DNA from: a virus
Length of the DNA stretch: 64,000 nucleotides
Direction: 5' to 3' (one strand)
IMG/VR virus record: IMGVR_UViG_3300027852_000031
Span: 26,250 to 90,249 of that record
Shown here: piece after piece, positions 1 through 64,000 of the stretch
How positions within the stretch are numbered: position 1 is the stretch's first letter
Layout of the letters: the number at the start of each line of letters is the position of its first letter
The notes under the pieces: model-generated
What the model saw: the letters and a program-made list of their open reading frames with translations, nothing else
What the model was told of the DNA's origin: nothing
Databases searched by the model: none
Program-made: the position numbers and the translations under genes

Positions 1-123
1 AATTTATTGCACGCCGATCCGACCAAAGCCAACCGAGTGCTTGGATGGAGTAGACAGATTGGTTTTGGAGAAATGGTCGACAGTATGGTACAACACGATT
101 ATAGAAGTATGATTCGGTGTTAG
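1..123 (+). CDS. gmd: GDP-mannose 4,6-dehydratase, C-terminal fragment (gene starts before window)
   Basis: Frame 1 reads NLLHADPTKANRVLGWSRQIGFGEMVDSMVQHDY..., matching the Gmd C-terminal pattern (LLGDPxKAxxxLGW...FxELVxxMVxxD); stop TAG at 121-123. Not in ORF track. Confidence 0.7.
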   Translation, partial: NLLHADPTKANRVLGWSRQIGFGEMVDSMVQHDYRSMIRC

Positions 124-162
124 TATTTATTCCTATGTGTGTATTAAAAGAGAGACACAGAG

Positions 163-678
163 ATGCCTAGACTTGTTTTGCCATCTTATACAGTGATACG
201 AGACACTAGAGAGCAGTGCGGTCATGGGTGGGATTTTCAACCACATGTACCGGACCGTAGACCTCCCAGATGCGATGGCACAACTAGACAGACCCTAGAA
301 ACTGGCGACTATAGCCTGGTTGGCTACACAGACCTGCTAACGATTGAACGAAAAAATGATTTTTCTGAGTTGTGGGGGAATTATAACCGTCACAAGAGAG
401 AGGCGTTTGAAAATGAATTAGATCGCATGTCTAAGTTGAAATATCCGTATATTATCATTGAGTCTTTGCTGACACCAGATATAATGGAATTATCGCCCCC
501 TCAATTTTCAAAAGGTGTTCCTGGTAAATCATTAATCAGATGGCTGATGCACTTATCTGCGAAACACAGGGTGCCAATTATCCCTGCTGGTTCGTGTGGT
601 CGCAAGATAGCCCAGATGCTTTTTGAGGAAGTTGTAAGATTGGAAAAGTCTAGGTGGATTCCGCAGTCACCAAAATAA
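163..678 (+). CDS. ERCC4/XPF-domain nuclease
   Basis: Motifs VIRDTREQ, TGDYSL, IERKxxxxEL typical of ERCC4 nuclease domains; GGAG-like RBS upstream. Confidence 0.8.
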   Translation: MPRLVLPSYTVIRDTREQCGHGWDFQPHVPDRRPPRCDGTTRQTLETGDYSLVGYTDLLTIERKNDFSELWGNYNRHKREAFENELDRMSKLKYPYIIIESLLTPDIMELSPPQFSKGVPGKSLIRWLMHLSAKHRVPIIPAGSCGRKIAQMLFEEVVRLEKSRWIPQSPK

Positions 679-693
679 TCAAAGGACGAGATT

Positions 694-3600
694 GTGCCGA
701 ATAACAGCGTAACTTTAGATGATCTTTTACATGGTGCCCAAGGGGAATATGGCCATTTATTCCCATTCCGAAACAGGGTGCCAGACATAAAGAAGCATAT
801 TTTCCAGGATCTTAAACAATCTAAAGATTCGCTAGATGTGGTTGTCGCCAGACATATGTTAAACATAGACTATATAGGCTGGACGGCCAAGGCTTTGTTG
901 GGAATAGATTTGTTTCCAATTCAAATCGCAATATTGCAGATGATGTGGCAAACACCATTTCCCATGTTGATAGCTTGTCGTGGTGGTAGTAAGTCATTCA
1001 TGCTCGCTGTTTATTCAGTACTTAGAGCACTGTTAGACCCAGGTACCAAGGTAGTTATTGTCGGAGCGGGACTAAGACAAGCTAGATTGGTGTTTAACTA
1101 CATCGACACTATCTGGTCAAATTCTTCCATTTTACGACACATAGTCGGTGGTGGGAAAAAGGCTGGTCCACGACAAAATGTGGATTTATGTTATTTTAAA
1201 ATTGGCGATAGTATTATCTATGCCCTGCCAATGGGAGATGGTTGCAGTGACACTTTAACTTGTGTAACACACAAACATGGATTCGGAAGAATATCTGACG
1301 ATCAAATTCCTGGACAAACTGAACAAACCACTATTAATCGTTATGCAGAACTTTGGGGTAACAAAAAATTTAGACTAAGCGACGAGTCCTATTGCAACGG
1401 TAAGTCCCAAACCAAGAAGATACGAACTCATCACGGATTCGAATTTAATGCCACACACAACCACAAGCTAAAAATCGTCAGAGATAACAAGGCTACATGG
1501 ACTCGAATGGATGAAATTAAATCTGGTGACAGAATCTTGCTTGATCGTTCTGTTAGATGGCACGACGGTGATGTTGGTATAACAGAAGACGAGTCATATG
1601 CACTTGGACTACTGGCCGGTGATGGTAGCTATACTATACAGAAAAGAATCGCGTTTGCCACAAACGATATCGAGTTGGCTCATGCTGTACAGAAATTAGT
1701 ACCAATAAGACAATTGCCATCAGACCCACAGCACTGGACGCTATCTAGCGTAAAACACTGGAATGGCCTACTGGATAAATTCGGAATAGACAGGAATCAC
1801 TTGCCTACTAAACACAAGCAGTTCCCAACAACCATCCTTCAATCTCCGCGTCACATAACATCTGCTTTTATTTCGGGGCTGTTCGATACCGATGGTACAG
1901 TTCAAGTAACAACAGAACGCGGTGGAACACAAATAGGTATTACCTTTTACAATACCAGCAAAGAATTGGTGAGACAACTTCAATATATTCTATTACACTA
2001 CGGGATAGTCGCCCATGTGAAGTCTCGCAAACGAGATGACAAATGGGAAGAATGTTATGAATTGTCAATAACGGGTCGAGATATTTTGATTTTTGCTACC
2101 GAAATTGGGTTCAGATTAAAACGAAAACAAGCCAAGCTTTTGAGCGGTATTGAAAAGAAAAAGCGATGGATGGATCAGAACGACGAGATACCTGGCGTTC
2201 TTGGTGATATGATTGATATTTCTGAGAACAATCGAGCGCAACACGGCACTGGCAATTGTGTGTCGGTCTGTGCTGGTCGATTAAAGGTGAAAAAATCCGC
2301 TAGTCGTCCATTGGTAGATAATTTCCTACGAGTCTATGGTCACATAGATGATGAGCGTGTAGACCACATTCGTCGTCTCGCTGATCCAGACATTTATTAT
2401 GACGAAATAGTTTCTATAGAAGATGATGAATGTGTTACATTTGATGTTCATGTTCCGGATGGGCACGAATATTGCGCCAATGGGTTCTTTAGTCACAATA
2501 CCAAAATTAGAGGATTCCGTGCAAATGTAGTTATTGCCGACGAATTTGCTAGTATCCCCGAAGATGTATTTGATGTGGTCGTTCGTGGTTTCGCGGCTAC
2601 AGCCAAGACTCCAATTGAAGAAGCAAAGAAACGTGCTTTTGATAAACAATTGGCTAAACTTGATTTGCCGAATGATGTTAAAAAGAAATTGGTCACAGAT
2701 GATGGCAAATTTCATGGAAACCAGATTGTTTATTCAGGAACAGCGTATTATGCGTTTAATCATTTTGCAAAAAAATACCAGATGTGGCAAGATATAATAC
2801 ATAGCCAGGGCGATCAGGACAAAGTGTCGCAAATTTTTGGTGGTGAATATGCAATACCAGATAGTTTCAACTATAAGGATTACTCAATAATTAGGATACC
2901 ACACACCCATTTGCCAGATGGATTGTTGGATGACAGACAATTGGCGCACGCAAAAGCGACACTTCCAAAAAATATATATCTAATGGAATATGGTGCCGTT
3001 TTTGTAAAAGATTCAGATGGTTTTTTCCCTAGGAGCTTAATCGAAGGATGTACAGTAGGGCCGAATAAACCCATTATTACACCAGACGGTCCAATTACTT
3101 TTACACCATCGATGAGGGGGCAATCGAAATGTAAGTATGTAATGGGCATAGACCCTGCTGCCGAAAGAGACAATTTGGCTATTACACTAGTTGAGGTGTG
3201 GAAAAATCATTATAGGGTTGTATATTGTTGGGCTGTTAATAAGAAAGAGTTTTCGCAACGACGCAAGCGTGGTCTGATTACCGACGATGATTATTACGCC
3301 TACTGCTGTTCTAGAATACGGGAAATAGTTAAATTATTTAATCCAGTAAGAATTGAAATGGATAGCCAGGGTGGAGGCTATGCTGTGGCAGAGATGTTAA
3401 GAACTAAAAAATTGCTTGATATCGATGCTGGTGATTTCCCAATTTATGAAACAATTGATTTTGATGATCCAAAGACCACTGACGGAGAGACTGATGGTCG
3501 TCACATTTTACACCTTGTTAAGCAGAGTACTGACTTTAATCAAGACGCAAACATAGCCTTACACAAAAGTTTAGAAACTAGAACATTGCTTTTTCCAGCT

Positions 3601-4050
3601 TTTGACAGCGTCAAGATGTATGCATCCATAGAGGCAGAAAAGGCCCAGGGTATTATTTTTGATACGTTTGAAGAAAATGTATTTAATATAGAAGAATTAA
3701 AAAATGAACTTTGTACGATCCAAATGAGTGAAACTGCAACTGGGAAAGAGCGGTTCGACACACCACAGGTTGTGCGACCCGGTGCAGTCGAAGGTCGTAG
3801 TAGAAAAGGCAGACTCAAAAAAGATAGATACACAGCACTTTTATTATGCCATAAGTATATTTACGATACAGAGACTACGCCATCGACCGATATTGATTAC
3901 AATGATGTTCCAGGGAATATTGAGAAACGATCAAGACCAGGCGAGAATGAGAATATGTATCAAGGGCCGGGTGTCGGAAGAATGAGAAATGCTAGTAGTA
4001 CACGCAATGGGGGCATATTTAAGGCTGTTAAAAAGGGTAAAAGAATTTAG
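694..4050 (+). CDS. terL: Terminase large subunit, intein-containing
   Basis: Walker A-like ACRGGSKSF; after intein removal GDG-TKIRGFRANVVIADEF (Walker B); RNase H-like nuclease motifs MGIDPA, EMDSQGGG, KKDRYTA; directly upstream of portal. Confidence 0.93.
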   Translation: MPNNSVTLDDLLHGAQGEYGHLFPFRNRVPDIKKHIFQDLKQSKDSLDVVVARHMLNIDYIGWTAKALLGIDLFPIQIAILQMMWQTPFPMLIACRGGSKSFMLAVYSVLRALLDPGTKVVIVGAGLRQARLVFNYIDTIWSNSSILRHIVGGGKKAGPRQNVDLCYFKIGDSIIYALPMGDGCSDTLTCVTHKHGFGRISDDQIPGQTEQTTINRYAELWGNKKFRLSDESYCNGKSQTKKIRTHHGFEFNATHNHKLKIVRDNKATWTRMDEIKSGDRILLDRSVRWHDGDVGITEDESYALGLLAGDGSYTIQKRIAFATNDIELAHAVQKLVPIRQLPSDPQHWTLSSVKHWNGLLDKFGIDRNHLPTKHKQFPTTILQSPRHITSAFISGLFDTDGTVQVTTERGGTQIGITFYNTSKELVRQLQYILLHYGIVAHVKSRKRDDKWEECYELSITGRDILIFATEIGFRLKRKQAKLLSGIEKKKRWMDQNDEIPGVLGDMIDISENNRAQHGTGNCVSVCAGRLKVKKSASRPLVDNFLRVYGHIDDERVDHIRRLADPDIYYDEIVSIEDDECVTFDVHVPDGHEYCANGFFSHNTKIRGFRANVVIADEFASIPEDVFDVVVRGFAATAKTPIEEAKKRAFDKQLAKLDLPNDVKKKLVTDDGKFHGNQIVYSGTAYYAFNHFAKKYQMWQDIIHSQGDQDKVSQIFGGEYAIPDSFNYKDYSIIRIPHTHLPDGLLDDRQLAHAKATLPKNIYLMEYGAVFVKDSDGFFPRSLIEGCTVGPNKPIITPDGPITFTPSMRGQSKCKYVMGIDPAAERDNLAITLVEVWKNHYRVVYCWAVNKKEFSQRRKRGLITDDDYYAYCCSRIREIVKLFNPVRIEMDSQGGGYAVAEMLRTKKLLDIDAGDFPIYETIDFDDPKTTDGETDGRHILHLVKQSTDFNQDANIALHKSLETRTLLFPAFDSVKMYASIEAEKAQGIIFDTFEENVFNIEELKNELCTIQMSETATGKERFDTPQVVRPGAVEGRSRKGRLKKDRYTALLLCHKYIYDTETTPSTDIDYNDVPGNIEKRSRPGENENMYQGPGVGRMRNASSTRNGGIFKAVKKGKRI
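1243..2499 (+). mobile_element. Intein (419 aa) with LAGLIDADG homing endonuclease, in terL
   Basis: Starts with Cys (CSDTLT), ends FFSHN followed by Thr(+1); internal motifs YALGLLAGDGS and FISGLFDTDGT; excision restores a continuous terminase motif. Confidence 0.93.
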
Positions 4051-4061
4051 ATATTATTGTT

Positions 4062-4069
4062 GTGTATAA
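4062..4069 (+). promoter_or_regulatory. GTGTATAA putative late promoter upstream of portal
   Basis: Recurrent 8-mer in the terL-portal intergenic gap. Confidence 0.6.
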
Positions 4070-4112
4070 CCAATGGTATCGTAATTGAACCCCAATATGA
4101 TCGGAATAAATA

Positions 4113-6260
4113 ATGTCAGATAAAAATACAAATAAGACTACAAAACCCGAATCTGCCAGTGTCAAAAATGACAATCTATACTCTTGTGGGCCAAATAGTC
4201 TAAAAGAACATAGATTGCCAGATGTGTGTCATGCGCATAGAGGGCTGCCCCGTAGAGCTATCGCATCTGATACTAATCTTCGGAGTGGTTTTAATAGATA
4301 TGACCAAGACGCTGCACGCCCAGACGACAAACTGCCGACAGAACATGGTGATATTATTTTGGCTTGTCAATCAATTTATCGTAAAGTCGGAATGGTCAGA
4401 AATATTATTGATCTGATGACAGATTTTGCAGCAGAAGGTTTAGAACTACAACATCCAATTAAAAGTCAGGAAAAATTCTTTAGGGAATGGGCTCGCCGTG
4501 TTAATCTTTCTGGTCGTGCGCATGATTTTATGAAACTACTGATGAGAGATGCCAATGTGATCGTAAGACGAAAGAATGCGATACTTAGTATTCCTATGGC
4601 CCAAAAAATGGCAAAGGGCGGTGTGTCTATCACAGAGACTGTTGACGAGACTATTGTCACAGATATTCCAACCAAAGTTGATGTTCCAAAAGCTAAACAC
4701 AAAAAACGAGAAATACCATGGAAATATACATTTATATCTCCAGTAATTGTAGAAAAGATTGGGGATGATGTTGGTAGATTTTTTGGTTCAGATGATTTGG
4801 GTATGCGAATACCGACATCTTTGGCCAACTCGATAAACAATCCATCCACCAATACCGCTAAGAAGTTTTTAAAAGAATTACCACCAGAAATAATTCGAGC
4901 AGCGAAGAATAGTGGTAGATTAATTAAACTCGACATGAGCAGGATATATGTTGATTATTACAAGAAAGACGACTGGGAAGACTGGGGAACGCCATTTTTG
5001 TATGGTGTTTTGGAAGATGTGATGTTTAAAGAAAAAATGCGATTAGCTGATATGGCTGCGCTCGACGGTGTAATTAATGTTATTCGCATTTGGAAGCTAG
5101 GAAAATCAGACAGCCAAATATTACCCACTCCCGCCGCTGTAGATAAATTGATAGATATTCTTCAGCACAACGTTGGCGGCGGTGTCATGGATTTGGTTTG
5201 GGATGATATGATCGATTTACAGGTAGAGTATCCGCCGATTGATAAAATTCTGGGAGCCGATAAATATCAAGGAGTTAACACAGATATAGTTCGTGGTTTG
5301 GGTATTCCAGATTCACTGATCGGTGGTGCCGATCTTGGTACCCGTAATGCCCAATCGGCTTTTGTTCAATTGAAAACATTGGTTGAACGATTGGAATATG
5401 TGAGAAGCAGAGCTATCCGATGGATGGATGGTGAATTGCGGCTAGTGGCAGATGCAATGGGGTTTAAGCGGATTCCAGCAGTTAATTTTGGTATTATGTC
5501 GCTTCGAGACGAAGCGGCTGAAAAACAACTAATAATTCAGTTGTTGGATCGTGGTATTATATCGTCAGAAAAGGTAACAGAAGTTTTTGGTGTGAATTAT
5601 GGTATTGAGTTAGAAAGAATGAGAACAGAGCAGACAATTAGAGACAATAGTTCTGGCATATTAGAAAAATCTAATCCATATAATAGGCCCTTTTCTGTTA
5701 TGGAAAAACAGAATGAATTGGCTATTGAGTTAGAAAGAGTTAAGCAGAATTGTTCAGATTCTGGAACGTCAGAAGACGATAATGGTGGTGGAGATAATCC
5801 TAATGGCGATCAGCCACGAGACGACGGTAATAATTCGCCAGGTAAGCCACCATCTACTACTGATACCAAAGTTCGGGATACACGGACACCAAAGACTTTA
5901 TCTACATTATACATGATAGGGTTTCAATATTTAGATCAAATAGATAAATTGATTAATAAAAATTACCTAAAATCATGTAAAGCAAAAAACATGCGGTTAC
6001 TGACAAAAGAACAAAAACTATATTTAGAAAGAGTGAAGAGAGGTATTTTGTCTGTATTACGACCAGGAGACATGGTTACAAATAAACTAATAGCAGAAAG
6101 ATTGTCTGATGTTAACGTTGGTGATTCAAAATTAGAAAATGTGTTTAATCGTTTGATTGGTGATTTTACGTCGTCAACTAACGATTCGCCAACTTTCACA
6201 GAACGTAAAGTTTTAACAGCCACAGCATGGGCTGATTTTGTGAACGATATTGATAGATAA
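4113..6260 (+). CDS. Portal protein
   Basis: 715 aa, between terminase and protease/capsid genes; portal-like helical core (DWGTPFLYGV, GLGIPDSLIGG), low-complexity C-terminal region. Confidence 0.8.
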   Translation: MSDKNTNKTTKPESASVKNDNLYSCGPNSLKEHRLPDVCHAHRGLPRRAIASDTNLRSGFNRYDQDAARPDDKLPTEHGDIILACQSIYRKVGMVRNIIDLMTDFAAEGLELQHPIKSQEKFFREWARRVNLSGRAHDFMKLLMRDANVIVRRKNAILSIPMAQKMAKGGVSITETVDETIVTDIPTKVDVPKAKHKKREIPWKYTFISPVIVEKIGDDVGRFFGSDDLGMRIPTSLANSINNPSTNTAKKFLKELPPEIIRAAKNSGRLIKLDMSRIYVDYYKKDDWEDWGTPFLYGVLEDVMFKEKMRLADMAALDGVINVIRIWKLGKSDSQILPTPAAVDKLIDILQHNVGGGVMDLVWDDMIDLQVEYPPIDKILGADKYQGVNTDIVRGLGIPDSLIGGADLGTRNAQSAFVQLKTLVERLEYVRSRAIRWMDGELRLVADAMGFKRIPAVNFGIMSLRDEAAEKQLIIQLLDRGIISSEKVTEVFGVNYGIELERMRTEQTIRDNSSGILEKSNPYNRPFSVMEKQNELAIELERVKQNCSDSGTSEDDNGGGDNPNGDQPRDDGNNSPGKPPSTTDTKVRDTRTPKTLSTLYMIGFQYLDQIDKLINKNYLKSCKAKNMRLLTKEQKLYLERVKRGILSVLRPGDMVTNKLIAERLSDVNVGDSKLENVFNRLIGDFTSSTNDSPTFTERKVLTATAWADFVNDIDR

Positions 6261-6613
6261 TGGGTATTTTGGGGGTAATAGTTATGGCTATAGTAAACAT
6301 ATCATTAGACACAGTGACCAGACAGACCGTATTGACCATTAATGGTATTCTTATGCCAGCGTCGTCGTATTATATGGATAAATATACATACGATGGCCAC
6401 GAAAGTGTAAGTTTCTCATATACAGTTGAAGATATGACTGATGATTCCGGGATGAGAGAGACGCGAAGATTTTATCTTCCATCACCAGAAGAATTGGCAA
6501 CAGAAGCACACGCTGATTTGGATGATAATGGATTTGCTTCAAAAGAAGTCCACGATGATACTCAGACGGCGAGAGACCTTGTCGAACATATGCGAAAAAA
6601 TCGTAATATATAA
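6260..6613 (+). CDS. Hypothetical protein (start may be ATG 6284)
   Basis: ORF coupled to the portal stop; acidic, no recognised motif. Confidence 0.6.
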   Translation: MGILGVIVMAIVNISLDTVTRQTVLTINGILMPASSYYMDKYTYDGHESVSFSYTVEDMTDDSGMRETRRFYLPSPEELATEAHADLDDNGFASKEVHDDTQTARDLVEHMRKNRNI

Positions 6614-6663
6614 TCAGATACTGATGAATAGTTCTCATTTTACGACAGTTTTAACCGATTGTT

Positions 6664-6671
6664 GTGTATAA
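6664..6671 (+). promoter_or_regulatory. GTGTATAA putative late promoter upstream of protease/scaffold
   Basis: Motif 20 nt before ATG 6691. Confidence 0.6.
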
Positions 6672-6690
6672 AATTGGGAATGGGGGTTTT

Positions 6691-8172
6691 ATGCGAATTT
6701 ATGATGCTGAAAAAAAAGACGGAATTGATTTCCATGCGAACAAAAATGGAAGTTCGTCTGCTTTTTTGATTTCCAAAGCCAATATCAAGGATTTAGATAG
6801 TTATTTTAGTGAGAAATCTATAGCAGAATTATTAAAAACCACATCAATCATTCAAACTGTAGAAGAACTAATTGGACAAGAACAGCCAGATCTCGCCCTG
6901 GTTGTCGCAATACTTGTTAGTACTGGGTGGAATCTAAATGATGATATATTTTTGCCAGACGAAGTATGGCGTGCCAGAAAAACGCCGATACACAAGCCAA
7001 TGAACGATAATCACGACGAGACACAAATACTAGGCCACATCGTAGATAGTCGCGTGCTTGATAAGGATGGTGATGAGATAGAATTATCAGATGATGAGTC
7101 GCCTCCGAAGGAATTTGATATAGAGGTTGCTGGCGTTCTATATCGCGCTTTTCCGAAATTGTCTGGTAGGATCAATGATATAATTAAGAAATCCGAATCA
7201 GGAGAAATGTTCGTGTCTATGGAAGCCTGGTTCCCAGATTTCGATTATGGGGTAATAGATCAGGCAACAGGACAAACTAAGATAATTGAACGTACAGAGA
7301 AGACCGCTTTTCTGACTAAACATTTAAGGATTTACAACGGAACTGGCCAATATCAGGGATATAAGATTGGTAGAGTTTTAAAGAATATTATTTTTGGAGC
7401 GCAAGGATTTGTTGATGAACCAGCAAATCCAGATTCTGTGATTAAAGTTGCAGCAAAACACGATGCTGCTTCTAGTAATTTTGTGATTGCTAAACTTGAT
7501 GATCTATTGGAAGGGGGTGTAGACGACATGGATGAGAAACAAATGCAAGAACTTCAGAAGAAACTTGAGGAAGCTCAGGCTATTGTGAAGACGAAAGAGG
7601 ATGAGATAGTTAGTTTAGTTGAGAAGGTTAAAGAGTTTGAAGGCAATGATTATGCTAGCCAAATTGCTACTTTGACTACAAAAGTGGAGGAATTGAGTAC
7701 TGAGATGGTGGAGGCATCTAGTAAGGTTACGTCTGCTGAAGCAGAGAAAGTTGAACTTCAGACAAAATTGGACGAAACAGTTGCTAGGGCGGAAAAAAGT
7801 GAAGTCGAATTAGATGAGATCCGTAAAACCAGTATTGCCAGAGATCGTCTGGATAAATTGACTAAAGTCAAAGAGATTGAAGACGAAGATGCTACATTGG
7901 CAGAACTACGAGACATGACCGAAGATACTTTTGCCATAGTGCTGAAATACGCAGGTGAAATAGGTACTAAGTCGAATGTAGACAATGACAAAGCTGATGG
8001 TCAAGAAGAGGTTTCAGAGCAGGCAGAAGCTGTTTTGGATAAGGCACAAGAGGAAGAAGGTCCAGACTTTAGTGTTGCTGATACAGGGGCTAAGTCAGAT
8101 GAATCTGAATGGGTCGCAACAGCAAAGGCACTATGTGGGCGCAAAAACGACGAAACCGAAGGGGGTGAATAA
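6691..8172 (+). CDS. Prohead protease fused to coiled-coil scaffold
   Basis: N-terminal region with HKPMNDNH...ILGHIVDS and VSMEAW (His/Ser protease-like pattern); acidic E/K-rich coiled-coil C-terminal half; position just before decoration and capsid genes. Confidence 0.7.
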   Translation: MRIYDAEKKDGIDFHANKNGSSSAFLISKANIKDLDSYFSEKSIAELLKTTSIIQTVEELIGQEQPDLALVVAILVSTGWNLNDDIFLPDEVWRARKTPIHKPMNDNHDETQILGHIVDSRVLDKDGDEIELSDDESPPKEFDIEVAGVLYRAFPKLSGRINDIIKKSESGEMFVSMEAWFPDFDYGVIDQATGQTKIIERTEKTAFLTKHLRIYNGTGQYQGYKIGRVLKNIIFGAQGFVDEPANPDSVIKVAAKHDAASSNFVIAKLDDLLEGGVDDMDEKQMQELQKKLEEAQAIVKTKEDEIVSLVEKVKEFEGNDYASQIATLTTKVEELSTEMVEASSKVTSAEAEKVELQTKLDETVARAEKSEVELDEIRKTSIARDRLDKLTKVKEIEDEDATLAELRDMTEDTFAIVLKYAGEIGTKSNVDNDKADGQEEVSEQAEAVLDKAQEEEGPDFSVADTGAKSDESEWVATAKALCGRKNDETEGGE

Positions 8173-8174
8173 GC

Positions 8175-8651
8175 ATGGCCTTGAAACCAGACAGAGAGTA
8201 TAATGAAACAACTGATATCACGAACTTTTGGACTACAATTGCGGCTGAGAAAGGTGGTGTAGCTAGCGTAGTTACACAGGGTTCTGGTGCAGCTATTGGG
8301 TTTACTATTACTGATGATCCAAACGTTGTGGGTTATGTAGCTAATCCGTCCGGCGCAATTGCTAAGGGCGTTTTGCTACAGGAAGTAAATGAACCTATGA
8401 GTGCAACCAGAGATTTTCTCAACTATGAAAGTCTGGAAATTCGTCCTGGCGATAAGTGTACTTTAGTAACGAAAGGATTTGTAGTTACTGATATGGTTAC
8501 TGGTTCCGCACCGACAGCGGGCGCACCAGCATATCTGGCTGCAAGTGGGTATGTTAGCGCTACGCAGGCTACGGGTGCTCCACAGGTTGGTCGTTTTGAG
8601 ACCACACCGGACGCCAATGGGTTTGTTCGGCTTACTGTTGACATAGTATAA
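8175..8651 (+). CDS. Capsid decoration/cement protein
   Basis: 158 aa, Gly/Ala/Thr-rich beta protein between scaffold and major capsid; ends with QVGRFETTPDANGFVRLTVDI, typical of this slot. Confidence 0.65.
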   Translation: MALKPDREYNETTDITNFWTTIAAEKGGVASVVTQGSGAAIGFTITDDPNVVGYVANPSGAIAKGVLLQEVNEPMSATRDFLNYESLEIRPGDKCTLVTKGFVVTDMVTGSAPTAGAPAYLAASGYVSATQATGAPQVGRFETTPDANGFVRLTVDIV

Positions 8652-8665
8652 GGGGGTGAAGAAGA

Positions 8666-9691
8666 ATGAGTCGCAAAATTGTGAAACCAACTGCAGGACA
8701 AATAGAACTTTTAAAACGCACTGGTTCTCCAAACAAAACTGAAGCTTTGGAGGCTATGCATTCATTAGCGGAGGCCCTACAGGTTCCTTTGCGTTCCGCG
8801 CTGTTGGATGGCGACATCCTAGGTGGAATCTTCGTACCTGAATTGCTAGATCCAAGTGCAACCGCAGAGTATCCTCTTGATCTTTTTCAGACAGAACAAG
8901 AGGGTGACTATGTTGCTTATATGATTCCGAACGAAGGCGCTTTACCGCAGCGTACCGTAGTTGGAGATGCCGTTACTGTTCAGACTTATAGTGTTGGTAA
9001 TGCTATTGATTGGCCACTAAAATATGCCACCTCTGCACGCTGGAGTATTGTTGCACGTGCCATGGAAGTCCTAGAAGCTGGTTTTGTTCAGAAGATGAAC
9101 ACAGATGGTTGGCGAGTTATTATAGCAGCTGGTGCTGGTCGCACAGATTATCTTGGGGGTGCCCCACTGGTTTATGACAGTGCCGCTACTGCCGGTCAGT
9201 TTACTAAGAGGCTCGTTTCGTTGATGAAGACTACGATGACACGTTTGGCTGGTGGAAATAGCGCGTCGATAAATCGTGGACAACTAACGGACTTGTACAT
9301 TAGCCCAGAGGCTTTGGAAGATATCCGCGAATGGGATCATGATGAAGTAGATGATTTAACTCGCAGAGAGATCTTTGAGGCCGGGGAAGATACTGGCCCA
9401 ATGGCTAGGATTTACGGTGTTAGACTACATCCGCTTGATGAACTAGGTGTTGGTCAAGAATTCCAGCTATTTTTCGATACACTTGGTCTTTCTATGGGTA
9501 CTAATGATGAGGAAATTGTTATCGGTATGGATCTATCTAAGAGTGATTCCTTTGTCATGCCAGTGAAACGTCCTCTGTCAATCTTTGAAGATGATATGCT
9601 TCACAGGCGTCAGAAAGCGGGTTTCTATGGATGGCAAGAGCATGGATTCGCTGCCCTCGACGGACGCAGAGTTATTCTCGGCAGCTTTTAG
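8666..9691 (+). CDS. Major capsid protein (HK97-like fold inferred)
   Basis: 341 aa, position, followed by a strong terminator; C-terminal QKAGFYGWQEHGFAALDGRRVILG resembles MCP termini. Confidence 0.82.
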   Translation: MSRKIVKPTAGQIELLKRTGSPNKTEALEAMHSLAEALQVPLRSALLDGDILGGIFVPELLDPSATAEYPLDLFQTEQEGDYVAYMIPNEGALPQRTVVGDAVTVQTYSVGNAIDWPLKYATSARWSIVARAMEVLEAGFVQKMNTDGWRVIIAAGAGRTDYLGGAPLVYDSAATAGQFTKRLVSLMKTTMTRLAGGNSASINRGQLTDLYISPEALEDIREWDHDEVDDLTRREIFEAGEDTGPMARIYGVRLHPLDELGVGQEFQLFFDTLGLSMGTNDEEIVIGMDLSKSDSFVMPVKRPLSIFEDDMLHRRQKAGFYGWQEHGFAALDGRRVILGSF

Positions 9692-9711
9692 TAGGTAGTT
9701 TCTAACAATAA

Positions 9712-9742
9712 TGGGGCTGACGATATGTCAGCCTCATTTTTT
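9712..9742 (+). terminator. Rho-independent terminator after capsid gene
   Basis: TGGGGCTGAC-gatat-GTCAGCCTCA hairpin followed by T6. Confidence 0.85.
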
Positions 9743-9820
9743 ATTAGAACTAAGAAAATATTTTTTTCTATGAACAAAATAACCATTGCGACGTATAATA
9801 TCACAGAAGGAGATTAAGTC

Positions 9821-11074
9821 ATGGCCAAGAAACAAATTGATATCGAGTTGGCTATTAAGTTATATAAGGGTGAGGGGAGGCCAACTACTGAGGTTGCCCC
9901 TATTGTGGGATGTTCTGTACAAACACTGATCAGCCGCTTCAGAGAAAATGACGTTGAAATACGCAGCGCTGGAGAATCAAGAGCTAAAGTTGATTTTGAC
10001 ACAATACGACACGAATACGAAGATCTTATGATGTCTACTACGGAAATCGCGAAGAAACATAATATGAACCCTGTTTCTATTTGGGAAAGATTGTCGAAAA
10101 ATGGTGTTAAAATGAGAGATCGGAAAGAAATGGTGACAAAAGCGAATCGTAAAATTTCAGAATCGGAACATCAGATTATTTGCGATCGATACCATACAAA
10201 CCAAAATGAAAGCTGCGCTGATATAGCCAAGGATTATGGTGTACACAAAACCACAATAGCACAAATTTTGAAAAAGCATGGTATTACCCCAGAGCACAAT
10301 GGTGCAAGGATTAAATCTTACAAGGGTGGTATAACACGACTGCATGATAGGATTCGCCATTGTGAGAAATCCGAATTTTGGCGAAAAGCATGCATGGAGA
10401 GAGATGACTATAAATGTCGCATTACTGGAAAAACTGGCAAGCTTGAAATTCATCATTATCCTGTCAGTTTTTCGAAAGCTTTTAACACATTCTTAAAGCA
10501 GTATCCAGAGCTAAATCCGATAGAAGATTGTGATAAATTGTTTGCATTGTCCCAAGCCTATGAGCCATTTTGGGATATTGACAATGGCATGACAGTAACG
10601 GAAGATATGCATAAGAGATTGCATATGCATAATGGGATTGGGGACGAAGAACTTTTAGCTTTATATAATAAGGGATGGTCGTGTCAGAAAATTTCTAAGC
10701 ACTTTGGCAAATCATTATCATTTGTGCGAGCAAGATTCCTGGCTATAGGACAAGGCCGAAGATGCGCTGGTTTTTATAGTAAGAATAGATTTGAAATTCC
10801 AGAAGATACTAAGTCTGGTGTACTAGAAGCGTATGTTCGTGGTGAAGCAATTGGGGCAATATGTAACAGATACGGAATTGCTAGTAGCACTTTATACAAA
10901 ATTCTGAAAGACAATAATATAACACCAGGTAACAGAAAAAAGTTGGTAGAAAGTCGAGCAAGACAAGAAAGGGACAGGGTTGTGCATTTAAGAGGTGTCG
11001 GGGTAACAATTTCTGAATTGGCTCGAATGTATGAGGTAAGCGAAACAACTATCCGCAATATTTTGAAACCATAA
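9821..11074 (+). CDS. HNH homing endonuclease with six HTH-like repeats
   Basis: Central WRKACMERDDYKCRITG...LEIHH...DNGMTVTEDMHKRLH; three HTH-like units on each side. Confidence 0.8.
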   Translation: MAKKQIDIELAIKLYKGEGRPTTEVAPIVGCSVQTLISRFRENDVEIRSAGESRAKVDFDTIRHEYEDLMMSTTEIAKKHNMNPVSIWERLSKNGVKMRDRKEMVTKANRKISESEHQIICDRYHTNQNESCADIAKDYGVHKTTIAQILKKHGITPEHNGARIKSYKGGITRLHDRIRHCEKSEFWRKACMERDDYKCRITGKTGKLEIHHYPVSFSKAFNTFLKQYPELNPIEDCDKLFALSQAYEPFWDIDNGMTVTEDMHKRLHMHNGIGDEELLALYNKGWSCQKISKHFGKSLSFVRARFLAIGQGRRCAGFYSKNRFEIPEDTKSGVLEAYVRGEAIGAICNRYGIASSTLYKILKDNNITPGNRKKLVESRARQERDRVVHLRGVGVTISELARMYEVSETTIRNILKP

Positions 11075-11124
11075 ATTTTGACATATATCTATGTAATATA
11101 GTTTCATCATTTTCATGTTGCACC

Positions 11125-11156
11125 AAACCCGTCTGTTGACGGGTTTTATTTTTTTT
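11125..11156 (+). terminator. Rho-independent terminator
   Basis: AAACCCGTC-tgtt-GACGGGTTT followed by a T-rich run. Confidence 0.8.
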
Positions 11157-11160
11157 CTTG

Positions 11161-11168
11161 GTGTATAA
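11161..11168 (+). promoter_or_regulatory. GTGTATAA putative late promoter
   Basis: Motif directly after the terminator, before the neck gene cluster. Confidence 0.6.
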
Positions 11169-11179
11169 CTTTATAGCTA

Positions 11180-11587
11180 ATGAAAGGTCTTTTTTGGGGT
11201 AATATATTGTTATCGGACGACAAAATACAGATTTTATATGGTGAAGGTTTTAGCTGTGCAGATATAGCTGCCAGGGTCGGATGTAGTGAAACATCAATAT
11301 ATAATCGTCTAAAATTATTGAATACGCCGATGAGAACACGATCAGAAGCCAATCAGTTATTCCCAGATTCGATATTTATTGCCCTATACAATATTGGATT
11401 ATCATCTTCACAAATAGGTAGAATTCTTGGTGTAAATGCATCTACAGTTACGAAGCGATTGCACACGCTGAATTTTCCGTTAAGATCCAGGTCTGTTGCA
11501 TCCGGAATAAGATATACGGAAAAAGAATTCGTTGACAAATTTATGACTACTGATATGGTAGATCAAATTACGGAACTAATACATTAA
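11180..11587 (+). CDS. Tandem HTH DNA-binding protein (possible endonuclease remnant or regulator)
   Basis: Two repeats: LYGEGFSCADIAARVGCSETSIYNRL and LYNIGLSSSQIGRILGVNASTVTKRL. Confidence 0.7.
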   Translation: MKGLFWGNILLSDDKIQILYGEGFSCADIAARVGCSETSIYNRLKLLNTPMRTRSEANQLFPDSIFIALYNIGLSSSQIGRILGVNASTVTKRLHTLNFPLRSRSVASGIRYTEKEFVDKFMTTDMVDQITELIH

Positions 11588-11601
11588 TAACGGAGGTTAT
11601 T

Positions 11602-11952
11602 ATGTCTTTAACTGGACGATCAATTGTAGAATTGGAATTTTATCCAGATGCACCACCTGCTGTCGTTGGTGAATTGACCACTGGCAAGACGGTAAATATC
11701 GAACTTTGGAAAGACGGAGATCCTGTCATTATTGCGTCTAGCGGTTGCTCAGAAATCGACTCGACAGGTCAGTATAGTTGGTCAACTGGTAATATTGCCA
11801 CCATATCAACTACTCGCGAACAATTTCATTGGCGAATGTCTGATGGTTTGGGTGACGACGACAATGGCGATTTTGTTTTATTTTCTAATGAAGGTCGTGA
11901 TGGAGGTATGCCCTCTCTGAACGATAAAGCTGATTATATTAAAAGTATTTAA
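11602..11952 (+). CDS. Small structural protein, stand-alone paralogue of the C-terminal domain of 12567..15830
   Basis: PDAPPAVVGELTTGKTVNIELW vs PDYSPQLLGSLTNATSVTIQIW; TGQYSWST vs TGRWAWST; DYIKSI vs DYIKRI. Confidence 0.7.
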   Translation: MSLTGRSIVELEFYPDAPPAVVGELTTGKTVNIELWKDGDPVIIASSGCSEIDSTGQYSWSTGNIATISTTREQFHWRMSDGLGDDDNGDFVLFSNEGRDGGMPSLNDKADYIKSI

Positions 11953-11971
11953 TATCAATGTGGGAGGTATC

Positions 11972-12517
11972 ATGGCATGGAATGTTGAACTCACATGGAT
12001 GGTTAGAATTCTCATCGGAGATATTGATAGTCCACAGAAGTATACAGATGAATATATTCAACGGGTTATCGTTACTTCTGCGATGATTGTTGACGCGGAA
12101 GTATCTTTTGCATACGACTATACATATAATATTGAAGATATTACTATTTCGCCAGATCCGGTAGAACTTAATGATTCAGTTTTCATAGCCTTGGTTCCTC
12201 TGAAAGCAGCATGTCTGATCACACAGGGCGAATTTAAACAGGCGATTGGCCAGGGTATTAAAGTGAGAGACGGCGACAGTGCTATAGATACAAGCGTTAG
12301 TTTTAAGGGGTATAGCGATATATTGAAATATGGTCCCTGTGCATCATATGAAAGCCTGAAATGGACATTACAAGCGTCCGGTGCAACAACTGGCGGCGGT
12401 GTGGGGCAAGCCGTTTTGGGTCCAAACAGGGCTCCCGGACAACGGGGTTTTAATTCTATTTCATGGTATTATGATCAATTTGCTATTAATCGAACTGGGC
12501 GAAGATATAGACCATAG
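11972..12517 (+). CDS. Putative head-tail adaptor
   Basis: VRILIGDIDSPQKYTDEYIQ resembles adaptor N-termini; position after capsid genes; GGAGG RBS before ATG 11972. Confidence 0.6.
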   Translation: MAWNVELTWMVRILIGDIDSPQKYTDEYIQRVIVTSAMIVDAEVSFAYDYTYNIEDITISPDPVELNDSVFIALVPLKAACLITQGEFKQAIGQGIKVRDGDSAIDTSVSFKGYSDILKYGPCASYESLKWTLQASGATTGGGVGQAVLGPNRAPGQRGFNSISWYYDQFAINRTGRRYRP

Positions 12518-12566
12518 AATATATTAATTGTAGTTTATTTTACTCAAACAGATAGAGGTATGCAAT

Positions 12567-15500
12567 ATGTCAGCTTCTGGAATACTTAGGTCCGATAACG
12601 TTATATTTTATCATCCGTTTGATAATTTAACAGAATATACCCAGAATCAATCATGGAGCGGTGATGCTGGTTTTACGGCTGGTAAAATAGATGATGCGAT
12701 ATATGCTGCTGCTTCTGATTCGTTTAGCTTTGGGGCAGAACAGAGTGGAGAGAGTATTAGGCCCAAAACGCTATGTCTTGGTCTTGATGAAAGCAACGTT
12801 TTATTTATAGGCGATTTAGACCAAACAGTTGGTACTGTGAGTGGTGATTCAATTGTATATTCCCCAGAAGACGGTGTAGCCATAGGTAGTCAAGAAATTT
12901 TTGGTACTGTTATGGACTGGGATGGCAGCGATGGCCATGCTGTTATCTTTATGCACTATTATGGTCGGACACACCTTCTGACGATAACTGATGGTGGCGA
13001 TACTATTACTGGAAGTAGCGTGTGGTATCCAGATGGAAGTAATCCAACGACATTCGGTGATGTTGCGACTATAGATTCAACGCACTTTTTAATGGCCACA
13101 TCAGTATTGGGTGGTACTCGTGCTGTTGTGGCAACACGTACTGGTGGATCATTTGCATATGGATCGGCCAATGCTTTTCCGTCTACTGTAGAAATTGCAG
13201 CAGTGGAAACTTTTGATTCTTCTAAGGGTATATTCTTATACAACCAGGGATCAAACACTGGCGGCGCAATGGTTTGTTCTATTAGTGGAGATACTGTTAC
13301 TTTTGGAAGTGGTGTTCAGATTTCTAATAGTAATGAATTTGTTATTAGTACAACATATAAAGAGTGGGCTAGCTTAACACCAATAGATTCGTCGACAGCG
13401 CTAGCACTATGGCAATACAATTCTATAGGTTATGGATCTGTTCTGTCTATTAGTGGTGAAACCATAACGTCGGGTGCTATTACAACATTTGAGCCAGACA
13501 CAGGATCTAGATTACAAGAATTACGTGCTGACTATATGGGCGATAACAAAGTGTGCTTGTCGTATCTTCATCAACCAGGTGCCGTTAATAAGCAGTTTGT
13601 TCGCGTAGCGACAGTAAGTGGAACTACGGTTTCATTTGGTGACAAGGTGGAAGTTGGTGGTAATATTGCAGGTATGGTCAGTCCAAGCATAGCATCGCTT
13701 AATTCGACTTCATGTATCGCTGGATTTGAAAGTGCATCGGATATTCAATCGGCCAAAATAGGCGGTTTGGATCAATTAGCCAATATAGAATCTATATCTG
13801 GCACATATCCAACAATGAGTGGTGCAACTCGCATAACAAACGCTATGTGGGTTAAAAATCCAACGATTGAGTCTACACAAGTCGATATAGATAGGGGCTT
13901 GGGTTTTGGGTATAGCGGTTCTGGTGATTTGCAAATAACCATGCCATATAGTGGATCTGTACATTGGACAGCTAGTGGTGTAGGCAGTACACTCAATGAT
14001 GGAGAAAGTCATCTTATTATTGTAGACGCAGAACATGAGGCGAGTGGTGTGTGGCGACTTTCTTTGTCACTTGATGGTGGAAACTGGTCTGATTATGGTA
14101 CAGGAAGTGGCACGCAACCAATCCCAACAACAGATACTGCTCCCAAATTTGAGCTATCTAACGGAGAGTCGAATCAGTGGGTGGATGAACTTGTTCTATG
14201 GGGTGGAGACAAAACTACTTTCACCAAGTTTACCGACAGAGAGTTGTTCAATCTAAATTCTTTGGCTAATTATTACGGCCAACCGATGTACGAATACAGT
14301 AACACAGACTTTATACTAGGAACATCTAGTATATCTGGTAATTTATACACACAGGCTAGTGCTTATAAGTTGGTAGAAATTGATTTATTTGTAAAGACAA
14401 TAGAATTTAAGTCTGATGTATTGAATTTGTTTGTTGAGGGATATGGTCCCAAACCAGCTAGTGGTTCAATATCGTTGGTAATGAATGCACACTCATCATT
14501 TGGATCTGATAGCGACCTATATTGGGTTGAAGCCGGAATAGGTAAAATTCGATCATCTGGACTCGACGGTGGAGATGCGTCTGATTTAATTACAACCGGT
14601 TTGAACCAACCGATGGGAATTTGTTTGGATCTTATTGGCCAAAGAATGTATTATTCCGATTACGGAACAGACACGATAAAACGTGCTAATCTCGATGGAT
14701 CAGCAGAAGAAACTATCGTTACTGGGTTAAGTGTGCCAAGAGAAGTTGTTGTAGACCCGGATGGTGGCAAAGTGTATTGGGCAGATGGCGGCGCCAACAA
14801 CATACAACGATCTGATCTTGATGGATCTAATAAGGAGGTTTTAGTTAGTTCTGTCGAAGGTTTTGGAATCGATATTGATACCACCAATGATAAATTGTAT
14901 TTTACTTCAGCTGATGCTGCTGGATCTATCCTCAAGTCGGATATGGATGGTAGTAATGTCGAATATATTATTTCTGGATCACTGTCGTATCCACGCCCAC
15001 TAGTATTAGATAACGATTCTCAACATATCTATTGGGCTAATTATTATATTGGAAACCTGGTAGAAATTGTTCGTGCAGATTTCGATGGTGGTAATCAAAC
15101 AATTATTTTCCCAAGTGGAATGGGATATGCTAACATATATGGTCTAGCAATTGATACCATTAATGGCCATTTGTATGTTTCGGACTACCTCAGAGATGAT
15201 ATTACCAGAATTGATCTGGATGGTAGCAACCAAACTATCATTGTGACTAATCTTTCAGATCCGCGAGGAATAGCTGTCAATATTGGTTCTCCACCATATG
15301 TGGATCTATTCATAGAAGGTATAGATTCGATACAGGTGTCTAGTTCCGGCGATTTATTTATTGATAGCTACGATATCGATAACGATAATATAGACCTATA
15401 CATGAATGGCGAATCAATTTTACCATTCAGTGGCAGTATGCCCCTATTCACTGTATCTTCGGGTCCGCCGACATCTGGTGCAGATGTTAGACAAATCGAT

Positions 15501-15830
15501 ACGCTATTGAGAACGCCAGATTATTCGCCCCAATTGCTGGGTAGTTTAACAAATGCAACAAGCGTAACGATACAAATTTGGGAAATTACTGGTGGACAAA
15601 ATACCCCATTAACTTTGTCGTCTAGCGACTGTTACCAGATAGGCGATACGGGTAGATGGGCATGGTCAACATCGAATTTACCACTCACGGAGACCAGACA
15701 GCTACAATATCTATATCTTATGACCGCCGACACAAGCGATACATTCTCTGGACAATTCTTTATGGATTATCCAGAATCTACAAAATGGATTTATCCAAAC
15801 AACCAAACGGACTATATCAAGAGAATATAA
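12567..15830 (+). CDS. Multidomain virion protein: LamG-like, repeat propeller, YWTD propeller, LxIxG repeats, C-terminal anchor domain
   Basis: Six YWTD-like blades (LYWVEAG, MYYSDYG, VYWADGG, LYFTSAD, IYWANYY, LYVSDYL); LamG-like NAMWVK...LSLDG...DELVLW. Confidence 0.7.
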   Translation: MSASGILRSDNVIFYHPFDNLTEYTQNQSWSGDAGFTAGKIDDAIYAAASDSFSFGAEQSGESIRPKTLCLGLDESNVLFIGDLDQTVGTVSGDSIVYSPEDGVAIGSQEIFGTVMDWDGSDGHAVIFMHYYGRTHLLTITDGGDTITGSSVWYPDGSNPTTFGDVATIDSTHFLMATSVLGGTRAVVATRTGGSFAYGSANAFPSTVEIAAVETFDSSKGIFLYNQGSNTGGAMVCSISGDTVTFGSGVQISNSNEFVISTTYKEWASLTPIDSSTALALWQYNSIGYGSVLSISGETITSGAITTFEPDTGSRLQELRADYMGDNKVCLSYLHQPGAVNKQFVRVATVSGTTVSFGDKVEVGGNIAGMVSPSIASLNSTSCIAGFESASDIQSAKIGGLDQLANIESISGTYPTMSGATRITNAMWVKNPTIESTQVDIDRGLGFGYSGSGDLQITMPYSGSVHWTASGVGSTLNDGESHLIIVDAEHEASGVWRLSLSLDGGNWSDYGTGSGTQPIPTTDTAPKFELSNGESNQWVDELVLWGGDKTTFTKFTDRELFNLNSLANYYGQPMYEYSNTDFILGTSSISGNLYTQASAYKLVEIDLFVKTIEFKSDVLNLFVEGYGPKPASGSISLVMNAHSSFGSDSDLYWVEAGIGKIRSSGLDGGDASDLITTGLNQPMGICLDLIGQRMYYSDYGTDTIKRANLDGSAEETIVTGLSVPREVVVDPDGGKVYWADGGANNIQRSDLDGSNKEVLVSSVEGFGIDIDTTNDKLYFTSADAAGSILKSDMDGSNVEYIISGSLSYPRPLVLDNDSQHIYWANYYIGNLVEIVRADFDGGNQTIIFPSGMGYANIYGLAIDTINGHLYVSDYLRDDITRIDLDGSNQTIIVTNLSDPRGIAVNIGSPPYVDLFIEGIDSIQVSSSGDLFIDSYDIDNDNIDLYMNGESILPFSGSMPLFTVSSGPPTSGADVRQIDTLLRTPDYSPQLLGSLTNATSVTIQIWEITGGQNTPLTLSSSDCYQIGDTGRWAWSTSNLPLTETRQLQYLYLMTADTSDTFSGQFFMDYPESTKWIYPNNQTDYIKRI

Positions 15831-15848
15831 TATGAATATGGATGTGTA

Positions 15849-18800
15849 ATGGCACTACTTGGTACGCCAATTTTATTTAATGACGGAAGATGTTTGCAAG
15901 GGAGTATATCTCGACTCTCAGACGACGAATATGTTATAGTTTATTCTGACACCGATGCGAATACCAGCAAAGTAGTAGTTTGTGATAGAACATACCTAGA
16001 TGTTTCGGTCGGATCTGGAAATATATTCATAAATGGGTCAACACCATATTTAGATGCAGATTCTGTGCCTACTGGTTTTATTTGGCCATCCGGTGATTCC
16101 GATCGTATTTATGCATATGGTAAAGATGCCGATGGTGTTGAAACAACTGCTGGATGGGGTGTTCAGAAGTGCGGAAGTGTAAGTGGCAAAACGGTTGTAT
16201 GGGGCACACCGAAATATTACATGGATAATGTTCGTCAAGATCGATGCAGTTTGACTTCCATAAATTCGGGACATATAGGCGTATCGTTTCATTACGAACA
16301 GCTTAATCAACTTAGATGTTATTCTGCGGATGTAGATGAAAATAATGATATAACAATTAGTGCGGTCAAGGTCGCAGAAGCTGTTGCTGGCGTTTCATCT
16401 AATCAATCACAAGTGATAGATTCTGATAATGCTTTAGCTATCGTTAGTTATAGACACGAGCAACAAACAGGAGGATTTCCGATAGAATACTCCTGCTATG
16501 GTAAAGTTCGTCTAATAGATTATTCAGCATCGCCACCGGCATCGTATTCAAGTACGGAGTTTTTTACTCCAACCGTAGCAGAGAAATGTCCAAATGGCAT
16601 GAGAATATGTGTCTTAGATCCACAAACATTTGTTTTAGGTTATAGCCACACCGAATCGCCAGAAAGTGGAATTATGGTTGTTGGTTCTATAATAGGAACC
16701 GACATTTCGTTTGGAAAACGATACGCCTTCGCACCTGGCAATTGCATACCATACATTAGCCAGCAAAGAATAGGTGACAATAGATTTATATTTACATACT
16801 CAGATGTGAATGATTCATACAAAGGAAAGTGGGTAGTTGGTGAGGTATCTGGTACTGAAATATCATACGTACAATCTGGTATTTTTAGTGAGCTACCAAT
16901 ATACAACGACCCATTAGGAAGTGCCCAGTGTACTACCTTAGACAGCAACGTGGTTGCTATATCATATTGTCAGTCCGGAAGTGCTAGTGGCTATACAGTG
17001 CTCCTTGATATAAATGCAGTCGGTGACGATAGTGATCTATACATCGATGGATATGGTGGTATTTCTGGCTCTATTTACATGCTAGTTCATACCGGACACA
17101 CCGACAGCGTCGGTAACAACGATTTATTTATTGATGGCTATGAAAGCCAAAGTTCATCAACCGATCTGGTAATATACCAACCACACGAACCCACAGACAA
17201 TAACGCTGAATTATTTGTCGAAGGTAATGGGTCGATAATAGTGGATGCTATGTTGTATGTGGGTGGTGTAGATGTCGTTACCACTGATATCCCACTTACT
17301 ATATATGGACAACAAAGTCATTCACAAAACATAAGTTTATTCATTAACCCATATGCGGCTGATAGCGACTATGTCGATTGTTTCGTGTCTGGAAAAGATA
17401 ACACGAACAATAGTGTACAATTTGTCATACCAGGTAAGACAAACGAATTTAGCAATACAGATTTGTTAATTAATTCACACTTATCAACCAGTGGATATTT
17501 TGATATTTTTGAATATGGTTTTGATGTGTCAAGTGGGTCCGGTGATCTGGTTTTACCTTTAACACATGGAATATATAATGAGATTGGAGAACTATATGTT
17601 GGTGGCTTAGACGTAAACAACAAGAATTTTGATGCATATGTGTATGGCAAAAAGGTATTTAACAATTCTGTAGATTTAGTAGTACCAATTGTACGGGATG
17701 TCTTATCAAGCCAAGTCGATTGTTACGTTTGTGGGGTTGATACGGACAGTGCATCGGCAGATATGTATCTGTACGGTGACAACACTATTTCGACTTCATT
17801 AGATTTATTCATAGATGGGTTTGGTAATATCAGTGATACTGTCGATCTGTTCGTACAAAGCGAAGACAATACGAATATATATGGTCAAATTACGCTTATT
17901 ATATATGGGATAAGTCTACTATCGACATCTGGCGATCTGTACATAAAAGGTTCGCTTACTGAGAGTGCAACTCTTGAGCTATGTATAGCCGGACAAGTTA
18001 ATAGAACTGATTCTTGTGACTTGTATGTGGGCGGTTATGATACACAATCAGAATCTACTTATTTATATACAGACGCATTGGCCAGAACATATAACGATAC
18101 CAATCTATTTACCACAGGATATCGACCAGACTATAATCAACACGACCTAGTGGTGGGTGGATACAACTTCTGTAGTGGTAGCGTCAATCTTTTCACTTTT
18201 GGAGAAAGTCAATATATTAACGTTAATACATGGTTGTATCTACACGGGAAAAGTGTTTCTTATGAAGAATTGGATTTATACATCAATGGAATTAATTTGG
18301 TTACAAATTCAGCCGATTTGTTCATCACTGGATCTGGTACGGGTATGATGTCAGATAATATGTCGTTATTCATTAATGGATACGAACCAATCGAACCACC
18401 ATCTTGTCCGATTCTTGATCCAACATCTGCTATTCAGATTAAAGATGAACTAATAACAACTTACCAAAGGTATATTGACTCGTTGGTTAACCAACTGGGC
18501 AAAAATGTATATTTGGAATTTGATCCAATACAGCAAATGTGCCCGAACTGTGAATATGATACTTTAAGAAAAAGGTCGACTGGAATATACAGGACAGGTG
18601 GTCCACGTCCATTCGATAGAGGAAAGAAATGTCCATACTGCAAGGGTCGTGGATTTATCGAGACACCTGTAAATAAATGCATCAAATGTCTAATCAAATG
18701 GAATCCAAAGGATGCAAACAATTTTGGTATTTCAGTCAGCAAAACAAAAGGTATCGTTAGACTCAAAACCTACCTAACTGAAGCTGACGATTTATCAAGG

Positions 18801-18929
18801 GCACGTACAGTGTTGGTAAACCATGATATTAAAAGTCAATTACATTTAAGGGTTCGACTTTTGAGGGGGCCAATACCTGTTGGATTGCGTGAAGATAGAT
18901 ATTGTATAAGTTTCTGGGAGTTGGTATAA
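15849..18929 (+). CDS. Virion protein: propeller plus LxIxG repeat shaft fused to neck/head-closure-like C-terminal domain
   Basis: About 30 repeats of ~15 aa (DLYIDG, DLFIDG); C-terminal CPNC...CPYCKGRG region followed by IKWNPKD...VRLKTY. Confidence 0.6.
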   Translation: MALLGTPILFNDGRCLQGSISRLSDDEYVIVYSDTDANTSKVVVCDRTYLDVSVGSGNIFINGSTPYLDADSVPTGFIWPSGDSDRIYAYGKDADGVETTAGWGVQKCGSVSGKTVVWGTPKYYMDNVRQDRCSLTSINSGHIGVSFHYEQLNQLRCYSADVDENNDITISAVKVAEAVAGVSSNQSQVIDSDNALAIVSYRHEQQTGGFPIEYSCYGKVRLIDYSASPPASYSSTEFFTPTVAEKCPNGMRICVLDPQTFVLGYSHTESPESGIMVVGSIIGTDISFGKRYAFAPGNCIPYISQQRIGDNRFIFTYSDVNDSYKGKWVVGEVSGTEISYVQSGIFSELPIYNDPLGSAQCTTLDSNVVAISYCQSGSASGYTVLLDINAVGDDSDLYIDGYGGISGSIYMLVHTGHTDSVGNNDLFIDGYESQSSSTDLVIYQPHEPTDNNAELFVEGNGSIIVDAMLYVGGVDVVTTDIPLTIYGQQSHSQNISLFINPYAADSDYVDCFVSGKDNTNNSVQFVIPGKTNEFSNTDLLINSHLSTSGYFDIFEYGFDVSSGSGDLVLPLTHGIYNEIGELYVGGLDVNNKNFDAYVYGKKVFNNSVDLVVPIVRDVLSSQVDCYVCGVDTDSASADMYLYGDNTISTSLDLFIDGFGNISDTVDLFVQSEDNTNIYGQITLIIYGISLLSTSGDLYIKGSLTESATLELCIAGQVNRTDSCDLYVGGYDTQSESTYLYTDALARTYNDTNLFTTGYRPDYNQHDLVVGGYNFCSGSVNLFTFGESQYINVNTWLYLHGKSVSYEELDLYINGINLVTNSADLFITGSGTGMMSDNMSLFINGYEPIEPPSCPILDPTSAIQIKDELITTYQRYIDSLVNQLGKNVYLEFDPIQQMCPNCEYDTLRKRSTGIYRTGGPRPFDRGKKCPYCKGRGFIETPVNKCIKCLIKWNPKDANNFGISVSKTKGIVRLKTYLTEADDLSRARTVLVNHDIKSQLHLRVRLLRGPIPVGLREDRYCISFWELV

Positions 18930-19630
18930 TGCCCAAAATACGTGTAAAATTAGAATTATCCGCAAAGTCAAAAACACAATTGGTCCAAGGTATTAAGCGC
19001 GATGGATCAAAAGCAATGGCATCACGAGTATTGACAGCAGCATCTGTTATAAGTAAAGAAATAGGTGCCATGTTAGTAGGAGTTTTTAATAATACAGAAG
19101 TAGCAAGATCTTTGCGAGGAACTGGTTCGGAAGATTTGCAGTCTCATTTTGGGTTGGATGACAACACGGCAAATACGATGGTAGACGGGATGGCTGAGTT
19201 GATTAGATCATCTGTTAAAATTTCAACGAAAACTACTGGTGGGTCAGAAGTCGCAATACGTGTTCAAGCTATAGAGGATAGTTGGGGTGATTATCTTTCG
19301 TTACCAGGAGCGGAGTATATTTCGCAACCATCGGATATAACAATTCCTGTCATGCGATGGCTTCTCGTTGACCCTACCATAGATATAGGTCAGGCTGCGT
19401 ATGATATTGTTTTCCAGGGAGATGATAATAATCTAGATGTTACAATACAAAAAGTATCGCGTAGTGGACGTGCGATTATGGTGTCATTAGAAAAGCTTGG
19501 TGGTGGTGGTGGTTATGTACTACCATCGATTATTTCTGGTAAAGCTGGTAAGAATTTCATAGAATATACACTGGGACAGCAGGAGGTAGCAATTAAGGCT
19601 GCTGAAATACTAGTCAAACGTATCAGATAG
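18929..19630 (+). CDS. Putative neck/tail-completion protein
   Basis: TAATG coupling to the previous gene; position in head-tail joining block. Confidence 0.5.
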   Translation: MPKIRVKLELSAKSKTQLVQGIKRDGSKAMASRVLTAASVISKEIGAMLVGVFNNTEVARSLRGTGSEDLQSHFGLDDNTANTMVDGMAELIRSSVKISTKTTGGSEVAIRVQAIEDSWGDYLSLPGAEYISQPSDITIPVMRWLLVDPTIDIGQAAYDIVFQGDDNNLDVTIQKVSRSGRAIMVSLEKLGGGGGYVLPSIISGKAGKNFIEYTLGQQEVAIKAAEILVKRIR

Positions 19631-19641
19631 AAGGAAATACA

Positions 19642-20577
19642 ATGTGTGCATTAAATTTCAAGGGTGTTAACAATGGCGGATTCGGTGGTTATGAACTAAC
19701 CGATCAATTACTGTACAACTTAAAATGGTTTCTAGATTCGGGTTTTGCAAGTAATGGTGCATACAATATTTACGAATATGACTCAGATAGTTGGTATAGC
19801 GATGATGAATCGAAATTACAGTTGGCGCAAGACGAAAGATATGAGGACGGGAAGGTATGGGAGGGTGCTGGTCGTGAATGGGTTTGGGAGAGTGGCATAT
19901 CTCTCGGTAGTGGTACGGCAGATCCTTTTAGGGTGTCTGGGGTTTATATTGATGGCACATTTTACCCAAACAGTGATACCGGCATTAATAGGCATCATGT
20001 TGATTATTTAAATGGTCGCATAATATTCGATGAGCCCAAAAGTTCAGAAGACGATATTCGCGCTGAATATGCCAGACGATCTATACACGTAGGGTTTGCA
20101 GATAGTAACGATTTCGGGTTGCTGATGAGATATGCGCTAGAAGATTTTTTGACCGAAGTTTTACCGTCTAGCACAGCTGTCCGGGAACACCAATTATGGC
20201 TTCCTAGTGTTTTTATTGAGGTTGGGAATGGAAAGCAAAGGGGTTTACAGCTTGGTGGTGGACAAATAAAAACAAGATATATCACTTTTCATATTTTCGC
20301 CGACAACCCAAATGATAGAAATTTGATTATGGATTGGATAGATTATCAAAGTCGTACTGTATTTTGGATGGCAGATCTTAATCAGATTACTTTTCCATTC
20401 GATCAATATGGTGACATTGTTGATGGAGTTACGAATTGGCGACAAATGACTATTGATAATCCATGGAAAAAATTGAGATCTACTAATAGCGTGTCTTCTA
20501 CGATTAATTCTTTGAATTCTAAATTATTTAGAGCCAGAGTCGTCTGGGAAATAGAAATTGATTTTGGAAATATTTAG
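19642..20577 (+). CDS. Putative tail terminator/completion protein
   Basis: Directly before tail tube; C-terminal LPSVFIEV...ITFHIFAD...DRNLIMDWI resembles tail-terminator folds. Confidence 0.5.
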   Translation: MCALNFKGVNNGGFGGYELTDQLLYNLKWFLDSGFASNGAYNIYEYDSDSWYSDDESKLQLAQDERYEDGKVWEGAGREWVWESGISLGSGTADPFRVSGVYIDGTFYPNSDTGINRHHVDYLNGRIIFDEPKSSEDDIRAEYARRSIHVGFADSNDFGLLMRYALEDFLTEVLPSSTAVREHQLWLPSVFIEVGNGKQRGLQLGGGQIKTRYITFHIFADNPNDRNLIMDWIDYQSRTVFWMADLNQITFPFDQYGDIVDGVTNWRQMTIDNPWKKLRSTNSVSSTINSLNSKLFRARVVWEIEIDFGNI

Positions 20578-20598
20578 CTTGCATTGCGTAAAATAGTT

Positions 20599-20606
20599 GT
20601 GTATAA
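20599..20606 (+). promoter_or_regulatory. GTGTATAA putative late promoter
   Basis: Motif in the gap after 19642..20577. Confidence 0.55.
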
Positions 20607-21014
20607 TTTAGTATTTATTCTAACAGAATAGTTGAACGACTTGCTGAATACGGGATTGTTCAACGGAAAAGCAAAATTGCTGTTGTGCCAGAATGTTTGA
20701 AATATGACAGGCATTTTTGGAGGGGTATGATCGATGGGGATGGATGGGTTGGTAATCAAATGTCGGGTATATGTGGGACGCAAGATATAGTTCTTGGTTT
20801 TATGAATTTCATATCGAATAAAGCGTGGTATGTCGATGGGATGAACAATGTGCAATTAATTCAGGATAAGCGCGGTTGTTCGGAAATAAGATATCAGGGG
20901 CAATATGTGAGACAACTGTTGCAGTTGTTATATTCTAATTGTCTGGTAAGCTTAGATAGAAAACACGCTGTCTCAATGGTGTATAAACATACTGGACAGA
21001 GTTCGGATAGTTGA
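20607..21014 (+). pseudogene. N-terminally truncated LAGLIDADG endonuclease
   Basis: Frame open from 20607: IYSNRIVERLAEYGIVQRKSKIAVVPECLKYDRHFWRGMIDGDG; only the second LAGLIDADG motif is present, with no start codon at the 5' edge. Confidence 0.7.
20979..20986 (+). promoter_or_regulatory. GTGTATAA putative late promoter for tail tube
   Basis: Motif ~50 nt upstream of the tail tube start, inside the endonuclease remnant. Confidence 0.55.
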
Positions 21015-21034
21015 ACTTATTGAAAGGAGATTGA

Positions 21035-22165
21035 TTGGCTATGAGTAATAACTCGCGTATTTTCTACGCCATACAGGCACTTGGGTTCGCAGAGCACGAT
21101 GTTACATGCGACACCAGCGGCTGTGCGGCTCAGTTTGGTGTTTTGGGTTCTGGGTCACACCCTTCTGGATTCAGAACAGCGCATGGTGTTCAAAGTGTCG
21201 GAATTAATACCACGTTCAATTTGGAACAGGTATTCGAGCTTGGTCAATTAGAGTTATACGAGAACATTGAAGGTATTCCCGACATTGAGCTTACGTCGCA
21301 GAAAGTGCTGGATGGATATCCTCTTTTATATCATCTAGCGACACCAAGTGCTACTTCTGCAACTTTGGTTGGTAGATCTAACGAACGATGCTTCGCGGCA
21401 CTTAACATCTATTCAGACACATTCGATAATGCATCGGGAACACCACTTCGATCTGTTGGTATGTCCGGTATGTATGTGTCCACCCTTACGTATACAATGA
21501 ATGTTGAAGGTAACTCCACGGAGGATATAACATTGGTTGGCAACAACAAGGAATGGGTTGCAAGTGGTTTGACACACTTTGTTCCAACTGTTTTCGATGG
21601 CTCAGATGAGCCCTTGTCGTTGGCATCATCCGGAGGCGTTGCCCGCAGAGAGAATATCCTTATGGGATCTGGATGTTCCATGGGATCGGACGGAACCATA
21701 ACCGGAGTTAGTGGTAGTATCTGGCCGGTAGAAATAGATGGTATTGACGCTAACGGTCATAACCTTGTCGACGGAGACGCATACGCCGCTCACCTTCAGA
21801 CTGTCACGATATCGGTAGATCTTGGTCGTGAGGAACTGTTCGAGCTTGGTCGTCGCGGACCATATCATAGGTTTGTATCTTTCCCAATTGAGGTAACGTG
21901 CGGTATTGAGACTACGACATCGGAGGGTGACCTTATTGATGCCCTAGCCGACCCCGTTGGTGGGACTAACCTAACTGACCAAAAAATCTTCGTATGGGTT
22001 GAGGAAGGAACAAGAATAAACCTTGGGGCAAAGAATAAGCTTGCGTCCGTTACCTACGGCGGTGGAGATGCTGGGGGTGGAAACGCCGCAGTAACGTACA
22101 ACTATTCGAATTTCAATTCCTTAAAGGCGACTCACGTAGAAGATCCGGCAGGTCTTGCTACTTAA
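21035..22165 (+). CDS. Major tail (tube) protein
   Basis: 376 aa, AGGAG RBS, followed by a strong terminator; internal duplicated pattern (LEQVFELGQ / GREELFELGRRGPY) seen in tail tubes of large phages. Confidence 0.7.
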   Translation: MAMSNNSRIFYAIQALGFAEHDVTCDTSGCAAQFGVLGSGSHPSGFRTAHGVQSVGINTTFNLEQVFELGQLELYENIEGIPDIELTSQKVLDGYPLLYHLATPSATSATLVGRSNERCFAALNIYSDTFDNASGTPLRSVGMSGMYVSTLTYTMNVEGNSTEDITLVGNNKEWVASGLTHFVPTVFDGSDEPLSLASSGGVARRENILMGSGCSMGSDGTITGVSGSIWPVEIDGIDANGHNLVDGDAYAAHLQTVTISVDLGREELFELGRRGPYHRFVSFPIEVTCGIETTTSEGDLIDALADPVGGTNLTDQKIFVWVEEGTRINLGAKNKLASVTYGGGDAGGGNAAVTYNYSNFNSLKATHVEDPAGLAT

Positions 22166-22190
22166 TATTGATTAATGTAAAAATCTATGG

Positions 22191-22223
22191 ATCGGGATGG
22201 TTTTCGGACCATCCCGATTTTTT
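22191..22223 (+). terminator. Rho-independent terminator after tail tube
   Basis: ATCGGGATGGT-tttcgg-ACCATCCCGAT followed by T5. Confidence 0.88.
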
Positions 22224-22277
22224 ATTCTATCGAAACAACTATACTGGTTAATAGTATAATAAGCTGGAGGCAATAAT

Positions 22278-23066
22278 ATGGCAACAGATCCTGAAACATT
22301 GAAATATCGTAGTGAGCACAACTTGTGTCACAGAGACGGACGACCAAATGTTCCTGGTCGGAAATTATGCGAACACTGTCTGACTAACTCTAATGCTAGG
22401 TCAAGAAAATACAAACAGCGAAAGATGGATGCTAATTTATGTATAAATTGTGGAGCAAAAACACCCGAGTTGGGATCTAGATTATGTGAGGAATGTTGTG
22501 CAAAGCAGTCGGTTAATTGTCACAATGCATATATTAAGCGATACGCAAATAGAAAATCTACCAAGACTTGTGTTGACTGCGGCAATGCTGCTGAAGACCA
22601 GAAGACCATGTGCTCAATATGCTTAACCAAAAGGAGTATGAGGCAAGCAAATTATAAAAACCAGCGAGAATTGCTTGGATTATGTACTCAATGTGGGCAC
22701 AATAGACCAAAAGGAAAAGGGAAGAGATGTTCAGAGTGTATCGAAAAACGTAATAAATGGTATCAGGGTTCAACAACTCAACAAAAAGACAAGGCTCGCC
22801 GAGATAGCCACAGAATGGTCGTGTTAGAACACTATGGCGGGGTATGTATTTGTTGTGGCGAATCAGAGCAGTGTTTTCTGGCGATAGATCATATAGAAGA
22901 CGGAACAGGTAATGCTCACCGAAAAGAGATTAACAAATGGGGATCTGGTTTTAATAAATGGCTAGTAGACAACAATTTCCCAGATGGTTTCCGGGTATTG
23001 TGTCACAACTGTAATCATGGTAGACATCTGAACGGGGGAATCTGCCCACATGAAGAACGAAAATAA
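22278..23066 (+). CDS. Cys-rich HNH endonuclease
   Basis: Nine CxxC pairs; C-terminal YGGVCICCGE...LAIDHI...FRVLCHNCN HNH motif. Confidence 0.78.
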   Translation: MATDPETLKYRSEHNLCHRDGRPNVPGRKLCEHCLTNSNARSRKYKQRKMDANLCINCGAKTPELGSRLCEECCAKQSVNCHNAYIKRYANRKSTKTCVDCGNAAEDQKTMCSICLTKRSMRQANYKNQRELLGLCTQCGHNRPKGKGKRCSECIEKRNKWYQGSTTQQKDKARRDSHRMVVLEHYGGVCICCGESEQCFLAIDHIEDGTGNAHRKEINKWGSGFNKWLVDNNFPDGFRVLCHNCNHGRHLNGGICPHEERK

Positions 23067-23286
23067 CACAACGGCTTTCGAAGATAATGAGATTGTTGTT
23101 ACATATCAAGATACACCAGAATTAAGACAACGTGTTTTTGAAAAGGTGTTGGATTGGTTCAAATACAAACAATTTTTTAGCGGCGAATCAGTTATGCAGT
23201 GTGATCCCAGATTTGAATCTGGTCATGATTTACTCTGTGATATAGTCGACGATATTTTCCAATTTGATGTTCAGAATAAAGAATAA
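23050..23286 (+). CDS. Hypothetical protein
   Basis: 78-aa ORF overlapping the previous stop. Confidence 0.6.
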   Translation: MKNENNTTAFEDNEIVVTYQDTPELRQRVFEKVLDWFKYKQFFSGESVMQCDPRFESGHDLLCDIVDDIFQFDVQNKE

Positions 23287-23312
23287 TTATTTGAAACAAA
23301 ATGGATGAATGT

Positions 23313-23321
23313 GTGTATAAT
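23313..23321 (+). promoter_or_regulatory. GTGTATAAT promoter for candidate small RNA
   Basis: TATAAT at 23316-23321, 7 nt before the GC-rich segment that starts GGA at 23328. Confidence 0.65.
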
Positions 23322-23327
23322 ATAAAT

Positions 23328-23425
23328 GGACGGTGTGGTGAGCAGGCGTCAAAGTCAAGTCACGTCATCCTTGCGCGTCGTTCGCTACCTTAGTGACCGG
23401 GGGTCTATTCGACCCCCGCTTTTTT
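23328..23425 (+). ncRNA. Candidate small RNA or riboswitch-like leader
   Basis: GC-rich and non-coding; stem GTGGTGAGC/GTTCGCTAC; four GTCA repeats in its loop; terminator CGGGGGTC-tattc-GACCCCCG followed by T6. Confidence 0.6.
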
Positions 23426-23469
23426 GTTCACGATGAACAGATGTAAAGTATTTAATCTGGAGTATTTAT

Positions 23470-23778
23470 GTGCGATGGTATGTATTGTTACCATTGGTTG
23501 TTTTGGTCATATCATTGGGGGATCTTTATGCCACCTTATATTGTAATAAACATTTCGTAAAATTCGAAGAAGCAAACCCGATAGCTAAATATGTCTGGGA
23601 TCGCCACGGCGATTCCGGAATAGTTGTTTTTAAGGTTGCCATCACTTTGGTGTCGTGCGCTTGTATGTGGTGGGTGCTTAGGTATAAGAACAAACGGTGG
23701 ATGATTGCTATATGCATATTTATTCAGATATCTTGCCTACTCCTTGTCGGATGGTGGATTTTGTGGTTTTTAAGTTGA
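23470..23778 (+). CDS. Small membrane protein (DUF5658-like)
   Basis: Three hydrophobic segments; DLYATLY...EEANPIAKYV matches the D..T...E.NP pattern of that family. Confidence 0.6.
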   Translation: MRWYVLLPLVVLVISLGDLYATLYCNKHFVKFEEANPIAKYVWDRHGDSGIVVFKVAITLVSCACMWWVLRYKNKRWMIAICIFIQISCLLLVGWWILWFLS

Positions 23779-23853
23779 ACAACGGGTGGTCATGATTGTA
23801 TAATAAGATTGACAGCAGATAAGATGTTGTTACTATTTTAAGCGAGGGAAAAG

Positions 23854-24060
23854 GTGGCTATTTTACATATACCGAAACCAGGAGATAAAATTGTAATTAC
23901 TGATCCGTATTTGGCGTCAAAATATACGTGAGCACAAGTGGTGATCGAACGTCCACTTTGCGGCAAATTTTTTGGACCCTATGGTTTCGATATAATATGG
24001 ATAAAACCAGAACTTCATGTGTATATATGGTTAACTCCAGAAAAATATAGGATTATATAA
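23854..24060 (+). pseudogene. Small ORF interrupted by in-frame TGA at 23929-23931
   Basis: GAGGGA RBS, GTG start; MAILHIPKPGDKIVITDPYLASKYT*AQVVIERPL...YRII; final TAA is coupled to the next ATG (TAATG). Confidence 0.5.
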
Positions 24061-24224
24061 TGATTAAATATCTGACAAATGGTAAAGTCCTTGTTGTTGT
24101 CAATAGCAATATAGATATTCCTGGAAAAGAAGGTCTACTTAACTATGCACTTGCTGATTTCGTGATAACAAATGATGGTGTTATAATCAAAAGTAGATAT
24201 ACTGAGCGTACACCTAACGTATAA
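24060..24224 (+). CDS. Hypothetical 54-aa protein
   Basis: MIKYLTNGKVLVVVNSN...DGVIIKSRYTERTPNV; not in ORF track. Confidence 0.55.
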   Translation: MIKYLTNGKVLVVVNSNIDIPGKEGLLNYALADFVITNDGVIIKSRYTERTPNV

Positions 24225-24261
24225 TGTAATTTGTGAATATCTTTATTGTTGTGTCATAAAT

Positions 24262-24861
24262 ATGGGACACTATGAAATGAACAATTTTGACTTACCAAGC
24301 AATCTATTTGATCTAGAAGCAGCAATACAGGCTGCTGGCGTTTTGTTGCGTGAACATATGTCTTGGCAAACTGACTATAAACGATTATTAAAATTGCTTT
24401 ATATTTCGGATAGAGAATGCCTGCGAAGTGGCGGATATATGATTACATGGGATCGTTCTATTTCTACCACATTCGGTCCGGTGCCACAAAAAATTGATGA
24501 ATTAATGATAGGCCAAGCTATTGATATTGTTGATTGGGATAAATTTTTTGAGCGACGTAACACGGAGATAAGACTAAAAGAACACCCAGGGATAGGTAGC
24601 TTATCAAAATTTCAGATCGACATACTACAAGCAGTAGCTAAAAAATTTATCGATTTTAGCGATGGGGAATTGACACAATATTGTATGACCAATTATCGTG
24701 AGTATTATTCTGGTTGTTGTCTCCGACCTATCTTAGTTAGAGATATTTTGTTACAAATTGGATTCTCGTTGTCTAAGGCTAATGATATAATGAGTGAAAT
24801 TGGGTGTCGATCTATGGCAAACAAATTTTTTAGTACTACAGACAAACCGAATAAATCATAA
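24262..24861 (+). CDS. Panacea (SocA/DUF4065) domain antitoxin-like protein
   Basis: KRLLKLLYISDRECL...ITWD...FGPVP matches the Panacea signature (KLLY...GPV). Confidence 0.75.
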   Translation: MGHYEMNNFDLPSNLFDLEAAIQAAGVLLREHMSWQTDYKRLLKLLYISDRECLRSGGYMITWDRSISTTFGPVPQKIDELMIGQAIDIVDWDKFFERRNTEIRLKEHPGIGSLSKFQIDILQAVAKKFIDFSDGELTQYCMTNYREYYSGCCLRPILVRDILLQIGFSLSKANDIMSEIGCRSMANKFFSTTDKPNKS

Positions 24862-24869
24862 ACGGCGAT

Positions 24870-25466
24870 ATGAATATGCACCATAAAATTTTATTTACAG
24901 AATCTGAAATACAGAAACGTATTTCTGAGCTAGCCAAGGAGATAGATTCATATTACCGGTCAGATGATTTGTATAGCACATCGAACCAGCCGTTATTGAT
25001 AGTCAGTATTCTTTCTGGTTCAGTATTCTTCGCTGTAGATTTGGTTCGTCAACTGTCTATTGGTGTAGAACTGGAATTCGTTAAAGTATCAACTTATCCA
25101 GATGGACAGACAATAGCTCAAGATCCAAAGATTGTTGTCCCACTATCCAGGAAAAGGCTACACGATGTCTGCATATTACTTATTGACGACATATTAGACA
25201 CTGGTGTGACTTTAAACGCAATCAAGAATCAGGTAGCGTGGCCGTACAGGGATAATGTAAAGTCTGCTGTGTTATTGAAGAAGAATACGATCAAACCACA
25301 AATTCAGTCTGCAGATTTTGTTGGATTTGAAATACCAGATGTTTTCGTTTATGGATATGGCTTAGATTTAGGTGGACTACAGAGAGAGTTGCCACATATA
25401 GTATCTTGTGATGATTGTGAAATTAAAGATGAGGAGATCGGAGTAGAATGGACACAAAAAAGATAA
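24870..25466 (+). CDS. hpt: Hypoxanthine-guanine phosphoribosyltransferase
   Basis: ILFTESEIQKRISELAKEI, ILSGSVFFAVDL, PRPP loop LLIDDILDTGVTL, VGFEIPDVFVYGYGLD. Confidence 0.92.
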   Translation: MNMHHKILFTESEIQKRISELAKEIDSYYRSDDLYSTSNQPLLIVSILSGSVFFAVDLVRQLSIGVELEFVKVSTYPDGQTIAQDPKIVVPLSRKRLHDVCILLIDDILDTGVTLNAIKNQVAWPYRDNVKSAVLLKKNTIKPQIQSADFVGFEIPDVFVYGYGLDLGGLQRELPHIVSCDDCEIKDEEIGVEWTQKR

Positions 25467-25705
25467 AACAACAATTGGCCCAGATTAAAAATGCCACTGG
25501 TACGAAACATGTTAAAACTCTAATTTTTGAATTGTGCTCTGTTGTGGATAAACTGATTATAGAAGTTGATAGAATCCAAAATCCTCCGACTGTCGTATTG
25601 CGTAGTCAACCCAACGATGTAGAAGCTAACATTCCTGGATTTATGCCAGTTGTGTCGTCGAAAGATGGGTGTAGTCCAGGAACCAATAATGATGAGGCAA
25701 AATAA
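25448..25705 (+). CDS. Hypothetical protein
   Basis: 85-aa ORF coupled to its neighbours. Confidence 0.55.
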   Translation: MDTKKIKQQLAQIKNATGTKHVKTLIFELCSVVDKLIIEVDRIQNPPTVVLRSQPNDVEANIPGFMPVVSSKDGCSPGTNNDEAK

Positions 25706-26697
25706 TGTTTGATATTAAGTCACATACCTGCGATGTTGTATCGGTTAGGCTTGAGACGCATCCAAATGCCGATTCTTTGAGCCTAGTCATGATAGGCGAT
25801 TTCCAATGTGTTGTTAGAACAGCTGATTGGAATGATGGAGATTTAGGAATTTACATTCCGCCAGACAGCATAGTTCCGGATAATGACACCTTTGCATTCC
25901 TCGGTAGACACAGGAGAATTAAAGCCAGAAAGCTTAGGGGCGAATGGTCTGTTGGGTTATTGATTCCAGCACCATCAGGAGCCAAGATTGGTGATGATTA
26001 TATGGAACCACTTGGTGTTGTTCATTATGACCCAGAAGTCAAGGGTCGATTTACAACTGGCGGCGACAACATACGGTTACCAAAACCTCCAAAAGAAACA
26101 TCACAGAGTGGTATTTATATGCCCGTATATGATGTCATGAATTTTCGTAAGTATTCGCGATTGTTTGATGAGGGGGAAGAAGTTGCTGTCACCGAAAAAA
26201 TCCACGGGGTAAATGCTAGGTTTGTTTGTATCGACGATCAAATGTATTGTGGATCTAGACGATATTGGAAAAAAGAAGACAAGAATAGCTTATGGTGGAA
26301 AGCTCTGAACAATTCAGATGCCGTAAAAGCATGGTTGAGACACAATCAAGATACAGTATTGTATGGAGAGGTGTTTGGTGCTGTACAAAGTTTAAAATAC
26401 GGTGCCGCCAATGGCGAAATTTTCTTAGCTATTTTTGATATTATGCAGAATGGTGAATGGGTTGATTACGACAGCGCCAGAGCATTCGGAGCTGCGCTGC
26501 CGTGGGTACCACGGGTATATCGTGGTCCGTATGACAAAGATAAGATTCTTGAATTAGCCGAAGGCGATAGTATTTGGCCGGGTGCCAACCATCATGCAGA
26601 GGGAGTTGTGGTAAAACCAATAACTGAGAGAACAGATCCGAAGATTGGTCGTGTCCAATTAAAGGTGGTAAGTAACCGATATTTGAGTAAAAGCTAA
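25705..26697 (+). CDS. ATP-dependent RNA ligase (DRB0094-like) with N-terminal tRNA-binding-type OB domain
   Basis: Motif I TEKIHG, YGEVFG, EGVVVKP, LKVVSNRYL; N-terminal HPNADSL...KLRGEWSVGLL resembles the PheT/Trbp111 OB fold. Confidence 0.88.
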   Translation: MFDIKSHTCDVVSVRLETHPNADSLSLVMIGDFQCVVRTADWNDGDLGIYIPPDSIVPDNDTFAFLGRHRRIKARKLRGEWSVGLLIPAPSGAKIGDDYMEPLGVVHYDPEVKGRFTTGGDNIRLPKPPKETSQSGIYMPVYDVMNFRKYSRLFDEGEEVAVTEKIHGVNARFVCIDDQMYCGSRRYWKKEDKNSLWWKALNNSDAVKAWLRHNQDTVLYGEVFGAVQSLKYGAANGEIFLAIFDIMQNGEWVDYDSARAFGAALPWVPRVYRGPYDKDKILELAEGDSIWPGANHHAEGVVVKPITERTDPKIGRVQLKVVSNRYLSKS

Positions 26698-26927
26698 TGG
26701 GAAAAATTTATCGAATTATCAGATGGATTATGTGTTTTTTCGGCAAACATGAATATTGGTGTCGTGCACGTATAGGTGTATTCCGGGCAGAAGATCAATG
26801 TATCAATTGTGGCAAAACAGTTTTATACTATTCGCCAGAATATCTTATCAAATATAGACACGATGTTTATTGGTATGAGAGCCCAATTGTCAGAAAACAC
26901 CAAGTAGAAAGGGTTAATGATGCTTAA
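26697..26927 (+). CDS. Small Cys/His protein (DUF1660-like)
   Basis: MCFFGKHEYW...CINCG pattern. Confidence 0.5.
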   Translation: MGKIYRIIRWIMCFFGKHEYWCRARIGVFRAEDQCINCGKTVLYYSPEYLIKYRHDVYWYESPIVRKHQVERVNDA

Positions 26928-27384
26928 TTTTACGTCCGGCAATATGTTTGAAATTGATGCTGATATTTTGATTAATACTGTTAACTGTGTCGGCGTGATG
27001 GGTTGTGGTGTTGCGTTAGCATTCAAGAATAAATATCCAGAAATGTTTCAATCTTATAGGCGTATATGTAAGAGAAAAACCAATACATTGTTGCCAGGAA
27101 TGATTCATGAATATAAAACACAAGATGACAAAACTGTTCTTAACTTTGCCACAAAAAATCATTGGAAGAATCCATCCGAATATTCATACGTCGAATCTGG
27201 TTTGAAAAGATTACAATCTTGGCTATCTGGATGTAAATCTGGCACAACCGTTGCGCTGCCAGCACTCGGATGTGGCCATGGTGGTCTCGATTGGTCGATT
27301 GTCCGACAAATGATCGAGCAATATCTTGGCGATTTAGACAATGTCCAAATTTACGTATTTCAACCACAGGATTCTAGGAGATAA
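26917..27384 (+). CDS. Macrodomain ADP-ribosylhydrolase, DarG-like
   Basis: NTVNCVGVMGCGVA, NFATKNHWKNPS, ALPALGCGHGGLDW. Confidence 0.88.
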   Translation: MMLNFTSGNMFEIDADILINTVNCVGVMGCGVALAFKNKYPEMFQSYRRICKRKTNTLLPGMIHEYKTQDDKTVLNFATKNHWKNPSEYSYVESGLKRLQSWLSGCKSGTTVALPALGCGHGGLDWSIVRQMIEQYLGDLDNVQIYVFQPQDSRR

Positions 27385-27386
27385 AA

Positions 27387-27686
27387 ATGCCATATATACC
27401 GAAGGAAAACAGAGAACACTACGACGAATTAATCGAATCGTTGGCAAAACATTTAGCAGAAGTTCGATTGCGTGGTGGGAATAGTGCCATAGCAGGCGAA
27501 CTCAACTACATTATTTATCGTCTGACTTATATTCTATGTCACCATTCTCCCGGAACCAGTATTGGTTATGCCGGAATAGCAACTATTCTATCTGCAATGA
27601 ATGAAGCCCAAAGCGAATTGCGTCGTCGAGTTTTAGTACCATACGAAGATAACAAAATACTGCAGAACGGTGATGTATCTATATAG
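27387..27686 (+). CDS. Conserved phage protein of unknown function
   Basis: MPYI...GELNYII...ELRRRVLVPYEDNKILQNGDV pattern recurrent in phage genomes. Confidence 0.7.
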   Translation: MPYIPKENREHYDELIESLAKHLAEVRLRGGNSAIAGELNYIIYRLTYILCHHSPGTSIGYAGIATILSAMNEAQSELRRRVLVPYEDNKILQNGDVSI

Positions 27687-27850
27687 CCAATAAATTCAAG
27701 GTTGGTCAAATTTGGTACGGTAGAAATATAAAAATTCGTATATTACATGTCGGTGTAGGTATTTTGACAGTTGAGAGACTCGATTTAGGACAGCCGACGA
27801 TAAAATTGATGTGGTGTATAGATAGTATGAAGGGGATGTCTTTATCATAG
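27683..27850 (+). CDS. 55-codon ORF with apparent non-canonical ATA start
   Basis: (I/M)ANKFKVGQIWYGRNIKIRILHVG...; no upstream ATG/GTG/TTG in frame; GGTGA 9 nt upstream; overlaps the previous TAG. Confidence 0.45.
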   Translation: MANKFKVGQIWYGRNIKIRILHVGVGILTVERLDLGQPTIKLMWCIDSMKGMSLS

Positions 27851-27947
27851 TTGTATCCTACCGGACGCGATAGGATAGTTAGCTTATCTACCATGTGTAG
27901 AAAAAGTATTAGACACCGATGTACAACTGAATAGGTCGGTGTCGGTT

Positions 27948-28020
27948 TGCGGGGTAGAGCAGTGGTTAGCTTGTCTGTTTCATAAGCAGAAGGTCGTCAG
28001 TTCGAATCTGACCCCCGCTA
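27948..28020 (+). tRNA. tRNA-Met(CAT), initiator-type body with atypical anticodon stem
   Basis: Full cloverleaf: acceptor TGCGGGG/CCCCGCT, D stem GAGC/GCTT, anticodon arm TCTGT-TTCATAA-GCAGA, T arm GTCAG-TTCGAAT-CTGAC, A73; no encoded CCA. Confidence 0.93.
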
Positions 28021-28026
28021 TTTGTT

Positions 28027-28173
28027 GACGATGGTAAGTGCTGATTTGTTAGGGTGGCACGCAACAGGAGTTGGCTGTACGGCGGGGTGTTCCGATTCAA
28101 CCGCCATGCCAAAATCAGGACCATAGGGCAAAAGTATATGCACGGAACTGTTGTTCGAATCAACCCATCGTCG
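28027..28173 (+). ncRNA. tRNA-like RNA with 8-bp acceptor stem, 4-bp T stem and ~115-nt structured interior
   Basis: GACGATGG/CCATCGTC, GTTG-TTCGAAT-CAAC, U8-A9 equivalents, G discriminator, then a T-rich run; 6 nt after tRNA-Met. Confidence 0.65.
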
Positions 28174-28201
28174 TTTTATTTTTTGGAACTGGAGAAACGA
28201 T

Positions 28202-28510
28202 ATGTTAAAAGTGCAATATGGCGACACAGAAGTTCGGGTTAAATTTGATCACAGAATTTTAGATCCTATACAAATCCACGATCTATCTGGTACTTGTGTT
28301 GACGAAGACAGGAAATGTTCATTAGCTACTATTGAGATACATACTGTGAATAATGTATCACAATATAAAGGTATTTCTATTTGTCATCCAGATGATAATT
28401 TTTGTAGAGCCACTGGACGAAAAATAGCGCTGTCGTTTGCAATGTACGTTTTTAGCAAACCAATGCGAAAAGCAGTGTGGAAAAAATATATAGAAACGTG
28501 TAATAGCTAA
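28202..28510 (+). CDS. Hypothetical phage protein
   Basis: GGAGA RBS before ATG 28202; GISICHPDDNFCRATGRKIAL motif of a common small phage family. Confidence 0.65.
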   Translation: MLKVQYGDTEVRVKFDHRILDPIQIHDLSGTCVDEDRKCSLATIEIHTVNNVSQYKGISICHPDDNFCRATGRKIALSFAMYVFSKPMRKAVWKKYIETCNS

Positions 28511-28513
28511 TAT

Positions 28514-28735
28514 ATGGATACTAACAAATGTGACAGATGCTGTGGCAAAGACTATCTATTCCATCATAGAGAAATAGTCAGATGCCCAAGCTGTATCTGG
28601 CGAGAACGGCAGGATTTGATACAACAGGGTCAATATTTATTAAATACCTTGACAGCAGAACTAAGGCATACAGAATCATTAGACATCATGCTGGCTGTGC
28701 AGGGACTGACTATGGCGATTAGAAATGCAGAATAA
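28514..28735 (+). CDS. Hypothetical protein with CxxC pairs
   Basis: CDRC...CPSC. Confidence 0.55.
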   Translation: MDTNKCDRCCGKDYLFHHREIVRCPSCIWRERQDLIQQGQYLLNTLTAELRHTESLDIMLAVQGLTMAIRNAE

Positions 28736-28966
28736 TTGGATGAACAAATTATGACTAATAGAAAAAGATTCCAAAAAACAACAACAGAACCGGTGGATCA
28801 AGGAGTTTTAGATTCAATTGGTAGTCCAAATCCATGGACACCAAAGACAGAGGATGCTTGGTTATTGGAGTTGGGGAAATTGTCAGTTGGGGAAATATAT
28901 CAACGTTTTCCACCACTTAAGAAGCCAGGAAATGTTAGTTTTCGGGGGAGAAATAATGCGGGATAA
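28736..28966 (+). CDS. Hypothetical protein
   Basis: TTG start directly after the previous stop. Confidence 0.5.
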   Translation: MDEQIMTNRKRFQKTTTEPVDQGVLDSIGSPNPWTPKTEDAWLLELGKLSVGEIYQRFPPLKKPGNVSFRGRNNAG

Positions 28967-29183
28967 TAATACAAACAAGATGTTGTATGGGTTGTTGGTA
29001 TGTATTTGTTTATCAATGTGTTGCGGCTGTAACTTGCTAGAAAATTTGACCGATGATATCAACGGATGGGATCTTAGTGCATGCGTGGATGGATTTTCTA
29101 CTTGCTGGGAATTGTTTACCGATAATGCCGAGAAATTCGAAGATGGCTTTGTTGATGCAATGGATGCAATAACTGTACCATAG
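28956..29183 (+). CDS. Putative lipoprotein
   Basis: GGGAG RBS, ATG 28956; K-LYGLLVCICLSMCCG-C lipobox-like signal; acidic mature part. Confidence 0.6.
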   Translation: MRDNNTNKMLYGLLVCICLSMCCGCNLLENLTDDINGWDLSACVDGFSTCWELFTDNAEKFEDGFVDAMDAITVP

Positions 29184-29192
29184 GAATAATTC

Positions 29193-29558
29193 ATGGCCAA
29201 TAAAAATTGTCTAGATTGTCATGGCACCGGAAAGATAAAACTTTTGGTATCTACCGTTATTTGTAAATGCAAAAAAACCACATCGGACATTAGTTCTGAG
29301 ACATTCAATTATGCGGATGCCATTGCGGAAGTTAATCGTAAATGGGATGATGCTTGCTGTTCTTGTCATATATCGCCACCATGTGGATTTTGTCTTAGGT
29401 ATGCCGATGCAGATTTATCAGATCCTGAATATTGCTACTTATGTGGCGATCCGTACCCGAACGATCAATTATTATTGCATAAATGTCTACAGTGTGATCA
29501 ATATGTTTGCGATGTCTGTTATGGTGGCATCGATACTGCTTGTGCGGATTGTGGATAG
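29193..29558 (+). CDS. Cys-rich zinc-finger protein
   Basis: Multiple CxxC motifs (CLDC, CSCHISPPCGFC, CYLC, CLQC, CDVC, CADC). Confidence 0.6.
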   Translation: MANKNCLDCHGTGKIKLLVSTVICKCKKTTSDISSETFNYADAIAEVNRKWDDACCSCHISPPCGFCLRYADADLSDPEYCYLCGDPYPNDQLLLHKCLQCDQYVCDVCYGGIDTACADCG

Positions 29559-29694
29559 GATTAAGTATATACAAAGAAATCGCAAGGATTTACTCCATAT
29601 CAATGATATTGGGATAAATGGGAAATAATTAGATGTAAATATCGTGAGAAATTTGGAGATGATTTTGTGGAATATGCAGACAAGGGATAACAAA

Positions 29695-29910
29695 ATGGCT
29701 GAGACAAAAAATAATAAACACGACCATAATCTGACTACTGGTTTTATTGATGGTAAGCAGATTGGCCGAAGGAGATTTGCAATTGTCGCACATGTAGTTG
29801 ACCGTATGGTAGCTAACTTGCCAGACAATTTTAATTGGGATGATCATACATTGCAACTAGCGATCATCCCCAATAGGTTAACCCAGGATGGTAATAATGA
29901 AAATTTTTAA
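29695..29910 (+). CDS. Hypothetical protein
   Basis: AGGGA RBS before ATG 29695. Confidence 0.5.
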   Translation: MAETKNNKHDHNLTTGFIDGKQIGRRRFAIVAHVVDRMVANLPDNFNWDDHTLQLAIIPNRLTQDGNNENF

Positions 29911-30268
29911 GAATAGACATAAAATAAATTTTATAGATGAAAACAATGTTTTAGTGGGTTTCGACGAAGAACAGCAATGTTGTGAAAATGTTGGATGGTT
30001 TTTGTGCGACCATATTGTATCTGATATCAATCAACCATGTGTTTCAATTGATGAAAACAAAGATTTTTCTGGCTGGGTATTTAATATTAAATTTTGTAAA
30101 GATTTTGCAAGCCAGTCGCAAGACGATGAAGGCGGTATAGTGGTTTTTGAGCTTACAAAACGTAACAAAGTTATATATTTGCATTTATATAATTTTCACA
30201 ATGGATATTATAGCCATGGATTTAGTATGAATCAGCTTTCTAATGTTCTACATCAGGATAGTTTGTAA
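29888..30268 (+). CDS. Hypothetical phage protein (start 29888 or 29897)
   Basis: QCCENVGW...YNFHNGYYSH pattern of a small phage family. Confidence 0.65.
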   Translation: MVIMKIFKNRHKINFIDENNVLVGFDEEQQCCENVGWFLCDHIVSDINQPCVSIDENKDFSGWVFNIKFCKDFASQSQDDEGGIVVFELTKRNKVIYLHLYNFHNGYYSHGFSMNQLSNVLHQDSL

Positions 30269-30468
30269 TGAAAGACTGGAAGAAAGAATTAAATAAAGCC
30301 ACTTTAGATGCAATAGAAAGATGTACAGCCGTTATTCGCAAAGACGGCCCAAAGGGTAAACCATATTGCGTTTATAGCGAACAAACTGGTAGAAATTTTG
30401 GATGTTATCCAACAAAAAAAGGTGCAGAAAAACGATTAGCACAAATTCATAGTTTTAAGGACGATTAA
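30268..30468 (+). CDS. Small basic phage protein
   Basis: KPYCVYSEQTGRNFGCYPTKKGAEKRLAQIHSFK, a module that recurs in phages, sometimes fused to head proteins. Confidence 0.65.
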   Translation: MKDWKKELNKATLDAIERCTAVIRKDGPKGKPYCVYSEQTGRNFGCYPTKKGAEKRLAQIHSFKDD

Positions 30469-30469
30469 T

Positions 30470-30871
30470 ATGAATGGTCACGAACCACACGACCCAGCAT
30501 GGGCAGACAGCGAACATTCATGTCTGAGAGAGGTATATTGGAGGGATAGATGTCTCTTGGCAGAAGATTTGCTTAAGTATGTATTTAATCAAAAAGAGCT
30601 TGGCCGTGCTTGTCATATTCGAGATCTAGAACATAAGGTAAAATCACTAAAGGATGAAATAACACACCAAAGAATTGCTGGAGAGGTACGCAATCGACAA
30701 TTGAAGGCTGCCAATCTAATCGTATTGTGTACTGGCGGTTGTGACGGTGGCCTGTTTGGCAATAACGATGATATCAACGAAGAATTGATCGCAGAAGTTG
30801 AACGAACTGCGAAACGACTTAGAATGTGGTACAACAACTATCTGTCTAGAAAAAATGCCCGTGGTCAGTAA
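30470..30871 (+). CDS. Hypothetical protein
   Basis: 133-aa ORF in operon context. Confidence 0.6.
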   Translation: MNGHEPHDPAWADSEHSCLREVYWRDRCLLAEDLLKYVFNQKELGRACHIRDLEHKVKSLKDEITHQRIAGEVRNRQLKAANLIVLCTGGCDGGLFGNNDDINEELIAEVERTAKRLRMWYNNYLSRKNARGQ

Positions 30872-31160
30872 AGTCATAATAGCTCTATTTGTTGTCGTGC
30901 AACTGATAGTATCTTATAGATATAGTGTGCCACAATGGATGTGTTATAATTTCAGGTGGGGTAATGAGCATCCTTCCGCACTATTGATCAAAAGTAGTTT
31001 ACCGACACTCTGTTTATGTCTCAAGTATTGTGGACCATCCGATGGAACATGTTTTAATGGATGCGTAGATAGATGGGATGTCGATGACGATGGCGATGTA
31101 GATTTAAAAGATTTTGCATTGATTGTAAACTTTATTAGCATAGAAGAAGAGGAGCGATAA
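30855..31160 (+). CDS. Membrane-anchored or secreted protein with dockerin/EF-hand-like motif
   Basis: N-terminal hydrophobic segment; C-terminal WDVDDDGDVDLKDFALI. Confidence 0.6.
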   Translation: MPVVSKVIIALFVVVQLIVSYRYSVPQWMCYNFRWGNEHPSALLIKSSLPTLCLCLKYCGPSDGTCFNGCVDRWDVDDDGDVDLKDFALIVNFISIEEEER

Positions 31161-31283
31161 ATGTTTGGTTTTGAATTTTCAGAATGGCTAAAAGTACTAT
31201 TGATAGTATTACATTGTGTTGTATATATGATTGCTGGATTTTTGATGGGCCTTGGATTTGTAGCCTTATTGGGTTTGCTATGA
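31161..31283 (+). CDS. 40-aa hydrophobic peptide
   Basis: GAGGAG RBS; MFGFEFSEWLKVLLIVLHCVVYMIAGFLMGLGFVALLGLL; not in ORF track. Confidence 0.6.
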   Translation: MFGFEFSEWLKVLLIVLHCVVYMIAGFLMGLGFVALLGLL

Positions 31284-31316
31284 TCTCTGCCAGCGGCAGG
31301 TATCCTTCGAAGGCTT

Positions 31317-31349
31317 CCGCTGAGCCAGCCTGGCGAATCAGCGGTTTTT
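31317..31349 (+). terminator. Rho-independent terminator with possible alternative pairing
   Basis: CCGCTGA/TCAGCGG stem followed by T5 and a further T run. Confidence 0.7.
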
Positions 31350-31535
31350 GTTTTTTTTGTGCAAACGCATATATTGCGTGATGGTATAATATTACTGCAG
31401 AATGTTCCACTTAATGGGCGAAACTGCCGTTAGAGTGTACCATGGCTGGTTGGTAAAAATAAATTTTCTTTTTATGTATACGAAGGTGCAACATGATCAA
31501 AAGCTTGTGATGCTGCCAAAAGAATGTGGTGTAAT

Positions 31536-31646
31536 ATGGATGCAAAGAAGCTGAAGAAGATACTAGATAAACTGCGGAAAAAATATGGTGAGATGCTGAA
31601 AAGATTAGCCAAATCAGAACAAGCCAATAGAAAGAGTGACGATTGA
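31536..31646 (+). CDS. 36-aa basic peptide
   Basis: MDAKKLKKILDKLRKKYGEMLKRLAKSEQANRKSDD; stop overlaps the next start. Confidence 0.4.
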   Translation: MDAKKLKKILDKLRKKYGEMLKRLAKSEQANRKSDD

Positions 31647-32047
31647 TGAGCGTTACAATACAAAGCATCCACGAAACCATACGGGGAATAGAACGTGAAG
31701 GGATAGATAAGAAGCAGATTAAAGCGATATGTTTGCATACCGACGATCTTAGGGATTTATTGGCGTCTAGGCCAGAATTTCAATCTGGGTTTTCTATGGA
31801 ACCTGGGAAAATACAAATATTAGGAATACACATTATAGACAACCCATATATTCCAAAAGGATCTATATTAAAGGTTTTCGACGAATCATTCGATAAACCT
31901 ACATATGGCACAAGTTGGAAAATATATCCAGACAAACAATACGATCTCCCAACGACAACGGACATACTACACAATAATAATGACCAAGTACCACCAACAG
32001 ATAAACCGAAGAAACACAGCGAGTCTCGTCGTGTTGAGTTGGGATAG
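31643..32047 (+). CDS. Hypothetical protein
   Basis: 134-aa ORF, last gene of the accessory island. Confidence 0.55.
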   Translation: MMSVTIQSIHETIRGIEREGIDKKQIKAICLHTDDLRDLLASRPEFQSGFSMEPGKIQILGIHIIDNPYIPKGSILKVFDESFDKPTYGTSWKIYPDKQYDLPTTTDILHNNNDQVPPTDKPKKHSESRRVELG

Positions 32048-32166
32048 TTTTGATTAGTATTGCTTTCTACTTAGATGAATAAAAGAAGGTAACAACCCGT
32101 CTATATTACCCCATTTCTATATATTTCATCCCATTGATTACCCCGATTGTTTTATAAACATGGTTG

Positions 32167-32174
32167 GTGTATAA
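32167..32174 (+). promoter_or_regulatory. GTGTATAA putative late promoter
   Basis: Motif where structural genes resume after the island. Confidence 0.6.
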
Positions 32175-32261
32175 CAATTAGAGTTTTGATGAATTTGTAA
32201 AACCTTCGGTGTCGTGTGACACTGGAATTTTTACAACCTTATCTTGTATTGGAGGAACACC

Positions 32262-32795
32262 ATGGCACTAGTTACAGACAATTTGGCGACTAATTTAAAT
32301 CCTGCACCCAAAACGTTTAAAATTGCAAAAATTTTATCGGCTATCCCAACGACTTCTGGTACAGCTGTAACGGATACGGAAAGTTTTTTCAATAAAAATT
32401 GTCCTTTCCCGGTGGAGGTTGTGGGAGTTCAGGCAGTTATGAGAGGTATTACTAATGCCGATTTTAATGGTACCGGTGGTGCTGTCGGAGTAATTACACA
32501 AGTTTCTCAGGAAGTCGATGTGTCACCTGCCCCGCCAACGACACCAGTCTGGGATACACTAGTAGCGTCCGTGGAATGTAAAGCTGTAGTAGGCGATGGT
32601 AGATGTTTCGATGCTCCAGCAGATGGAACAAATGTGCTAGATCAGACTTTTGTTGCGATTCCACGTGGTGGCTCTATGAGATGCACTCTTAGCGCTCAGG
32701 TGGAAAATACTTATGCTGGTAGTGGATCTGAAGTAGAGATTTTGGTGATAGCTGAATTCAGACCAACTGATCCCAAAGATCAACTATACTTCTAG
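32262..32795 (+). CDS. Structural protein, stand-alone paralogue of the C-terminal domain of 32808..34172
   Basis: GGAGG RBS; FNKNCP/FFKNCP, PPTTPVWDTL/PPVTPVWNTL, CFDAPADG/CFDAPSDG, IPRGGS/IPQGGS. Confidence 0.75.
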   Translation: MALVTDNLATNLNPAPKTFKIAKILSAIPTTSGTAVTDTESFFNKNCPFPVEVVGVQAVMRGITNADFNGTGGAVGVITQVSQEVDVSPAPPTTPVWDTLVASVECKAVVGDGRCFDAPADGTNVLDQTFVAIPRGGSMRCTLSAQVENTYAGSGSEVEILVIAEFRPTDPKDQLYF

Positions 32796-32807
32796 GGAGG
32801 ATTTTTG

Positions 32808-34172
32808 ATGTCAATCGAAGGTTTTTTTTGGGCTGATGCGTCAGCTGATCATATAGCAAAACTCGACAATGATCTAAACGAAACAGTGCTTGTTTCGGGT
32901 CTAACTTCTCCTGTCCAGATAGATATAGCAACTAGCGGTGAGAAAATTTATTGGGCTGACTACCGATTGATACAGCGAAGCGATCTTGATGGATCTAATG
33001 TCGAGACATTACTTGATACCACAAATATCCCTACACCAAGTTCGTATCCATTTTATTTGGGAATCGTAGTAGATGAAAAAAATGGTAAATTCTATTGTTC
33101 AGATACTTATAATGATCGTATATTAATCGCCAATATAGATGGGACATCCGCACAAGCCATTTGGTCTGGTGTCAATGGCGGTGGTTTTGGCGGCCAAAGA
33201 TATATGGCTATTGATCCGGTAAATGAATGGGTATACTGGGGCGTTGGCAGAGGTGTTGGGGGTAATGACTATTCTATTCATAGAATAGATTATGATGGCG
33301 GCAATCATAAGATAGAAATATCTGGTAGTAGTTTCAATAATTTTAATGCAATATATCTTGATGTTGATAATCAGATCATGTATTGGTCGAACAGGACATT
33401 GGGTATAATTGAGTCGTCTGGTATCAGCGGAACTGTTGTAAATACGGTCGTCAGTGGCCTGGCCAATCCAGGGGGTCTTACTGTAGATAATGATGATGAT
33501 AAAGTTTATTGGTCTGACCAAACAGAAAATGCTATATTTAGAGCTAGTCTAGATGGAACAGATATTGAGACCGTAGTTAGTGGCACCTTGTCGCCTAATG
33601 GTGTTTGGGGAAGTTTGCCTGTCGGTCCAGAAAGACCACCGAAATATGATTGGATTAGTAACCGAAGATGGAGAAAATGGCGATTACTACCATATGCAAG
33701 AACCGTCTTCGGTAGACTACGTGCAACAACAAGTCAAACGGGCATTGTAGTTACAGATATAGAGAATCTTTTTTTCAAAAACTGCCCGCGAGACATGCAA
33801 ATAGTTGGTATTCGTGGTATTATGGGTAATATAACTGGTACCGATTTTGATGGACCAAACGGCAAGGTTGATGTGTTGTTTGAGATTTCTCAGGATATCG
33901 ACACGCCACCCGGACCACCGGTGACACCAGTTTGGAACACCCTGATGGAAACTGTAGACTGCAGATCTATTGCAAATAATCATATTTGTTTCGATGCACC
34001 CAGCGATGGTGTTAATATAATTCAACTAGATTATGATATTATACCACAAGGTGGATCTTTGAGGGCTAAACTGAATATACGTGTGGACGATGCATATGCT
34101 GGAAGTAGATCAACAGTGACAATATGGGTGGCTGTTGATTTAATGGACGTTGAAATACGGCGGATAAGTTAA
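32808..34172 (+). CDS. YWTD beta-propeller fused to structural anchor domain
   Basis: Blades FFWADAS, IYWADYR, FYCSDTY, VYWGVGR, MYWSNRT, VYWSDQT; C-terminal domain paralogous to 32262..32795. Confidence 0.75.
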   Translation: MSIEGFFWADASADHIAKLDNDLNETVLVSGLTSPVQIDIATSGEKIYWADYRLIQRSDLDGSNVETLLDTTNIPTPSSYPFYLGIVVDEKNGKFYCSDTYNDRILIANIDGTSAQAIWSGVNGGGFGGQRYMAIDPVNEWVYWGVGRGVGGNDYSIHRIDYDGGNHKIEISGSSFNNFNAIYLDVDNQIMYWSNRTLGIIESSGISGTVVNTVVSGLANPGGLTVDNDDDKVYWSDQTENAIFRASLDGTDIETVVSGTLSPNGVWGSLPVGPERPPKYDWISNRRWRKWRLLPYARTVFGRLRATTSQTGIVVTDIENLFFKNCPRDMQIVGIRGIMGNITGTDFDGPNGKVDVLFEISQDIDTPPGPPVTPVWNTLMETVDCRSIANNHICFDAPSDGVNIIQLDYDIIPQGGSLRAKLNIRVDDAYAGSRSTVTIWVAVDLMDVEIRRIS

Positions 34173-34196
34173 CACCTAATATAATCTGTATTTATT

Positions 34197-34226
34197 AAGC
34201 CGAGATGCTATATCTCGGCTTTTTTT
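34197..34226 (+). terminator. Rho-independent terminator
   Basis: AAGCCGAGAT-gctat-ATCTCGGCTT followed by a T run. Confidence 0.85.
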
Positions 34227-34229
34227 ACG

Positions 34230-34237
34230 GTGTATAA
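34230..34237 (+). promoter_or_regulatory. GTGTATAA putative late promoter for the chaperone/tape-measure operon
   Basis: Motif directly after the terminator. Confidence 0.6.
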
Positions 34238-34303
34238 TAGAATGGATAGAACAAATATTAGGATAGACAGTACCATTCGTTTTTGGGACTGGGAAGGTGA
34301 ATA

Positions 34304-35386
34304 ATGAACCCGGCTGACGCAAATCGTTTAATCGCGAAAATTAGTTGGGGATGTATTCCGGCTACTGTTGTGACAGAAGAAAACAAGCTAATCTCACTCC
34401 TGCTAAGACAGCCATCCGTTAAAGAACAAGCTCAAGCTGCTAATGTGTATTTCACGGAATTACAAAGAGCCGTCATAAGTGGTACACAAGCCGAACAAGA
34501 ACTATTAAATAATTGTATTGAGTTTGGTCAATGGTCTATAGACGAAAATAATCAAATTACTGGTTTATATGATGATATTCACAAGATTAGACGTGGTCTG
34601 TTAGATTTTTGGTCAAATATAACCAAGTTGGAAAATGCTAGATCCTTATTGCGTCGTGCAGAAAAGGTGTTAATTGAAAAATTAAATAAAAAACATATGC
34701 TTATGCAGACTAGCGCAGAAGCCTATGCAGAGATGTGTCAGCAAAGATTTTTGATAGGTGTCATAGCGACCACAGACGATGGACAGTCATTTTGGTCAAC
34801 ACAAAAAGATTTCGACGATTATAATGATAATGGTTTTATATCACAATTGTGTGATATTTTTTTTGATAAATCCAGGATAAGTATATCAATTATTAGACAA
34901 TTAGCCAGATCTCAGCAATGGAGATCGTTTTGGGAAATTGCAAAAATAACCAATAATCTATTTGAAAATCCTGTGACAGAATGGTCGCTTAATCAGAGAG
35001 AACTGGCCTATTGGTCTACTATCTATGATTCTGTATACAATGCATTTGATAGACCATCTAAATATATAATAGACGATGATGATCTATTAGATTCTTGGTT
35101 TATTAGACAGGGAGAAAAAATTGAACAACAAAATAAAGGTGCTTCGATGCCACAATCGTCGAAACCAGGTAGGAATGAACAGTTCATTATGACAGACGAC
35201 GCTGGTGCGAAAAGGGTTTATGAAATGAATGATTCTACAAGTCGTGCAATGATTATGGCAAAACAAAAAATTGTTAATAAACGTGGCAGAATAAAAGAGC
35301 AGGATATGCCAGATAGTCAAAATGAAATGCGACAGCAAATTGCATCAATGAAAACAAAGCATGTTAAAGATATCCGCAGTAGATAG
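34304..35386 (+). CDS. Hypothetical protein, probable tail assembly factor
   Basis: 360 aa, helical, upstream of tape measure. Confidence 0.5.
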   Translation: MNPADANRLIAKISWGCIPATVVTEENKLISLLLRQPSVKEQAQAANVYFTELQRAVISGTQAEQELLNNCIEFGQWSIDENNQITGLYDDIHKIRRGLLDFWSNITKLENARSLLRRAEKVLIEKLNKKHMLMQTSAEAYAEMCQQRFLIGVIATTDDGQSFWSTQKDFDDYNDNGFISQLCDIFFDKSRISISIIRQLARSQQWRSFWEIAKITNNLFENPVTEWSLNQRELAYWSTIYDSVYNAFDRPSKYIIDDDDLLDSWFIRQGEKIEQQNKGASMPQSSKPGRNEQFIMTDDAGAKRVYEMNDSTSRAMIMAKQKIVNKRGRIKEQDMPDSQNEMRQQIASMKTKHVKDIRSR

Positions 35387-35397
35387 GGAGAATATTA

Positions 35398-35763
35398 GTG
35401 TCCGAGAAAGAAAAAGAATTAGCTGATCTTAGACGCTTACAAAAAGCTTCTCATGTTGGCCGAATTAATGATGATGCCAAAAGTAGATTTAAAAAAATTG
35501 TAGCCAAAAAGTTTAGAACATGTTTTATTTATGCTATAGCTGAATTTGAAAATTGTTTTGGCGAGGAACTTTGGGGGCATGGATTGCAAGAGGACACTTT
35601 GACAGACGAACAACTTGCAAATAAAAGACGATGGGATCGAGTAAGAAAAAACATTTTAGACAAAGGAAATACACAATCTAGGGCTGTGATGTCAGAAGTA
35701 AATCTGCACAACATGGAATTTAACGGGTACAAACTTTCTTTTGGGAGCAAAGACGATGGATAG
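35398..35763 (+). CDS. Hypothetical protein in tail assembly block
   Basis: GTG start after GGGAG RBS. Confidence 0.55.
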   Translation: MSEKEKELADLRRLQKASHVGRINDDAKSRFKKIVAKKFRTCFIYAIAEFENCFGEELWGHGLQEDTLTDEQLANKRRWDRVRKNILDKGNTQSRAVMSEVNLHNMEFNGYKLSFGSKDDG

Positions 35764-36697
35764 CAAAAAGTGTGTGTTTGAGACAGTCAACAAAGAAGGT
35801 AAAATGCTTAAGTTGGCTATTGTGAAACCTACGAACAGAGTAGTGCAAGAAGCCAATATGGCTTACAACCTTAAGATTGCAGACCTTATGCGGAAGGGAG
35901 CTTCTAGCCCATCAGGTCGGCTTATGTCTCGATCAGAATTAGAAAAATATTTATTGCAAATGGGATTATGGACTCTGGAAGATTCTATTGAAGTTGAAAA
36001 ACTAGCGATGGAGATTAGAGCATATGAATTAAGATTAAAAAAGGGTGGTATCAAATTGTCAGAAGGTAGAACAATCGCACTTGAGATGGCGGAAAAACGC
36101 AGATTAATCATGGAAAAACACGCCAGACGACAACAGTTCGATTCAGCCACGTTGGAATCTCAAGCAGAAAATTTCAGGTTTGAATTTCTGTTAGTAAAAT
36201 GTCTGGTTTATGTCGATACTGGGAAGGTTTTTCTCGCAGACCGCCATGAATATTTAGATAGACAGGATGAAATAGCCGTTATCGCTGGTGCAAAAGAGTT
36301 GGCCAACATGCTTTATGGTATCGAAAAAAATATACACAATCATATGTTTGAAATGCGATGGTTGAAAGATGCCGGTATGATAGACGACGATGGAAGATAT
36401 ACAAGGCAAGATGGTACCATAACAGATCGCGATGGTCGCCTCATAAATAAGGATGGCAGATATATTAATAGCAATGGCCAGCTAGTTGATACGTTCGGTA
36501 GATCAGTAGATGAGAATGGTAATTTGTTGGTTGAAACTTCTGAGCCATTTATCGATGATACAACTGGTGAAGCTATTGTCGTTGGAGATATAGGCAAGTG
36601 TAAATCTAAAACAAAATCTAAGCAAGTAAAATCAAAGACTAAAACAAAAACAAAAGCCAAAACAAAAAAAACCAAGAAGGTTGTTGTTAAAAAATAG
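35756..36697 (+). CDS. Putative tail assembly chaperone
   Basis: Directly before tape measure; ~7-aa DxxGR repeats and Lys-rich tail. Confidence 0.5.
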   Translation: MDSKKCVFETVNKEGKMLKLAIVKPTNRVVQEANMAYNLKIADLMRKGASSPSGRLMSRSELEKYLLQMGLWTLEDSIEVEKLAMEIRAYELRLKKGGIKLSEGRTIALEMAEKRRLIMEKHARRQQFDSATLESQAENFRFEFLLVKCLVYVDTGKVFLADRHEYLDRQDEIAVIAGAKELANMLYGIEKNIHNHMFEMRWLKDAGMIDDDGRYTRQDGTITDRDGRLINKDGRYINSNGQLVDTFGRSVDENGNLLVETSEPFIDDTTGEAIVVGDIGKCKSKTKSKQVKSKTKTKTKAKTKKTKKVVVKK

Positions 36698-36713
36698 TGA
36701 GGGTGTGATATAA

Positions 36714-39700
36714 GTGGCATTTGTACTTGATGTTAATCTAAGAATTAAAGACATCCTTGATCTTGGCAAAGTAGAAGCTGCTTTGTCTAAGGCTCAAGGT
36801 ACAATACAAACTGCCGCTAAACCCACAGCTTCCGCTGGTGGGAATATTGCGAATAACATTTTGGCTACAAGTAAAGCTCAAAATACAGCCGCTGCGGCAA
36901 ATGCCGCCGCCATACAAAAGGTAACAGTCGCCACTAAAGCACTTAATGTAGCACAGACCAAAGCTGCAGGTTCAACAAAAAGAACAGCAGCAAATATGTC
37001 TGCTGCTTCGACAACAGCAAAAACATTTGGTGAATCTGTACAGTTGGCTGGCAAAAGATATGCTGCGTTTTTGGCTGCTACCGTTGTCCCATTTGCGGCT
37101 ATCGGCGGACTTGGCAAAGCAACCGCTGCTGTTATTGAGTTTGACTCAGCAATACTGAAGGTAAGACAAATTATTGGACAAACAGAATCTGAAATAGCTG
37201 GGTTAAGAGACACTATTTTGGATTTATCAACTAGTACTGGCACATCGGCTAGTGAATTGGCTCGTATAAGCAAAATTTTAACACAAGCTGGTCAACGTGG
37301 GGATGAACTGACTTCTTCATTAACAGCACTATCAAAGGTTCCACTAACGCCATCTTTTGAAACACTAGATGCTGCGATAGAGGGTACTATTGCTGCGACA
37401 CAACAATTTAGACAAGAAGGACTAGCCACTGCTGATGTCCTAGATGTACTAACTGCGCTATCAAATAAATTTGCAGCTTCTTCAGAAGATATAGCCAAGG
37501 GTATATCAAGAGGTGGTGCTGCTTTTGAAGCCATAGGAGGTACATTCCAGGAATTTGCTGCTGTTTTCACAACTATCAGACAAGCGACAAGGGAAAGTGC
37601 AGAGACTGTCGGTACTTTTATGAAGACTATTTCGTCCCGCTTGGCTGACCCTAAAATTGTTAATTTCTTAGAGGGTAAAGGAATTAGAATATCTGAAGCA
37701 ATTGAAGCTGGAGATCCTGTTGGTGCAATTAAACAAATCGCTACTGCTCTACAAAATACTACCAGTATTCAAGACAAAATTGAAATTGGCACCAAGCTTG
37801 GTGGGCGTAGACAGATAAGTCGTTTGCTGGCTTTGATAAGCAATATAGATGTACTCAACGAAGCCCTCGGTACTGCTGCATCTGCTAGTGGCGAATTTGA
37901 TAAAATTGCGACACAAGGTCTTGAAGGACTACAGGCTCAACTAAATATATTAGTTCAAGAGTTCAATAAACTAGTACAGACATTGGCTGAGCCATTGTTC
38001 GTACCCATTATCCGTGGTATAACACAAGCAGGGAAAGCATTCGTATCATTCTTGGACTTTATTAAACCAGTTATACCGGCATTCACAACAATTATAGGTT
38101 TTGCCGCTGGGTTCAAGCTACTTTCTGTATCAATTAATGCAGCTGCTAAGGCATTGGCGTTTATGAGCACTGTTGGTGTTGGTGGCGGAATTCCTGGTGT
38201 ACTAAATGCACTAACGACTACCGGCGCCGGTGGTGCAGCTGGTGCCACTGCCAAGGAAAGAGTACAGAGAAGACTTGTGGGTGGAGTAGGACTGACCGCT
38301 GGACAAACCACTGCGGCTGCTGCGGGTGCAGGTTTGGCAGGACAAGCAAAGGCTGCTGCTACATCCAGGCTTGGTCAACTTGCAGCCGCAGCAGGTATTA
38401 TTTTGTCGGCAAACAAACTATCAGAATCTTTTAAGGAGGCGGGTAACTCTTCTGCATTTTTGAGTGCTGAATTTACCAAATCTGTCGGAGTTATTTTAGC
38501 AGCCCTGTCTGTGTTTTCCGGCAAAAGCATAACAGGAGCCATTGGGAGTATGGTATCATCACTGGGGCCATTTGCGTCTATAGTAGCAGTTGCTACGGCT
38601 GCGATTGGTGCTTTTACATATGCTGCAACACAAGCGGTAGATGTCGATGTTCAAAATATTGTAGATGAAATTGCAAAAAAAATGTCGGAGATTAAAGTCG
38701 AACCCATTCAGACTGGCGACAGAGCAGTATTACAAGAGCGAGTTGGTGGGATTGGCGCAGAAGCAATCGACGGGATACAACAATCGGCAGAAAGATATGA
38801 AGAAGGATGGAGTGGGTTTTTCGCAAGTGCATACGAAAGAGTACGAAATTTATTTACTGGAGAAGGACTAGTTACTATAAGCGATTCTCAGGCACAAGCA
38901 ATAATAGATGAGATAGTTGGCGGTAATCCCCAATTATTGAATAATATTTTACAATCTGCAATTGAACAATTCGATATATCAAATTTAGAATTTGGGTTAG
39001 ATCAATTACTAGCTGAAGCTTTTGGTGGAAATATCGAAGTTGCATCCAGAATCAGGCAAGCCATGGTGGTTCAGCTAGGCGGATTCGAAAAAATTGCCAA
39101 AACTGTAGACAAAATACAGCTAGACGCAAAAGTTAGTTTATTGGCTAACGCAATTGAGAAAGCTTCGAATGATTTTGAGAAACTACATATACCGACCGAG
39201 TTGAGTAATGAGCTAGGTCTGCTTAGTGACGCTGTTGGTAATGCGGCACGAGCTATAGAACTCAATGTTACTACATTCGACAGACTTAGCCAGGTTGTTG
39301 GTCAAGACGTTGGAGTATCTAAACCAGGAACAGAATGGTCCAAAGAGGCGGTCGAGAGGTTGGCGGAAGCTGGTGATTTGGGGGAGCTTATAGATTTAAG
39401 CCAATTTGATGAATTAGAAGGATTCACCACGGATATAACAAGAGTTGGTGCTGCTTTAGAGAATTTTATGAGATCCATTATTTCCAGCAAAGAACATGCC
39501 GATTCCCTTGGAGCACTATTGTCTGATCCACAAATCGACCCATTCGATATTTTATCTGAATATATAGATCAATTTATTGCAGAATATCCGAAAGAGATCC
39601 CAGCAGAAGCAGAAGCTGCATTTAAAGCATCTGCCGCAAGTCTTGGGCAACAATTGAAAGTTTTGTTAACCGATCAGGCTGGGGTTTTACCGACGACAGA

Positions 39701-41780
39701 GGAAGTACAGAAAGCTTTTGATACTGTTCTTGGTAAACAGCGTCCATTTTATGATGCCGCTATTAGTACTTTTCAAAAATGGTTGAACGCACAAAGTCAA
39801 CAGCTGAACCTGGCTTTGTCTGGAGAAGAATTAGCTGCCAGTACTGACTTAAGAACATCAGATCTTAGCGATACAATTGCAAAAAGTCTACAGAACGCAT
39901 TGCGTTCTGCTGGTGTTGATCTACAATTCCCAGCTGGTTTCGAGGAAGGACTAGTCGATGTCAATGATGTATTTATTGATTTGGCACAGAATGGTGACGT
40001 AGTAGGAGAAGTTTTAAACAGATATGAACAAAGTTATGTCAAACATGCTGAATTAAACCGTCAAATTGCAGAGGCGCAAGCTACCGGCGAAGGTGCTAGC
40101 CTTAAATTACTACAAGCATCAAAAGATACTGCCGTAGAGGTATTAAACTTACAGGTGGCTTTGTCTCAATTAGAAAAAATCGCACAAAGAGCACCGCAAG
40201 CATTAGCCGAACAACAAGCAGAACAACGCAAGTCTCCATATGAATTCAACGAAGAATCGGCAGCTAGAGCGACCAAAGAATTGGATGAAAACAGTAGATG
40301 GATGTTGGAGTTCATCAATAGGCAAAGACAATTTGTAGAAGTACAAACGGCAATTGATGTATCTCAGTCATTTGAAAAACCAGCAGATATTTTCGCCAAA
40401 GCACTGACCGAAAGTGCAAATGCTGTCAACGTATTTACCTCTGCCTTGACGACACAAGATTTACAACTAGGTGCTGGTGCATTGGGAGTAGGTGTTACCC
40501 AAGACGGTACTGTGTTTACCCGTAGACAACAAGTACCAGAAGCGAGGGCAACGGGCGACCAGGGAGCAATAGAAAAAATATTGTTGCAATCTGCTGTTTT
40601 CGGTGGTGGAATGGACAGGGTTCTTGAAGCTTTGTTGCAAGCTGCTATTAGTGTCGCCGAAACAAAATCTTCGTTAGAATTATTAACTTTACAACCAGGG
40701 GAATCTGGTGCCACACAACAGATTGCCGATGAACTCAAGCAGTTTGGTGGTTTTATCTATGATATTCCAAAACTAATTCAAGATAGTGGTCTAAATACAG
40801 AAGAAATAGCGAAAATGGCGGCCAAGCAACTACAAGAGCAGGCTAAGCAGCCTGGGGCGAGAGAAGTAGAAAATATTGGTGCTTTGCGTCGTACTATTGG
40901 AGATTTAACGACAAGTTTACAAACACTAATCGAAAGACCTGGCGTAGCAAGGGAACCAGAAAGTTTGATTCCACAGTTGACACCAGCTGTTCAAGATTAT
41001 TTACAACAACTATCTGCCCCAACAGAGAAGCTACCAGAACCAGAGATAGCACCCAGAGTTTTTGAGAATATTTCAGCATCTGCTTCGGATATACAAAATG
41101 CAGCAATAAACACTAAGACCGCCGCAGATGCTACTGCTAGGGCAACTGAGAACATCGATGGTGCTTCTATCGATATCAGGACGGGTGGCACAGACATTTT
41201 GTTGGCAAGTCAGAATATGATTGAATCTGCTAATAGGCTACAGGCAATTGTTGATATACCAAGAGAGATGGTCGGGGCAGACCAGGGTGGAGCAACTGGT
41301 GGCGTGACAAAAGATGGTGGTCAAGAAGCTGTATCTGCTAACACAGAAGCTATAAGTAATCTTGGTGATCGTTTAGACGCTGTTGCGCAAGCTGTTGAGA
41401 ACCAAACACAACAAGAAGCAGAGTTGGCTGCAACACAGCAGGATCAACAGTTAGAGGTAGAAGGACTGATAGACAATACGACTGCTGTAACTACCAACAC
41501 GGAGGTAGCAACAAAAACACAGGAAAGTATGTCTGGATTGACCGATGGCATGACACAAATGGCTGCTGCTATTAACGAAGGCGTTGGAATTGATGTTGAA
41601 ACATCAAGTGAAATTCGTGTTGATGTAACTGGTATTAGCGAAGCTGCTGGAGAATTGACATCAGAATTCGAAGCAGTTGCGCAGAAGGTAGTTAGAGAAG
41701 AAATAAGGATTGTTTTACAACAATTAGCTAGAGCTTCTGGTAACCCAGAACTCGCAAGTACTTTTGAGACGGTTGTCTAA
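36714..41780 (+). CDS. Tail tape measure protein
   Basis: 1688 aa, Ala-rich helical; TP901-type core (IEFDSAILKVRQIIG...TGTSASELA...LSNKFAASSEDIAKGISRGGA). Confidence 0.9.
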   Translation: MAFVLDVNLRIKDILDLGKVEAALSKAQGTIQTAAKPTASAGGNIANNILATSKAQNTAAAANAAAIQKVTVATKALNVAQTKAAGSTKRTAANMSAASTTAKTFGESVQLAGKRYAAFLAATVVPFAAIGGLGKATAAVIEFDSAILKVRQIIGQTESEIAGLRDTILDLSTSTGTSASELARISKILTQAGQRGDELTSSLTALSKVPLTPSFETLDAAIEGTIAATQQFRQEGLATADVLDVLTALSNKFAASSEDIAKGISRGGAAFEAIGGTFQEFAAVFTTIRQATRESAETVGTFMKTISSRLADPKIVNFLEGKGIRISEAIEAGDPVGAIKQIATALQNTTSIQDKIEIGTKLGGRRQISRLLALISNIDVLNEALGTAASASGEFDKIATQGLEGLQAQLNILVQEFNKLVQTLAEPLFVPIIRGITQAGKAFVSFLDFIKPVIPAFTTIIGFAAGFKLLSVSINAAAKALAFMSTVGVGGGIPGVLNALTTTGAGGAAGATAKERVQRRLVGGVGLTAGQTTAAAAGAGLAGQAKAAATSRLGQLAAAAGIILSANKLSESFKEAGNSSAFLSAEFTKSVGVILAALSVFSGKSITGAIGSMVSSLGPFASIVAVATAAIGAFTYAATQAVDVDVQNIVDEIAKKMSEIKVEPIQTGDRAVLQERVGGIGAEAIDGIQQSAERYEEGWSGFFASAYERVRNLFTGEGLVTISDSQAQAIIDEIVGGNPQLLNNILQSAIEQFDISNLEFGLDQLLAEAFGGNIEVASRIRQAMVVQLGGFEKIAKTVDKIQLDAKVSLLANAIEKASNDFEKLHIPTELSNELGLLSDAVGNAARAIELNVTTFDRLSQVVGQDVGVSKPGTEWSKEAVERLAEAGDLGELIDLSQFDELEGFTTDITRVGAALENFMRSIISSKEHADSLGALLSDPQIDPFDILSEYIDQFIAEYPKEIPAEAEAAFKASAASLGQQLKVLLTDQAGVLPTTEEVQKAFDTVLGKQRPFYDAAISTFQKWLNAQSQQLNLALSGEELAASTDLRTSDLSDTIAKSLQNALRSAGVDLQFPAGFEEGLVDVNDVFIDLAQNGDVVGEVLNRYEQSYVKHAELNRQIAEAQATGEGASLKLLQASKDTAVEVLNLQVALSQLEKIAQRAPQALAEQQAEQRKSPYEFNEESAARATKELDENSRWMLEFINRQRQFVEVQTAIDVSQSFEKPADIFAKALTESANAVNVFTSALTTQDLQLGAGALGVGVTQDGTVFTRRQQVPEARATGDQGAIEKILLQSAVFGGGMDRVLEALLQAAISVAETKSSLELLTLQPGESGATQQIADELKQFGGFIYDIPKLIQDSGLNTEEIAKMAAKQLQEQAKQPGAREVENIGALRRTIGDLTTSLQTLIERPGVAREPESLIPQLTPAVQDYLQQLSAPTEKLPEPEIAPRVFENISASASDIQNAAINTKTAADATARATENIDGASIDIRTGGTDILLASQNMIESANRLQAIVDIPREMVGADQGGATGGVTKDGGQEAVSANTEAISNLGDRLDAVAQAVENQTQQEAELAATQQDQQLEVEGLIDNTTAVTTNTEVATKTQESMSGLTDGMTQMAAAINEGVGIDVETSSEIRVDVTGISEAAGELTSEFEAVAQKVVREEIRIVLQQLARASGNPELASTFETVV

Positions 41781-41794
41781 CACGGGCGGATTTT

Positions 41795-44700
41795 ATGGCA
41801 TTACGTCACTATGTTGAGTATATAAATGGCTGGGTATGTCCGGACGCAAGTCATGACGATCAGTGGAATCCGTATGACCTATCGGTTTTCGGCGTGCCAC
41901 CAAGTGCTGTTGTTGAAATATCCATAGGCTTCCCAAGAAGTAATGCGGAGTACTATGGTGGTGTAAGAAAAACTGGATCATCTTTAAATCGTCGAATCAG
42001 AATAGCTGAAGCTGAGGGTGACGGAGAGAATTTCTCAACGATGATGGTTCAAGCAGACGCTAGCGGCTATATAGAATATTACTCTGATTATTTTGATAGC
42101 ACATACCCTTCTGTTGTGGCGCCGAATTTTCGAGTGGTTGGTTGGTGGCTTGGGTGTACGTATATAGAAAAATTTGATAGTTTTGGTGCAACTTCTGCGG
42201 ATACTTGGGAGGGATACGCATTAGACCAATATGGTATTGGTAGTGGGAATGTAGCTGATTTTGCCCTATCGAATGACAACATAGATACTGGCTTCGAAAT
42301 TGGCATTAGATCAAGTGGTTCAACACTAGAAAAAAAACTTAGAGTAAAAGAGGCTGAGGGCGGCGGTGAAATTGCACTCAATTTATCTGCAATAGCTAGT
42401 GGTACCACAGCAGCTGTTGAAATCTACGCTGGTAGTATTGCTGATTGCTCTTTCTATCTTTTGGGTTATTTTTCTGTCCCGCCCGGAGATTATGTAGAAG
42501 ATTTTACTTCATTTCCTGTTCCTGAACTGCCAGATTCCACATGGCAAACACTAGATGTTGGTAGTTCTGGTATAGCCAACAGTGGTGTTGCACAATTTGT
42601 TCTTGGTAATTCGTCGACGAATAGTCCTAATGAGCTTGGAGTACGTAACACATATTCATCACTTAACAGAACTGTGAATGTAGATGAATCTGAAACAGGT
42701 GGAACTACTACTGGCAAAAACTTCGGATCATTATGTTCGATCGTAGATAGTAGTGGGTATGTAAAATATTTTTCATCCGACGAAGCAACAAACCCAGATT
42801 TTATATCTGTAGGATACTGGACTAACTTCGCCAATTCTGATATTCCATTTTTAAATTTCAATTCAACAGATTGTTTCATACAGGGATTGAACCCGTATGC
42901 CCATTATATAGAACGTTTATCTTCTGAGAGTGATTTTTTCGTTGCCCCAAGTGGAAGCGATTGGGTAGAATACGATTTAAGTTCCATGGTCCCGGCTTCG
43001 ACCGATAATTGTTCTATTACTGCTGAGATTGGTATTCGAAACTCCAGTGTTACAGCAACACATCTTGCTGGTGCTAGGTCGACATCTTCTCAAATCAATA
43101 GATACTTTGAATTACATGACGCCGAAAGCGGTGGCTATGATTTTATTAGTCTGTTAGTACCTGTTGATAATCAGGCCAAGATACATATCTATACAGACAA
43201 TATTTCTGATATAGAATTTGCGGTATTTGGCTATTGGGTTGGCGGAATATATCATGATACTCACGATTTATTTCAAATAAATTCAGAATACACATGGGTG
43301 AATCACAATGTTGGTACTACTTACGCCAACAAAGTAGCAGAGATAGTAATAACTAACTATAATTCTGTGCAAGAAAGTGGTGGCGTGAGAAGTGTTGGTA
43401 GTAGTATTGACCGACATCATCAAATAAGCAAAGCAGAAACTGGCAAAAATCATACAACACTTCATGTAAACACTAGTGGCAACAATGGTACAATTCAGGC
43501 ATATATATCGAATAGCGGAAATATGTCGTTCACTGCCATTGGGTATTGGAGTACTGCGCCTGGTCAATATCATGAGACATTCAGTGAACTAACTAGTCCA
43601 ACAGAAAATAATGTTTGGACACTAAGTGATACAGGGACAGCCGAAGGCTCTGTAACCGAAATGGTTTTAGAGCAGCGATATAATATAGCTGAACGTTTGA
43701 TGGGTGCAAGAGAGGTGTATTCCAATAATTCTAGAATTTGGGATATTCGAGAGACAGATTTACCAGCTGTTGATTTAGCTGGAAACATGCATAGGGTGTT
43801 CGTCAATGTCTCAAGTGGTACGTCTATAGAATTGTATCATGAGTCGCCAATATTTGCGCACGCCTTTCGTATGGTTGGATACTGGGATGATTTACAATTT
43901 ATACCAAATATAAATAGTGGCAATATACCGTTATTTACTGCCGGTTTTGATTCTTATAATGTATTGGATGACAGTGAATATCCGAGTGGATTGCTATTGT
44001 ATTGTGATGGTCATTTGGTGCATGACCAAAGTGGTAGTTTATATACAGATGGCTTTGGTTTCATTGCTACGGATGATCAATTCGGTGGACAATATCCTTC
44101 TGGAGTATCTCTATATGTCGAAGGTGAGGGTATATCGAGTATATCGGATAGTGCCAACCTTTTTGTCCATGGATTAGTGTTACATAATGATCAGTTAAAT
44201 TTGTATACTGACGCATACGGCGTAGACAGCAATTCATCAGACCTATTCCTGAAAACCATAGATGTTATTAGCGAATCAATATCGTTGATACTATACAATC
44301 CTGTTGATACTAGTTCCGGCCTAATAGGGGAAGATAACGCTGTTTTTTATCTAAGCAGACGGCACGATAACTGGACTAGTACTGCGACGGAGCGCATTGA
44401 GCATAAGACGTGGGAGTTTCCAAAGATAATTATTGGTAACAGGGTCTTTCTTGGGAAACCAGGAGCGACACAGACAGTCGGAGATGGGACATTACCCGGA
44501 TATGACGACATGGGTGGTGGTTTTTCTTCATGTAGATTTGGTCAAGCATTAATCGGTCCAATAGTGAATAGACAAAATATACTTGGACACGTAGTTAGCC
44601 CAAGTGATTACCCATATGCTGGTTCGTCAAGTATAACTACAGCGTTTTGGATGTCTGGCGCCAATACATCTGGCAACATTGTTGAAGCTGGATGGTTTCA

Positions 44701-47242
44701 TAGGGACGGCGATTTCGATACAGAAGGCCCATCTCTAAACACACACACATTGGGTGTGAAAATAACTAGCGACAGTGGGCTACAAGTTTGGTCATCTATC
44801 CGTGATGTTCCATACGAACAAGCAAGTGGTGGGGGGTTATGGTGGGGTGGCACAACCCATTATGGAACACCTATTGGATCTGACTGGAGTTGGAACACCG
44901 AGGTAGATAGTCTGTATTGGTCGTGGAACGAGAAGTGGCCAGAAATACATGTAGAACATGGCGATGTCGCATTTTTTGCCATCCATGCCGATTTTGTAGA
45001 CAGTGGAGTAGATGGCAATAACCCAAATCATGTTAAAATCTATCTAAGCGTGGATGGTCAACCATGGTTATACATAGGTTCCGGATTGACAGGGCCTCCA
45101 GCGAGTTCGTTGTATAATTATGAAGATCCACGAAGTCGTTATTCAGAAAATGCGGTAGGTATTAAAGTTCAGGCAATAAACTATGATGCGCAAGATGAAA
45201 GCTTATGTGTCAATGAAATAGCTTTGTGGACAGATGAATATCAATTTGAATCCACCGAACTGTCGGGTCTATTTGTTACGACCGATACTTATAGTCGTCC
45301 TATGGATGAATATAAACCCACTGTCTCTCCAAGATCAACATATATCAAAAGAACAGTCGGACCTTTCATATACGATCCAATTATTGTTGGTGACCTATAC
45401 AGTCCGACAACAATTATGTCGGGACTACTGGTAACCCTAGAGGTTGGACTAGGTGCTTATGGAGCAGATGCATCTGCATATCTTCTAGAAGAAGTTCCTC
45501 CGTCCGGATTTTATGTTCGCAACATCAGTCCACCGCAGATCAGATATCCAACGCAGGGAACTAGACCGCCAACTCAACAGCAAATATTCCACGATCCAGA
45601 AAGTGGTATAATGCGCCCCGTGGATAATTTTGGTTTAAATACGTATGCTACGTCAATACGATGGGTCAATCACGACAATCATCCACAACATAATCAACGA
45701 CGATCTCCAAGACCAACTAATATTTATACATACGAACTATATCCTGTATATGGAAATGATTTTATAGTTTCTGATGATTTTCAATTCGATGGCAGTGGAT
45801 TGTTTTTTGGCGGTTCTACTTCGAGTGGTCTATTTGTCACACAATCTACGGGTGACATGGATGGTACCATTAGTGGGGTGAATGCTGGTCTCACAGTCGA
45901 TAGTTTGCATTTCTATATAAGTGGACCTGCAACGAATAGTGGTTCTACACCCCTATATATCAGAACCGTGGAAACCTTTAATAGCTCATATATTGGCACA
46001 GCAAGTAGAACTCCTGAGTTGGTCGACTTCATTTTTAAAGCAGATGGAAACGCCGGAACAGATGATTTTGCTGGAATAGAATATGGGCCACATTTATACA
46101 TGCAAGGCCCACTACAATACGAAGATGATTGTCCGCTTTTTATTACCGGACCGATAGGTGCCGATGTCAACTTCTATACTTGTGGGTCTGACACATTTAA
46201 TAGTAGTGGCTCTTATCCGTCTGGCTTACTGTTAAAAACAGGTGCAGGACATTTAACGTTTGATGGTTCTGGGAATTTATTTACAATCGGTCCTATCGAT
46301 TATTCCGGAAGCTGTAGTTTATATACTCAGGCTGGCTTGTTCGAACCTCCGCTAGATTTATTCACTATGGGAAGTTTGTACGATAGTGGATCTATCAGTG
46401 GTTATATCAAGGGTCCAGAGTTTATATGTTCAAGTGGTAGTTTCCCGTATCCGTATAATCCAAACGATTTTGCATTTCCGTATGGCGACCCTAGTCCGAC
46501 ACTGTATTTAAATGCGCATATACCAATAACAGATTCTTTGCCATTATATATTGGTCCATTAAATCTGTTTACACCAAGACCGTTACACCTTAGAACGCCG
46601 AATAATATTCCTGATGATCATATTGACTTATTTATACAGGGATTCATCGGTCCGTCCGGAACAACACAAACATTCAATATTGGCAATCTATATCTTGAAG
46701 CAAATGATGCAGATTATCCATATACTGCTGGTGGCACCAAAACGTGGCCAATGTTCTTGCCATCTCAATCTGGGAATCTTGATGCCGACAATAGTTGGAC
46801 CATGTTCCTTAATGCCGATTTCACTACACCTGGGGATTGTAATTTATATACATATGGACATGCTTCCGGACAGCCACCGCATGGAATAGAAATCTCCGGA
46901 TCTTTTGGATTAGTTTGCAGTATTAATCCGGATGACCTAACCAGAATTGGATATATTCCATTAAGCAGAGATAATGATCCATGGCTATTGTTTATGAAGT
47001 GCGATCCTGGTAAGTTTTCAACAACGAATTTGTATATGTCGGGATCGTCACCTGTATCTATATATAGTTCCGGCAATTTGTTTATCGATGGATTATTCGG
47101 ACAACCAAATGATTATTTACCTCTTTATCTTCTTGGCGTTTCTGGTCTTTTCAATAATGGTCCGAACGGCTTAGCACTTTTCTTGAATGCAGGTACCCTT
47201 GTGTATAATAGCAGTGGTAACCTATACTTACATGGTTATTAA
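41795..47242 (+). CDS. Large tail-associated protein: six ~100-aa repeats, LxIxG repeats, LamG-like domain
   Basis: Repeats of form W..D...G.R..GSS..R...E.E.G...F..GYW x6; LamG-like TAFWMSG...YLSVDG...NEIALW. Confidence 0.65.
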   Translation: MALRHYVEYINGWVCPDASHDDQWNPYDLSVFGVPPSAVVEISIGFPRSNAEYYGGVRKTGSSLNRRIRIAEAEGDGENFSTMMVQADASGYIEYYSDYFDSTYPSVVAPNFRVVGWWLGCTYIEKFDSFGATSADTWEGYALDQYGIGSGNVADFALSNDNIDTGFEIGIRSSGSTLEKKLRVKEAEGGGEIALNLSAIASGTTAAVEIYAGSIADCSFYLLGYFSVPPGDYVEDFTSFPVPELPDSTWQTLDVGSSGIANSGVAQFVLGNSSTNSPNELGVRNTYSSLNRTVNVDESETGGTTTGKNFGSLCSIVDSSGYVKYFSSDEATNPDFISVGYWTNFANSDIPFLNFNSTDCFIQGLNPYAHYIERLSSESDFFVAPSGSDWVEYDLSSMVPASTDNCSITAEIGIRNSSVTATHLAGARSTSSQINRYFELHDAESGGYDFISLLVPVDNQAKIHIYTDNISDIEFAVFGYWVGGIYHDTHDLFQINSEYTWVNHNVGTTYANKVAEIVITNYNSVQESGGVRSVGSSIDRHHQISKAETGKNHTTLHVNTSGNNGTIQAYISNSGNMSFTAIGYWSTAPGQYHETFSELTSPTENNVWTLSDTGTAEGSVTEMVLEQRYNIAERLMGAREVYSNNSRIWDIRETDLPAVDLAGNMHRVFVNVSSGTSIELYHESPIFAHAFRMVGYWDDLQFIPNINSGNIPLFTAGFDSYNVLDDSEYPSGLLLYCDGHLVHDQSGSLYTDGFGFIATDDQFGGQYPSGVSLYVEGEGISSISDSANLFVHGLVLHNDQLNLYTDAYGVDSNSSDLFLKTIDVISESISLILYNPVDTSSGLIGEDNAVFYLSRRHDNWTSTATERIEHKTWEFPKIIIGNRVFLGKPGATQTVGDGTLPGYDDMGGGFSSCRFGQALIGPIVNRQNILGHVVSPSDYPYAGSSSITTAFWMSGANTSGNIVEAGWFHRDGDFDTEGPSLNTHTLGVKITSDSGLQVWSSIRDVPYEQASGGGLWWGGTTHYGTPIGSDWSWNTEVDSLYWSWNEKWPEIHVEHGDVAFFAIHADFVDSGVDGNNPNHVKIYLSVDGQPWLYIGSGLTGPPASSLYNYEDPRSRYSENAVGIKVQAINYDAQDESLCVNEIALWTDEYQFESTELSGLFVTTDTYSRPMDEYKPTVSPRSTYIKRTVGPFIYDPIIVGDLYSPTTIMSGLLVTLEVGLGAYGADASAYLLEEVPPSGFYVRNISPPQIRYPTQGTRPPTQQQIFHDPESGIMRPVDNFGLNTYATSIRWVNHDNHPQHNQRRSPRPTNIYTYELYPVYGNDFIVSDDFQFDGSGLFFGGSTSSGLFVTQSTGDMDGTISGVNAGLTVDSLHFYISGPATNSGSTPLYIRTVETFNSSYIGTASRTPELVDFIFKADGNAGTDDFAGIEYGPHLYMQGPLQYEDDCPLFITGPIGADVNFYTCGSDTFNSSGSYPSGLLLKTGAGHLTFDGSGNLFTIGPIDYSGSCSLYTQAGLFEPPLDLFTMGSLYDSGSISGYIKGPEFICSSGSFPYPYNPNDFAFPYGDPSPTLYLNAHIPITDSLPLYIGPLNLFTPRPLHLRTPNNIPDDHIDLFIQGFIGPSGTTQTFNIGNLYLEANDADYPYTAGGTKTWPMFLPSQSGNLDADNSWTMFLNADFTTPGDCNLYTYGHASGQPPHGIEISGSFGLVCSINPDDLTRIGYIPLSRDNDPWLLFMKCDPGKFSTTNLYMSGSSPVSIYSSGNLFIDGLFGQPNDYLPLYLLGVSGLFNNGPNGLALFLNAGTLVYNSSGNLYLHGY
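47201..47208 (+). promoter_or_regulatory. GTGTATAA putative late promoter in the 3' end of the upstream gene
   Basis: 43 nt before ATG 47252. Confidence 0.45.
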
Positions 47243-47251
47243 GGGGGTAAC

Positions 47252-48994
47252 ATGGCTTCCGTTGTATATGACAGTAAAGCAATAATACCTGCTCCATTAG
47301 TCAATATGATTAAGGCATATCGTTCTGCCGGTGATGGAACTAAGCACGGTGTGACATACGATATTTCCATTGTCGGTACACTTTTGCCATTCCGTGGTTC
47401 GCCAAGTGGGAATTATATCCTTGGTGATCCATCAAATGCATTCTGGACACTTGGTGGTTACCCTCCAGACGAAACATATGTTGGTGGTGATACACCGTTT
47501 GTGCAGATACAAAGAAAACAAGAGGCGTTAAGATGGCTATTTCGCGAAGATGGAAAGGTATTGGAGTGGTACGGAGGAGCAGCTTCCCCAGTTAAGTGTC
47601 GACCAATTGTAAAATCAATTAATTTTCCAGAAGGTCAGTGGGTTGATAGATGTAATTACAGTATAGAGCTTCAAGCGGAATATTTGACTGGTATTATTGA
47701 TGAAGATATATTCGATGGATCTGGTATACAAGACATATCAGAAGAATGGCAATTTAATGAAACGATTGGCTACAATGGTAAGGTCTACGAAATAAGCCAT
47801 GTTGTTAGTGCAAAGGGTGGTCTCACTTTTGAAGAAATAACTGGCACAGAAACTCAGGCATGGGAAAATGCAAAATTATGGTGCGACAGTAGAATAAATG
47901 GTGTCCCGAATAGCGATTTTGTAACATATGCAACAGATTTTGTTAACTGGGTTAATGGTGGATACACAAAGAATACAAATATATCTGAAAAAGATGGTAG
48001 TTATGCAGTTACAGAAACATGGGTCATACGAGAAGCCGGTCCTGGAGAAACAGCAGCAACTTATGTCGAACAATCGTTTACCACAGTGTATAAAACAGAT
48101 AATGATATTATAGATGTTAATTACAACGGTACAATCTATGGATTAGAAAATCAAGAAAGGACCGGAGGCCCGTCTGCTATAGAAAATGCCAAGGCTGTTA
48201 TACCAACAAATAGTGAAGCTAAAATAACGACCGAATCTGCATTAGTTAATCTACTCAATGGCTACGAATTAGCAGACACACCTACACAAAAAGATATAAC
48301 CATAAACGAAAAGGATGCTGTTGTTACTTTTGGATTCAACTGGTCTGCAAATGAAGACACAGATTATACACAAAGTAATGAAGCAACAATATCGTATAGT
48401 GCAAGCGATGGTCTCTATACTTTGACACTCAATGTTGAGGTGGTTGGTAATGGAGAAACCAAAGAAACTAGATTGGACAATGCTAGGATAAATATACCAT
48501 CTGATTCTGATGCATTAACACTCGCAGAAGAATTAGTTGGTTCACAGAAGCCAGTAGGTATAAGTTTTACTGGTGACTATACAGCTAAATCAAGTGCTAT
48601 GAATGAAGCAAGAGGCACTTCTAGGACATCTTGGACATGGAATGATCGTGACGAATATAATGTCGATATATCTGTTGAAATTTCTTATCCGCAGATTGTT
48701 TCTGCTAAAATATCCATTCCAGGGCGAATCGCTGGTCCAATCATTCAAAGGATAAATACCAGCACTGCGCAGCAAATTACTGTTAATTATAGATCAGAAG
48801 GCCATAGTATTAAACCAGATAGTGATGAAATTGCAGATATTATGGATGCAGCTGGTGGTGTGCCGTATGGTCCCGGCATCAGTCCATGGCTTCCTGGATC
48901 ATATATTCTTGAATCTGATAGGGAAGTTTGGGGTTTCAGTAGTGGTAAATACAATAGGACAAGGACTCATACAGTAACGGAGGATGGATATTAA
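47252..48994 (+). CDS. Putative distal tail/baseplate protein
   Basis: Position after tape measure; beta-rich, with internal duplication (ISEEWQF/VTETWVI). Confidence 0.5.
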   Translation: MASVVYDSKAIIPAPLVNMIKAYRSAGDGTKHGVTYDISIVGTLLPFRGSPSGNYILGDPSNAFWTLGGYPPDETYVGGDTPFVQIQRKQEALRWLFREDGKVLEWYGGAASPVKCRPIVKSINFPEGQWVDRCNYSIELQAEYLTGIIDEDIFDGSGIQDISEEWQFNETIGYNGKVYEISHVVSAKGGLTFEEITGTETQAWENAKLWCDSRINGVPNSDFVTYATDFVNWVNGGYTKNTNISEKDGSYAVTETWVIREAGPGETAATYVEQSFTTVYKTDNDIIDVNYNGTIYGLENQERTGGPSAIENAKAVIPTNSEAKITTESALVNLLNGYELADTPTQKDITINEKDAVVTFGFNWSANEDTDYTQSNEATISYSASDGLYTLTLNVEVVGNGETKETRLDNARINIPSDSDALTLAEELVGSQKPVGISFTGDYTAKSSAMNEARGTSRTSWTWNDRDEYNVDISVEISYPQIVSAKISIPGRIAGPIIQRINTSTAQQITVNYRSEGHSIKPDSDEIADIMDAAGGVPYGPGISPWLPGSYILESDREVWGFSSGKYNRTRTHTVTEDGY

Positions 48995-51378
48995 TGGCTC
49001 AAGTTATATATGATGACAGATATGGGGCTAGAACGTCGAAGGTATTTGGTTGTTCGTTCAAGAATATAACGGCGCAAATGGGTTTTAATAGTCAGCCCAT
49101 CGTCTTTACAGTAACAGTTGTTGAAGAAGAAGATCAAGACTTTACATTAGATGAAACCGATATTCGTTCTGCGCAATATGTTGCATACGGTGAGCTATCT
49201 ATTCTTGGTATCGTTCAGTCATGGGAGCGAACAACCACAGATCCCACCGGGACTGGAATTTACGTAGTTCGATTGACAGATTGTAGACCAGTTCTTGATG
49301 CAGCAAATATAGCGAATGTTTATGTTGACGACCCGGATTCCGAAGTAGCTTTAATAGATACGAATGTTGTTTATATAGGTTCCGAGGGCGATCGTGAGAA
49401 TACAGACGAATCCAGCAGACAAGAGGAAGCTGGTGTTCCATTCAGTACAATTATATCTCGCGTGGAAGCTACTACGCTCCATTATGGAAACAATGCTTTT
49501 ACCGTTAATATGGATGCATTGAAAGATTTGACGAATTGGAGAAATGAAGGTACAGATGATTACTACATCGAAGGAGAAATCAGATCTTTGGTATCTACTA
49601 TCACAGAATTCTGCAATGCTGTTGGTGCAGAATGGTGGGTAGAATCTCAACGGACTAGTGTGGTTGATGACACTATTGTCATCACGATAAAAGTCATCAG
49701 AAGATTAGACTCCATAGGGAATCCAACCGCCATAGATTTAGACTCGTTAGCTTCGTTGCACAACAACGAGGTTATAAGGAGAAAAGACGGGTATGAAAAT
49801 CAGGATACCACCACAAACAAAGTCATCTGGGGTGGTGTCAGACGAAAGCTAGAACAAGTAAGTAATGTAGAGATCAAACCATTTTGGGGTTTTGACGAAT
49901 TTGGACTTCCTTTATCTTCTCCTTCTTATGTCATGCCGAATGAACCACAGTATAGGCGAGTAGATACAAGTATAGCCGAAATGGAAAATGTGTTAAACAA
50001 TTATCTTGTTAACGAAGTTGATGCTGAACAATTGGCTGCATTACAACGATATATGGATGATTTTTGGGGTAAAAGATTTTACTTCGAGTTAAGGAAAAAC
50101 ACTCTTTCTGATACAGGTACCAATTTGCAAGATTATCCTGAAATTATTCCAGCAGGATGGTGGGAAGAAGATATTCCACCAAACGGAGCTAGACAATTTG
50201 ATCCAGATGCTTTATTGAAACTAACGACAGAGGATGGTCGATGGGGATCATTTGTGCATCTTTCTGACATATTTATAACTGGCTCTGGGACTGAAGAATC
50301 TCCGAAAAAAGTTCATCCTGTCACTTGGGCAAATACTGTATATAATTCTAACAACTTAATACCACGAGAAAATGATAATTATATGAAGTGTACGCTGGAG
50401 CAGTATGGTAAGTATGTTATTATGGTCATGCCAGTGTCGCTATCTAGGTATTATATAGATCCTATTACTGGCGAACCAGATGCCAACAAACTAACACGAC
50501 ATGAAGAGTTGTCTAAATCGTGGATTCCTATTATGGACCGCACTATTCACTATGGCCCATGGAGTAATACGTCGCTAGTACGAAGTCGTATTCCCGTGCC
50601 TGGTAATTCTGAAGTTTCTGTGGATAAAGATTTGGTGCCATGGACTTTTGGTACTAGAGATTTAACCAACCAGCAAGCGATGGACCAGTTGACCGAATTG
50701 GCAGCCACCCAAATTGATACTTTGCCGGAACTCGCTATTATAAATACTGGCCAATTGGAAGTTGCTGGTACTCCAAAAGTGAATATAGGCCAAGCGATTG
50801 GGAATGGCAGCAGTATAACAGAAATCTTTATAAGATTCGATAACAATGGTGTAACAACCAGATATGTGGTCAATTTATATACGAAAGAATTAGGTGAATT
50901 TAAGAGAAAGCAACAGAGAGAACGAGAACAACAACAAGAAGAAGATGAAAAAGTTCTAGAGGATGATTTCCCAGAAAATAAAGACGATTTTGAAAGCCCA
51001 CCAGAACCAGAAACTCTGCCAGACGACGAAGATCTTGCCGGTCCGTCGCAACCACAAAGAGAATATGTATATGAAAAACCAGAAGGTGGATTGGGTATTG
51101 TAACGACAAAGGAGGGTGGTCCATTCTATGCCGTTAGAAGATTAAGCTATCGAGATGTTGATCCAGAAACTTTTGCTGGTGCTGGGGTGGTGTTTGATAG
51201 TTATTTTTTATCTGAATGGACGAACGTAAGGAATTTATCTGAACCAGAACTTAGTCCTGGGTGGATACCTGTTGGGACGAAGGTAACTATTAGTATTTTT
51301 TCTGAAACAGATGAATCTGGGCCGTATTTACCGTATATGGAACAAACTCCACCTACTTTTGCACCACCTATTACATAG
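48994..51378 (+). CDS. Putative baseplate hub/tail tip protein
   Basis: Hub-like layout, ending in GSSITEIFIRFDNNGVTTRY plus a charged linker. Confidence 0.5.
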   Translation: MAQVIYDDRYGARTSKVFGCSFKNITAQMGFNSQPIVFTVTVVEEEDQDFTLDETDIRSAQYVAYGELSILGIVQSWERTTTDPTGTGIYVVRLTDCRPVLDAANIANVYVDDPDSEVALIDTNVVYIGSEGDRENTDESSRQEEAGVPFSTIISRVEATTLHYGNNAFTVNMDALKDLTNWRNEGTDDYYIEGEIRSLVSTITEFCNAVGAEWWVESQRTSVVDDTIVITIKVIRRLDSIGNPTAIDLDSLASLHNNEVIRRKDGYENQDTTTNKVIWGGVRRKLEQVSNVEIKPFWGFDEFGLPLSSPSYVMPNEPQYRRVDTSIAEMENVLNNYLVNEVDAEQLAALQRYMDDFWGKRFYFELRKNTLSDTGTNLQDYPEIIPAGWWEEDIPPNGARQFDPDALLKLTTEDGRWGSFVHLSDIFITGSGTEESPKKVHPVTWANTVYNSNNLIPRENDNYMKCTLEQYGKYVIMVMPVSLSRYYIDPITGEPDANKLTRHEELSKSWIPIMDRTIHYGPWSNTSLVRSRIPVPGNSEVSVDKDLVPWTFGTRDLTNQQAMDQLTELAATQIDTLPELAIINTGQLEVAGTPKVNIGQAIGNGSSITEIFIRFDNNGVTTRYVVNLYTKELGEFKRKQQREREQQQEEDEKVLEDDFPENKDDFESPPEPETLPDDEDLAGPSQPQREYVYEKPEGGLGIVTTKEGGPFYAVRRLSYRDVDPETFAGAGVVFDSYFLSEWTNVRNLSEPELSPGWIPVGTKVTISIFSETDESGPYLPYMEQTPPTFAPPIT

Positions 51379-51385
51379 GTATGTA

Positions 51386-53428
51386 ATGGCTAATTTATAT
51401 ACATTTGCTGATTCGAATACCATACTGCTAGCAGTGCTTGGTTATCATCCGTTTACGCCAGATATGGGTGCTTTCTGTGGTGGTTATCAGGGTATATGTT
51501 ATCCAAACCCCACAACAACAGCACCGTGCGGTGGAGTTTATACAAATCCACAACTATATGTTGATCCATTTCCAACCCCATATGAGCCAAGATCGTCGCC
51601 AGACTTTTATTATGGTATTGGCGTTGGTAATCCAGGTGTATATTATCATAATCCAGGCCATATACTCGGTCTATTAGATACATACGCAAGAATGTCGTAT
51701 GGTCTTAGTGTTATCGACACAACCCGAAATGCTGGAAAAGTATCTAATATTGTCGATGTGTCTGAAAGTTATTATATCCCTCTATATACAGCCGACTCAG
51801 TAGTTTCGGTTGATCCAATACAATTTACAGAAAATCCAAGCAAATATATAGTTGGAATGTCGCCATCAGAAGAACAGTATTTAACTCTAGATCCTCGTAG
51901 TATACAATGTTTTGATCCAGAAGCAGCAGAAGGCGGTGGCGCTATACTGCATTGGAATAAAATGCTCCCAGAAATAGGTACAGATGAAACCGTTGGTGTA
52001 CCATATTACCACGATTCGAGTCATATCTATCACACACAAGAAACAACACCGGTGACATTCGTCAATTTATTCGAGAATATTTATACATATAGTTATTTTG
52101 GTATGCCAGAATTATTCCAAGAAATAATGTACAATTTATACGACTATGCTTCTGATTTTACAAGTTACAGCGATCATTCGTTATTTTCGTTGACTGCTGA
52201 AGCATCTAGTTTCCCTGTACCCCAAAACGAATGGCCAGATTGGCAGGCTGAAAATGCGCCATTTCCAATGAGACCACCACGTCCGATAGACGAATGGGGT
52301 GAGCCGATACACCCAGAGTCTACGCCATGGCCAGAGAGCGATTATAAGCAGGCTATTATACCACCGAAAGTATCAATCAATAGTGTGAATATCGAACGTC
52401 CAGACAACGAAGAAGAAGATCCAGTATTTAGTGATGCACCTGGATTAATCAGAACAAAGTGTACCAGATTAACGCCACAACATGCATTAAGTCTATTGAC
52501 AGGATCGTCTGAGTTTCATAAAGTAGAGACAGAAGAAGCTGGTGGTTTTTATGCATACGAATATAGGTCGTTGCCAGAATTAAATGCAGTAACCAATATT
52601 ATCCCGATACAAAGCGCCGGTATGCGATATATGATTAGGCTCCACAGAGATGAGATGTGGGGGAACCCGTGGGAGGGTTTCGATGCAGAAACGTTAGAGC
52701 CAAAAGCAGAAGGTACTGTACCTACTGTTTATTATCCACCAAGTAATATGCCAACAATGTTTGGGATAATAGATGTTTGTTTTAATATAACTGTATTTGA
52801 GAACACCACTATCACACTCGAAGCAGTGGGCGTTCTGGACAGGAACGGAAGACTTGATCCGGTTTATAGACCAGATATAAATCCTGCCGATTGTGATCCG
52901 GGAGATCCCAACTGTGGCAAACAATTGTGGACATATGATTTTATTTCAAGACAATTTTGTTTTTTGGTATCATCCACTAATAAATATACATGGGATCGTA
53001 ATTGGCATGGTTTGCCAGAACATGATGATACATCTATGCATATTACCGAAAAAGTCATTTCGGCGAATCCATATCCAGGTGTGTCTCCTGATTCGGAATA
53101 TGGTGACACTATAGATTGGGAAGAATCAACAATAGTTACTTATAGTGAATCTGTAGTGTTAAAGCCTGGCTGTAACAATGTTAGGGCAAGATTTGTGGTT
53201 CAAAACTTGAATATGCTCAATACTTTAGTTCTAACCGATAAGATAAGTGATCCTCATCCATTATTCTGTGATGATCTTGATATGTGGGTTAGTATTACAC
53301 CTCCTGCACCAAATCCTGGTGAACCAGCTATTTTTGAAACAATAACTCATCATTTTGAGTTTAAAGATCCACAAGACCACAGAGCAGAAGAAGCAAATGA
53401 CACAGATGGAACTGGGCCAGAGGGTTAA
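51386..53428 (+). CDS. Putative tail tip/receptor-binding protein (Pro/Tyr-rich)
   Basis: ATG 51386 after the previous stop; position in tail tip block. Confidence 0.45.
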   Translation: MANLYTFADSNTILLAVLGYHPFTPDMGAFCGGYQGICYPNPTTTAPCGGVYTNPQLYVDPFPTPYEPRSSPDFYYGIGVGNPGVYYHNPGHILGLLDTYARMSYGLSVIDTTRNAGKVSNIVDVSESYYIPLYTADSVVSVDPIQFTENPSKYIVGMSPSEEQYLTLDPRSIQCFDPEAAEGGGAILHWNKMLPEIGTDETVGVPYYHDSSHIYHTQETTPVTFVNLFENIYTYSYFGMPELFQEIMYNLYDYASDFTSYSDHSLFSLTAEASSFPVPQNEWPDWQAENAPFPMRPPRPIDEWGEPIHPESTPWPESDYKQAIIPPKVSINSVNIERPDNEEEDPVFSDAPGLIRTKCTRLTPQHALSLLTGSSEFHKVETEEAGGFYAYEYRSLPELNAVTNIIPIQSAGMRYMIRLHRDEMWGNPWEGFDAETLEPKAEGTVPTVYYPPSNMPTMFGIIDVCFNITVFENTTITLEAVGVLDRNGRLDPVYRPDINPADCDPGDPNCGKQLWTYDFISRQFCFLVSSTNKYTWDRNWHGLPEHDDTSMHITEKVISANPYPGVSPDSEYGDTIDWEESTIVTYSESVVLKPGCNNVRARFVVQNLNMLNTLVLTDKISDPHPLFCDDLDMWVSITPPAPNPGEPAIFETITHHFEFKDPQDHRAEEANDTDGTGPEG

Positions 53429-53453
53429 TATGGTGTCACTAATACCAACGATT

Positions 53454-53461
53454 GTGTATAA
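53454..53461 (+). promoter_or_regulatory. GTGTATAA putative late promoter
   Basis: Intergenic, 23 nt before ATG 53485. Confidence 0.6.
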
Positions 53462-53484
53462 ATACAAGAAGGAGATAATACGAT

Positions 53485-54120
53485 ATGGCTACTGTGAATC
53501 TTTATGCTGGTGAGAATACATTGGTGTCAAATGGGTCTGGATTGGGCTTTTTTGGTATTGCTGGTTTCGGCTCACCAGTTGCTATTGCAGCATATAACGG
53601 ACGAACATTCGTAACAACAACAAGTGGTTTATCTGAAGGTTTCGAATGTAATAATAATCAATGGCACTCGCCATCGTCTGTCGTTCATGGACAGGATGGA
53701 TCTGGCATATCTTTGCAAAATTTACCAAATGAATTATCGACAATAAATCTACGGTTTACTCATGGTGAACCCGTTTATTGTCAACAGGTAAGAATGTGGA
53801 TTTTTGATGGTACTTTTACTGGATCATCGGCCAACAAAGAATCTCCTGCACCTAATATAGATTTTTACGCAGCTGAGATACGACACAGAAGCATCTTACA
53901 GAGCGATCAAAGCGTTTATACCGATGCTGTCTGGTCTAATTTAAATGCTTCTGGGTCAAACTATATTGGACTTGTTAATTCTCCTGGCAAAAAGGGCGTT
54001 AGAGAAGGTGGTTTTGAGGAACTTAGTAATCGTCACGACTGGTACGTATCTCTAACATGTTCTCCTACGCAGCTTGGGGACAAAAATTTTGGCATGACTG
54101 TCGAACTGGAATATATTTAA
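53485..54120 (+). CDS. Virion structural protein, paralogue of 57704..58345
   Basis: YAGE..SGLGFFG..FG; RHDWY...SP...NFG...LEYI. Confidence 0.7.
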   Translation: MATVNLYAGENTLVSNGSGLGFFGIAGFGSPVAIAAYNGRTFVTTTSGLSEGFECNNNQWHSPSSVVHGQDGSGISLQNLPNELSTINLRFTHGEPVYCQQVRMWIFDGTFTGSSANKESPAPNIDFYAAEIRHRSILQSDQSVYTDAVWSNLNASGSNYIGLVNSPGKKGVREGGFEELSNRHDWYVSLTCSPTQLGDKNFGMTVELEYI

Positions 54121-54157
54121 ATAATAGTATCTGTGCTCACAAGAGCGAAGTTTAATT

Positions 54158-57100
54158 ATGAGGATGTATACTTTACATTTTGGGCATGGTATGGAGCATA
54201 CACAGGTTCTGTATGATCTTGCTAAAGGTAATTATCCATATGTATTTGATGGGTGGGACAATGGTAATGGTGATGTTCCAGATGCTGTTTGTGAAAACAC
54301 ACGTATCGTTTCTCATAAAGAAATTTTCGACAGATATGGGGTAAAAGGTGGGTGTGGGGAATATTGTTTAGAAACATGGAGTCACGATACAGATCGCCCA
54401 CAATACGCATGTCGACTATATACTGGTGGCCATGGCGATACATCTTTGTATGGCAAAGATGTTCGTGCATTCTATCTCAAATTTGATTTTTTGTATACTG
54501 AAACCGATGAGGGTACAGTTGTAATTTTACAAAGAAGCCGCACTGGTTTGGGCGATCCCACCTCAGAAGATTTAACATTAACTTTAAAAAATGGTTATCT
54601 AGAAGTCCTAGGATCAAAGCATATTACCCAGCCCGACACAGAACCTCCTACATATAGAGAAGATGGTTGGATTCCCAGGGGTGATGGTCGTAACGGTTCG
54701 ATTTATTTAGCTCCGAATAAATGGCATGAGATTCAGGTTTTCGTCAACGCCAACCAGGGATGGGATGTCAGTGAAATTGGTGCCAACGCTAATGGACTGG
54801 GATACTTTGACGTAGATCCATTTGTTCCATATTTCCAGGCATATGAGCAAAATCCAGTAACACCATCGAACCCAGTACCGAAAATAAAAGGCTCAGAAGA
54901 TACAGCTTTTACAAGACCATTAAGGGTTGACACATGGCCATCGAATGGTCATCCAAAATTTCCAAATGCAATATTGCCCGGTCAGGATCAAACATCTTGG
55001 CCCCCAGAAAATTATGGTAGTGGCCAATATTTTTATGGTGACAAAATAGGAATGATATATGTTTGGGTTAATGGCCAACTAGATCTACAACATACGACTA
55101 ATATGTCTAACGAACAAACGGGTTGGGAGTCGATATATTCACAACAAAGTGTATTCCTGGGTCACAATATAGCGACCTCCGATCCTGATGATCCACATAG
55201 CGGTCGTTTTTTCTATGATAACGTTATATGGAACGATGTCAGAAATCCATCTGGTACATATCCTTCCAAAATTTTTACACCACCATTTTCGTCTGACGAT
55301 TCTTTGGAATGGGAACCAAATTACAAACTTAAGTTTACAGCAATGCAAATGGACCCCAACTATTGGGAAGTCGATGGGGTTGGGCGGTACAATACCAGAA
55401 AACATAATACATGGATGCCAAACTACCCACTCGGTGCTTTGGTGCCTAGTGGTCAACCATATTGGGTTGATGTGCCTGCCAGATATGGATCACCAACAGA
55501 TAGTATGATCCCGCATGGAAGTAAATTGACTGTAATACATACCGATTGGAATGGCAACAAACAAGAATATAATGTACGGTCAGGAAACCGAACACTGTAT
55601 CCAGATTATAATGTCGATTATGCGTATCAAAATGTCCAGCCGAACGAAAGCAATCCTTTTGCTGTGAATCAAGATGATCCACGTTTGGACTCTTTGACGT
55701 CTGGCAATAAAGTCTTGTTTTATCTGAAACGACCTGCGATTGCTTCTGGACAGCAGCCAGTGGCCGGTGGATATGGTCTCGGTGGTATGAAAGATTATAT
55801 GCCAAATATATATGGAGATCTAGGTCAATCATCATTGCCGCCGATTTATCGTATATGGACTTGTATACAAGACCATGTTATTGGTACATCCGAGCCTGTT
55901 GATTTACAATATCATCTAATACGTGTTCCATCTGGTATTAGTGGTTATGTAGACTATTTGTCCGACAATCAGTGTCCAGGCGACAGGGCGTATAGATCAT
56001 ATACAAACGGTAATGCTGCATTGGCCGATGGATATTCAATGTGTGATTGGCCATATAATCCAATCACCGGTGATCCGTGGGTATGGGATGATTTGGATAC
56101 AATACAAATTGGCGCCTACCATGGAACACATCTTGGTGGCAATCGCGTAATATTGTACACAATCTATTTGGTTGTTGAACATGCTGGTAATATTGACCCA
56201 GAATCTGACATTGTTGGAACAAATATTTTAGACTGGTCTATTGCCGATGATATACCATTCATCTCGCAAGACAAGAAACTATATATGCCAGGTTGGGCAC
56301 CATACAATCCGAACGAACGATCTTCGTACTACAATATATGGAATATAGATCCTCCATTTGTTATAGAACGATCCGACAGAGAAACCGAAGATGGACAAGC
56401 TATTGTGTCTAATCCGCAGTACAGTGGTATTATAGAATGGGATTATAAAATTCGATATCTTACTGGAGAGATCATTCAAGGTTCAAATTACAGAAAATTT
56501 GATGAACATTTTGATCCTGTATTTGTTTATACAGTTAGCGGCATAAACCCCTCTAATCCGATTAGACATCCGATGCGGGGAGAAGTGATCACAGATGTGG
56601 ATGGAAATCATTTTACTTTTCTTACATATCCGGTTTTAGAGTGGAACGACAAAAAATATCCCACAGATCCCGGATTGTCTCCTCTTGATTATTATCCATA
56701 CGTAAGATATGACTATGATGTTATGTATATAGCACCATTGCAATTGGGAAATTTTTCGGAATATGGTGATTTTACTGGTTATATAGATACAAATTTACGA
56801 CCAAATATTAGTGGCGGGCAGTGGACAATAAATAAAAGAGAAAACGCATTTAATTTTAGAATAGATAGTGATAGTTATTTTCATCCATTCAGTCCATCAT
56901 CTGTGGTTAATCATGCGGCTACTAATCCAGATGAATCGCTCGACTATACATTCCCGCAATCCAGATCTGGTCATGACTATTATTTCCAATCACCAGACTT
57001 ACCTTCTGGTTCAGTATCTCAGGTAATATATCTGACAGATAGATTTGGTATTTCGGCGAATGCTATAGATAATGGTTTATATCAAGCTGATATAGGGTTA

Positions 57101-57655
57101 TATCAAACGACAGCGAGCCAGACAATAAATGATTCGGGTGAGGGTAGATTCGATTTCTATAGTGGTGTACCAGGTATAGATACATTCATATCGGGCTATA
57201 CGTTTGGTTCTGACGATACGCCAATATGGCATCTTAACGAAACTACTGTTACTGTTCCGTCTGGTACTAGACAAGTCGAATTCACATTCAGCGCGATAAG
57301 GAATACGCCAGGAAATAAATCTCCTGGTGGCACATTGGGCGGAACTTCTAATTTTGCTTCTTTTGATGCCCCATTCTTTATACTGCAAATGTCACCAAGT
57401 TATACACAGTCAACATATCACCCAGCGGATATTGACGAGGATAATCGTATAGAAAATTATGAATTAAGTAATTATATACTACAATGGCAAAGTGGTATTC
57501 TTCCTCTTGGGGTAGCCAAAAAATATCTAACTAGAGCAGAAAACATATGGCAAAGTGGGGTATCTAGGTCGTCTGGCGACCTTGTTGGCGGGGAATATTA
57601 TGATGCCAAAGACGGGCCTCCACCAGAAAATTGGGTTGGTTCAGGATCTGTGTAA
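54158..57655 (+). CDS. Large virion protein with lectin-like domains and C-terminal dockerin-like motif
   Basis: LamG-like KWHEIQVFV...VWVNGQL...YDNVIWN; jelly-roll-like WHLNETTVTVPSGTRQVEF; HPADIDEDNRIENYEL. Confidence 0.55.
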   Translation: MRMYTLHFGHGMEHTQVLYDLAKGNYPYVFDGWDNGNGDVPDAVCENTRIVSHKEIFDRYGVKGGCGEYCLETWSHDTDRPQYACRLYTGGHGDTSLYGKDVRAFYLKFDFLYTETDEGTVVILQRSRTGLGDPTSEDLTLTLKNGYLEVLGSKHITQPDTEPPTYREDGWIPRGDGRNGSIYLAPNKWHEIQVFVNANQGWDVSEIGANANGLGYFDVDPFVPYFQAYEQNPVTPSNPVPKIKGSEDTAFTRPLRVDTWPSNGHPKFPNAILPGQDQTSWPPENYGSGQYFYGDKIGMIYVWVNGQLDLQHTTNMSNEQTGWESIYSQQSVFLGHNIATSDPDDPHSGRFFYDNVIWNDVRNPSGTYPSKIFTPPFSSDDSLEWEPNYKLKFTAMQMDPNYWEVDGVGRYNTRKHNTWMPNYPLGALVPSGQPYWVDVPARYGSPTDSMIPHGSKLTVIHTDWNGNKQEYNVRSGNRTLYPDYNVDYAYQNVQPNESNPFAVNQDDPRLDSLTSGNKVLFYLKRPAIASGQQPVAGGYGLGGMKDYMPNIYGDLGQSSLPPIYRIWTCIQDHVIGTSEPVDLQYHLIRVPSGISGYVDYLSDNQCPGDRAYRSYTNGNAALADGYSMCDWPYNPITGDPWVWDDLDTIQIGAYHGTHLGGNRVILYTIYLVVEHAGNIDPESDIVGTNILDWSIADDIPFISQDKKLYMPGWAPYNPNERSSYYNIWNIDPPFVIERSDRETEDGQAIVSNPQYSGIIEWDYKIRYLTGEIIQGSNYRKFDEHFDPVFVYTVSGINPSNPIRHPMRGEVITDVDGNHFTFLTYPVLEWNDKKYPTDPGLSPLDYYPYVRYDYDVMYIAPLQLGNFSEYGDFTGYIDTNLRPNISGGQWTINKRENAFNFRIDSDSYFHPFSPSSVVNHAATNPDESLDYTFPQSRSGHDYYFQSPDLPSGSVSQVIYLTDRFGISANAIDNGLYQADIGLYQTTASQTINDSGEGRFDFYSGVPGIDTFISGYTFGSDDTPIWHLNETTVTVPSGTRQVEFTFSAIRNTPGNKSPGGTLGGTSNFASFDAPFFILQMSPSYTQSTYHPADIDEDNRIENYELSNYILQWQSGILPLGVAKKYLTRAENIWQSGVSRSSGDLVGGEYYDAKDGPPPENWVGSGSV

Positions 57656-57659
57656 TATG

Positions 57660-57667
57660 GTGTATAA
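57660..57667 (+). promoter_or_regulatory. GTGTATAA putative late promoter
   Basis: Intergenic, before the AGGAGGTGA RBS of 57704. Confidence 0.6.
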
Positions 57668-57703
57668 TATATTGTAAGATACTAATGGAAGGAGGTGAAA
57701 GAT

Positions 57704-58345
57704 ATGGCAGCAGCAATTACGTTTTATGCAGGAGAAGGCGGTGGAGTTTGGACGAATCTGAATGCATCTGGCCTCGGTTTCTTCGGTGCGTCTTTTGGAA
57801 CTTCGGTTCAAGTCGGGGAGTATCAAGACAGCACCTTCATCAGTGCTAGTGACGGTAGCGCTCCAGCTGGTCCACAGGCGACCAACTGTAAATACGATAC
57901 TGTTACATCTGGTGTAATAATCGATGGCGCATCTGCTATCGTGCCTTCGGCGGTACCCATTAATGATTCTAGTATGAATATACGATTTACTTTTGACAGT
58001 GCTGTTAAAACACAGAATTGTCAATTGAGAATTTTTGATCGTACAAATATAAACAATGGGGCCGAAGGAGTTACTACTCAGGTTCTGCAAGTTTGTAATG
58101 GTGGATCTGGTGTTAGTTCAAGTGGTACAGCAATTGCTCCAGGTAGTCATCCTGGATGGATAGCACCATCAGGTTCAGGTGTGACAGTATCGCTACTCAG
58201 TAGCCCAGGTAGTGGTGGTCTATCGCCATCTGGGACAGATACTCAAGATGTACGACACGATTGGTTCTCATGTTTGTCGGCATCGCCTTTGAGTATTGGC
58301 TCTAAACAGAACTTCGGTTTGTATTGCCAACTCGAATATTTGTAA
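57704..58345 (+). CDS. Virion structural protein, probably abundant; paralogue of 53485..54120
   Basis: Own promoter motif, perfect SD, downstream terminator; FYAGE..SGLGFFG, RHDWF...NFGLYCQLEYL. Confidence 0.72.
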   Translation: MAAAITFYAGEGGGVWTNLNASGLGFFGASFGTSVQVGEYQDSTFISASDGSAPAGPQATNCKYDTVTSGVIIDGASAIVPSAVPINDSSMNIRFTFDSAVKTQNCQLRIFDRTNINNGAEGVTTQVLQVCNGGSGVSSSGTAIAPGSHPGWIAPSGSGVTVSLLSSPGSGGLSPSGTDTQDVRHDWFSCLSASPLSIGSKQNFGLYCQLEYL

Positions 58346-58368
58346 ACCCTTGTCAATAAAGGAGTTAT

Positions 58369-58413
58369 GAGAGGACATTGATTGACCCGACGATCATAGT
58401 CCTCTCTTTTTTT
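58369..58413 (+). terminator. Rho-independent terminator
   Basis: GAGAGGAC/GTCCTCTC stem followed by T7. Confidence 0.7.
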
Positions 58414-58424
58414 GGGAGATTTTT

Positions 58425-59147
58425 GTGAACGGAAAACCTATTCCCAGGAATCAAAACGGATTAATAGAAAAATCATGTATTGATTGTGGAAAAATTAGAT
58501 ATTCAAAAACAAGTCTTCCTAGAGATCGATGCACTCGCTGTGCAAAAATTTATAGATTTAAGCATAATCCAGCTGTTGGTGTTAAGAATATATCAAACAT
58601 AGATTGTGCTGTATAGGAATATAAAAATGGCATGAGTCTTAAGGAATTAGGTGACAAACACAATATGTCGGCTATGACGATAAGATCTAAATTAATATCA
58701 CGTGGTTGTATCATGCGAAAAAGCCAAGAAACAGCTGTCGGGCAAAAAACTTTCCAAAAAGCCCATGCTAAAATTAAACAACTTTGTGCAACAGGTGAAT
58801 TTCAAAGACAGAAAAGCGCCAAACTACAGGGAATCCCACTTGAAAAATGGAAGGGATTTGTAACTCCGGAAAATAACAGATTAGTTGCTAGTCCAGAATA
58901 CAAACAATGGCAAAAAACTGTTTTTGACAGAGACAATCGTACTTGTCAGCTATGCGACAAAACACAATGTCCAATAGCCGCTCACCATATTTATCCAAAA
59001 GCCAAATATCCAAAAAAGGTACTTGATGTTGATAACGGCATTACACTGTGTGACAAATGTCATCACAAAACCATCGGCCATGAACATGAATACATTGATC
59101 GTTTAGTTAGTTTGGTACGGAGTAGATTATGTGGAAAAAAGCATTAG
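58425..59147 (+). pseudogene. HNH endonuclease split by in-frame TAG (58614-58616)
   Basis: ORFs 58425..58616 and 58632..59147 share a frame; the join reads IDCAV*EYKNGMSLKELGDKHNMSAMTI (HTH); C-terminal CQLC...AHHI...NGITLCDKCH HNH motif. Confidence 0.72.
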
Positions 59148-59443
59148 GCTTAGACGACGAAATGTACGATTCGATATCCGAAGCAAAAGTTGCTGACTGG
59201 CTATGGATCAAAGGTATAGAATACGAACCACATAAACACCTACCGAAGCCAAGCAGAAGTATCTGTGATTTTTATTTACCCGACTATAGGTTGTGGGTTG
59301 AATATGATGGTCTTATGGAAGTTCGAAAAGACGACAAGTTGAAGAACAAAATACGATTTTATACTCAGAACAACATGAAGTTTATAGTTATAACTAGAAA
59401 GAACTGGCAAAGAGATTTATTCAATTGTATGGAGTTGGGATAA
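59129..59443 (+). CDS. Small PD-(D/E)xK nuclease-like protein
   Basis: YDSISEAKVADWL...CDFYLPDYRLWVEYDG. Confidence 0.7.
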   Translation: MWKKALGLDDEMYDSISEAKVADWLWIKGIEYEPHKHLPKPSRSICDFYLPDYRLWVEYDGLMEVRKDDKLKNKIRFYTQNNMKFIVITRKNWQRDLFNCMELG

Positions 59444-59447
59444 TACT

Positions 59448-59804
59448 ATGACCAAAAAACAACAAACACTTTATGCTTTTATTATAGCCATGATAAGCGT
59501 AGTCGGTGGAATCGCTGGAACATCCTTTACCATGGGATCAGAGAGTCAGAGAATCAGTGGACAATTATCTATGCATGATGTCGCAATAGAAAATATCAAA
59601 GACGATCAAATAACAAATAAACAAGATATCAAGAATGATATAAGTGATTTCACTAAAATACTTTCAGATACAGTTTCTGAATTAAAAGAAGACATCAGCG
59701 AATTAACATGTGTTGTCGGCGATCTAAGAACAGACGTACAAGTACTAAAGGCGCTCATGGAACGGATGGAAAATGATATAAATAGAAGATCTTTTGAAGG
59801 TTAA
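59448..59804 (+). CDS. Single-TM coiled-coil protein (holin/spanin-like role possible)
   Basis: N-terminal TM helix then heptad repeats; last gene of the late block. Confidence 0.45.
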   Translation: MTKKQQTLYAFIIAMISVVGGIAGTSFTMGSESQRISGQLSMHDVAIENIKDDQITNKQDIKNDISDFTKILSDTVSELKEDISELTCVVGDLRTDVQVLKALMERMENDINRRSFEG

Positions 59805-60286
59805 TACCATTTAGCCATGACACGCACCGCTTGTTTTAACAGCACTTCTAGAACATATGCTTCTCCACGGGTTATGTTGTGCATACATGCTGTTCTTTTA
59901 TTGTCTCTTTTGATACTGAGACAGAGTTTAAAACAATTAAGATCTTTATCTTTTACTAAATACATAACCGCATTGCCTTTTGGGTTTGAGTGAAACAACC
60001 CCTTGTGTTTACCCTTGTCTCTATCTAGTGGTCCTACACCAACTTGACCACCAGCCAGAACTGATAATATTTCACCAATATCTGTTTCTCCCAGCTTAAA
60101 AATAAGCTTGTTTTCCCAATCAAATTTACCGGCTTGGTCATCATTGTTCTGACTAGCCATTTCCAAGAAAACACAATCTTTTTCAGATCCCAGATTCCAT
60201 TGCGAAGCAGATCCGCACCCATCTCTTTTGGGCTTATAAATAGTGAAGCCTTTTGTGAATTCTTTCGCCATATTAGTCATCTCCAT
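59801..60286 (-). CDS. Whirly-like ssDNA-binding protein
   Basis: KFDWENKLIFKLGETDIGEIL resembles the Whirly YDWxxKQVFSLSVTEIG motif; C-terminal ITRGEAYVL helix. Confidence 0.55.
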   Translation of the reverse strand: MEMTNMAKEFTKGFTIYKPKRDGCGSASQWNLGSEKDCVFLEMASQNNDDQAGKFDWENKLIFKLGETDIGEILSVLAGGQVGVGPLDRDKGKHKGLFHSNPKGNAVMYLVKDKDLNCFKLCLSIKRDNKRTACMHNITRGEAYVLEVLLKQAVRVMAKWY

Positions 60287-61175
60287 TTTCTTTTGTTTGT
60301 TCTTTCAACTCGCGTATGGCAACTGCAGTTCTTACAGCATCCTCATATGATATTTCTGTTAAATCAACATCCCCAGTAATTTCGCTTATAGCAAATGTTA
60401 TACCAAGTTTATTTAATATATCTGGTATTGATAACTTATTTCTGTCAGCCATTAATCTAATTAAGCTTATTTGGCCAGTATGAATCGATCCACCCTTTTG
60501 TATCTCATTAATTGACGCCATCGTTTTGGTAACTTCTTCCGCAGCCAACACTCTACGTAGACAAAGCGCATTTCTGAACATACGACCCTTAGCTCTGGTA
60601 TCAGCCATTGCTACTAGGTGGGTTGCATAATCCTCCAAACAGTTACCTTCATGGGCATCGGCTAGTGCCTCAAATCTTTTAGTAATACCGTTTGGTAGGA
60701 AAAAAATACCCCACGCCTTTGCGCAAGCTCTAAAACCATTTTCGGCTGTAGGAGAAGCAACTAAATCACACCCCTCTTCAATTAACTCACCGATTAATTC
60801 ACCAGCCATACGTCTAAGACCTTCGACTCTTGGATATTGCCCATCTACTTCGTCTGGCATAAATTTGCCAAGAACATATTGTGTCCATTCTGGATCATTA
60901 ATACACGGGGGAGTACGCTCGTCTGATTCGTCATCGCTCGTAGATTCCACGTCTACAGCAATACCTATTTCATCATCTTCTTCTGTGGCAGTTTCTAATA
61001 TTTCCATTGTTTCGTCTTTGGCACTATAATTTTGCACTTTCGCCAGTAAATCTGGTCTCTTTAGCGGTTTTCCATCTTTGTCTACGAGGCTAGAAGTTTC
61101 ACACCCTAAAGATAGTAGTAGTGTATGTAATTCCTGTTTACTCATACGTGTCGGTGCTTTATTCGTGTCAGACAT
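60273..61175 (-). CDS. Rad52/Sak-like ssDNA-annealing protein
   Basis: PRVEGLRRMA...ALADA...N...AMADTRAKGRMFRNAL...EE pattern of Rad52-superfamily phage recombinases. Confidence 0.6.
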   Translation of the reverse strand: MSDTNKAPTRMSKQELHTLLLSLGCETSSLVDKDGKPLKRPDLLAKVQNYSAKDETMEILETATEEDDEIGIAVDVESTSDDESDERTPPCINDPEWTQYVLGKFMPDEVDGQYPRVEGLRRMAGELIGELIEEGCDLVASPTAENGFRACAKAWGIFFLPNGITKRFEALADAHEGNCLEDYATHLVAMADTRAKGRMFRNALCLRRVLAAEEVTKTMASINEIQKGGSIHTGQISLIRLMADRNKLSIPDILNKLGITFAISEITGDVDLTEISYEDAVRTAVAIRELKEQTKENGDD

Positions 61176-61755
61176 TTTGATTCTCCGTTAACGCTATTCT
61201 AGCCAACATTTCTGCGTCGAAATCTGGAACTATTGTTGTATGTACATCTATACCAAACTCTGCTGCGATCAATCGTCTGTGATCATCGTGTCTAGAAATG
61301 ACACGTATTCTGGCATCGCAGAATGCTGGTCTAATTTGGTCTGTATCCTTGTTTGGTACATCAATAAATTCTGGATCAAATACATAATGATAAACTATAT
61401 CTGCATTTGTCGATAGGGCATGAATCGCTGTTTCCATACTTGTTGCTATGAGCGGATATCTATCCCATCTTAAAAGTTCTGCTATACCAAACAATGGACA
61501 TAATACCGGCACACATGGCGGCATTATGTGTTGTCTAAAAATACAGATATCTAGTCCTGCATATTTTTTACAAAGATTGTTTATTGAATTGAGTCCAAAA
61601 TAAGTCATATGTGAGGTTGATAGATGGTTAAACATGAATCCTACTATGGAACGTTCACTCTCTAATTTTAAACCAATTTTTGCCATTTCTAATGACGCAG
61701 CTTCTTTTCGCCGAATTGCTTCGGCGTGTTTAGGATTTTTTTGTTTTTTACCCAT
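61168..61755 (-). CDS. Hypothetical protein in glycosyltransferase cluster
   Basis: Rossmann-like alternation; context only. Confidence 0.5.
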   Translation of the reverse strand: MGKKQKNPKHAEAIRRKEAASLEMAKIGLKLESERSIVGFMFNHLSTSHMTYFGLNSINNLCKKYAGLDICIFRQHIMPPCVPVLCPLFGIAELLRWDRYPLIATSMETAIHALSTNADIVYHYVFDPEFIDVPNKDTDQIRPAFCDARIRVISRHDDHRRLIAAEFGIDVHTTIVPDFDAEMLARIALTENQNV

Positions 61756-62518
61756 TTGGACTATTCCTACGACTTAGGGCAAGATTACGAGCCATCTGTT
61801 CATGTTGATCTATTTGTTGCTCATTGGTTGAGTTGCTTGTTAGTTCTATGTTATTATGTAATGGCGCCGGTATGTGGTATATTAGACCAATCTCCGAAAT
61901 TCTCAACAAAAAATCATAATCCTCCCTATCCGACATCTGTTCATTGAACCCACTCTTGAGTTGTGGGAATACGTTAGATCTAACGAGCAAATTCCGATCA
62001 TATTGATGTCCTGCTAGGAGTTTTTGTATATCAAATGATGGTCTAAATATTCGCTCAACTCTTCCATCCAAATGGTATAGATCACAATCACTAACGACAC
62101 AAGCAACTTGCGGAAACTGGTTAAACACACATACTGCTTGTGATATTTTATCTGGCGCATACCAGCTGTTTGGATCTATAAAACCAAAAATCGTTACACC
62201 TTGCCACTTCATCTGTATCGCCGTATTAAGTGTTCTTGCCGTGGTTCCTTTCCGTTGCCGAAATATCTTGATAGAAACACCATTCAAAATACCATCAAAT
62301 TCTGGTGGCATCCCAGTATTACCGTCAATTGTAACTGGCTGTGCCCCTAATAGTTCACATAATATATCATATGTTCCATCAGTACTGTCATTATCACCTA
62401 TTATTACTTGATCTGGCGGTCTAAATCCTGCAGTGATAGAATTAACAGCCTTCTTAACGTTGGTTTTGTTGTTTTCAGTGACCATAACGATTGTTATGTT
62501 TTCTTTGTCTTTAATCAT
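61748..62518 (-). CDS. Glycosyltransferase family 2
   Basis: ITIVMVTEN, IIGDNDSTDGT, FIDPNSWY, EDYDFLLR; likely start ATG 62518. Confidence 0.85.
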   Translation of the reverse strand: MIKDKENITIVMVTENNKTNVKKAVNSITAGFRPPDQVIIGDNDSTDGTYDILCELLGAQPVTIDGNTGMPPEFDGILNGVSIKIFRQRKGTTARTLNTAIQMKWQGVTIFGFIDPNSWYAPDKISQAVCVFNQFPQVACVVSDCDLYHLDGRVERIFRPSFDIQKLLAGHQYDRNLLVRSNVFPQLKSGFNEQMSDREDYDFLLRISEIGLIYHIPAPLHNNIELTSNSTNEQQIDQHEQMARNLALSRRNSPNG

Positions 62519-63279
62519 GATATAAATACATCTTCGCAAAACCAAGTTAATTTGATGCACGTATCTTGTTCTTCTTTGCTTAATTGCTGCTCGAACGTCA
62601 GATTTTCCTTGTTCATTATTAATGCTCGATATGGCTTAGTTATAAATACACCAAAATTTAAGTCATTTATATGTATCCATGTGTCACCAATAACTGATGA
62701 CATAGACCAGTGGATTACTCTTGTATAAGGGTGTTCTATGTGCTTCGACAAAATATCCAAACCATATATCTGCTGGCCCGCAGACAAAACTGTAAAAAAT
62801 TTGGCATGCACCTGTTTAGAAATCCTCTGTATTGTACGAGATCTCTGGTCATATGTTTCATGTTTTGCGCTACTATCTACAACAACATCAATAGAGTTGG
62901 CGTGCTCCTTCATACAATCTAGCGATATATTTTTGCGATCACCAAAACCTGTTGTATCAACAATAATAACTTTTTGGACATATTTGGCGAACCACTCAGA
63001 ATCAAGTGTCCTGTTAAGATCAGATGCTGTGTGAATATGTTCGTCGAACAATATCAATAAATCAAATTTAAATACATTCTCACTAATAACTTTATCTTTT
63101 AATACTTCTATGTCACAGGTTTTGTGAGATTGAGCCCACTGATTGCTTCTGCACAATCGACAATAACCCGGAGCGATAACATTACCATTTTTCTCTACAC
63201 ACATTTGAAATAACCGACAACCACGCCCAGTATCATCACTTTTGAGGAAACAGCATCCGTTGCAACCAGTTGTTAGCAT
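62515..63279 (-). CDS. Cys-rich N-terminus plus degenerate GT-A-like domain
   Basis: CNGCCF...CRLC; FDLLILFDE, VIIVDTTG, FFTVLSAG resemble GT2 strands. Confidence 0.5.
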   Translation of the reverse strand: MLTTGCNGCCFLKSDDTGRGCRLFQMCVEKNGNVIAPGYCRLCRSNQWAQSHKTCDIEVLKDKVISENVFKFDLLILFDEHIHTASDLNRTLDSEWFAKYVQKVIIVDTTGFGDRKNISLDCMKEHANSIDVVVDSSAKHETYDQRSRTIQRISKQVHAKFFTVLSAGQQIYGLDILSKHIEHPYTRVIHWSMSSVIGDTWIHINDLNFGVFITKPYRALIMNKENLTFEQQLSKEEQDTCIKLTWFCEDVFIS

Positions 63280-63746
63280 TTTTGTACCTCTATATACATC
63301 GCAATACCTTCATATCTCTTGGTGGTAATTACCAATCCTAGTTCAGACAATATTCTCAATATTGTATCTGAATCTATGATAACATTGCGTCTATCATGCT
63401 CTTGATCGGCCCCCAAAATAATCTTAGTAAATTCACCCAAATCTATTTGACCCTGAACGAACGATTGCGCGACCACATAACAATCTGGTATTAAAATGGT
63501 GATTTTACCACCGATTTTGAGTTTAGCAAACCAATTGGCTATCGCTTTTTTCACAGAATCTATATTAGTCAAGTATTCCAGGCAATCTATAGCCAGAATC
63601 TCGTCCACTGTATCATTCTCTGTTAACCAGTCTAGCGACTCCATATCGCCCTGTCTAAAAAATTCACCAGATACATTTAATGATTTACAATCTATATTGA
63701 TATATCCCACCCTAATGTCATCACCACATCCTAGATTTAATCGCAT
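63273..63746 (-). CDS. Class I SAM-dependent methyltransferase
   Basis: MRLNLGCGDD...YINID...VDEILAIDCLEYL...LKIGGKITILIPD. Confidence 0.85.
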   Translation of the reverse strand: MRLNLGCGDDIRVGYINIDCKSLNVSGEFFRQGDMESLDWLTENDTVDEILAIDCLEYLTNIDSVKKAIANWFAKLKIGGKITILIPDCYVVAQSFVQGQIDLGEFTKIILGADQEHDRRNVIIDSDTILRILSELGLVITTKRYEGIAMYIEVQKC

Positions 63747-63756
63747 CTATTGTCTC

Positions 63757-64000
63757 CTATTGCCATCTTCCTGTAGGGCATTGCGCCACCTTCTGAAACG
63801 CCCGATTCCAATCTGCGACGAATCTTTCTTGACCAAACTTTTCAATAACTGTTTTTCTGCCAGCGTCACCAACTGCTTTCGCCATATCGGTGTCGTTTAC
63901 TAAATCTATTAAATGTTTCTTCATTAACACCGGATCGTTTGTTATGAATCCGTTCACACCATTCTCAATAAACTCTGGCATCATTGTTGTTGCGGTTGTT
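63757..64000 (-). CDS. GT-B (GT4-like) glycosyltransferase, C-terminal fragment (starts beyond window)
   Basis: Frame open to window end: TTATTMMPEFIENGVNGFI...GDAGRKTVIEKFG..RF...W. Confidence 0.8.
   Translation of the reverse strand, partial: TTATTMMPEFIENGVNGFITNDPVLMKKHLIDLVNDTDMAKAVGDAGRKTVIEKFGQERFVADWNRAFQKVAQCPTGRWQ

What the first reader, a model, noticed from the sequence alone, without database searches (positions are those of the whole stretch)
23313..23425. Self-contained ~98-nt RNA with four GUCA repeats and a possible pseudoknot
Seen: TATAAT, then GGA at the expected +1 (23328); 9-bp stem 23335-23343/23380-23388 with G-U pairs; the enclosed region reads cGTCAaaGTCAaGTCAcGTCAt; GTCAC (23359-23363) can pair with GTGAC (23393-23397) outside the stem, giving an H-type pseudoknot; a strong terminator follows. 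It is far more GC-rich than its flanks. Known: ToxI antitoxins are pseudoknots, phage phiTE uses pseudo-ToxI, and CsrB-type sponges present repeated motifs. Inference: a decoy or antitoxin RNA for a GUCA-recognising protein or RNase, or a new riboswitch controlling the downstream membrane gene. I recognise no Rfam family.
Basis: partly seen in the sequence, partly recalled or inferred. Interest (0 to 1): 0.72.

Follow-up and report, generated by a model that had tools for sequence, protein, structure and literature searches.

The report
Phage RNA antisense to 23S rRNA
A phage gene makes a folded RNA of about 95 bases whose most conserved part is the antisense copy of a universally conserved stretch of the bacterial large-subunit ribosomal RNA; similar antisense pieces end late transcripts in at least two unrelated phage groups, which suggests an undescribed way for phages to contact the host ribosome.

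Summary
The element is real. A phage promoter motif (GTGTATAAT), a G start at 23328 and a strong terminator (23398-23425) bracket a non-coding RNA. It is conserved in 27 distinct sequences from related uncultured phages.

- The four GUCA repeats are unique to this phage (relatives have 0-3).
- The 9-bp stem is not the conserved fold.
- The pseudoknot shows no covariation.

Covariation instead supports helices P1 and P2b plus the terminator, followed by a free 3' tail.

The main result is new. The conserved 3' half is antisense to 23S rRNA domain IV (E. coli nt 1919-1937 and about 1958-1978). The most divergent homologue matches best (z=12.5).

The antisense 17-mer for 23S 1924-1940 occurs in 24 non-rDNA viral contigs. 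Two control 23S 17-mers gave 1 hit each. The hits include T4-like phages, where the element lies just after the major head gene, and a third group where it lies next to tRNA genes. It almost always sits 10-18 nt before a terminator.

No Rfam family and no paper describes this, and the scan had not noted it on other DNA. The best reading is an RNA that pairs with 23S rRNA of free or immature 50S subunits. That function is inferred, not shown.

The parts
23313..23321 (+). Promoter-like motif GTGTATAAT (-10 TATAAT at 23316-23321)
   Evidence: Invariant upstream of all 27 homologues. There are 15 copies on the + strand of the genome against 6 on the - strand, mostly intergenic in the late region.
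23328..23425 (+). Predicted small RNA, about 98 nt (the +1 is inferred from promoter spacing; the 3' end lies in the T-run)
   Evidence: Conserved from +1 to the T-run. Loop indels are not multiples of three, so it is non-coding. G-U pairs and the T-run fit the + strand only.
23328..23333 (+). P1 5' strand, pairs with 23378-23383
   Evidence: 99% paired, and 3 of 6 pairs have changes on both sides. L014 carries three compensatory changes, L004 one, and L036 a paired insertion.
23342..23349 (+). P2 (GCA) and P2b (GGCGU) 5' strands; together with 23350-23351 also antisense to 23S 1827-1836
   Evidence: P2b is 99% paired with 2 compensatory pairs. The 10-nt antisense match is shown. The P2 register is unresolved.
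23350..23361 (+). Variable hairpin loop holding most of the GUCA repeats
   Evidence: Its length varies from 6 to 18 nt and its sequence is not conserved.
23362..23377 (+). P2b 3' strand, 5-nt bulge, P2 3' strand and linker; an imperfect antisense of 23S about 1958-1976
   Evidence: Local alignment of the reverse complement to E. coli rrlH. Relatives have an exact 9-11-nt antisense block to 1968/1970-1978. The window carries one substitution in that block.
23378..23383 (+). P1 3' strand
   Evidence: See P1. In L014 this strand changed in a way that lengthens the 23S match.
23381..23393 (+). Exact 13-nt antisense block to 23S rRNA 1925-1937; nt 23384-23393 lie in the free tail and form the proposed toehold
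   Evidence: This is the best 23S site for the tail in 14 of 16 distinct tails. The target segment is upper-case, meaning near-universal, in the Rfam bacterial LSU consensus.
23395..23399 (+). Further 5 nt antisense to 23S 1919-1923, after a 1-nt bulge
   Evidence: Not conserved in all relatives.
23398..23425 (+). Intrinsic terminator (8-bp GC stem, 5-nt loop, T-run)
   Evidence: 98% paired, and 7 of 8 pairs have changes on both sides.
23470..23778 (+). Downstream DUF5658 small membrane protein gene, linked to the RNA and probably expressed by read-through
   Evidence: Pfam PF18902. It lies directly after the RNA in every locus that has the gene. Protein identity is 36-54% while the RNA core is near invariant.

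Best explanation
This is a stand-alone phage small RNA of about 95 nt. It is transcribed from a phage-specific GTGTATAAT promoter and ended by a strong intrinsic terminator.

It folds into a closing helix P1 and an inner hairpin (P2/P2b) with a variable loop. A free tail of about 14 nt lies between P1 and the terminator.

The tail and the 3' strands of P1, P2 and P2b together form an antisense copy of 23S rRNA domain IV. In E. coli numbering this covers 1919-1937 and about 1958-1978, that is the base of H69, the H70 region and the H71-to-H67 linker, with the H71 hairpin left out.

Proposed mechanism (inferred): the free tail nucleates pairing with 23S nt 1925-1934 in free 50S subunits or late assembly intermediates. 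Pairing can then spread by opening P1 and P2b. The RNA would so occupy a subunit-interface segment next to the H70 loop.

My preferred consequence is shielding of that segment from host RNase toxins that cut the H70 loop in free 50S subunits. This would fit the neighbouring island of RNA ligase, macrodomain, Panacea and tRNA genes. Holding back or hijacking 50S subunits is about equally possible.

Read-through of the terminator would express the DUF5658 gene.

Shown here: conservation, fold, strand, antisense identity, and recurrence of the same antisense block in other phage groups. Inferred: transcription, pairing with rRNA in the cell, and the consequence of that pairing.
For: Conservation and fold:
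- 27 distinct homologues carry an invariant promoter motif and a covarying terminator.
- P1 and P2b are supported by compensatory changes.
- Independent single-sequence folds in 24 of 27 members recover them.

Antisense identity to 23S:
- The window has a 13-nt exact antisense match to E. coli 23S 1925-1937.
- The gapped antisense alignment spans 1919-1978 with about 20 nt deleted.
- Alignment z-scores against shuffles: L014 12.5, L036 7.6, L006 4.2, L042 3.8.
- L014, the most divergent member, has exact blocks of 14, 13 and 11 nt, all at the same junction.
- L014's covarying P1 strand follows the 23S sequence.
- The sense orientation gives nothing.

Recurrence in other phages:
- The antisense 17-mer for 1924-1940 gives 25 hits in IMG/VR, of which only one is rDNA.
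- Two control 23S 17-mers gave 1 hit each.
- In 18 of the 24 non-rDNA hits a terminator starts 10-18 nt after the block. In all 24 the neighbouring genes are mostly on the strand that makes the block antisense.
- T4-like phages carry two invariant antisense blocks amid variable flanks, just after the major head gene.
- A third group displays the block in a hairpin loop.

Target:
- The target segment is near-universal in bacteria.
- MazF-mt3 and MazF-mt6 cut the adjacent H70 loop (UUCCU) in 50S but not in 70S particles (PMC5408214). This shows that the region is accessible in free subunits and is a known toxin target.
Against: - There is no transcript or interaction data; everything is sequence inference.
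- For the window sequence alone the 23S match is marginal: z 2.1, 12 of 300 shuffles. 13-mers shared with the rrn operon occur about a dozen times by chance in this genome.
- L009 shows no significant match at DNA level, although its tail still pairs using G-U.
- Duplex energies of the tails are only modestly better than those of shuffled tails.
- In the main clade several conserved positions depart from perfect antisense. Another constraint, from the fold or from a protein, must therefore also act.
- In mature ribosomes the target takes part in tertiary structure.
- Most family members do not cover the toxin motif (1939-1943) itself.
- The host is unknown.
Confidence: 0.45

Rival explanations
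1. The 23S similarity only records the origin of the gene, a captured and inverted rDNA fragment. Today the RNA works through its fold, for example by binding a protein, and does not pair with rRNA.
For: The main clade has drifted from perfect antisense at conserved positions, whereas the outgroup L014 is nearly perfect. The fold is under clear selection. Tail duplex energies are not far above those of shuffled tails.
Against: The same 23S segment is presented on three unrelated scaffolds in unrelated phages, with the blocks invariant amid variable flanks. Control 17-mers are not enriched. Relics would not recur or stay invariant. The observed tail substitutions are mostly ones that keep G-U pairing with 23S.
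Confidence: 0.2
2. It is a cis-acting leader (riboswitch or attenuator) that sets read-through into the DUF5658 membrane-protein gene. The ligand could even be free 23S or 50S.
For: The RNA lies directly upstream of the gene in every locus that has it. The start codon is about 13 nt after the T-run, which leaves no room for another promoter. The gene never occurs without the RNA in the loci held.
Against: Inspection found no sequence able to compete with either terminator arm. The RNA is intact with promoter and terminator where the gene is absent: L002 is followed by a gp5.9-like gene and L015 by a lipoprotein-like ORF. The other two phage groups carry the antisense block with no DUF5658 gene nearby. 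The linkage may be plain synteny among relatives.
Confidence: 0.15
3. It is a bridging (splint or clamp) RNA that holds cut 23S rRNA ends together for the neighbouring RNA ligase, as part of an rRNA repair kit.
For: An RNA ligase with an N-terminal OB domain (PF09414 and PF21189), a macrodomain, a tRNA-Met and a tRNA-like RNA lie within 5 kb. The same synteny is seen in relatives. The two antisense arms flank the H70 loop, which MazF-type toxins cut.
Against: The arms do not bridge the known cut site; they leave about 20 nt looped out. The other two phage groups show no ligase next to the element in the DNA held. Ligase linkage may be synteny only.
Confidence: 0.08
4. One reading: a decoy, sponge or ToxI-like antitoxin RNA that presents GUCA repeats to a protein or RNase.
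For: The four GUCA form a non-random cluster in this one genome. The promoter-RNA-terminator-gene order resembles type III toxin-antitoxin loci (own knowledge).
Against: The repeats are absent from homologues and lie in a loop of variable length and sequence. There are no tandem repeats. The downstream gene is not an RNase.
Confidence: 0.03
5. It is a DNA-level element, for example an rDNA-like target or decoy site for a homing endonuclease, or a patch of homology with host rrn operons.
For: The minus strand resembles the 23S rDNA region that rDNA homing endonucleases such as I-CeuI recognise (own knowledge, not tested).
Against: Covariation with G-U pairs, the promoter and the T-run all point to an RNA made from the + strand. 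In the other groups the match does not extend into 1911-1919, and the orientation relative to transcription is constant.
Confidence: 0.04

Closest known systems
Trans-acting antisense small RNAs of bacteria and phages (seed-pairing sRNAs)
   Same: Own promoter, intrinsic terminator, about 100 nt, and a conserved single-stranded stretch complementary to a target.
   Different: The complementary target is a ribosomal RNA rather than an mRNA. The complementarity is long and comes in several blocks, part of it masked in the RNA's own helices. I found no described family.
ToxI and other type III antitoxin RNAs
   Same: The order promoter, RNA, terminator, protein gene. A pseudoknot is possible.
   Different: No tandem repeats. 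The downstream gene encodes a DUF5658 membrane protein, not a ToxN-like RNase. The repeated GUCA motif is not conserved.
Eukaryotic and archaeal rRNA-complementary guide or chaperone RNAs (U3, U8, C/D box sRNAs; own knowledge)
   Same: Small RNAs carrying stretches complementary to conserved rRNA segments, acting on immature rRNA.
   Different: No C/D or H/ACA boxes were seen. It is phage-encoded and in a bacterial-type expression context. No partner proteins are known.
Ribosomal-protein mRNA leaders that mimic rRNA
   Same: A short RNA whose conserved sequence derives from an rRNA site.
   Different: Those copy the sense strand to bind a protein. This RNA is the antisense strand in its single-stranded tail.
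Plant-virus 3' translation elements that bind the large ribosomal subunit (e.g. the TCV T-shaped structure; own knowledge)
   Same: A viral RNA element near the 3' end of a transcript that contacts the large subunit. In the T4-like group the block lies just after the major head gene.
   Different: Those act by tRNA-like shape, not by Watson-Crick pairing with rRNA. They belong to a different domain of life.

Membership tests
Any Rfam 15 family | Covariance-model match at or near the gathering score | tested here: not met
   Only tRNA-Met reached the gathering score in the window. The best local hits had E 1.8-4.5 and scored far below gathering. The elements in other phage groups also gave no hit.
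Type III antitoxin (ToxI-like) | Tandem direct repeats processed into units | tested here: not met
   Tandem Repeats Finder reported 0 rows at 23200-23500. The four GUCA are absent from homologues.
Type III antitoxin (ToxI-like) | Adjacent endoribonuclease toxin gene | tested here: not met
   The downstream gene is PF18902 DUF5658, a small membrane protein.
Type III antitoxin (ToxI-like) | Pseudoknotted RNA unit | tested here: inconclusive
   The proposed pseudoknot is 90.7% paired but broken in about 5 lineages and lacks real covariation.
CsrB-type protein sponge | Multiple conserved copies of a short binding motif | tested here: not met
   GUCA copy number is 4 in the window and 0-3 (median 1) elsewhere.
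Transcription-terminating riboswitch or attenuator | Conserved structured domain upstream of a terminator and a gene | tested here: met
   P1/P2b plus terminator directly before the DUF5658 start codon.
Transcription-terminating riboswitch or attenuator | Mutually exclusive antiterminator pairing with a terminator arm | tested here: not met
   Reading alignment A5 showed no conserved complement to either arm. Single-sequence folds keep the terminator.
Transcription-terminating riboswitch or attenuator | Constant association with one gene family | tested here: inconclusive
   Present before every DUF5658 gene held, but also without it in L002 and L015.
Trans-acting antisense sRNA | Own promoter and terminator, non-coding | tested here: met
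   By sequence only.
Trans-acting antisense sRNA | Conserved accessible stretch complementary to a defined target | tested here: met
   The tail is antisense to 23S 1925-1937. The tail is unpaired in the consensus fold.
Trans-acting antisense sRNA | Demonstrated pairing and effect on the target | not testable with these tools
   Needs RNA-seq, crosslinking or genetics.

The most novel reading that the evidence does not exclude
Phages of several unrelated lineages carry a previously undescribed class of RNA elements. These are stand-alone sRNAs or 3' ends of late mRNAs that base-pair with the universally conserved H69-base/H70 segment of 23S rRNA in free 50S subunits. They would either shield the H70 loop from host RNase toxins or capture 50S subunits for phage translation. 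The window's RNA would be one structured member of this class.
Probability: 0.3. Interest if true: 0.92.

Novelty: categorically new. Interest (0 to 1): 0.8.

Why it matters
No phage RNA directed at ribosomal RNA is described in Rfam or in the papers I could search. If the pairing is real, it adds a new layer to phage-host conflict over the ribosome, alongside phage tRNAs, RNA ligases and antitoxins.

The target is near-invariant in bacteria, so one short RNA could work in any host.

The observation also gives a simple rule for finding more such elements: an antisense rRNA block a few nucleotides before a terminator. The prediction can be tested directly in E. coli with standard ribosome biochemistry.

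Even if pairing is not the function, this is a well-supported new RNA family with a covariation-backed fold.

Tried and rejected
- Rfam at gathering and permissive thresholds gave nothing.
- Nucleotide searches of cultured phages with the locus and with the group 2 and 3 elements gave no match, or tRNA similarity only.
- A search of cultured phages with 23S 1911-1986 returned rDNA contaminants and short hits at chance level (E 0.2-8; Jilinvirus and Sextaecvirus looked at). I do not count these.
- An exact loop pattern and the upstream 262-aa protein found no relatives in IMG/VR.
- The DUF5658 protein alone found no homologues by word index. The alignment did.
- A search for complementary targets inside the phage genome found only chance-level 9-10-mers.
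- A small-peptide reading of the RNA was rejected because loop indels break the frame.
- The window's long MFE stem was rejected as the family fold.
- The pseudoknot was kept only as possible.
- Six pattern hits in GC-rich coding DNA from the metagenome scan were discarded as chance.
- The 10-13-nt antisense match to 23S 1827-1838 is largely forced by internal pairing with the other strand, so I do not count it as independent evidence.
- The tRNA-like RNA at 28027-28173 shows no rRNA complementarity.
- Four literature searches for phage RNAs complementary to 23S found nothing relevant.

Full report
WHAT IS THERE.
- GTGTATAAT lies at 23313-23321 and a G at 23328.
- There are four GTCA between 23348 and 23367.
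- A GC-rich hairpin at 23398-23418 is followed by six T.
- The stretch is a GC island: 0.48-0.50 against 0.30-0.37 around it.
- No Rfam family matches and there is no tandem repeat.

The window is part of a 166-kb IMG/VR virus record. The element sits in a late, structural region, after the tail-tube gene and some small ORFs. Downstream lie genes for a DUF5658 membrane protein, a Panacea protein, a phosphoribosyltransferase, an RNA ligase and a macrodomain protein, followed by a tRNA-Met. GTGTATAA occurs 15 times on the + strand of the genome, mostly between genes. It therefore looks like a phage promoter motif.

HOMOLOGUES. Searching IMG/VR with the tail-tube protein gave 20 related loci. Thirteen of them hold the element. 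The DUF5658 family gave eight more loci, all with the element directly upstream. A pattern scan of metagenomes added further copies. In all there are 27 distinct sequences.
- The promoter motif is invariant in these sequences.
- The terminator covaries: 7 of 8 pairs have changes on both sides.
- Loop indels are not multiples of three, so the element is non-coding.
- The RNA core is far better conserved than the adjacent protein, which is 36-54% identical.

FOLD. Three helices are supported.
- P1 pairs 23328-23333 with 23378-23383.
- A short P2 and then P2b (23345-23349 with 23362-23366) form the inner hairpin.
- The terminator is the third helix.

Overall 98.7% of cells are paired and 12 pairs have changes on both sides; 0 of 500 shuffles reach this. 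That alignment was fitted to the model, but the MAFFT alignment gave the same picture.

The most telling cases are L014 with three compensatory changes in P1, L004 with one, and L036 with a paired insertion. Single-sequence folds recover P1, P2b and the terminator in 24 of 27 members. The window is one of the exceptions. The register of P2 is unresolved.

The pseudoknot is possible but not supported. The GUCA cluster is non-random in this genome, yet relatives have 0-3 copies and the loop that holds it varies from 6 to 18 nt.

LINK TO THE DOWNSTREAM GENE. In most relatives the DUF5658 start codon lies about 13 nt after the T-run. That gene must therefore be reached by read-through. It never occurs without the RNA in the loci held. 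The RNA, on the other hand, is intact in L002, where a T7 gp5.9-like gene follows, and in L015. I found no antiterminator pairing.

ANTISENSE TO 23S rRNA. The invariant tail reminded me of 23S rRNA, so I fetched E. coli rrlH to check.
- Window 23381-23393 is an exact antisense match to 23S 1925-1937.
- The reverse complement of the RNA aligns to 1919-1978 with about 20 nt, the H70 loop and the 5' side of H71, left out.
- For the window alone this is marginal: z 2.1, and 13-mers shared with the rrn operon are common by chance in this genome.
- The family settles it: L014 z 12.5, L036 7.6, L006 4.2, L042 3.8, with 0-1 of 300 shuffles reaching the observed score.
- L014, the outgroup, has exact blocks of 14, 13 and 11 nt at one junction. 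Its deletion boundary differs, and its covarying P1 strand follows the 23S sequence.
- The sense orientation gives nothing.
- The target is upper-case, meaning near-universal, in the Rfam LSU consensus, and it is mostly unpaired there.
- G-U pairs in P1, the T-run and the promoter all place the RNA on the + strand, so it is antisense to 23S and not a mimic of it.

A WIDER CLASS. The antisense 17-mer for 23S 1924-1940 gave 25 hits in IMG/VR. Only one is rDNA. Two control 17-mers from equally conserved parts of 23S gave one hit each.

The 24 non-rDNA hits fall into these groups:
- Group 2 is T4-like myophages. The element lies just after the major head gene and before gp3-like, UvsY and UvsW genes. 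Two blocks are invariant amid variable flanks, antisense to about 1964-1975 and about 1921-1943.
- Group 3 shows the block in the loop of a hairpin at the stop codon of a Lon-like protease gene, next to tRNA genes.
- Several hits are single sequences, one of them directly after a tRNA.

In 18 of the 24 a terminator starts 10-18 nt after the block. In all 24 most neighbouring genes are on the strand that makes the block antisense. Cultured phages gave nothing above chance.

MECHANISM. I take the RNA to be a discrete sRNA whose free tail nucleates pairing with 23S nt 1925-1934. The rest of the antisense sequence is masked in P1 and P2b and becomes available by strand exchange.

The target lies at the subunit interface. 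The adjacent H70 loop is cut by MazF-mt3 and MazF-mt6 in 50S but not in 70S particles (PMC5408214). The region is therefore reachable in free subunits and is a known toxin target.

Shielding that site, or holding back or capturing 50S subunits, are the two consequences I consider most likely. Both are inference. A splint role for the neighbouring ligase, a cis-regulatory role for the DUF5658 gene, and a relic of rDNA capture remain open; they are set out under rivals.

NOVELTY AND CAVEATS. I found no Rfam family and no paper describing phage RNAs complementary to 23S rRNA. The paper library is incomplete. There is no expression or binding evidence, the host is unknown, and the main clade departs from perfect antisense at conserved positions. 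Earlier notes of this scan mention the small RNA only as part of the island and do not mention the rRNA relation.

Noticed in passing
whole genome G000; window 4062, 6664, 11161, 20599, 20979, 23313, 32167, 34230, 53454, 57660 and others: GTGTATAA, often preceded by TT or TG, recurs 15 times on the + strand, mostly just upstream of genes in the structural region. It is probably the phage's late promoter motif.
   Followed up: partly
L070:499-660, L076:2380-2541 (-), L080:5895-6056, L072:4437-4598 (-), L073:2286-2447 (-): In T4-like myophage contigs an element with two invariant blocks antisense to 23S (about 1964-1975 and 1921-1943) lies between the major head gene and a terminator. In L072/L073 it has its own TATAAT after an upstream terminator.
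   Followed up: partly
L069:937-1093, L074:1300-1456, L083:5003-5159 (-), L088:772-928: A third phage group displays the same antisense block (23S 1920-1940) in the loop of a hairpin that overlaps the stop codon of a Lon-like protease gene. A terminator follows, and a tRNA gene lies about 95 nt further on.
   Followed up: partly
L079:14417-14539: A viral contig holds a 123-nt piece 84% identical to 23S 1917-2039, including H71, with no full rRNA gene in the DNA held.
   Followed up: no
L071:5569-5661 (-): The antisense 23S block starts one base after the 3' end of a phage tRNA gene and is followed by a terminator-like hairpin.
   Followed up: no
L022:13402-13511: A more distant relative has a minimal version: the promoter motif, the P2/P2b hairpin and a terminator, but no P1 and no tail (CM E=0.03).
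   Followed up: no
L002:6385-8764; L034:576-3571: In some relatives the RNA lies between an NAD-dependent DNA ligase gene and a T7 gp5.9-like RecBCD-inhibitor gene, in keeping with an accessory, counter-defence island.
   Followed up: partly
window 23411-23420 and 28010-28019: The 3' arm of the terminator shares 10 identical bases with the 3' end of the phage tRNA-Met. Relatives have other terminator sequences, so this is probably chance.
   Followed up: partly
window 23354-23370: The GUCA-rich loop of this phage shares 9-mers, sense and antisense, with 16S rRNA 1186-1201, which is a partly palindromic stretch. These are not conserved in relatives.
   Followed up: partly
L094 (Enterobacter phage Arya), L096 (ECO1230-10), L095 (Staphylococcus phage DH5): Cultured phages have intergenic stretches resembling 23S H70-H71, including 17 identical bases in Jilinviruses, but the E-values (0.2-2) are compatible with chance.
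   Followed up: partly

What the first reader, a model, noticed from the sequence alone, without database searches (positions are those of the whole stretch)
27948..28020. Initiator-type tRNA-Met that keeps formylation determinants but has lost two of three anticodon-stem G-C pairs
Seen: 1:72 mismatch (U:U), G2-C71, C3-G70, A11-U24 and A73, all initiator marks; but the anticodon stem has U29-A41, G30-C40, U31-G39 instead of GGG/CCC, and U32. Known: the three G-C pairs are the initiator hallmark, the middle pair is the least dispensable in E. coli, and enteric VapC toxins cut tRNA-fMet at this stem-loop. Inference: a toxin-resistant replacement initiator tRNA.
Basis: partly seen in the sequence, partly recalled or inferred. 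Interest (0 to 1): 0.66.

Follow-up and report, generated by a model that had tools for sequence, protein, structure and literature searches.

The report
Phage initiator tRNA with rewritten stem
A marine phage carries its own "start" tRNA whose anticodon stem keeps only the one base pair the ribosome cannot do without; many unrelated phages make the same kind of change while cells almost never do, possibly to dodge host enzymes that cut the start tRNA, but that benefit is untested.

Summary
Observation confirmed base by base. Window 27948-28020 is the only CAU tRNA of an uncultured 166-kb phage. It has an initiator body (81% identical to E. coli metZ, 53-56% to metT/ileX) and the stem U29-A41, G30-C40, U31-G39 with U32. 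It is not unique. Among 92 viral initiator-type tRNAs sampled without regard to the anticodon arm, only 28 keep all three G-C pairs, 13 lose both outer pairs, and 88 keep G30-C40, the pair E. coli genetics shows is essential. Lak-A2 has the same triad; phiM12 and vibriophage ValKK3 have close ones. Cells rarely do this (position 31 not G: 3 of about 392 proteobacterial genes versus 14 of 92 viral). Viral third-pair changes favour Y31-G39 (27 versus 8), beside the VapC cut site A38/C39. So a working replacement initiator is likely (about 0.85). Toxin escape is plausible but untested (about 0.45): the host is unknown, close relatives keep the canonical stem, and most phage copies keep G31-C39. 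The scan noted a similar tRNA in another genome (e1-5325458). Verdict: new variant of a known kind; the phage-wide pattern matters more than this gene.

The parts
27948..28020 (+). tRNA gene, initiator (fMet) type, anticodon CAU, no encoded CCA
27948..27954 (+). Acceptor 5' strand: U1 (mismatched with U72), G2, C3, G4-G7; formyltransferase elements
   Evidence: determinants from PMC7949028 and PMC9976931
27957..27972 (+). D arm with the initiator-type A11-U24 pair
27974..27990 (+). Anticodon arm: U29-A41, G30-C40, U31-G39, U32, CAU (27981-27983), A37, A38
27996..28012 (+). T arm
28013..28020 (+). Acceptor 3' strand ending in U72 and discriminator A73
28027..28173 (+). Neighbour, not part of the tRNA: conserved tRNA-shaped RNA (8-bp acceptor-like stem plus T arm) starting 6 bases after A73; it also directly follows the canonical fMet tRNA in relatives G013/G023
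   Evidence: no Rfam match
27850..27945 (+). Neighbour: conserved structured stretch (two hairpins and a 25-nt conserved motif) directly before the tRNA; function unknown
24262..27686 (+). Context: Panacea antitoxin domain, phosphoribosyltransferase, RNA ligase, macrodomain and DUF6899 genes upstream of the tRNA slot
   Evidence: synteny

Best explanation
A working, accessory phage initiator tRNA whose anticodon stem has been selected to differ from the host's. Shown: the sequence features and their distribution. Inferred: it is transcribed with the accessory island, trimmed and given CCA by host enzymes, charged by host MetRS through CAU, formylated through the open 1:72 position with G2-C71, C3-G70 and A11-U24, and accepted into the P site because G30-C40 is intact. 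The changes at 29:41, 31:39 and 32 remove the stem-loop sequence and shape shared by host initiators, including C39 at the A38/C39 bond that enteric VapC cuts. A host nuclease aimed at tRNA-fMet (VapC-like or another anticodon nuclease) would then deplete the host pool but spare this copy, keeping phage translation initiation running. Working initiator about 0.85; escape as the main reason for the stem about 0.45 overall.
For: 59/73 identity to metZ vs 41 to metT and 39 to ileX. G30-C40 kept in 88/92 arm-unbiased viral fMet bodies and 198/202 pooled, vs 71% of 798 viral elongators. In 31 distinct two-pair-loss tRNAs, 30 keep a weak or mismatched 1:72 and all keep G30-C40. E. coli survives on single mutants ua/GC/GC and GC/GC/cg and on cg/GC/cg, but not on mid-pair AU or CG (PMC5389676). 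Position 31 not G: 14/92 viral vs 3 of about 392 in 300 Pseudomonadota genomes (Fisher p 1e-8). In 120 Bacillota genomes 128/134 are canonical and the six variants all stay purine:pyrimidine. Viral third-pair changes are Y31-G39 27 times vs R31-U39 8 times (p 0.002), in 16 body clusters, although G31-U39 is only one transition away. All 8 large vibriophages fetched (KVP40 type) carry G39 while positions 27-29 vary. Three of four lineages of this family with the gene carry G39. The VapC cut at A38/C39 is stated in PMC4105405. Neighbours include an RNA ligase, a macrodomain and a Panacea domain.
Against: No host identified, so neither its initiator nor its toxins are known. 76/92 viral initiators keep G31-C39 and 28/92 are fully canonical, including cultured Bxz1, phiAS4, SCTP-2 and pEa_SNUABM_44. 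G013/G023 carry a canonical stem in the same slot, and five relatives with the slot lack an fMet gene there. The recognition rules of the enteric VapC are described as unknown in PMC10264068; the mutational paper (Walling and Butler 2018) was not available. The counts are not corrected for shared descent or tRNA exchange between phages. The exact triad ua/GC/ug has not been tested in E. coli; the single 1st-UA mutant grows poorly at 22 C and the double cg/GC/cg works poorly.
Confidence: 0.45

Rival explanations
1. Plain supplement under relaxed constraint. The tRNA only adds initiator capacity or replaces generally degraded tRNA. As an extra copy it needs only G30-C40, and the outer pairs drift through whatever the ribosome tolerates, helped by the 39.5% G+C genome.
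For: The gene is accessory and patchy in the family. Many phages keep the canonical stem. The variant spectrum partly follows E. coli tolerance: A29-U41 is commonest, C29-G41 nearly absent (1/202), and the 3rd-CG mutant is not among the cold-sensitive ones while 3rd-AU is. Positions 27, 28, 32, 33, 37 and 38 also vary more than in cells.
Against: G31-U39, tolerated in E. coli and one mutation away, is rare (2/202), while C31-G39, two transversions away and G+C-neutral, is the commonest change (24/202). G39 is held across eight vibriophages.
Confidence: 0.3
2. Selected difference for another reason: protection from a phage-driven destruction of host tRNA (self versus non-self), or changed initiation behaviour (weaker IF3 proofreading, better use of phage starts with weak or no Shine-Dalgarno).
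For: The same non-neutral pattern. The three pairs act at the IF3-release step (PMC5389676); G29-C41 and C32-A38 shape the initiator loop (PMC2528185), and both are changed here.
Against: No PIN nuclease in the genome and no recognisable tRNA nuclease in the Pfam batches (proteins under 110 aa not scanned). Late genes have ordinary ATG/GTG/TTG starts, many with a purine-rich Shine-Dalgarno-like stretch. Re-initiation needs the same initiator features as de novo initiation (PMC2268962).
Confidence: 0.15
3. It works as an elongator Met, a dual initiator/elongator, or a lysidine-modified Ile2 tRNA.
For: It is the only CAU tRNA in the genome; two initiator stem pairs are lost; AUA is 46% of Ile codons.
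Against: The 1:72 mismatch and A11-U24 are kept; identity to metT and ileX is only 56% and 53%. The phage has tRNA-Ile(UAU) for AUA and no TilS. Phage phi-pp2 carries a G39 variant beside two other CAU tRNAs with non-initiator bodies, and GodonK and other loci carry an fMet-type copy beside a second CAU tRNA.
Confidence: 0.07
4. A decaying pseudogene or integration-site remnant.
For: Weaker anticodon arm; the genome encodes an integrase; the gene is absent from several relatives.
Against: All stems pair, changes are compensatory on both strands, the same triad recurs in unrelated phages, and the gene is full length in mid-genome.
Confidence: 0.03

Closest known systems
Bacterial initiator tRNA-fMet (E. 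coli metZ, locus L417:88-164)
   Same: 81% identity; open 1:72, G2-C71, C3-G70, G4-C69, A11-U24, A73, G30-C40, CAU, A37, A38, variable loop.
   Different: U1:U72 instead of C1:A72; U29-A41 and U31-G39 instead of G-C; U32; G57; no encoded CCA.
Phage-encoded tRNA-fMet genes (357 INPHARED records match metZ); closest are Sinorhizobium phage phiM12 (91.7%), Prevotella phage Lak-A2 and vibriophages ValKK3 and D484
   Same: Initiator body with only the middle G-C pair. Lak-A2 has the identical triad; phiM12 has U-A/G-C/C-G; ValKK3 has A-U/G-C/U-G plus U32.
   Different: The window's phage family has no cultured member and no known host. In the records fetched the variant copies are annotated only as tRNA-Met or not at all; I found no paper on their stems.
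Natural cellular exceptions to the three-G-C rule (alphaproteobacteria, mycoplasmas; PMC5389676)
   Same: Outer pairs replaced, middle pair kept, function retained.
   Different: Cellular variants keep purine:pyrimidine order (A29-U41, G31-U39). This tRNA flips both outer pairs to pyrimidine:purine.
Phage tRNAs proposed or shown to evade host anticodon nucleases (van den Berg et al. 2023, PMC10264068)
   Same: Same logic: a phage tRNA altered near a nuclease cut site.
   Different: That paper concludes that phages facing the enteric VapC generally avoid encoding tRNA-fMet and deals with loop changes. Here the changes are in the stem of an initiator, and resistance is not shown.

Membership tests
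Bacterial-type initiator tRNA-fMet | Anticodon CAU on a cloverleaf | tested here: met
Bacterial-type initiator tRNA-fMet | Mismatch or weak pair at 1:72 | tested here: met
   U1:U72, (the 5' end is inferred from alignment, not mapped)
Bacterial-type initiator tRNA-fMet | G2-C71, C3-G70, A73 and purine11-pyrimidine24 | tested here: met
   determinants
Bacterial-type initiator tRNA-fMet | Three consecutive G-C pairs at 29:41, 30:40, 31:39 | tested here: not met
   Only G30-C40. So it is not a canonical initiator; it is filed as a variant. Natural exceptions exist and the middle pair suffices in E. coli.
Bacterial-type initiator tRNA-fMet | Formylated and used at start codons | not testable with these tools
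   needs biochemistry or genetics
Elongator tRNA-Met | Watson-Crick 1-72 pair and pyrimidine11-purine24 | tested here: not met
   U1:U72 and A11-U24; 56% identity to metT
tRNA-Ile2 (lysidine) | Elongator body, TilS substrate, needed for AUA | tested here: not met
   53% identity to ileX; genome has tRNA-Ile(UAU) and no TilS; the modification itself cannot be tested here
Nuclease-resistant phage tRNAs | Sequence change at or next to a known cut site | tested here: met
   G39 instead of C39 at the A38/C39 bond
Nuclease-resistant phage tRNAs | Host carries the nuclease and the phage tRNA resists it | not testable with these tools
   host unknown; no cleavage data
Phage initiator tRNAs that read a private start codon (earlier scan notes) | Non-CAU anticodon matched by non-AUG starts of late genes | tested here: not met
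   anticodon is CAU; late genes have ordinary candidate starts

The most novel reading that the evidence does not exclude
Phages across many families have repeatedly reduced the universal three-G-C signature of the initiator tRNA to the single ribosome-essential pair and flipped the 31:39 pair to Y31-G39 as a counter-defence against tRNA-fMet nucleases. This would make initiator-tRNA cleavage a widespread anti-phage defence, and this tRNA one of its most complete escape forms.
Probability: 0.35. Interest if true: 0.62.

Novelty: new variant of a known kind. Interest (0 to 1): 0.36.

Why it matters
The three G-C pairs are among the most conserved tRNA features in all domains. The survey here shows that phage initiator tRNAs break the rule often and in a direction cells do not use, while holding the pair that E. 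coli genetics singled out. That is a natural confirmation of the laboratory rule. If the changes also block VapC-type cleavage, they would show that initiator-tRNA nucleases act against phages, and they would provide ready-made nuclease-resistant initiators. Cultured carriers (ValKK3, phi-pp2, phiM12) make this directly testable. The single gene in this window is one ordinary member of that class.

Tried and rejected
Host identification failed: the portal matches only uncultured viruses and, weakly, phage G; the phosphoribosyltransferase points to mixed phyla; the exact-protein look-up was empty. No RNA holder was listed, so expression is untested. Walling and Butler 2018, Winther and Gerdes 2011 and the 2019 review were not held; the VapC cut site rests on secondary statements. 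Literature searches for phage initiator tRNAs lacking the three G-C pairs found nothing specific. No formyltransferase, TilS or PIN gene in the genome; a peptide deformylase is present but also in relatives without the tRNA, so it shows only a formylating host. No promoter or terminator above chance near the gene. Low-threshold ARAGORN output was noise and was ignored. The portal tree is unresolved at the window's branch, so no order of stem changes is claimed. Loss of the first and third pairs is not significantly coupled (p 0.07). The arm energy had an offset error and was redone. The tally (47/118 canonical) used an approximate list of loci and a pattern that fixes part of the arm, 89 is the better sample. 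A host lineage with this stem as its own initiator was considered: the U29/non-G31 pattern occurs in 5 of 185,579 GTDB genomes, four of which also hold a canonical copy, and three lie in phage-like tRNA arrays; the pattern is narrow, so other body types were not covered. tRNAscan-SE is not available here.

Full report
What is there. The window is part of a 166,379-base phage record, 39.5% G+C, from a marine metagenome, with terminase, portal and tape-measure genes. It is the only CAU tRNA in the genome. The other tRNAs (Lys-UUU, Leu-CAA, Leu-UAA, Arg-UCU, Ile-UAU) lie about 100 kb away and match the most used codons of their families. None encodes CCA.

Which kind of CAU tRNA. It matches E. 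coli metZ at 59 of 73 positions, against 41 for metT and 39 for ileX. The formylation elements listed in PMC7949028 and PMC9976931 are present. Ile2 is unlikely because the phage reads AUA with its own UAU tRNA and has no TilS. Phage phi-pp2 carries a G39 variant of the same body beside two other CAU tRNAs, which points to a separate role. The genome has a peptide deformylase, so the host formylates; this gene is also in relatives without the tRNA.

How unusual it is. Not very, among phages. The nearest cultured match is phiM12 at 91.7% identity, with U-A/G-C/C-G. The identical triad occurs in Lak-A2 and in several unrelated viral contigs. I sampled viral contigs with a pattern covering only the acceptor and D arm. 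Of 92 distinct CAU-bearing genes, 28 have three G-C pairs and 13 have lost both outer pairs; 29:41 is G-C in 31, 30:40 in 88 and 31:39 in 76. Some of these are host genes at prophage ends, so the true phage share of variants is probably higher. With position 29 forced to be non-G, 119 of 120 hits still had G30-C40. Viral elongator tRNAs from the same loci have G30-C40 in only 71% of 798. Among 31 distinct two-pair-loss genes, 30 keep a weak or open 1:72 position and all keep G30-C40 (positions 2-3 were partly imposed by my filter). This agrees with PMC5389676: E. coli lives on ua/GC/GC, GC/GC/cg, au/GC/gu and cg/GC/cg initiators but not on mid-pair AU or CG. The exact window triad was not tested there. 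I infer a working initiator with probability about 0.85.

Phage versus cell. In 300 Pseudomonadota genomes, 3 of about 392 initiator genes have a non-G at 31, against 14 of 92 in viruses (p 1e-8). In 120 Bacillota genomes, 128 of 134 are canonical and the six variants are A29-U41 and/or G31-U39, the purine:pyrimidine type already described. One fixed pattern with U29 and non-G31 hit 27 real tRNAs in viral contigs but only 5 of 185,579 GTDB genomes; four of those hold a canonical copy elsewhere and three sit in phage-like tRNA arrays. So pyrimidine:purine flips are mainly a phage feature.

Selection or drift. In the pooled set of 202, third-pair changes are C31-G39 24, U31-G39 3, A31-U39 6, G31-U39 2 and U31-A39 1. 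The flip needs two transversions, while G31-U39 needs one transition and is tolerated in E. coli, so simple drift predicts the opposite ratio. The 27 G39 genes fall in 16 body clusters, and 22 have a non-G39 nearest neighbour, which suggests repeated origins, though 29 bases give weak phylogeny. Eight large vibriophages all carry G39 while positions 27-29 vary; that may be shared descent under purifying selection. In this family the syntenic slot after the RNA ligase and DUF6899 genes holds G-C/G-C/U-G in G001, G-C/G-C/C-G in G002, a canonical stem in G013/G023, and no fMet gene in G018, G010, G006 and G022; G020 has a different, chimeric CAU tRNA. Enteric VapC cuts between A38 and C39 (PMC4105405), so G39 changes the cut site, and U29 and U32 should also remove the A37 triple and the C32-A38 pair of the initiator loop (PMC2528185; inference). 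[quoted passage not shown] From memory, unverified here: AtaT reads the G-C pairs of the acceptor stem, which this tRNA keeps, so any escape would be limited to anticodon-arm enzymes. I put nuclease escape at 0.45, relaxed constraint at 0.30, other selected functions at 0.15, non-initiator use at 0.07 and decay at 0.03.

Context. The gene lies in an accessory island with Panacea, phosphoribosyltransferase, RNA ligase and macrodomain genes. The ligase is conserved next to the slot in relatives with and without the tRNA, and Panacea was not found in the relatives' loci, so the neighbourhood is suggestive only. A conserved tRNA-shaped RNA follows six bases downstream and a conserved structured stretch precedes the gene; neither is in Rfam.

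Comparison and novelty. Phage tRNA-fMet genes are common (357 INPHARED records), cellular exceptions to the rule are published, and nuclease evasion by phage tRNAs is a published hypothesis. I found no paper describing the loss of the outer G-C pairs or the Y31-G39 flip in phage initiators, within a library that lacks most subscription journals. The scan noted a similar remodelled initiator in another genome. Interest 0.36.

Noticed in passing
window 28027-28173 (+); L293 about 5055-5225; L296 about 3850-3700 (-); L294 about 4865-5010; L305 (-): Conserved tRNA-shaped RNA with an 8-bp acceptor-like stem showing compensatory changes and a T arm, no anticodon arm recognisable, not in Rfam; directly follows a CAU tRNA in the window, G013/G023 and G020.
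   Followed up: partly
window 27850-27945 (+); L305 about 8365-8257 (-); L052:15286: Conserved 25-nt motif between hairpins directly upstream of the tRNA; same arrangement before the CAU tRNA of G020, and before a terminator-like hairpin in G021. Single copy in this genome. Possibly a small RNA or processing element.
   Followed up: partly
L293 about 4918-5050 and L296 about 3995-3865 (-): A second structured RNA of about 135 nt starts right after a tRNA discriminator base in relatives G001 and G018, with compensatory-looking hairpins; absent from the window.
   Followed up: no
L305:8185-8257 (-): Chimeric CAU tRNA in relative G020: initiator-like acceptor with U1:U72, but U11-A24, G-C/G-C/U-A stem and a 4-nt variable loop.
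   Followed up: no
G000 C1:162976-163056 (-), locus L318: tRNA-like gene with normal acceptor, D and T arms but an enlarged anticodon loop of about 15 nt; ARAGORN cannot assign an anticodon.
   Followed up: no
G000 C1:157298-157374 (-): tRNA-Ile with anticodon UAU, rare in bacteria; AUA is 46% of Ile codons in this genome; also in several relatives.
   Followed up: partly
L407, L376, L348, L358, L403: Initiator-type bodies with non-CAU anticodons (AAC, CCU, GAC, GAC, GUU) turned up in the arm-unbiased viral sample (5 of 99).
   Followed up: no
window 24262-24861: Stand-alone Panacea (SocA-like) antitoxin domain; not found in the syntenic loci of relatives.
   Followed up: partly
G000 outside the window (alignments A2-A4): The genome encodes DNA polymerase III alpha, RecA, ribonucleotide reductase, ThyX, IMP dehydrogenase-like, two ClpP-like proteins, a BrxL-like ATPase, ThiF, an integrase, GDP-mannose dehydratase and glycosyltransferases.
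   Followed up: no
L423 (Roseobacter phage DSS3P8); L162, L357, L368, L339: A few phage initiator bodies lack even G30 (U30-G40 or C30-G40), which E. coli data predict to be non-functional in initiation.
   Followed up: no

Follow-up and report, generated by a model that had tools for sequence, protein, structure and literature searches.

A conserved, previously uncatalogued tRNA-shaped RNA, predicted to be non-decoding, from uncultured phage genomes

The locus and its annotation

The stretch of DNA analysed in this study, referred to here as the window, covers 64,000 nucleotides of the 166-kb record of an uncultured virus, which derives from a marine metagenome and for most of whose genes there is no PHROG family; the sequencing runs listed comprise one of DNA and none of RNA. 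Between protein-coding genes, on the plus strand of the window, lies a tRNA-Met(CAU) gene (27947-28021), called by ARAGORN and matched by the Rfam tRNA model (RF00005, 62.4 bits), which is followed after 5 nt by a further tRNA-shaped gene, the element described here. The element is 147 nt long (28027-28173, plus strand), counting the discriminator G28173, and scores 157 bits with the covariance model R1. Neither the tRNA-Met nor the element has an encoded CCA, and the discriminator of the element is followed by a T-rich trailer, as had been stated in a preliminary description made from the sequence alone.

Upstream of these two genes, and also on the plus strand, are genes for a Panacea/SocA antitoxin-domain protein (24262-24861), a phosphoribosyltransferase (24870-25466), an RNA ligase (25705-26697; PF09414 and a PHA02142 OB fold), which ends 1.3 kb upstream of the element, a Macro-domain protein (26917-27384; PF01661, with the PHROG label 'phosphatase') and a DUF6899 protein (27387-27686). 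The ligase is thus set within a cluster of Panacea, phosphoribosyltransferase, ligase and Macro genes, and the whole interval from 24262 to 27686 reads as a series of genes with likely roles in counter-defence or RNA repair. Downstream, 28 nt past the element, is the gene for a small protein (28202-28510, plus strand) in which the motifs CHPxDNFC and GRK are invariant; its family, large and unannotated, has 1999 representatives at E<=1e-3 and no Pfam or PHROG model.

The tRNA-Met is preceded by a 260-nt non-coding leader (27690-27946, plus strand). At approximately 27812-27824 this leader contains GTGGTGTATAGAT, which resembles GTGGTGTATAATC upstream of the genes on contig L028, one of the contigs introduced below, and may be a phage promoter motif. 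Searches for sigma-70 promoter and intrinsic terminator signals returned none above shuffled sequences.

The element is not recognised by the annotation tools in common use. ARAGORN, run with and without introns (0-200 nt), called only the neighbouring tRNA-Met, and Rfam, at the gathering threshold as well as at E<=10, matched only 27947-28021; on the element itself the tRNA, tmRNA and YrlA models were negative and there was no group I intron match. This is the outcome that the preliminary description had expected of ARAGORN and Rfam. A BLAST search of 50,697 phage records with the element and with its counterpart from contig L032 returned only the tRNA-Met part or noise. As the locus demonstrates, genes of this type escape standard tRNA and RNA-family annotation altogether.

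Homologues and a covarying fold

Together with four homologues in uncultured phage contigs, the element forms a family of five. The member on L004 (5139-5309) was reached from the Macro protein as an anchor and then with nhmmer; that on L032 (8541-8691, minus strand) with a degenerate DNA pattern; that on L057 (918-1063; 97 bits) through a profile of the downstream protein run over 1.84 billion proteins, followed by contig look-ups; and that on L028 (4580-4716; 34 bits) with model R1, on a much more distant phage contig, the other four members being fairly close to one another. Covariance-model E-values across the members range from 1e-7 to 1e-42, and each genome carries a single copy. Pairwise global nucleotide identity between the elements is 57-72%, only modestly higher than the 54-62% found for the neighbouring gene. 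Their lengths range from 137 to 171 nt and the differences are not multiples of three, so that a conserved open reading frame does not explain the conservation; a protein-coding reading was rejected on the same lengths and on the pairwise nature of the substitutions.

Further searches suggest that the family is real but rare in the data within reach, as they yielded these five members or chance hits. DNA-pattern scans of IMG/VR and of the JGI metagenomes returned known members and chance matches only, the latter being L030, L031, L033-L039, L042, L044, L045 and L048, and a pattern scan across 185,579 species genomes produced nine candidates, none of them confirmed by the covariance model. The protein anchors (Macro protein, downstream protein and the ligase of L028) led to L004 and L028 only, a word-index homologue search returned the query itself, and model R2 found no new member in four other large phage records and 36 loci.

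For the analysis of the fold, four sequences were parsed helix by helix and L057 by eye, and base pairs were counted on model-based alignments of four and of five sequences. In the five-sequence alignment, 95.1% of cells are standard pairs compared with 31-50% after the 3' partners have been shifted by one to three columns, and 20 of the 38 pairs are changed on both sides compared with 2-6 after the same shift, counts that are inflated because the alignments, of five sequences of which four are related, were fitted to the model. None of 500 shuffles (0/500) reached any of the covariation measures, and the four-sequence count gave the same picture. The order of parts supported by these counts is an acceptor stem, a D arm, a short hairpin (hp2), a pseudoknotted domain at the position of the variable arm and a T arm.

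The perfect 8-bp terminal stem of the preliminary description is present in the window, with GACGATGG at 28027-28034 opposite CCATCGTC at 28165-28172, the 3' strand and the discriminator together occupying 28165-28173; T-A follows the 5' strand, as also noted there. Over the family, 97.5% of cells in this stem are paired, with changes on both sides in four of its eight pairs. The T arm (28150-28164) was likewise described correctly for the window, consisting of GTTG (28150-28153), the loop TTCGAAT (28154-28160) and CAAC (28161-28164); 95% of its cells are paired and two pairs are changed on both sides. An acceptor-like stem of 7-8 bp and a T arm with a UUCGAAU or GUCGAAUC loop are found in all five members. 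The combination of 8 and 4 bp, on the other hand, is peculiar to the window: in L057 the split is 8/5, the 5-bp T stem closing a canonical loop of 7 nt; it is also 8/5 in L004 and L032, where the loop measures 6 nt; and in L028 it is 7/5 and includes one mismatch.

The counterpart of the D arm (28038-28060) pairs GTGCT with GGCAC (28038-28042 with 28056-28060) around a 13-nt loop, and is paired in 100% of cells with both-side changes in three of five pairs. Its loop is 10-13 nt long in the family and contains GTTRGG in all five members, and both stem and loop exceed the usual tRNA size. In tRNAs, it is the GG of the D loop that docks on the T loop. One nucleotide after this arm, exactly where an anticodon arm would begin, comes hp2 (28062-28073), CAAC-AGGA-GTTG (28062-28065 with 28070-28073), which is paired in 100% of cells and changed on both sides in three of four pairs. 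This covarying hairpin displaces the ACAG/CTGT pairing proposed earlier.

Between hp2 and the T arm lies a domain of 75-100 nt that holds a pseudoknot and a hairpin with a GGACC loop. Its first helix, hp3 (28081-28105), is the GGCGG/CCGCC pairing that had been proposed; the helix persists, with 92% of cells paired, but its changes are one-sided (G-U) and 0 of its pairs are changed on both sides, so that it is consistent with pairing but not proven. The loop of hp3 bears the 5' strand (GTTCCG, 28089-28094) of a 6-bp long-range helix whose 3' strand (CGGAAC, 28143-28148) lies 1 nt 5' of the T stem. This helix, which the preliminary description had missed, is paired in 100% of cells and changed on both sides in three of its six pairs, being kept through GC, CG and UA swaps: GTTCCG/CGGAAC in the window corresponds to GTTCCC/GGGAAC in L032 and to GTTCTT/AAGAAC in L057, the last contributing two new compensatory pairs. 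On this covariation, hp3 and the long-range helix together constitute a predicted H-type pseudoknot in which the hp3 loop pairs with the strand 5' of the T arm.

The second hairpin of the domain, hp4 (28107-28130), has in the curated pair table a TGCC/GGCA stem (28107-28110 with 28127-28130) and, in the window, a 16-nt loop with GGACC at 28118-28122. The stem sequence is different in all five members and the pairing is kept in each, whilst the loop, of 14-18 nt, carries GGACC invariably (5/5). A comparison of members places a joiner of variable length, hp5, at 28131-28142; it is minimal in the window and a hairpin of 17-35 nt in L032 and L004. All of the interior complements listed in the preliminary description do exist, but three of the five are replaced by other pairings, for CTGATTT/AAATCAG and TGGCA/TGCCA are not conserved and the local D-arm hairpin and the hp4 stem take their place. 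The helices of the model are 1.4-7.4 kcal/mol away from the unconstrained minimum free energy of each sequence, taking the better of two nested versions, as hp3 and the pseudoknot helix exclude each other in nested folding. As an antisense seed the GGACC loop was rejected, its complement showing no enrichment in the phage genome, and a derivation of the tRNA-like frame from a particular tRNA isotype was likewise dismissed, since the best local matches vary by member and reflect the T loop only.

Could the element be a decayed tRNA, or no more than complementary segments that happen to lie beside a real tRNA? Taken singly, the window sequence would allow this: its fold is no stabler than shuffled sequences (z = -0.99), and in a 64-kb window, chance alone should produce about 1.9 cases of an 8-bp stem abutting any hairpin of 4 bp and a loop of 7 nt, with one such arrangement on the minus strand of this one, so that the 8/4 geometry alone is not significant. 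The element stands out as non-random through its exact T-loop consensus, the tRNA lying 5 nt upstream of it and, most of all, its four covarying homologues. With five members on different phage contigs that are too divergent to be assembly copies, 20 compensatory pairs, invariant loop motifs and the E-values given above, decay or chance is barely credible. The homologue search with covariation proposed in the preliminary description had a positive outcome, the terminal stems being kept with compensatory changes in the four homologues. The family is, as far as sequence comparison can establish it, a real, conserved and previously uncatalogued tRNA-shaped, non-decoding RNA.

Decoding capacity and known tRNA-like RNAs

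The loop of hp2 is only 4-5 nt across the family and thus offers no anticodon, which bears out the earlier statement that a normal anticodon arm is missing, its position being held by a 4-bp hairpin. With no anticodon, and an extra knotted domain instead, the element is predicted to be unable to read codons. Of the features of a canonical tRNA (RF00005), an acceptor stem with T arm and a D arm with GG are present and an anticodon arm is absent. In the window, the hp3 loop (28095-28101) reads A-U-UCA-A-C after the 6-bp helix and so looks like a UGA anticodon loop; as an anticodon it was rejected, for both the equivalent of U33 and the triplet differ in four of four homologues.

This look-alike is among the points that would fit an aberrant but working tRNA, charged and decoding, whether of the tRNA-Sec or allo-tRNA kind with a giant variable arm or a precursor rejoined by a ligase. 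An 8-bp acceptor stem with a T stem of 4 or 5 bp recalls allo-tRNAs and bacterial tRNA-Sec, the discriminator is G in the window, and an RNA ligase gene is nearby. Such a tRNA is nonetheless very unlikely, as the hp3 loop is not conserved and the hp2 loops, of 4-5 nt, vary in size; the D arm and the 6-bp helix are separated by additional helices; covariation in the interior is that of a folded domain and not of a spacer; and the element was passed over by ARAGORN with introns of 0-200 nt and by the Rfam tRNA model at E<=10. The earlier suggestion of a tRNA precursor with an unusual intron falls for similar reasons, because no excision yields a 7-nt anticodon loop, the interior is under structural selection, and no anticodon-like loop is conserved.

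Allo-tRNAs and tRNA-Sec (8/4, 9/3 and 8/5) are decoding tRNAs with a normal anticodon arm. The element resembles them in its 8-bp acceptor stem, its 12 or 13 stacked pairs and its large insertion at the variable arm, but it lacks the anticodon arm and its geometry is inconstant (8/4, 8/5 and 7/5). The link to allo-tRNAs that the preliminary description had drawn from the 8/4 branch of the window therefore fails.

Like tmRNA, the element combines a tRNA-like acceptor/T domain with additional pseudoknotted RNA and lacks an anticodon. It had been stated earlier that the G3-U70 pair of tmRNA is absent, and this holds: the third pair is C-G in four members and U-G, in the reversed orientation, in L004. 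Since the element also has no tag reading frame, is about 2.5 times smaller and is negative with ARAGORN and with RF00023, identity with tmRNA was rejected. The phage of contig L004, a 160-kb relative, has a separate and genuine tmRNA besides its element (L004:511-862, plus strand; RF00023, 132.9 bits), about 4 kb upstream of the tRNA slot.

Another comparable RNA is the bacterial and phage Y RNA YrlA (RF02553), which is non-decoding and mimics D and T arms; RNase P cleavage and CCA addition have been described for one member or more (Chen et al., 2014, PMC4201824). YrlA genes are found in neighbourhoods of RNA repair and surveillance, and YrlA is present in some phages (PMC4201824). The topology is reversed, however, as the termini of YrlA form the Ro60-binding stem with the tRNA-like module internal, whereas the termini of the element form the acceptor stem. 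A YrlA gene would be expected no more than about 4 kb from one for Ro60 (TROVE), and no Ro60 gene is present in the five related phage records (G000-G004). Together with the lack of a match to RF02553, these differences led us to reject YrlA identity.

The closest known analogue is RNA C of phage T4 (species 1 RNA, rnaC). To our knowledge, RNA C and its neighbour RNA D (rnaD) have been without an assigned function for fifty years. Both lie immediately behind tRNA-Arg, where the T4 tRNA cluster ends, and RNA C, at 139 nt, has a closing acceptor-like stem, a T arm of CCGGG-UUCGAAU-CCCGG and no anticodon arm, so that it shares with the element (137-171 nt) a size class of about 140 nt, a terminal stem and a canonical T arm. 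The two T4 RNAs are transcribed and their role is unknown (PMC3014915, PMC9697503). In the window, L004 and L032 the element follows tRNAs in a similar manner, which is not the case in L028 and L057. The minimum free energy fold of T4 RNA C, by contrast, consists of two long hairpins without a D arm and a closing stem with two U-U mismatches, whereas the element has a D arm, a pseudoknot and the GGACC loop; models R1 and R2 gave no match on the T4 locus (L046). With its different fold and no homology detected by the models, T4 RNA C is an analogue and not a member of the family. Of the earlier proposal of a new class of tRNA mimic, then, a conserved, structured and uncatalogued family stands, whilst RNAs of this general kind have precedents in T4 RNA C and D and in YrlA.

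In engineered 'tRNA scaffold' chimeras, an RNA domain is grafted into a tRNA frame and is processed and stabilised by the tRNA enzymes. We think that the element may work in a comparable way, although the chimeras are artificial and their graft replaces the anticodon arm, whereas the element has a domain at the variable arm and a stub hairpin.

The tRNA slot, RNA ligases and a possible role

In relatives of the phage, the gene order DUF6899, one to three tRNAs, CHPxDNFC protein is conserved as a slot, whose left and right borders in the window are the protein genes at 27387-27686 and 28202-28510. The element is an optional occupant of this slot, which is kept without it in the close relatives L003, L052, L055, L056, L060 and L065. 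In L057 the element is alone in the slot and in L028 it is alone in a different neighbourhood; as no tRNA adjoins it in either, it would be an independent gene. In L004 and L032 it is preceded by tRNAs and by a second, unrelated structured RNA, and this order of tRNA, companion RNA and element mirrors the tRNA-Arg, RNA D and RNA C of T4. The companion (L004:5001-5138, plus strand; L032:8692-8836, minus strand) is a conserved non-coding RNA of about 135 nt that sits between the last tRNA and the element, with four compensatory pairs in the two sequences; it has no Rfam match and is absent from the genome of the window.

These observations are best accounted for if the element is an independent gene whose product is a small, tRNA-shaped RNA without a decoding role, a reading to which we give a probability of roughly 55%. 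The enzymes that mature tRNAs, namely RNase P, the CCA-adding enzyme and those that trim the 3' end, identify their substrates by the acceptor/T stack and the D/T elbow. Since the element retains both, it would most likely be excised from the transcript of the tRNA slot and given CCA by host enzymes, like the neighbouring phage tRNAs, none of which has an encoded CCA. Addition of CCA would fall to the host because a phage CCA-adding enzyme is absent from the five related phage records. By analogy with tRNA processing, the matured RNA would then accumulate as a stable, trans-acting RNA off the decoding pathway, and the pseudoknot and GGACC-loop domain would be its working end, binding a partner.

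The close spacing to the next gene raises the possibility of an action in cis instead, in which the element is tRNA-like punctuation or a leader: an RNase P cut would fix the 5' terminus of the downstream mRNA or the 3' terminus of the tRNA transcript; alternatively, the structure would regulate the gene that follows. A gene does start 17-41 nt past the discriminator in all five members, with a ribosome-binding site in the trailer, and tRNA-like t-elements that set mRNA ends in plant mitochondria provide a precedent (PMC1920247). The identity of that gene varies, however, between the CHPxDNFC protein (three members), DUF4406/DUF7768 (L032) and another small ORF (L028), and the same downstream gene is found in relatives without the element. 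A punctuation signal, moreover, needs neither a conserved pseudoknot nor an invariant GGACC loop, and we consider cis action to be quite unlikely.

Under the preferred reading of a free-standing, trans-acting RNA, the hint as to its partner may come from RNA ligases. A ligase gene lies within about 0.6-1.3 kb of the element in four members, the distant L028 included, whilst the 1.6-kb contig of L057 is too short to show one. The same ligase gene is upstream in the window, L004 and L032; in L028 a T4 Rnl1-type ligase (PF09511) starts 0.56 kb downstream in an otherwise different neighbourhood, and the ligases near the element thus belong to two different families. Phage systems for RNA repair and for NAD/ADP-ribose counter-defence include RNA ligases and Macro domains among their components (PMC7824862). 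The repeated proximity to a ligase gene gives the sole hint of function and may be plain synteny, as relatives keep the genes without the RNA, which weakens the link, and L028 is the only independent context for the adjacency.

Based on the four members near a ligase, on the two ligase families and on the counter-defence cluster of the window, the partner might belong to the conflict over tRNA damage and repair, a possibility worth raising even if the odds are against it. The RNA would then be either a mimic that occupies a tRNA-targeting enzyme of the host or a platform for the phage ligase. A fuller version, which we regard as unlikely and put forward tentatively, has the RNA serve as the RNA subunit of a phage module for counter-defence against tRNA damage, matured by the host and either soaking up a host enzyme or recruiting the ligase. 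In such a module, the stack of 12-13 bp and the missing anticodon would keep the RNA off the ribosome, and the pseudoknot/GGACC domain would soak up a host enzyme that attacks the acceptor end or elbow of tRNAs or, alternatively, would bring the neighbouring phage RNA ligase to broken tRNAs. If true, the module would correspond, on the phage side, to the Ro/Y-RNA repair platforms, with the construction reversed.

Phage tRNA genes are now viewed as weapons against the tRNA-cleaving defences of the host. The present family would be a second one, unrelated to T4 RNA C and D but placed like them, with a covarying fold, a pseudoknotted domain and ligases beside four of its five members. Two unrelated families suggest that non-decoding tRNA mimics may be a recurring tool of phages and not an oddity of T4, and the family, its members being about 150 nt long and having an invariant loop motif of 5 nt, is a compact object for testing.

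Two further features of this phage are recorded here. Within the window, an ORF of 1118 amino acids (694-4050, plus strand) has split matches to the terminase large subunit with HNH and endonuclease matches between them, and looks like a terminase gene with an intein or homing-endonuclease insertion. Elsewhere in the same phage genome (G000:C1:162976-163056, minus strand), ARAGORN called a tRNA with a four-base anticodon (cgcg), which could be frameshift-suppressor-like or aberrant.
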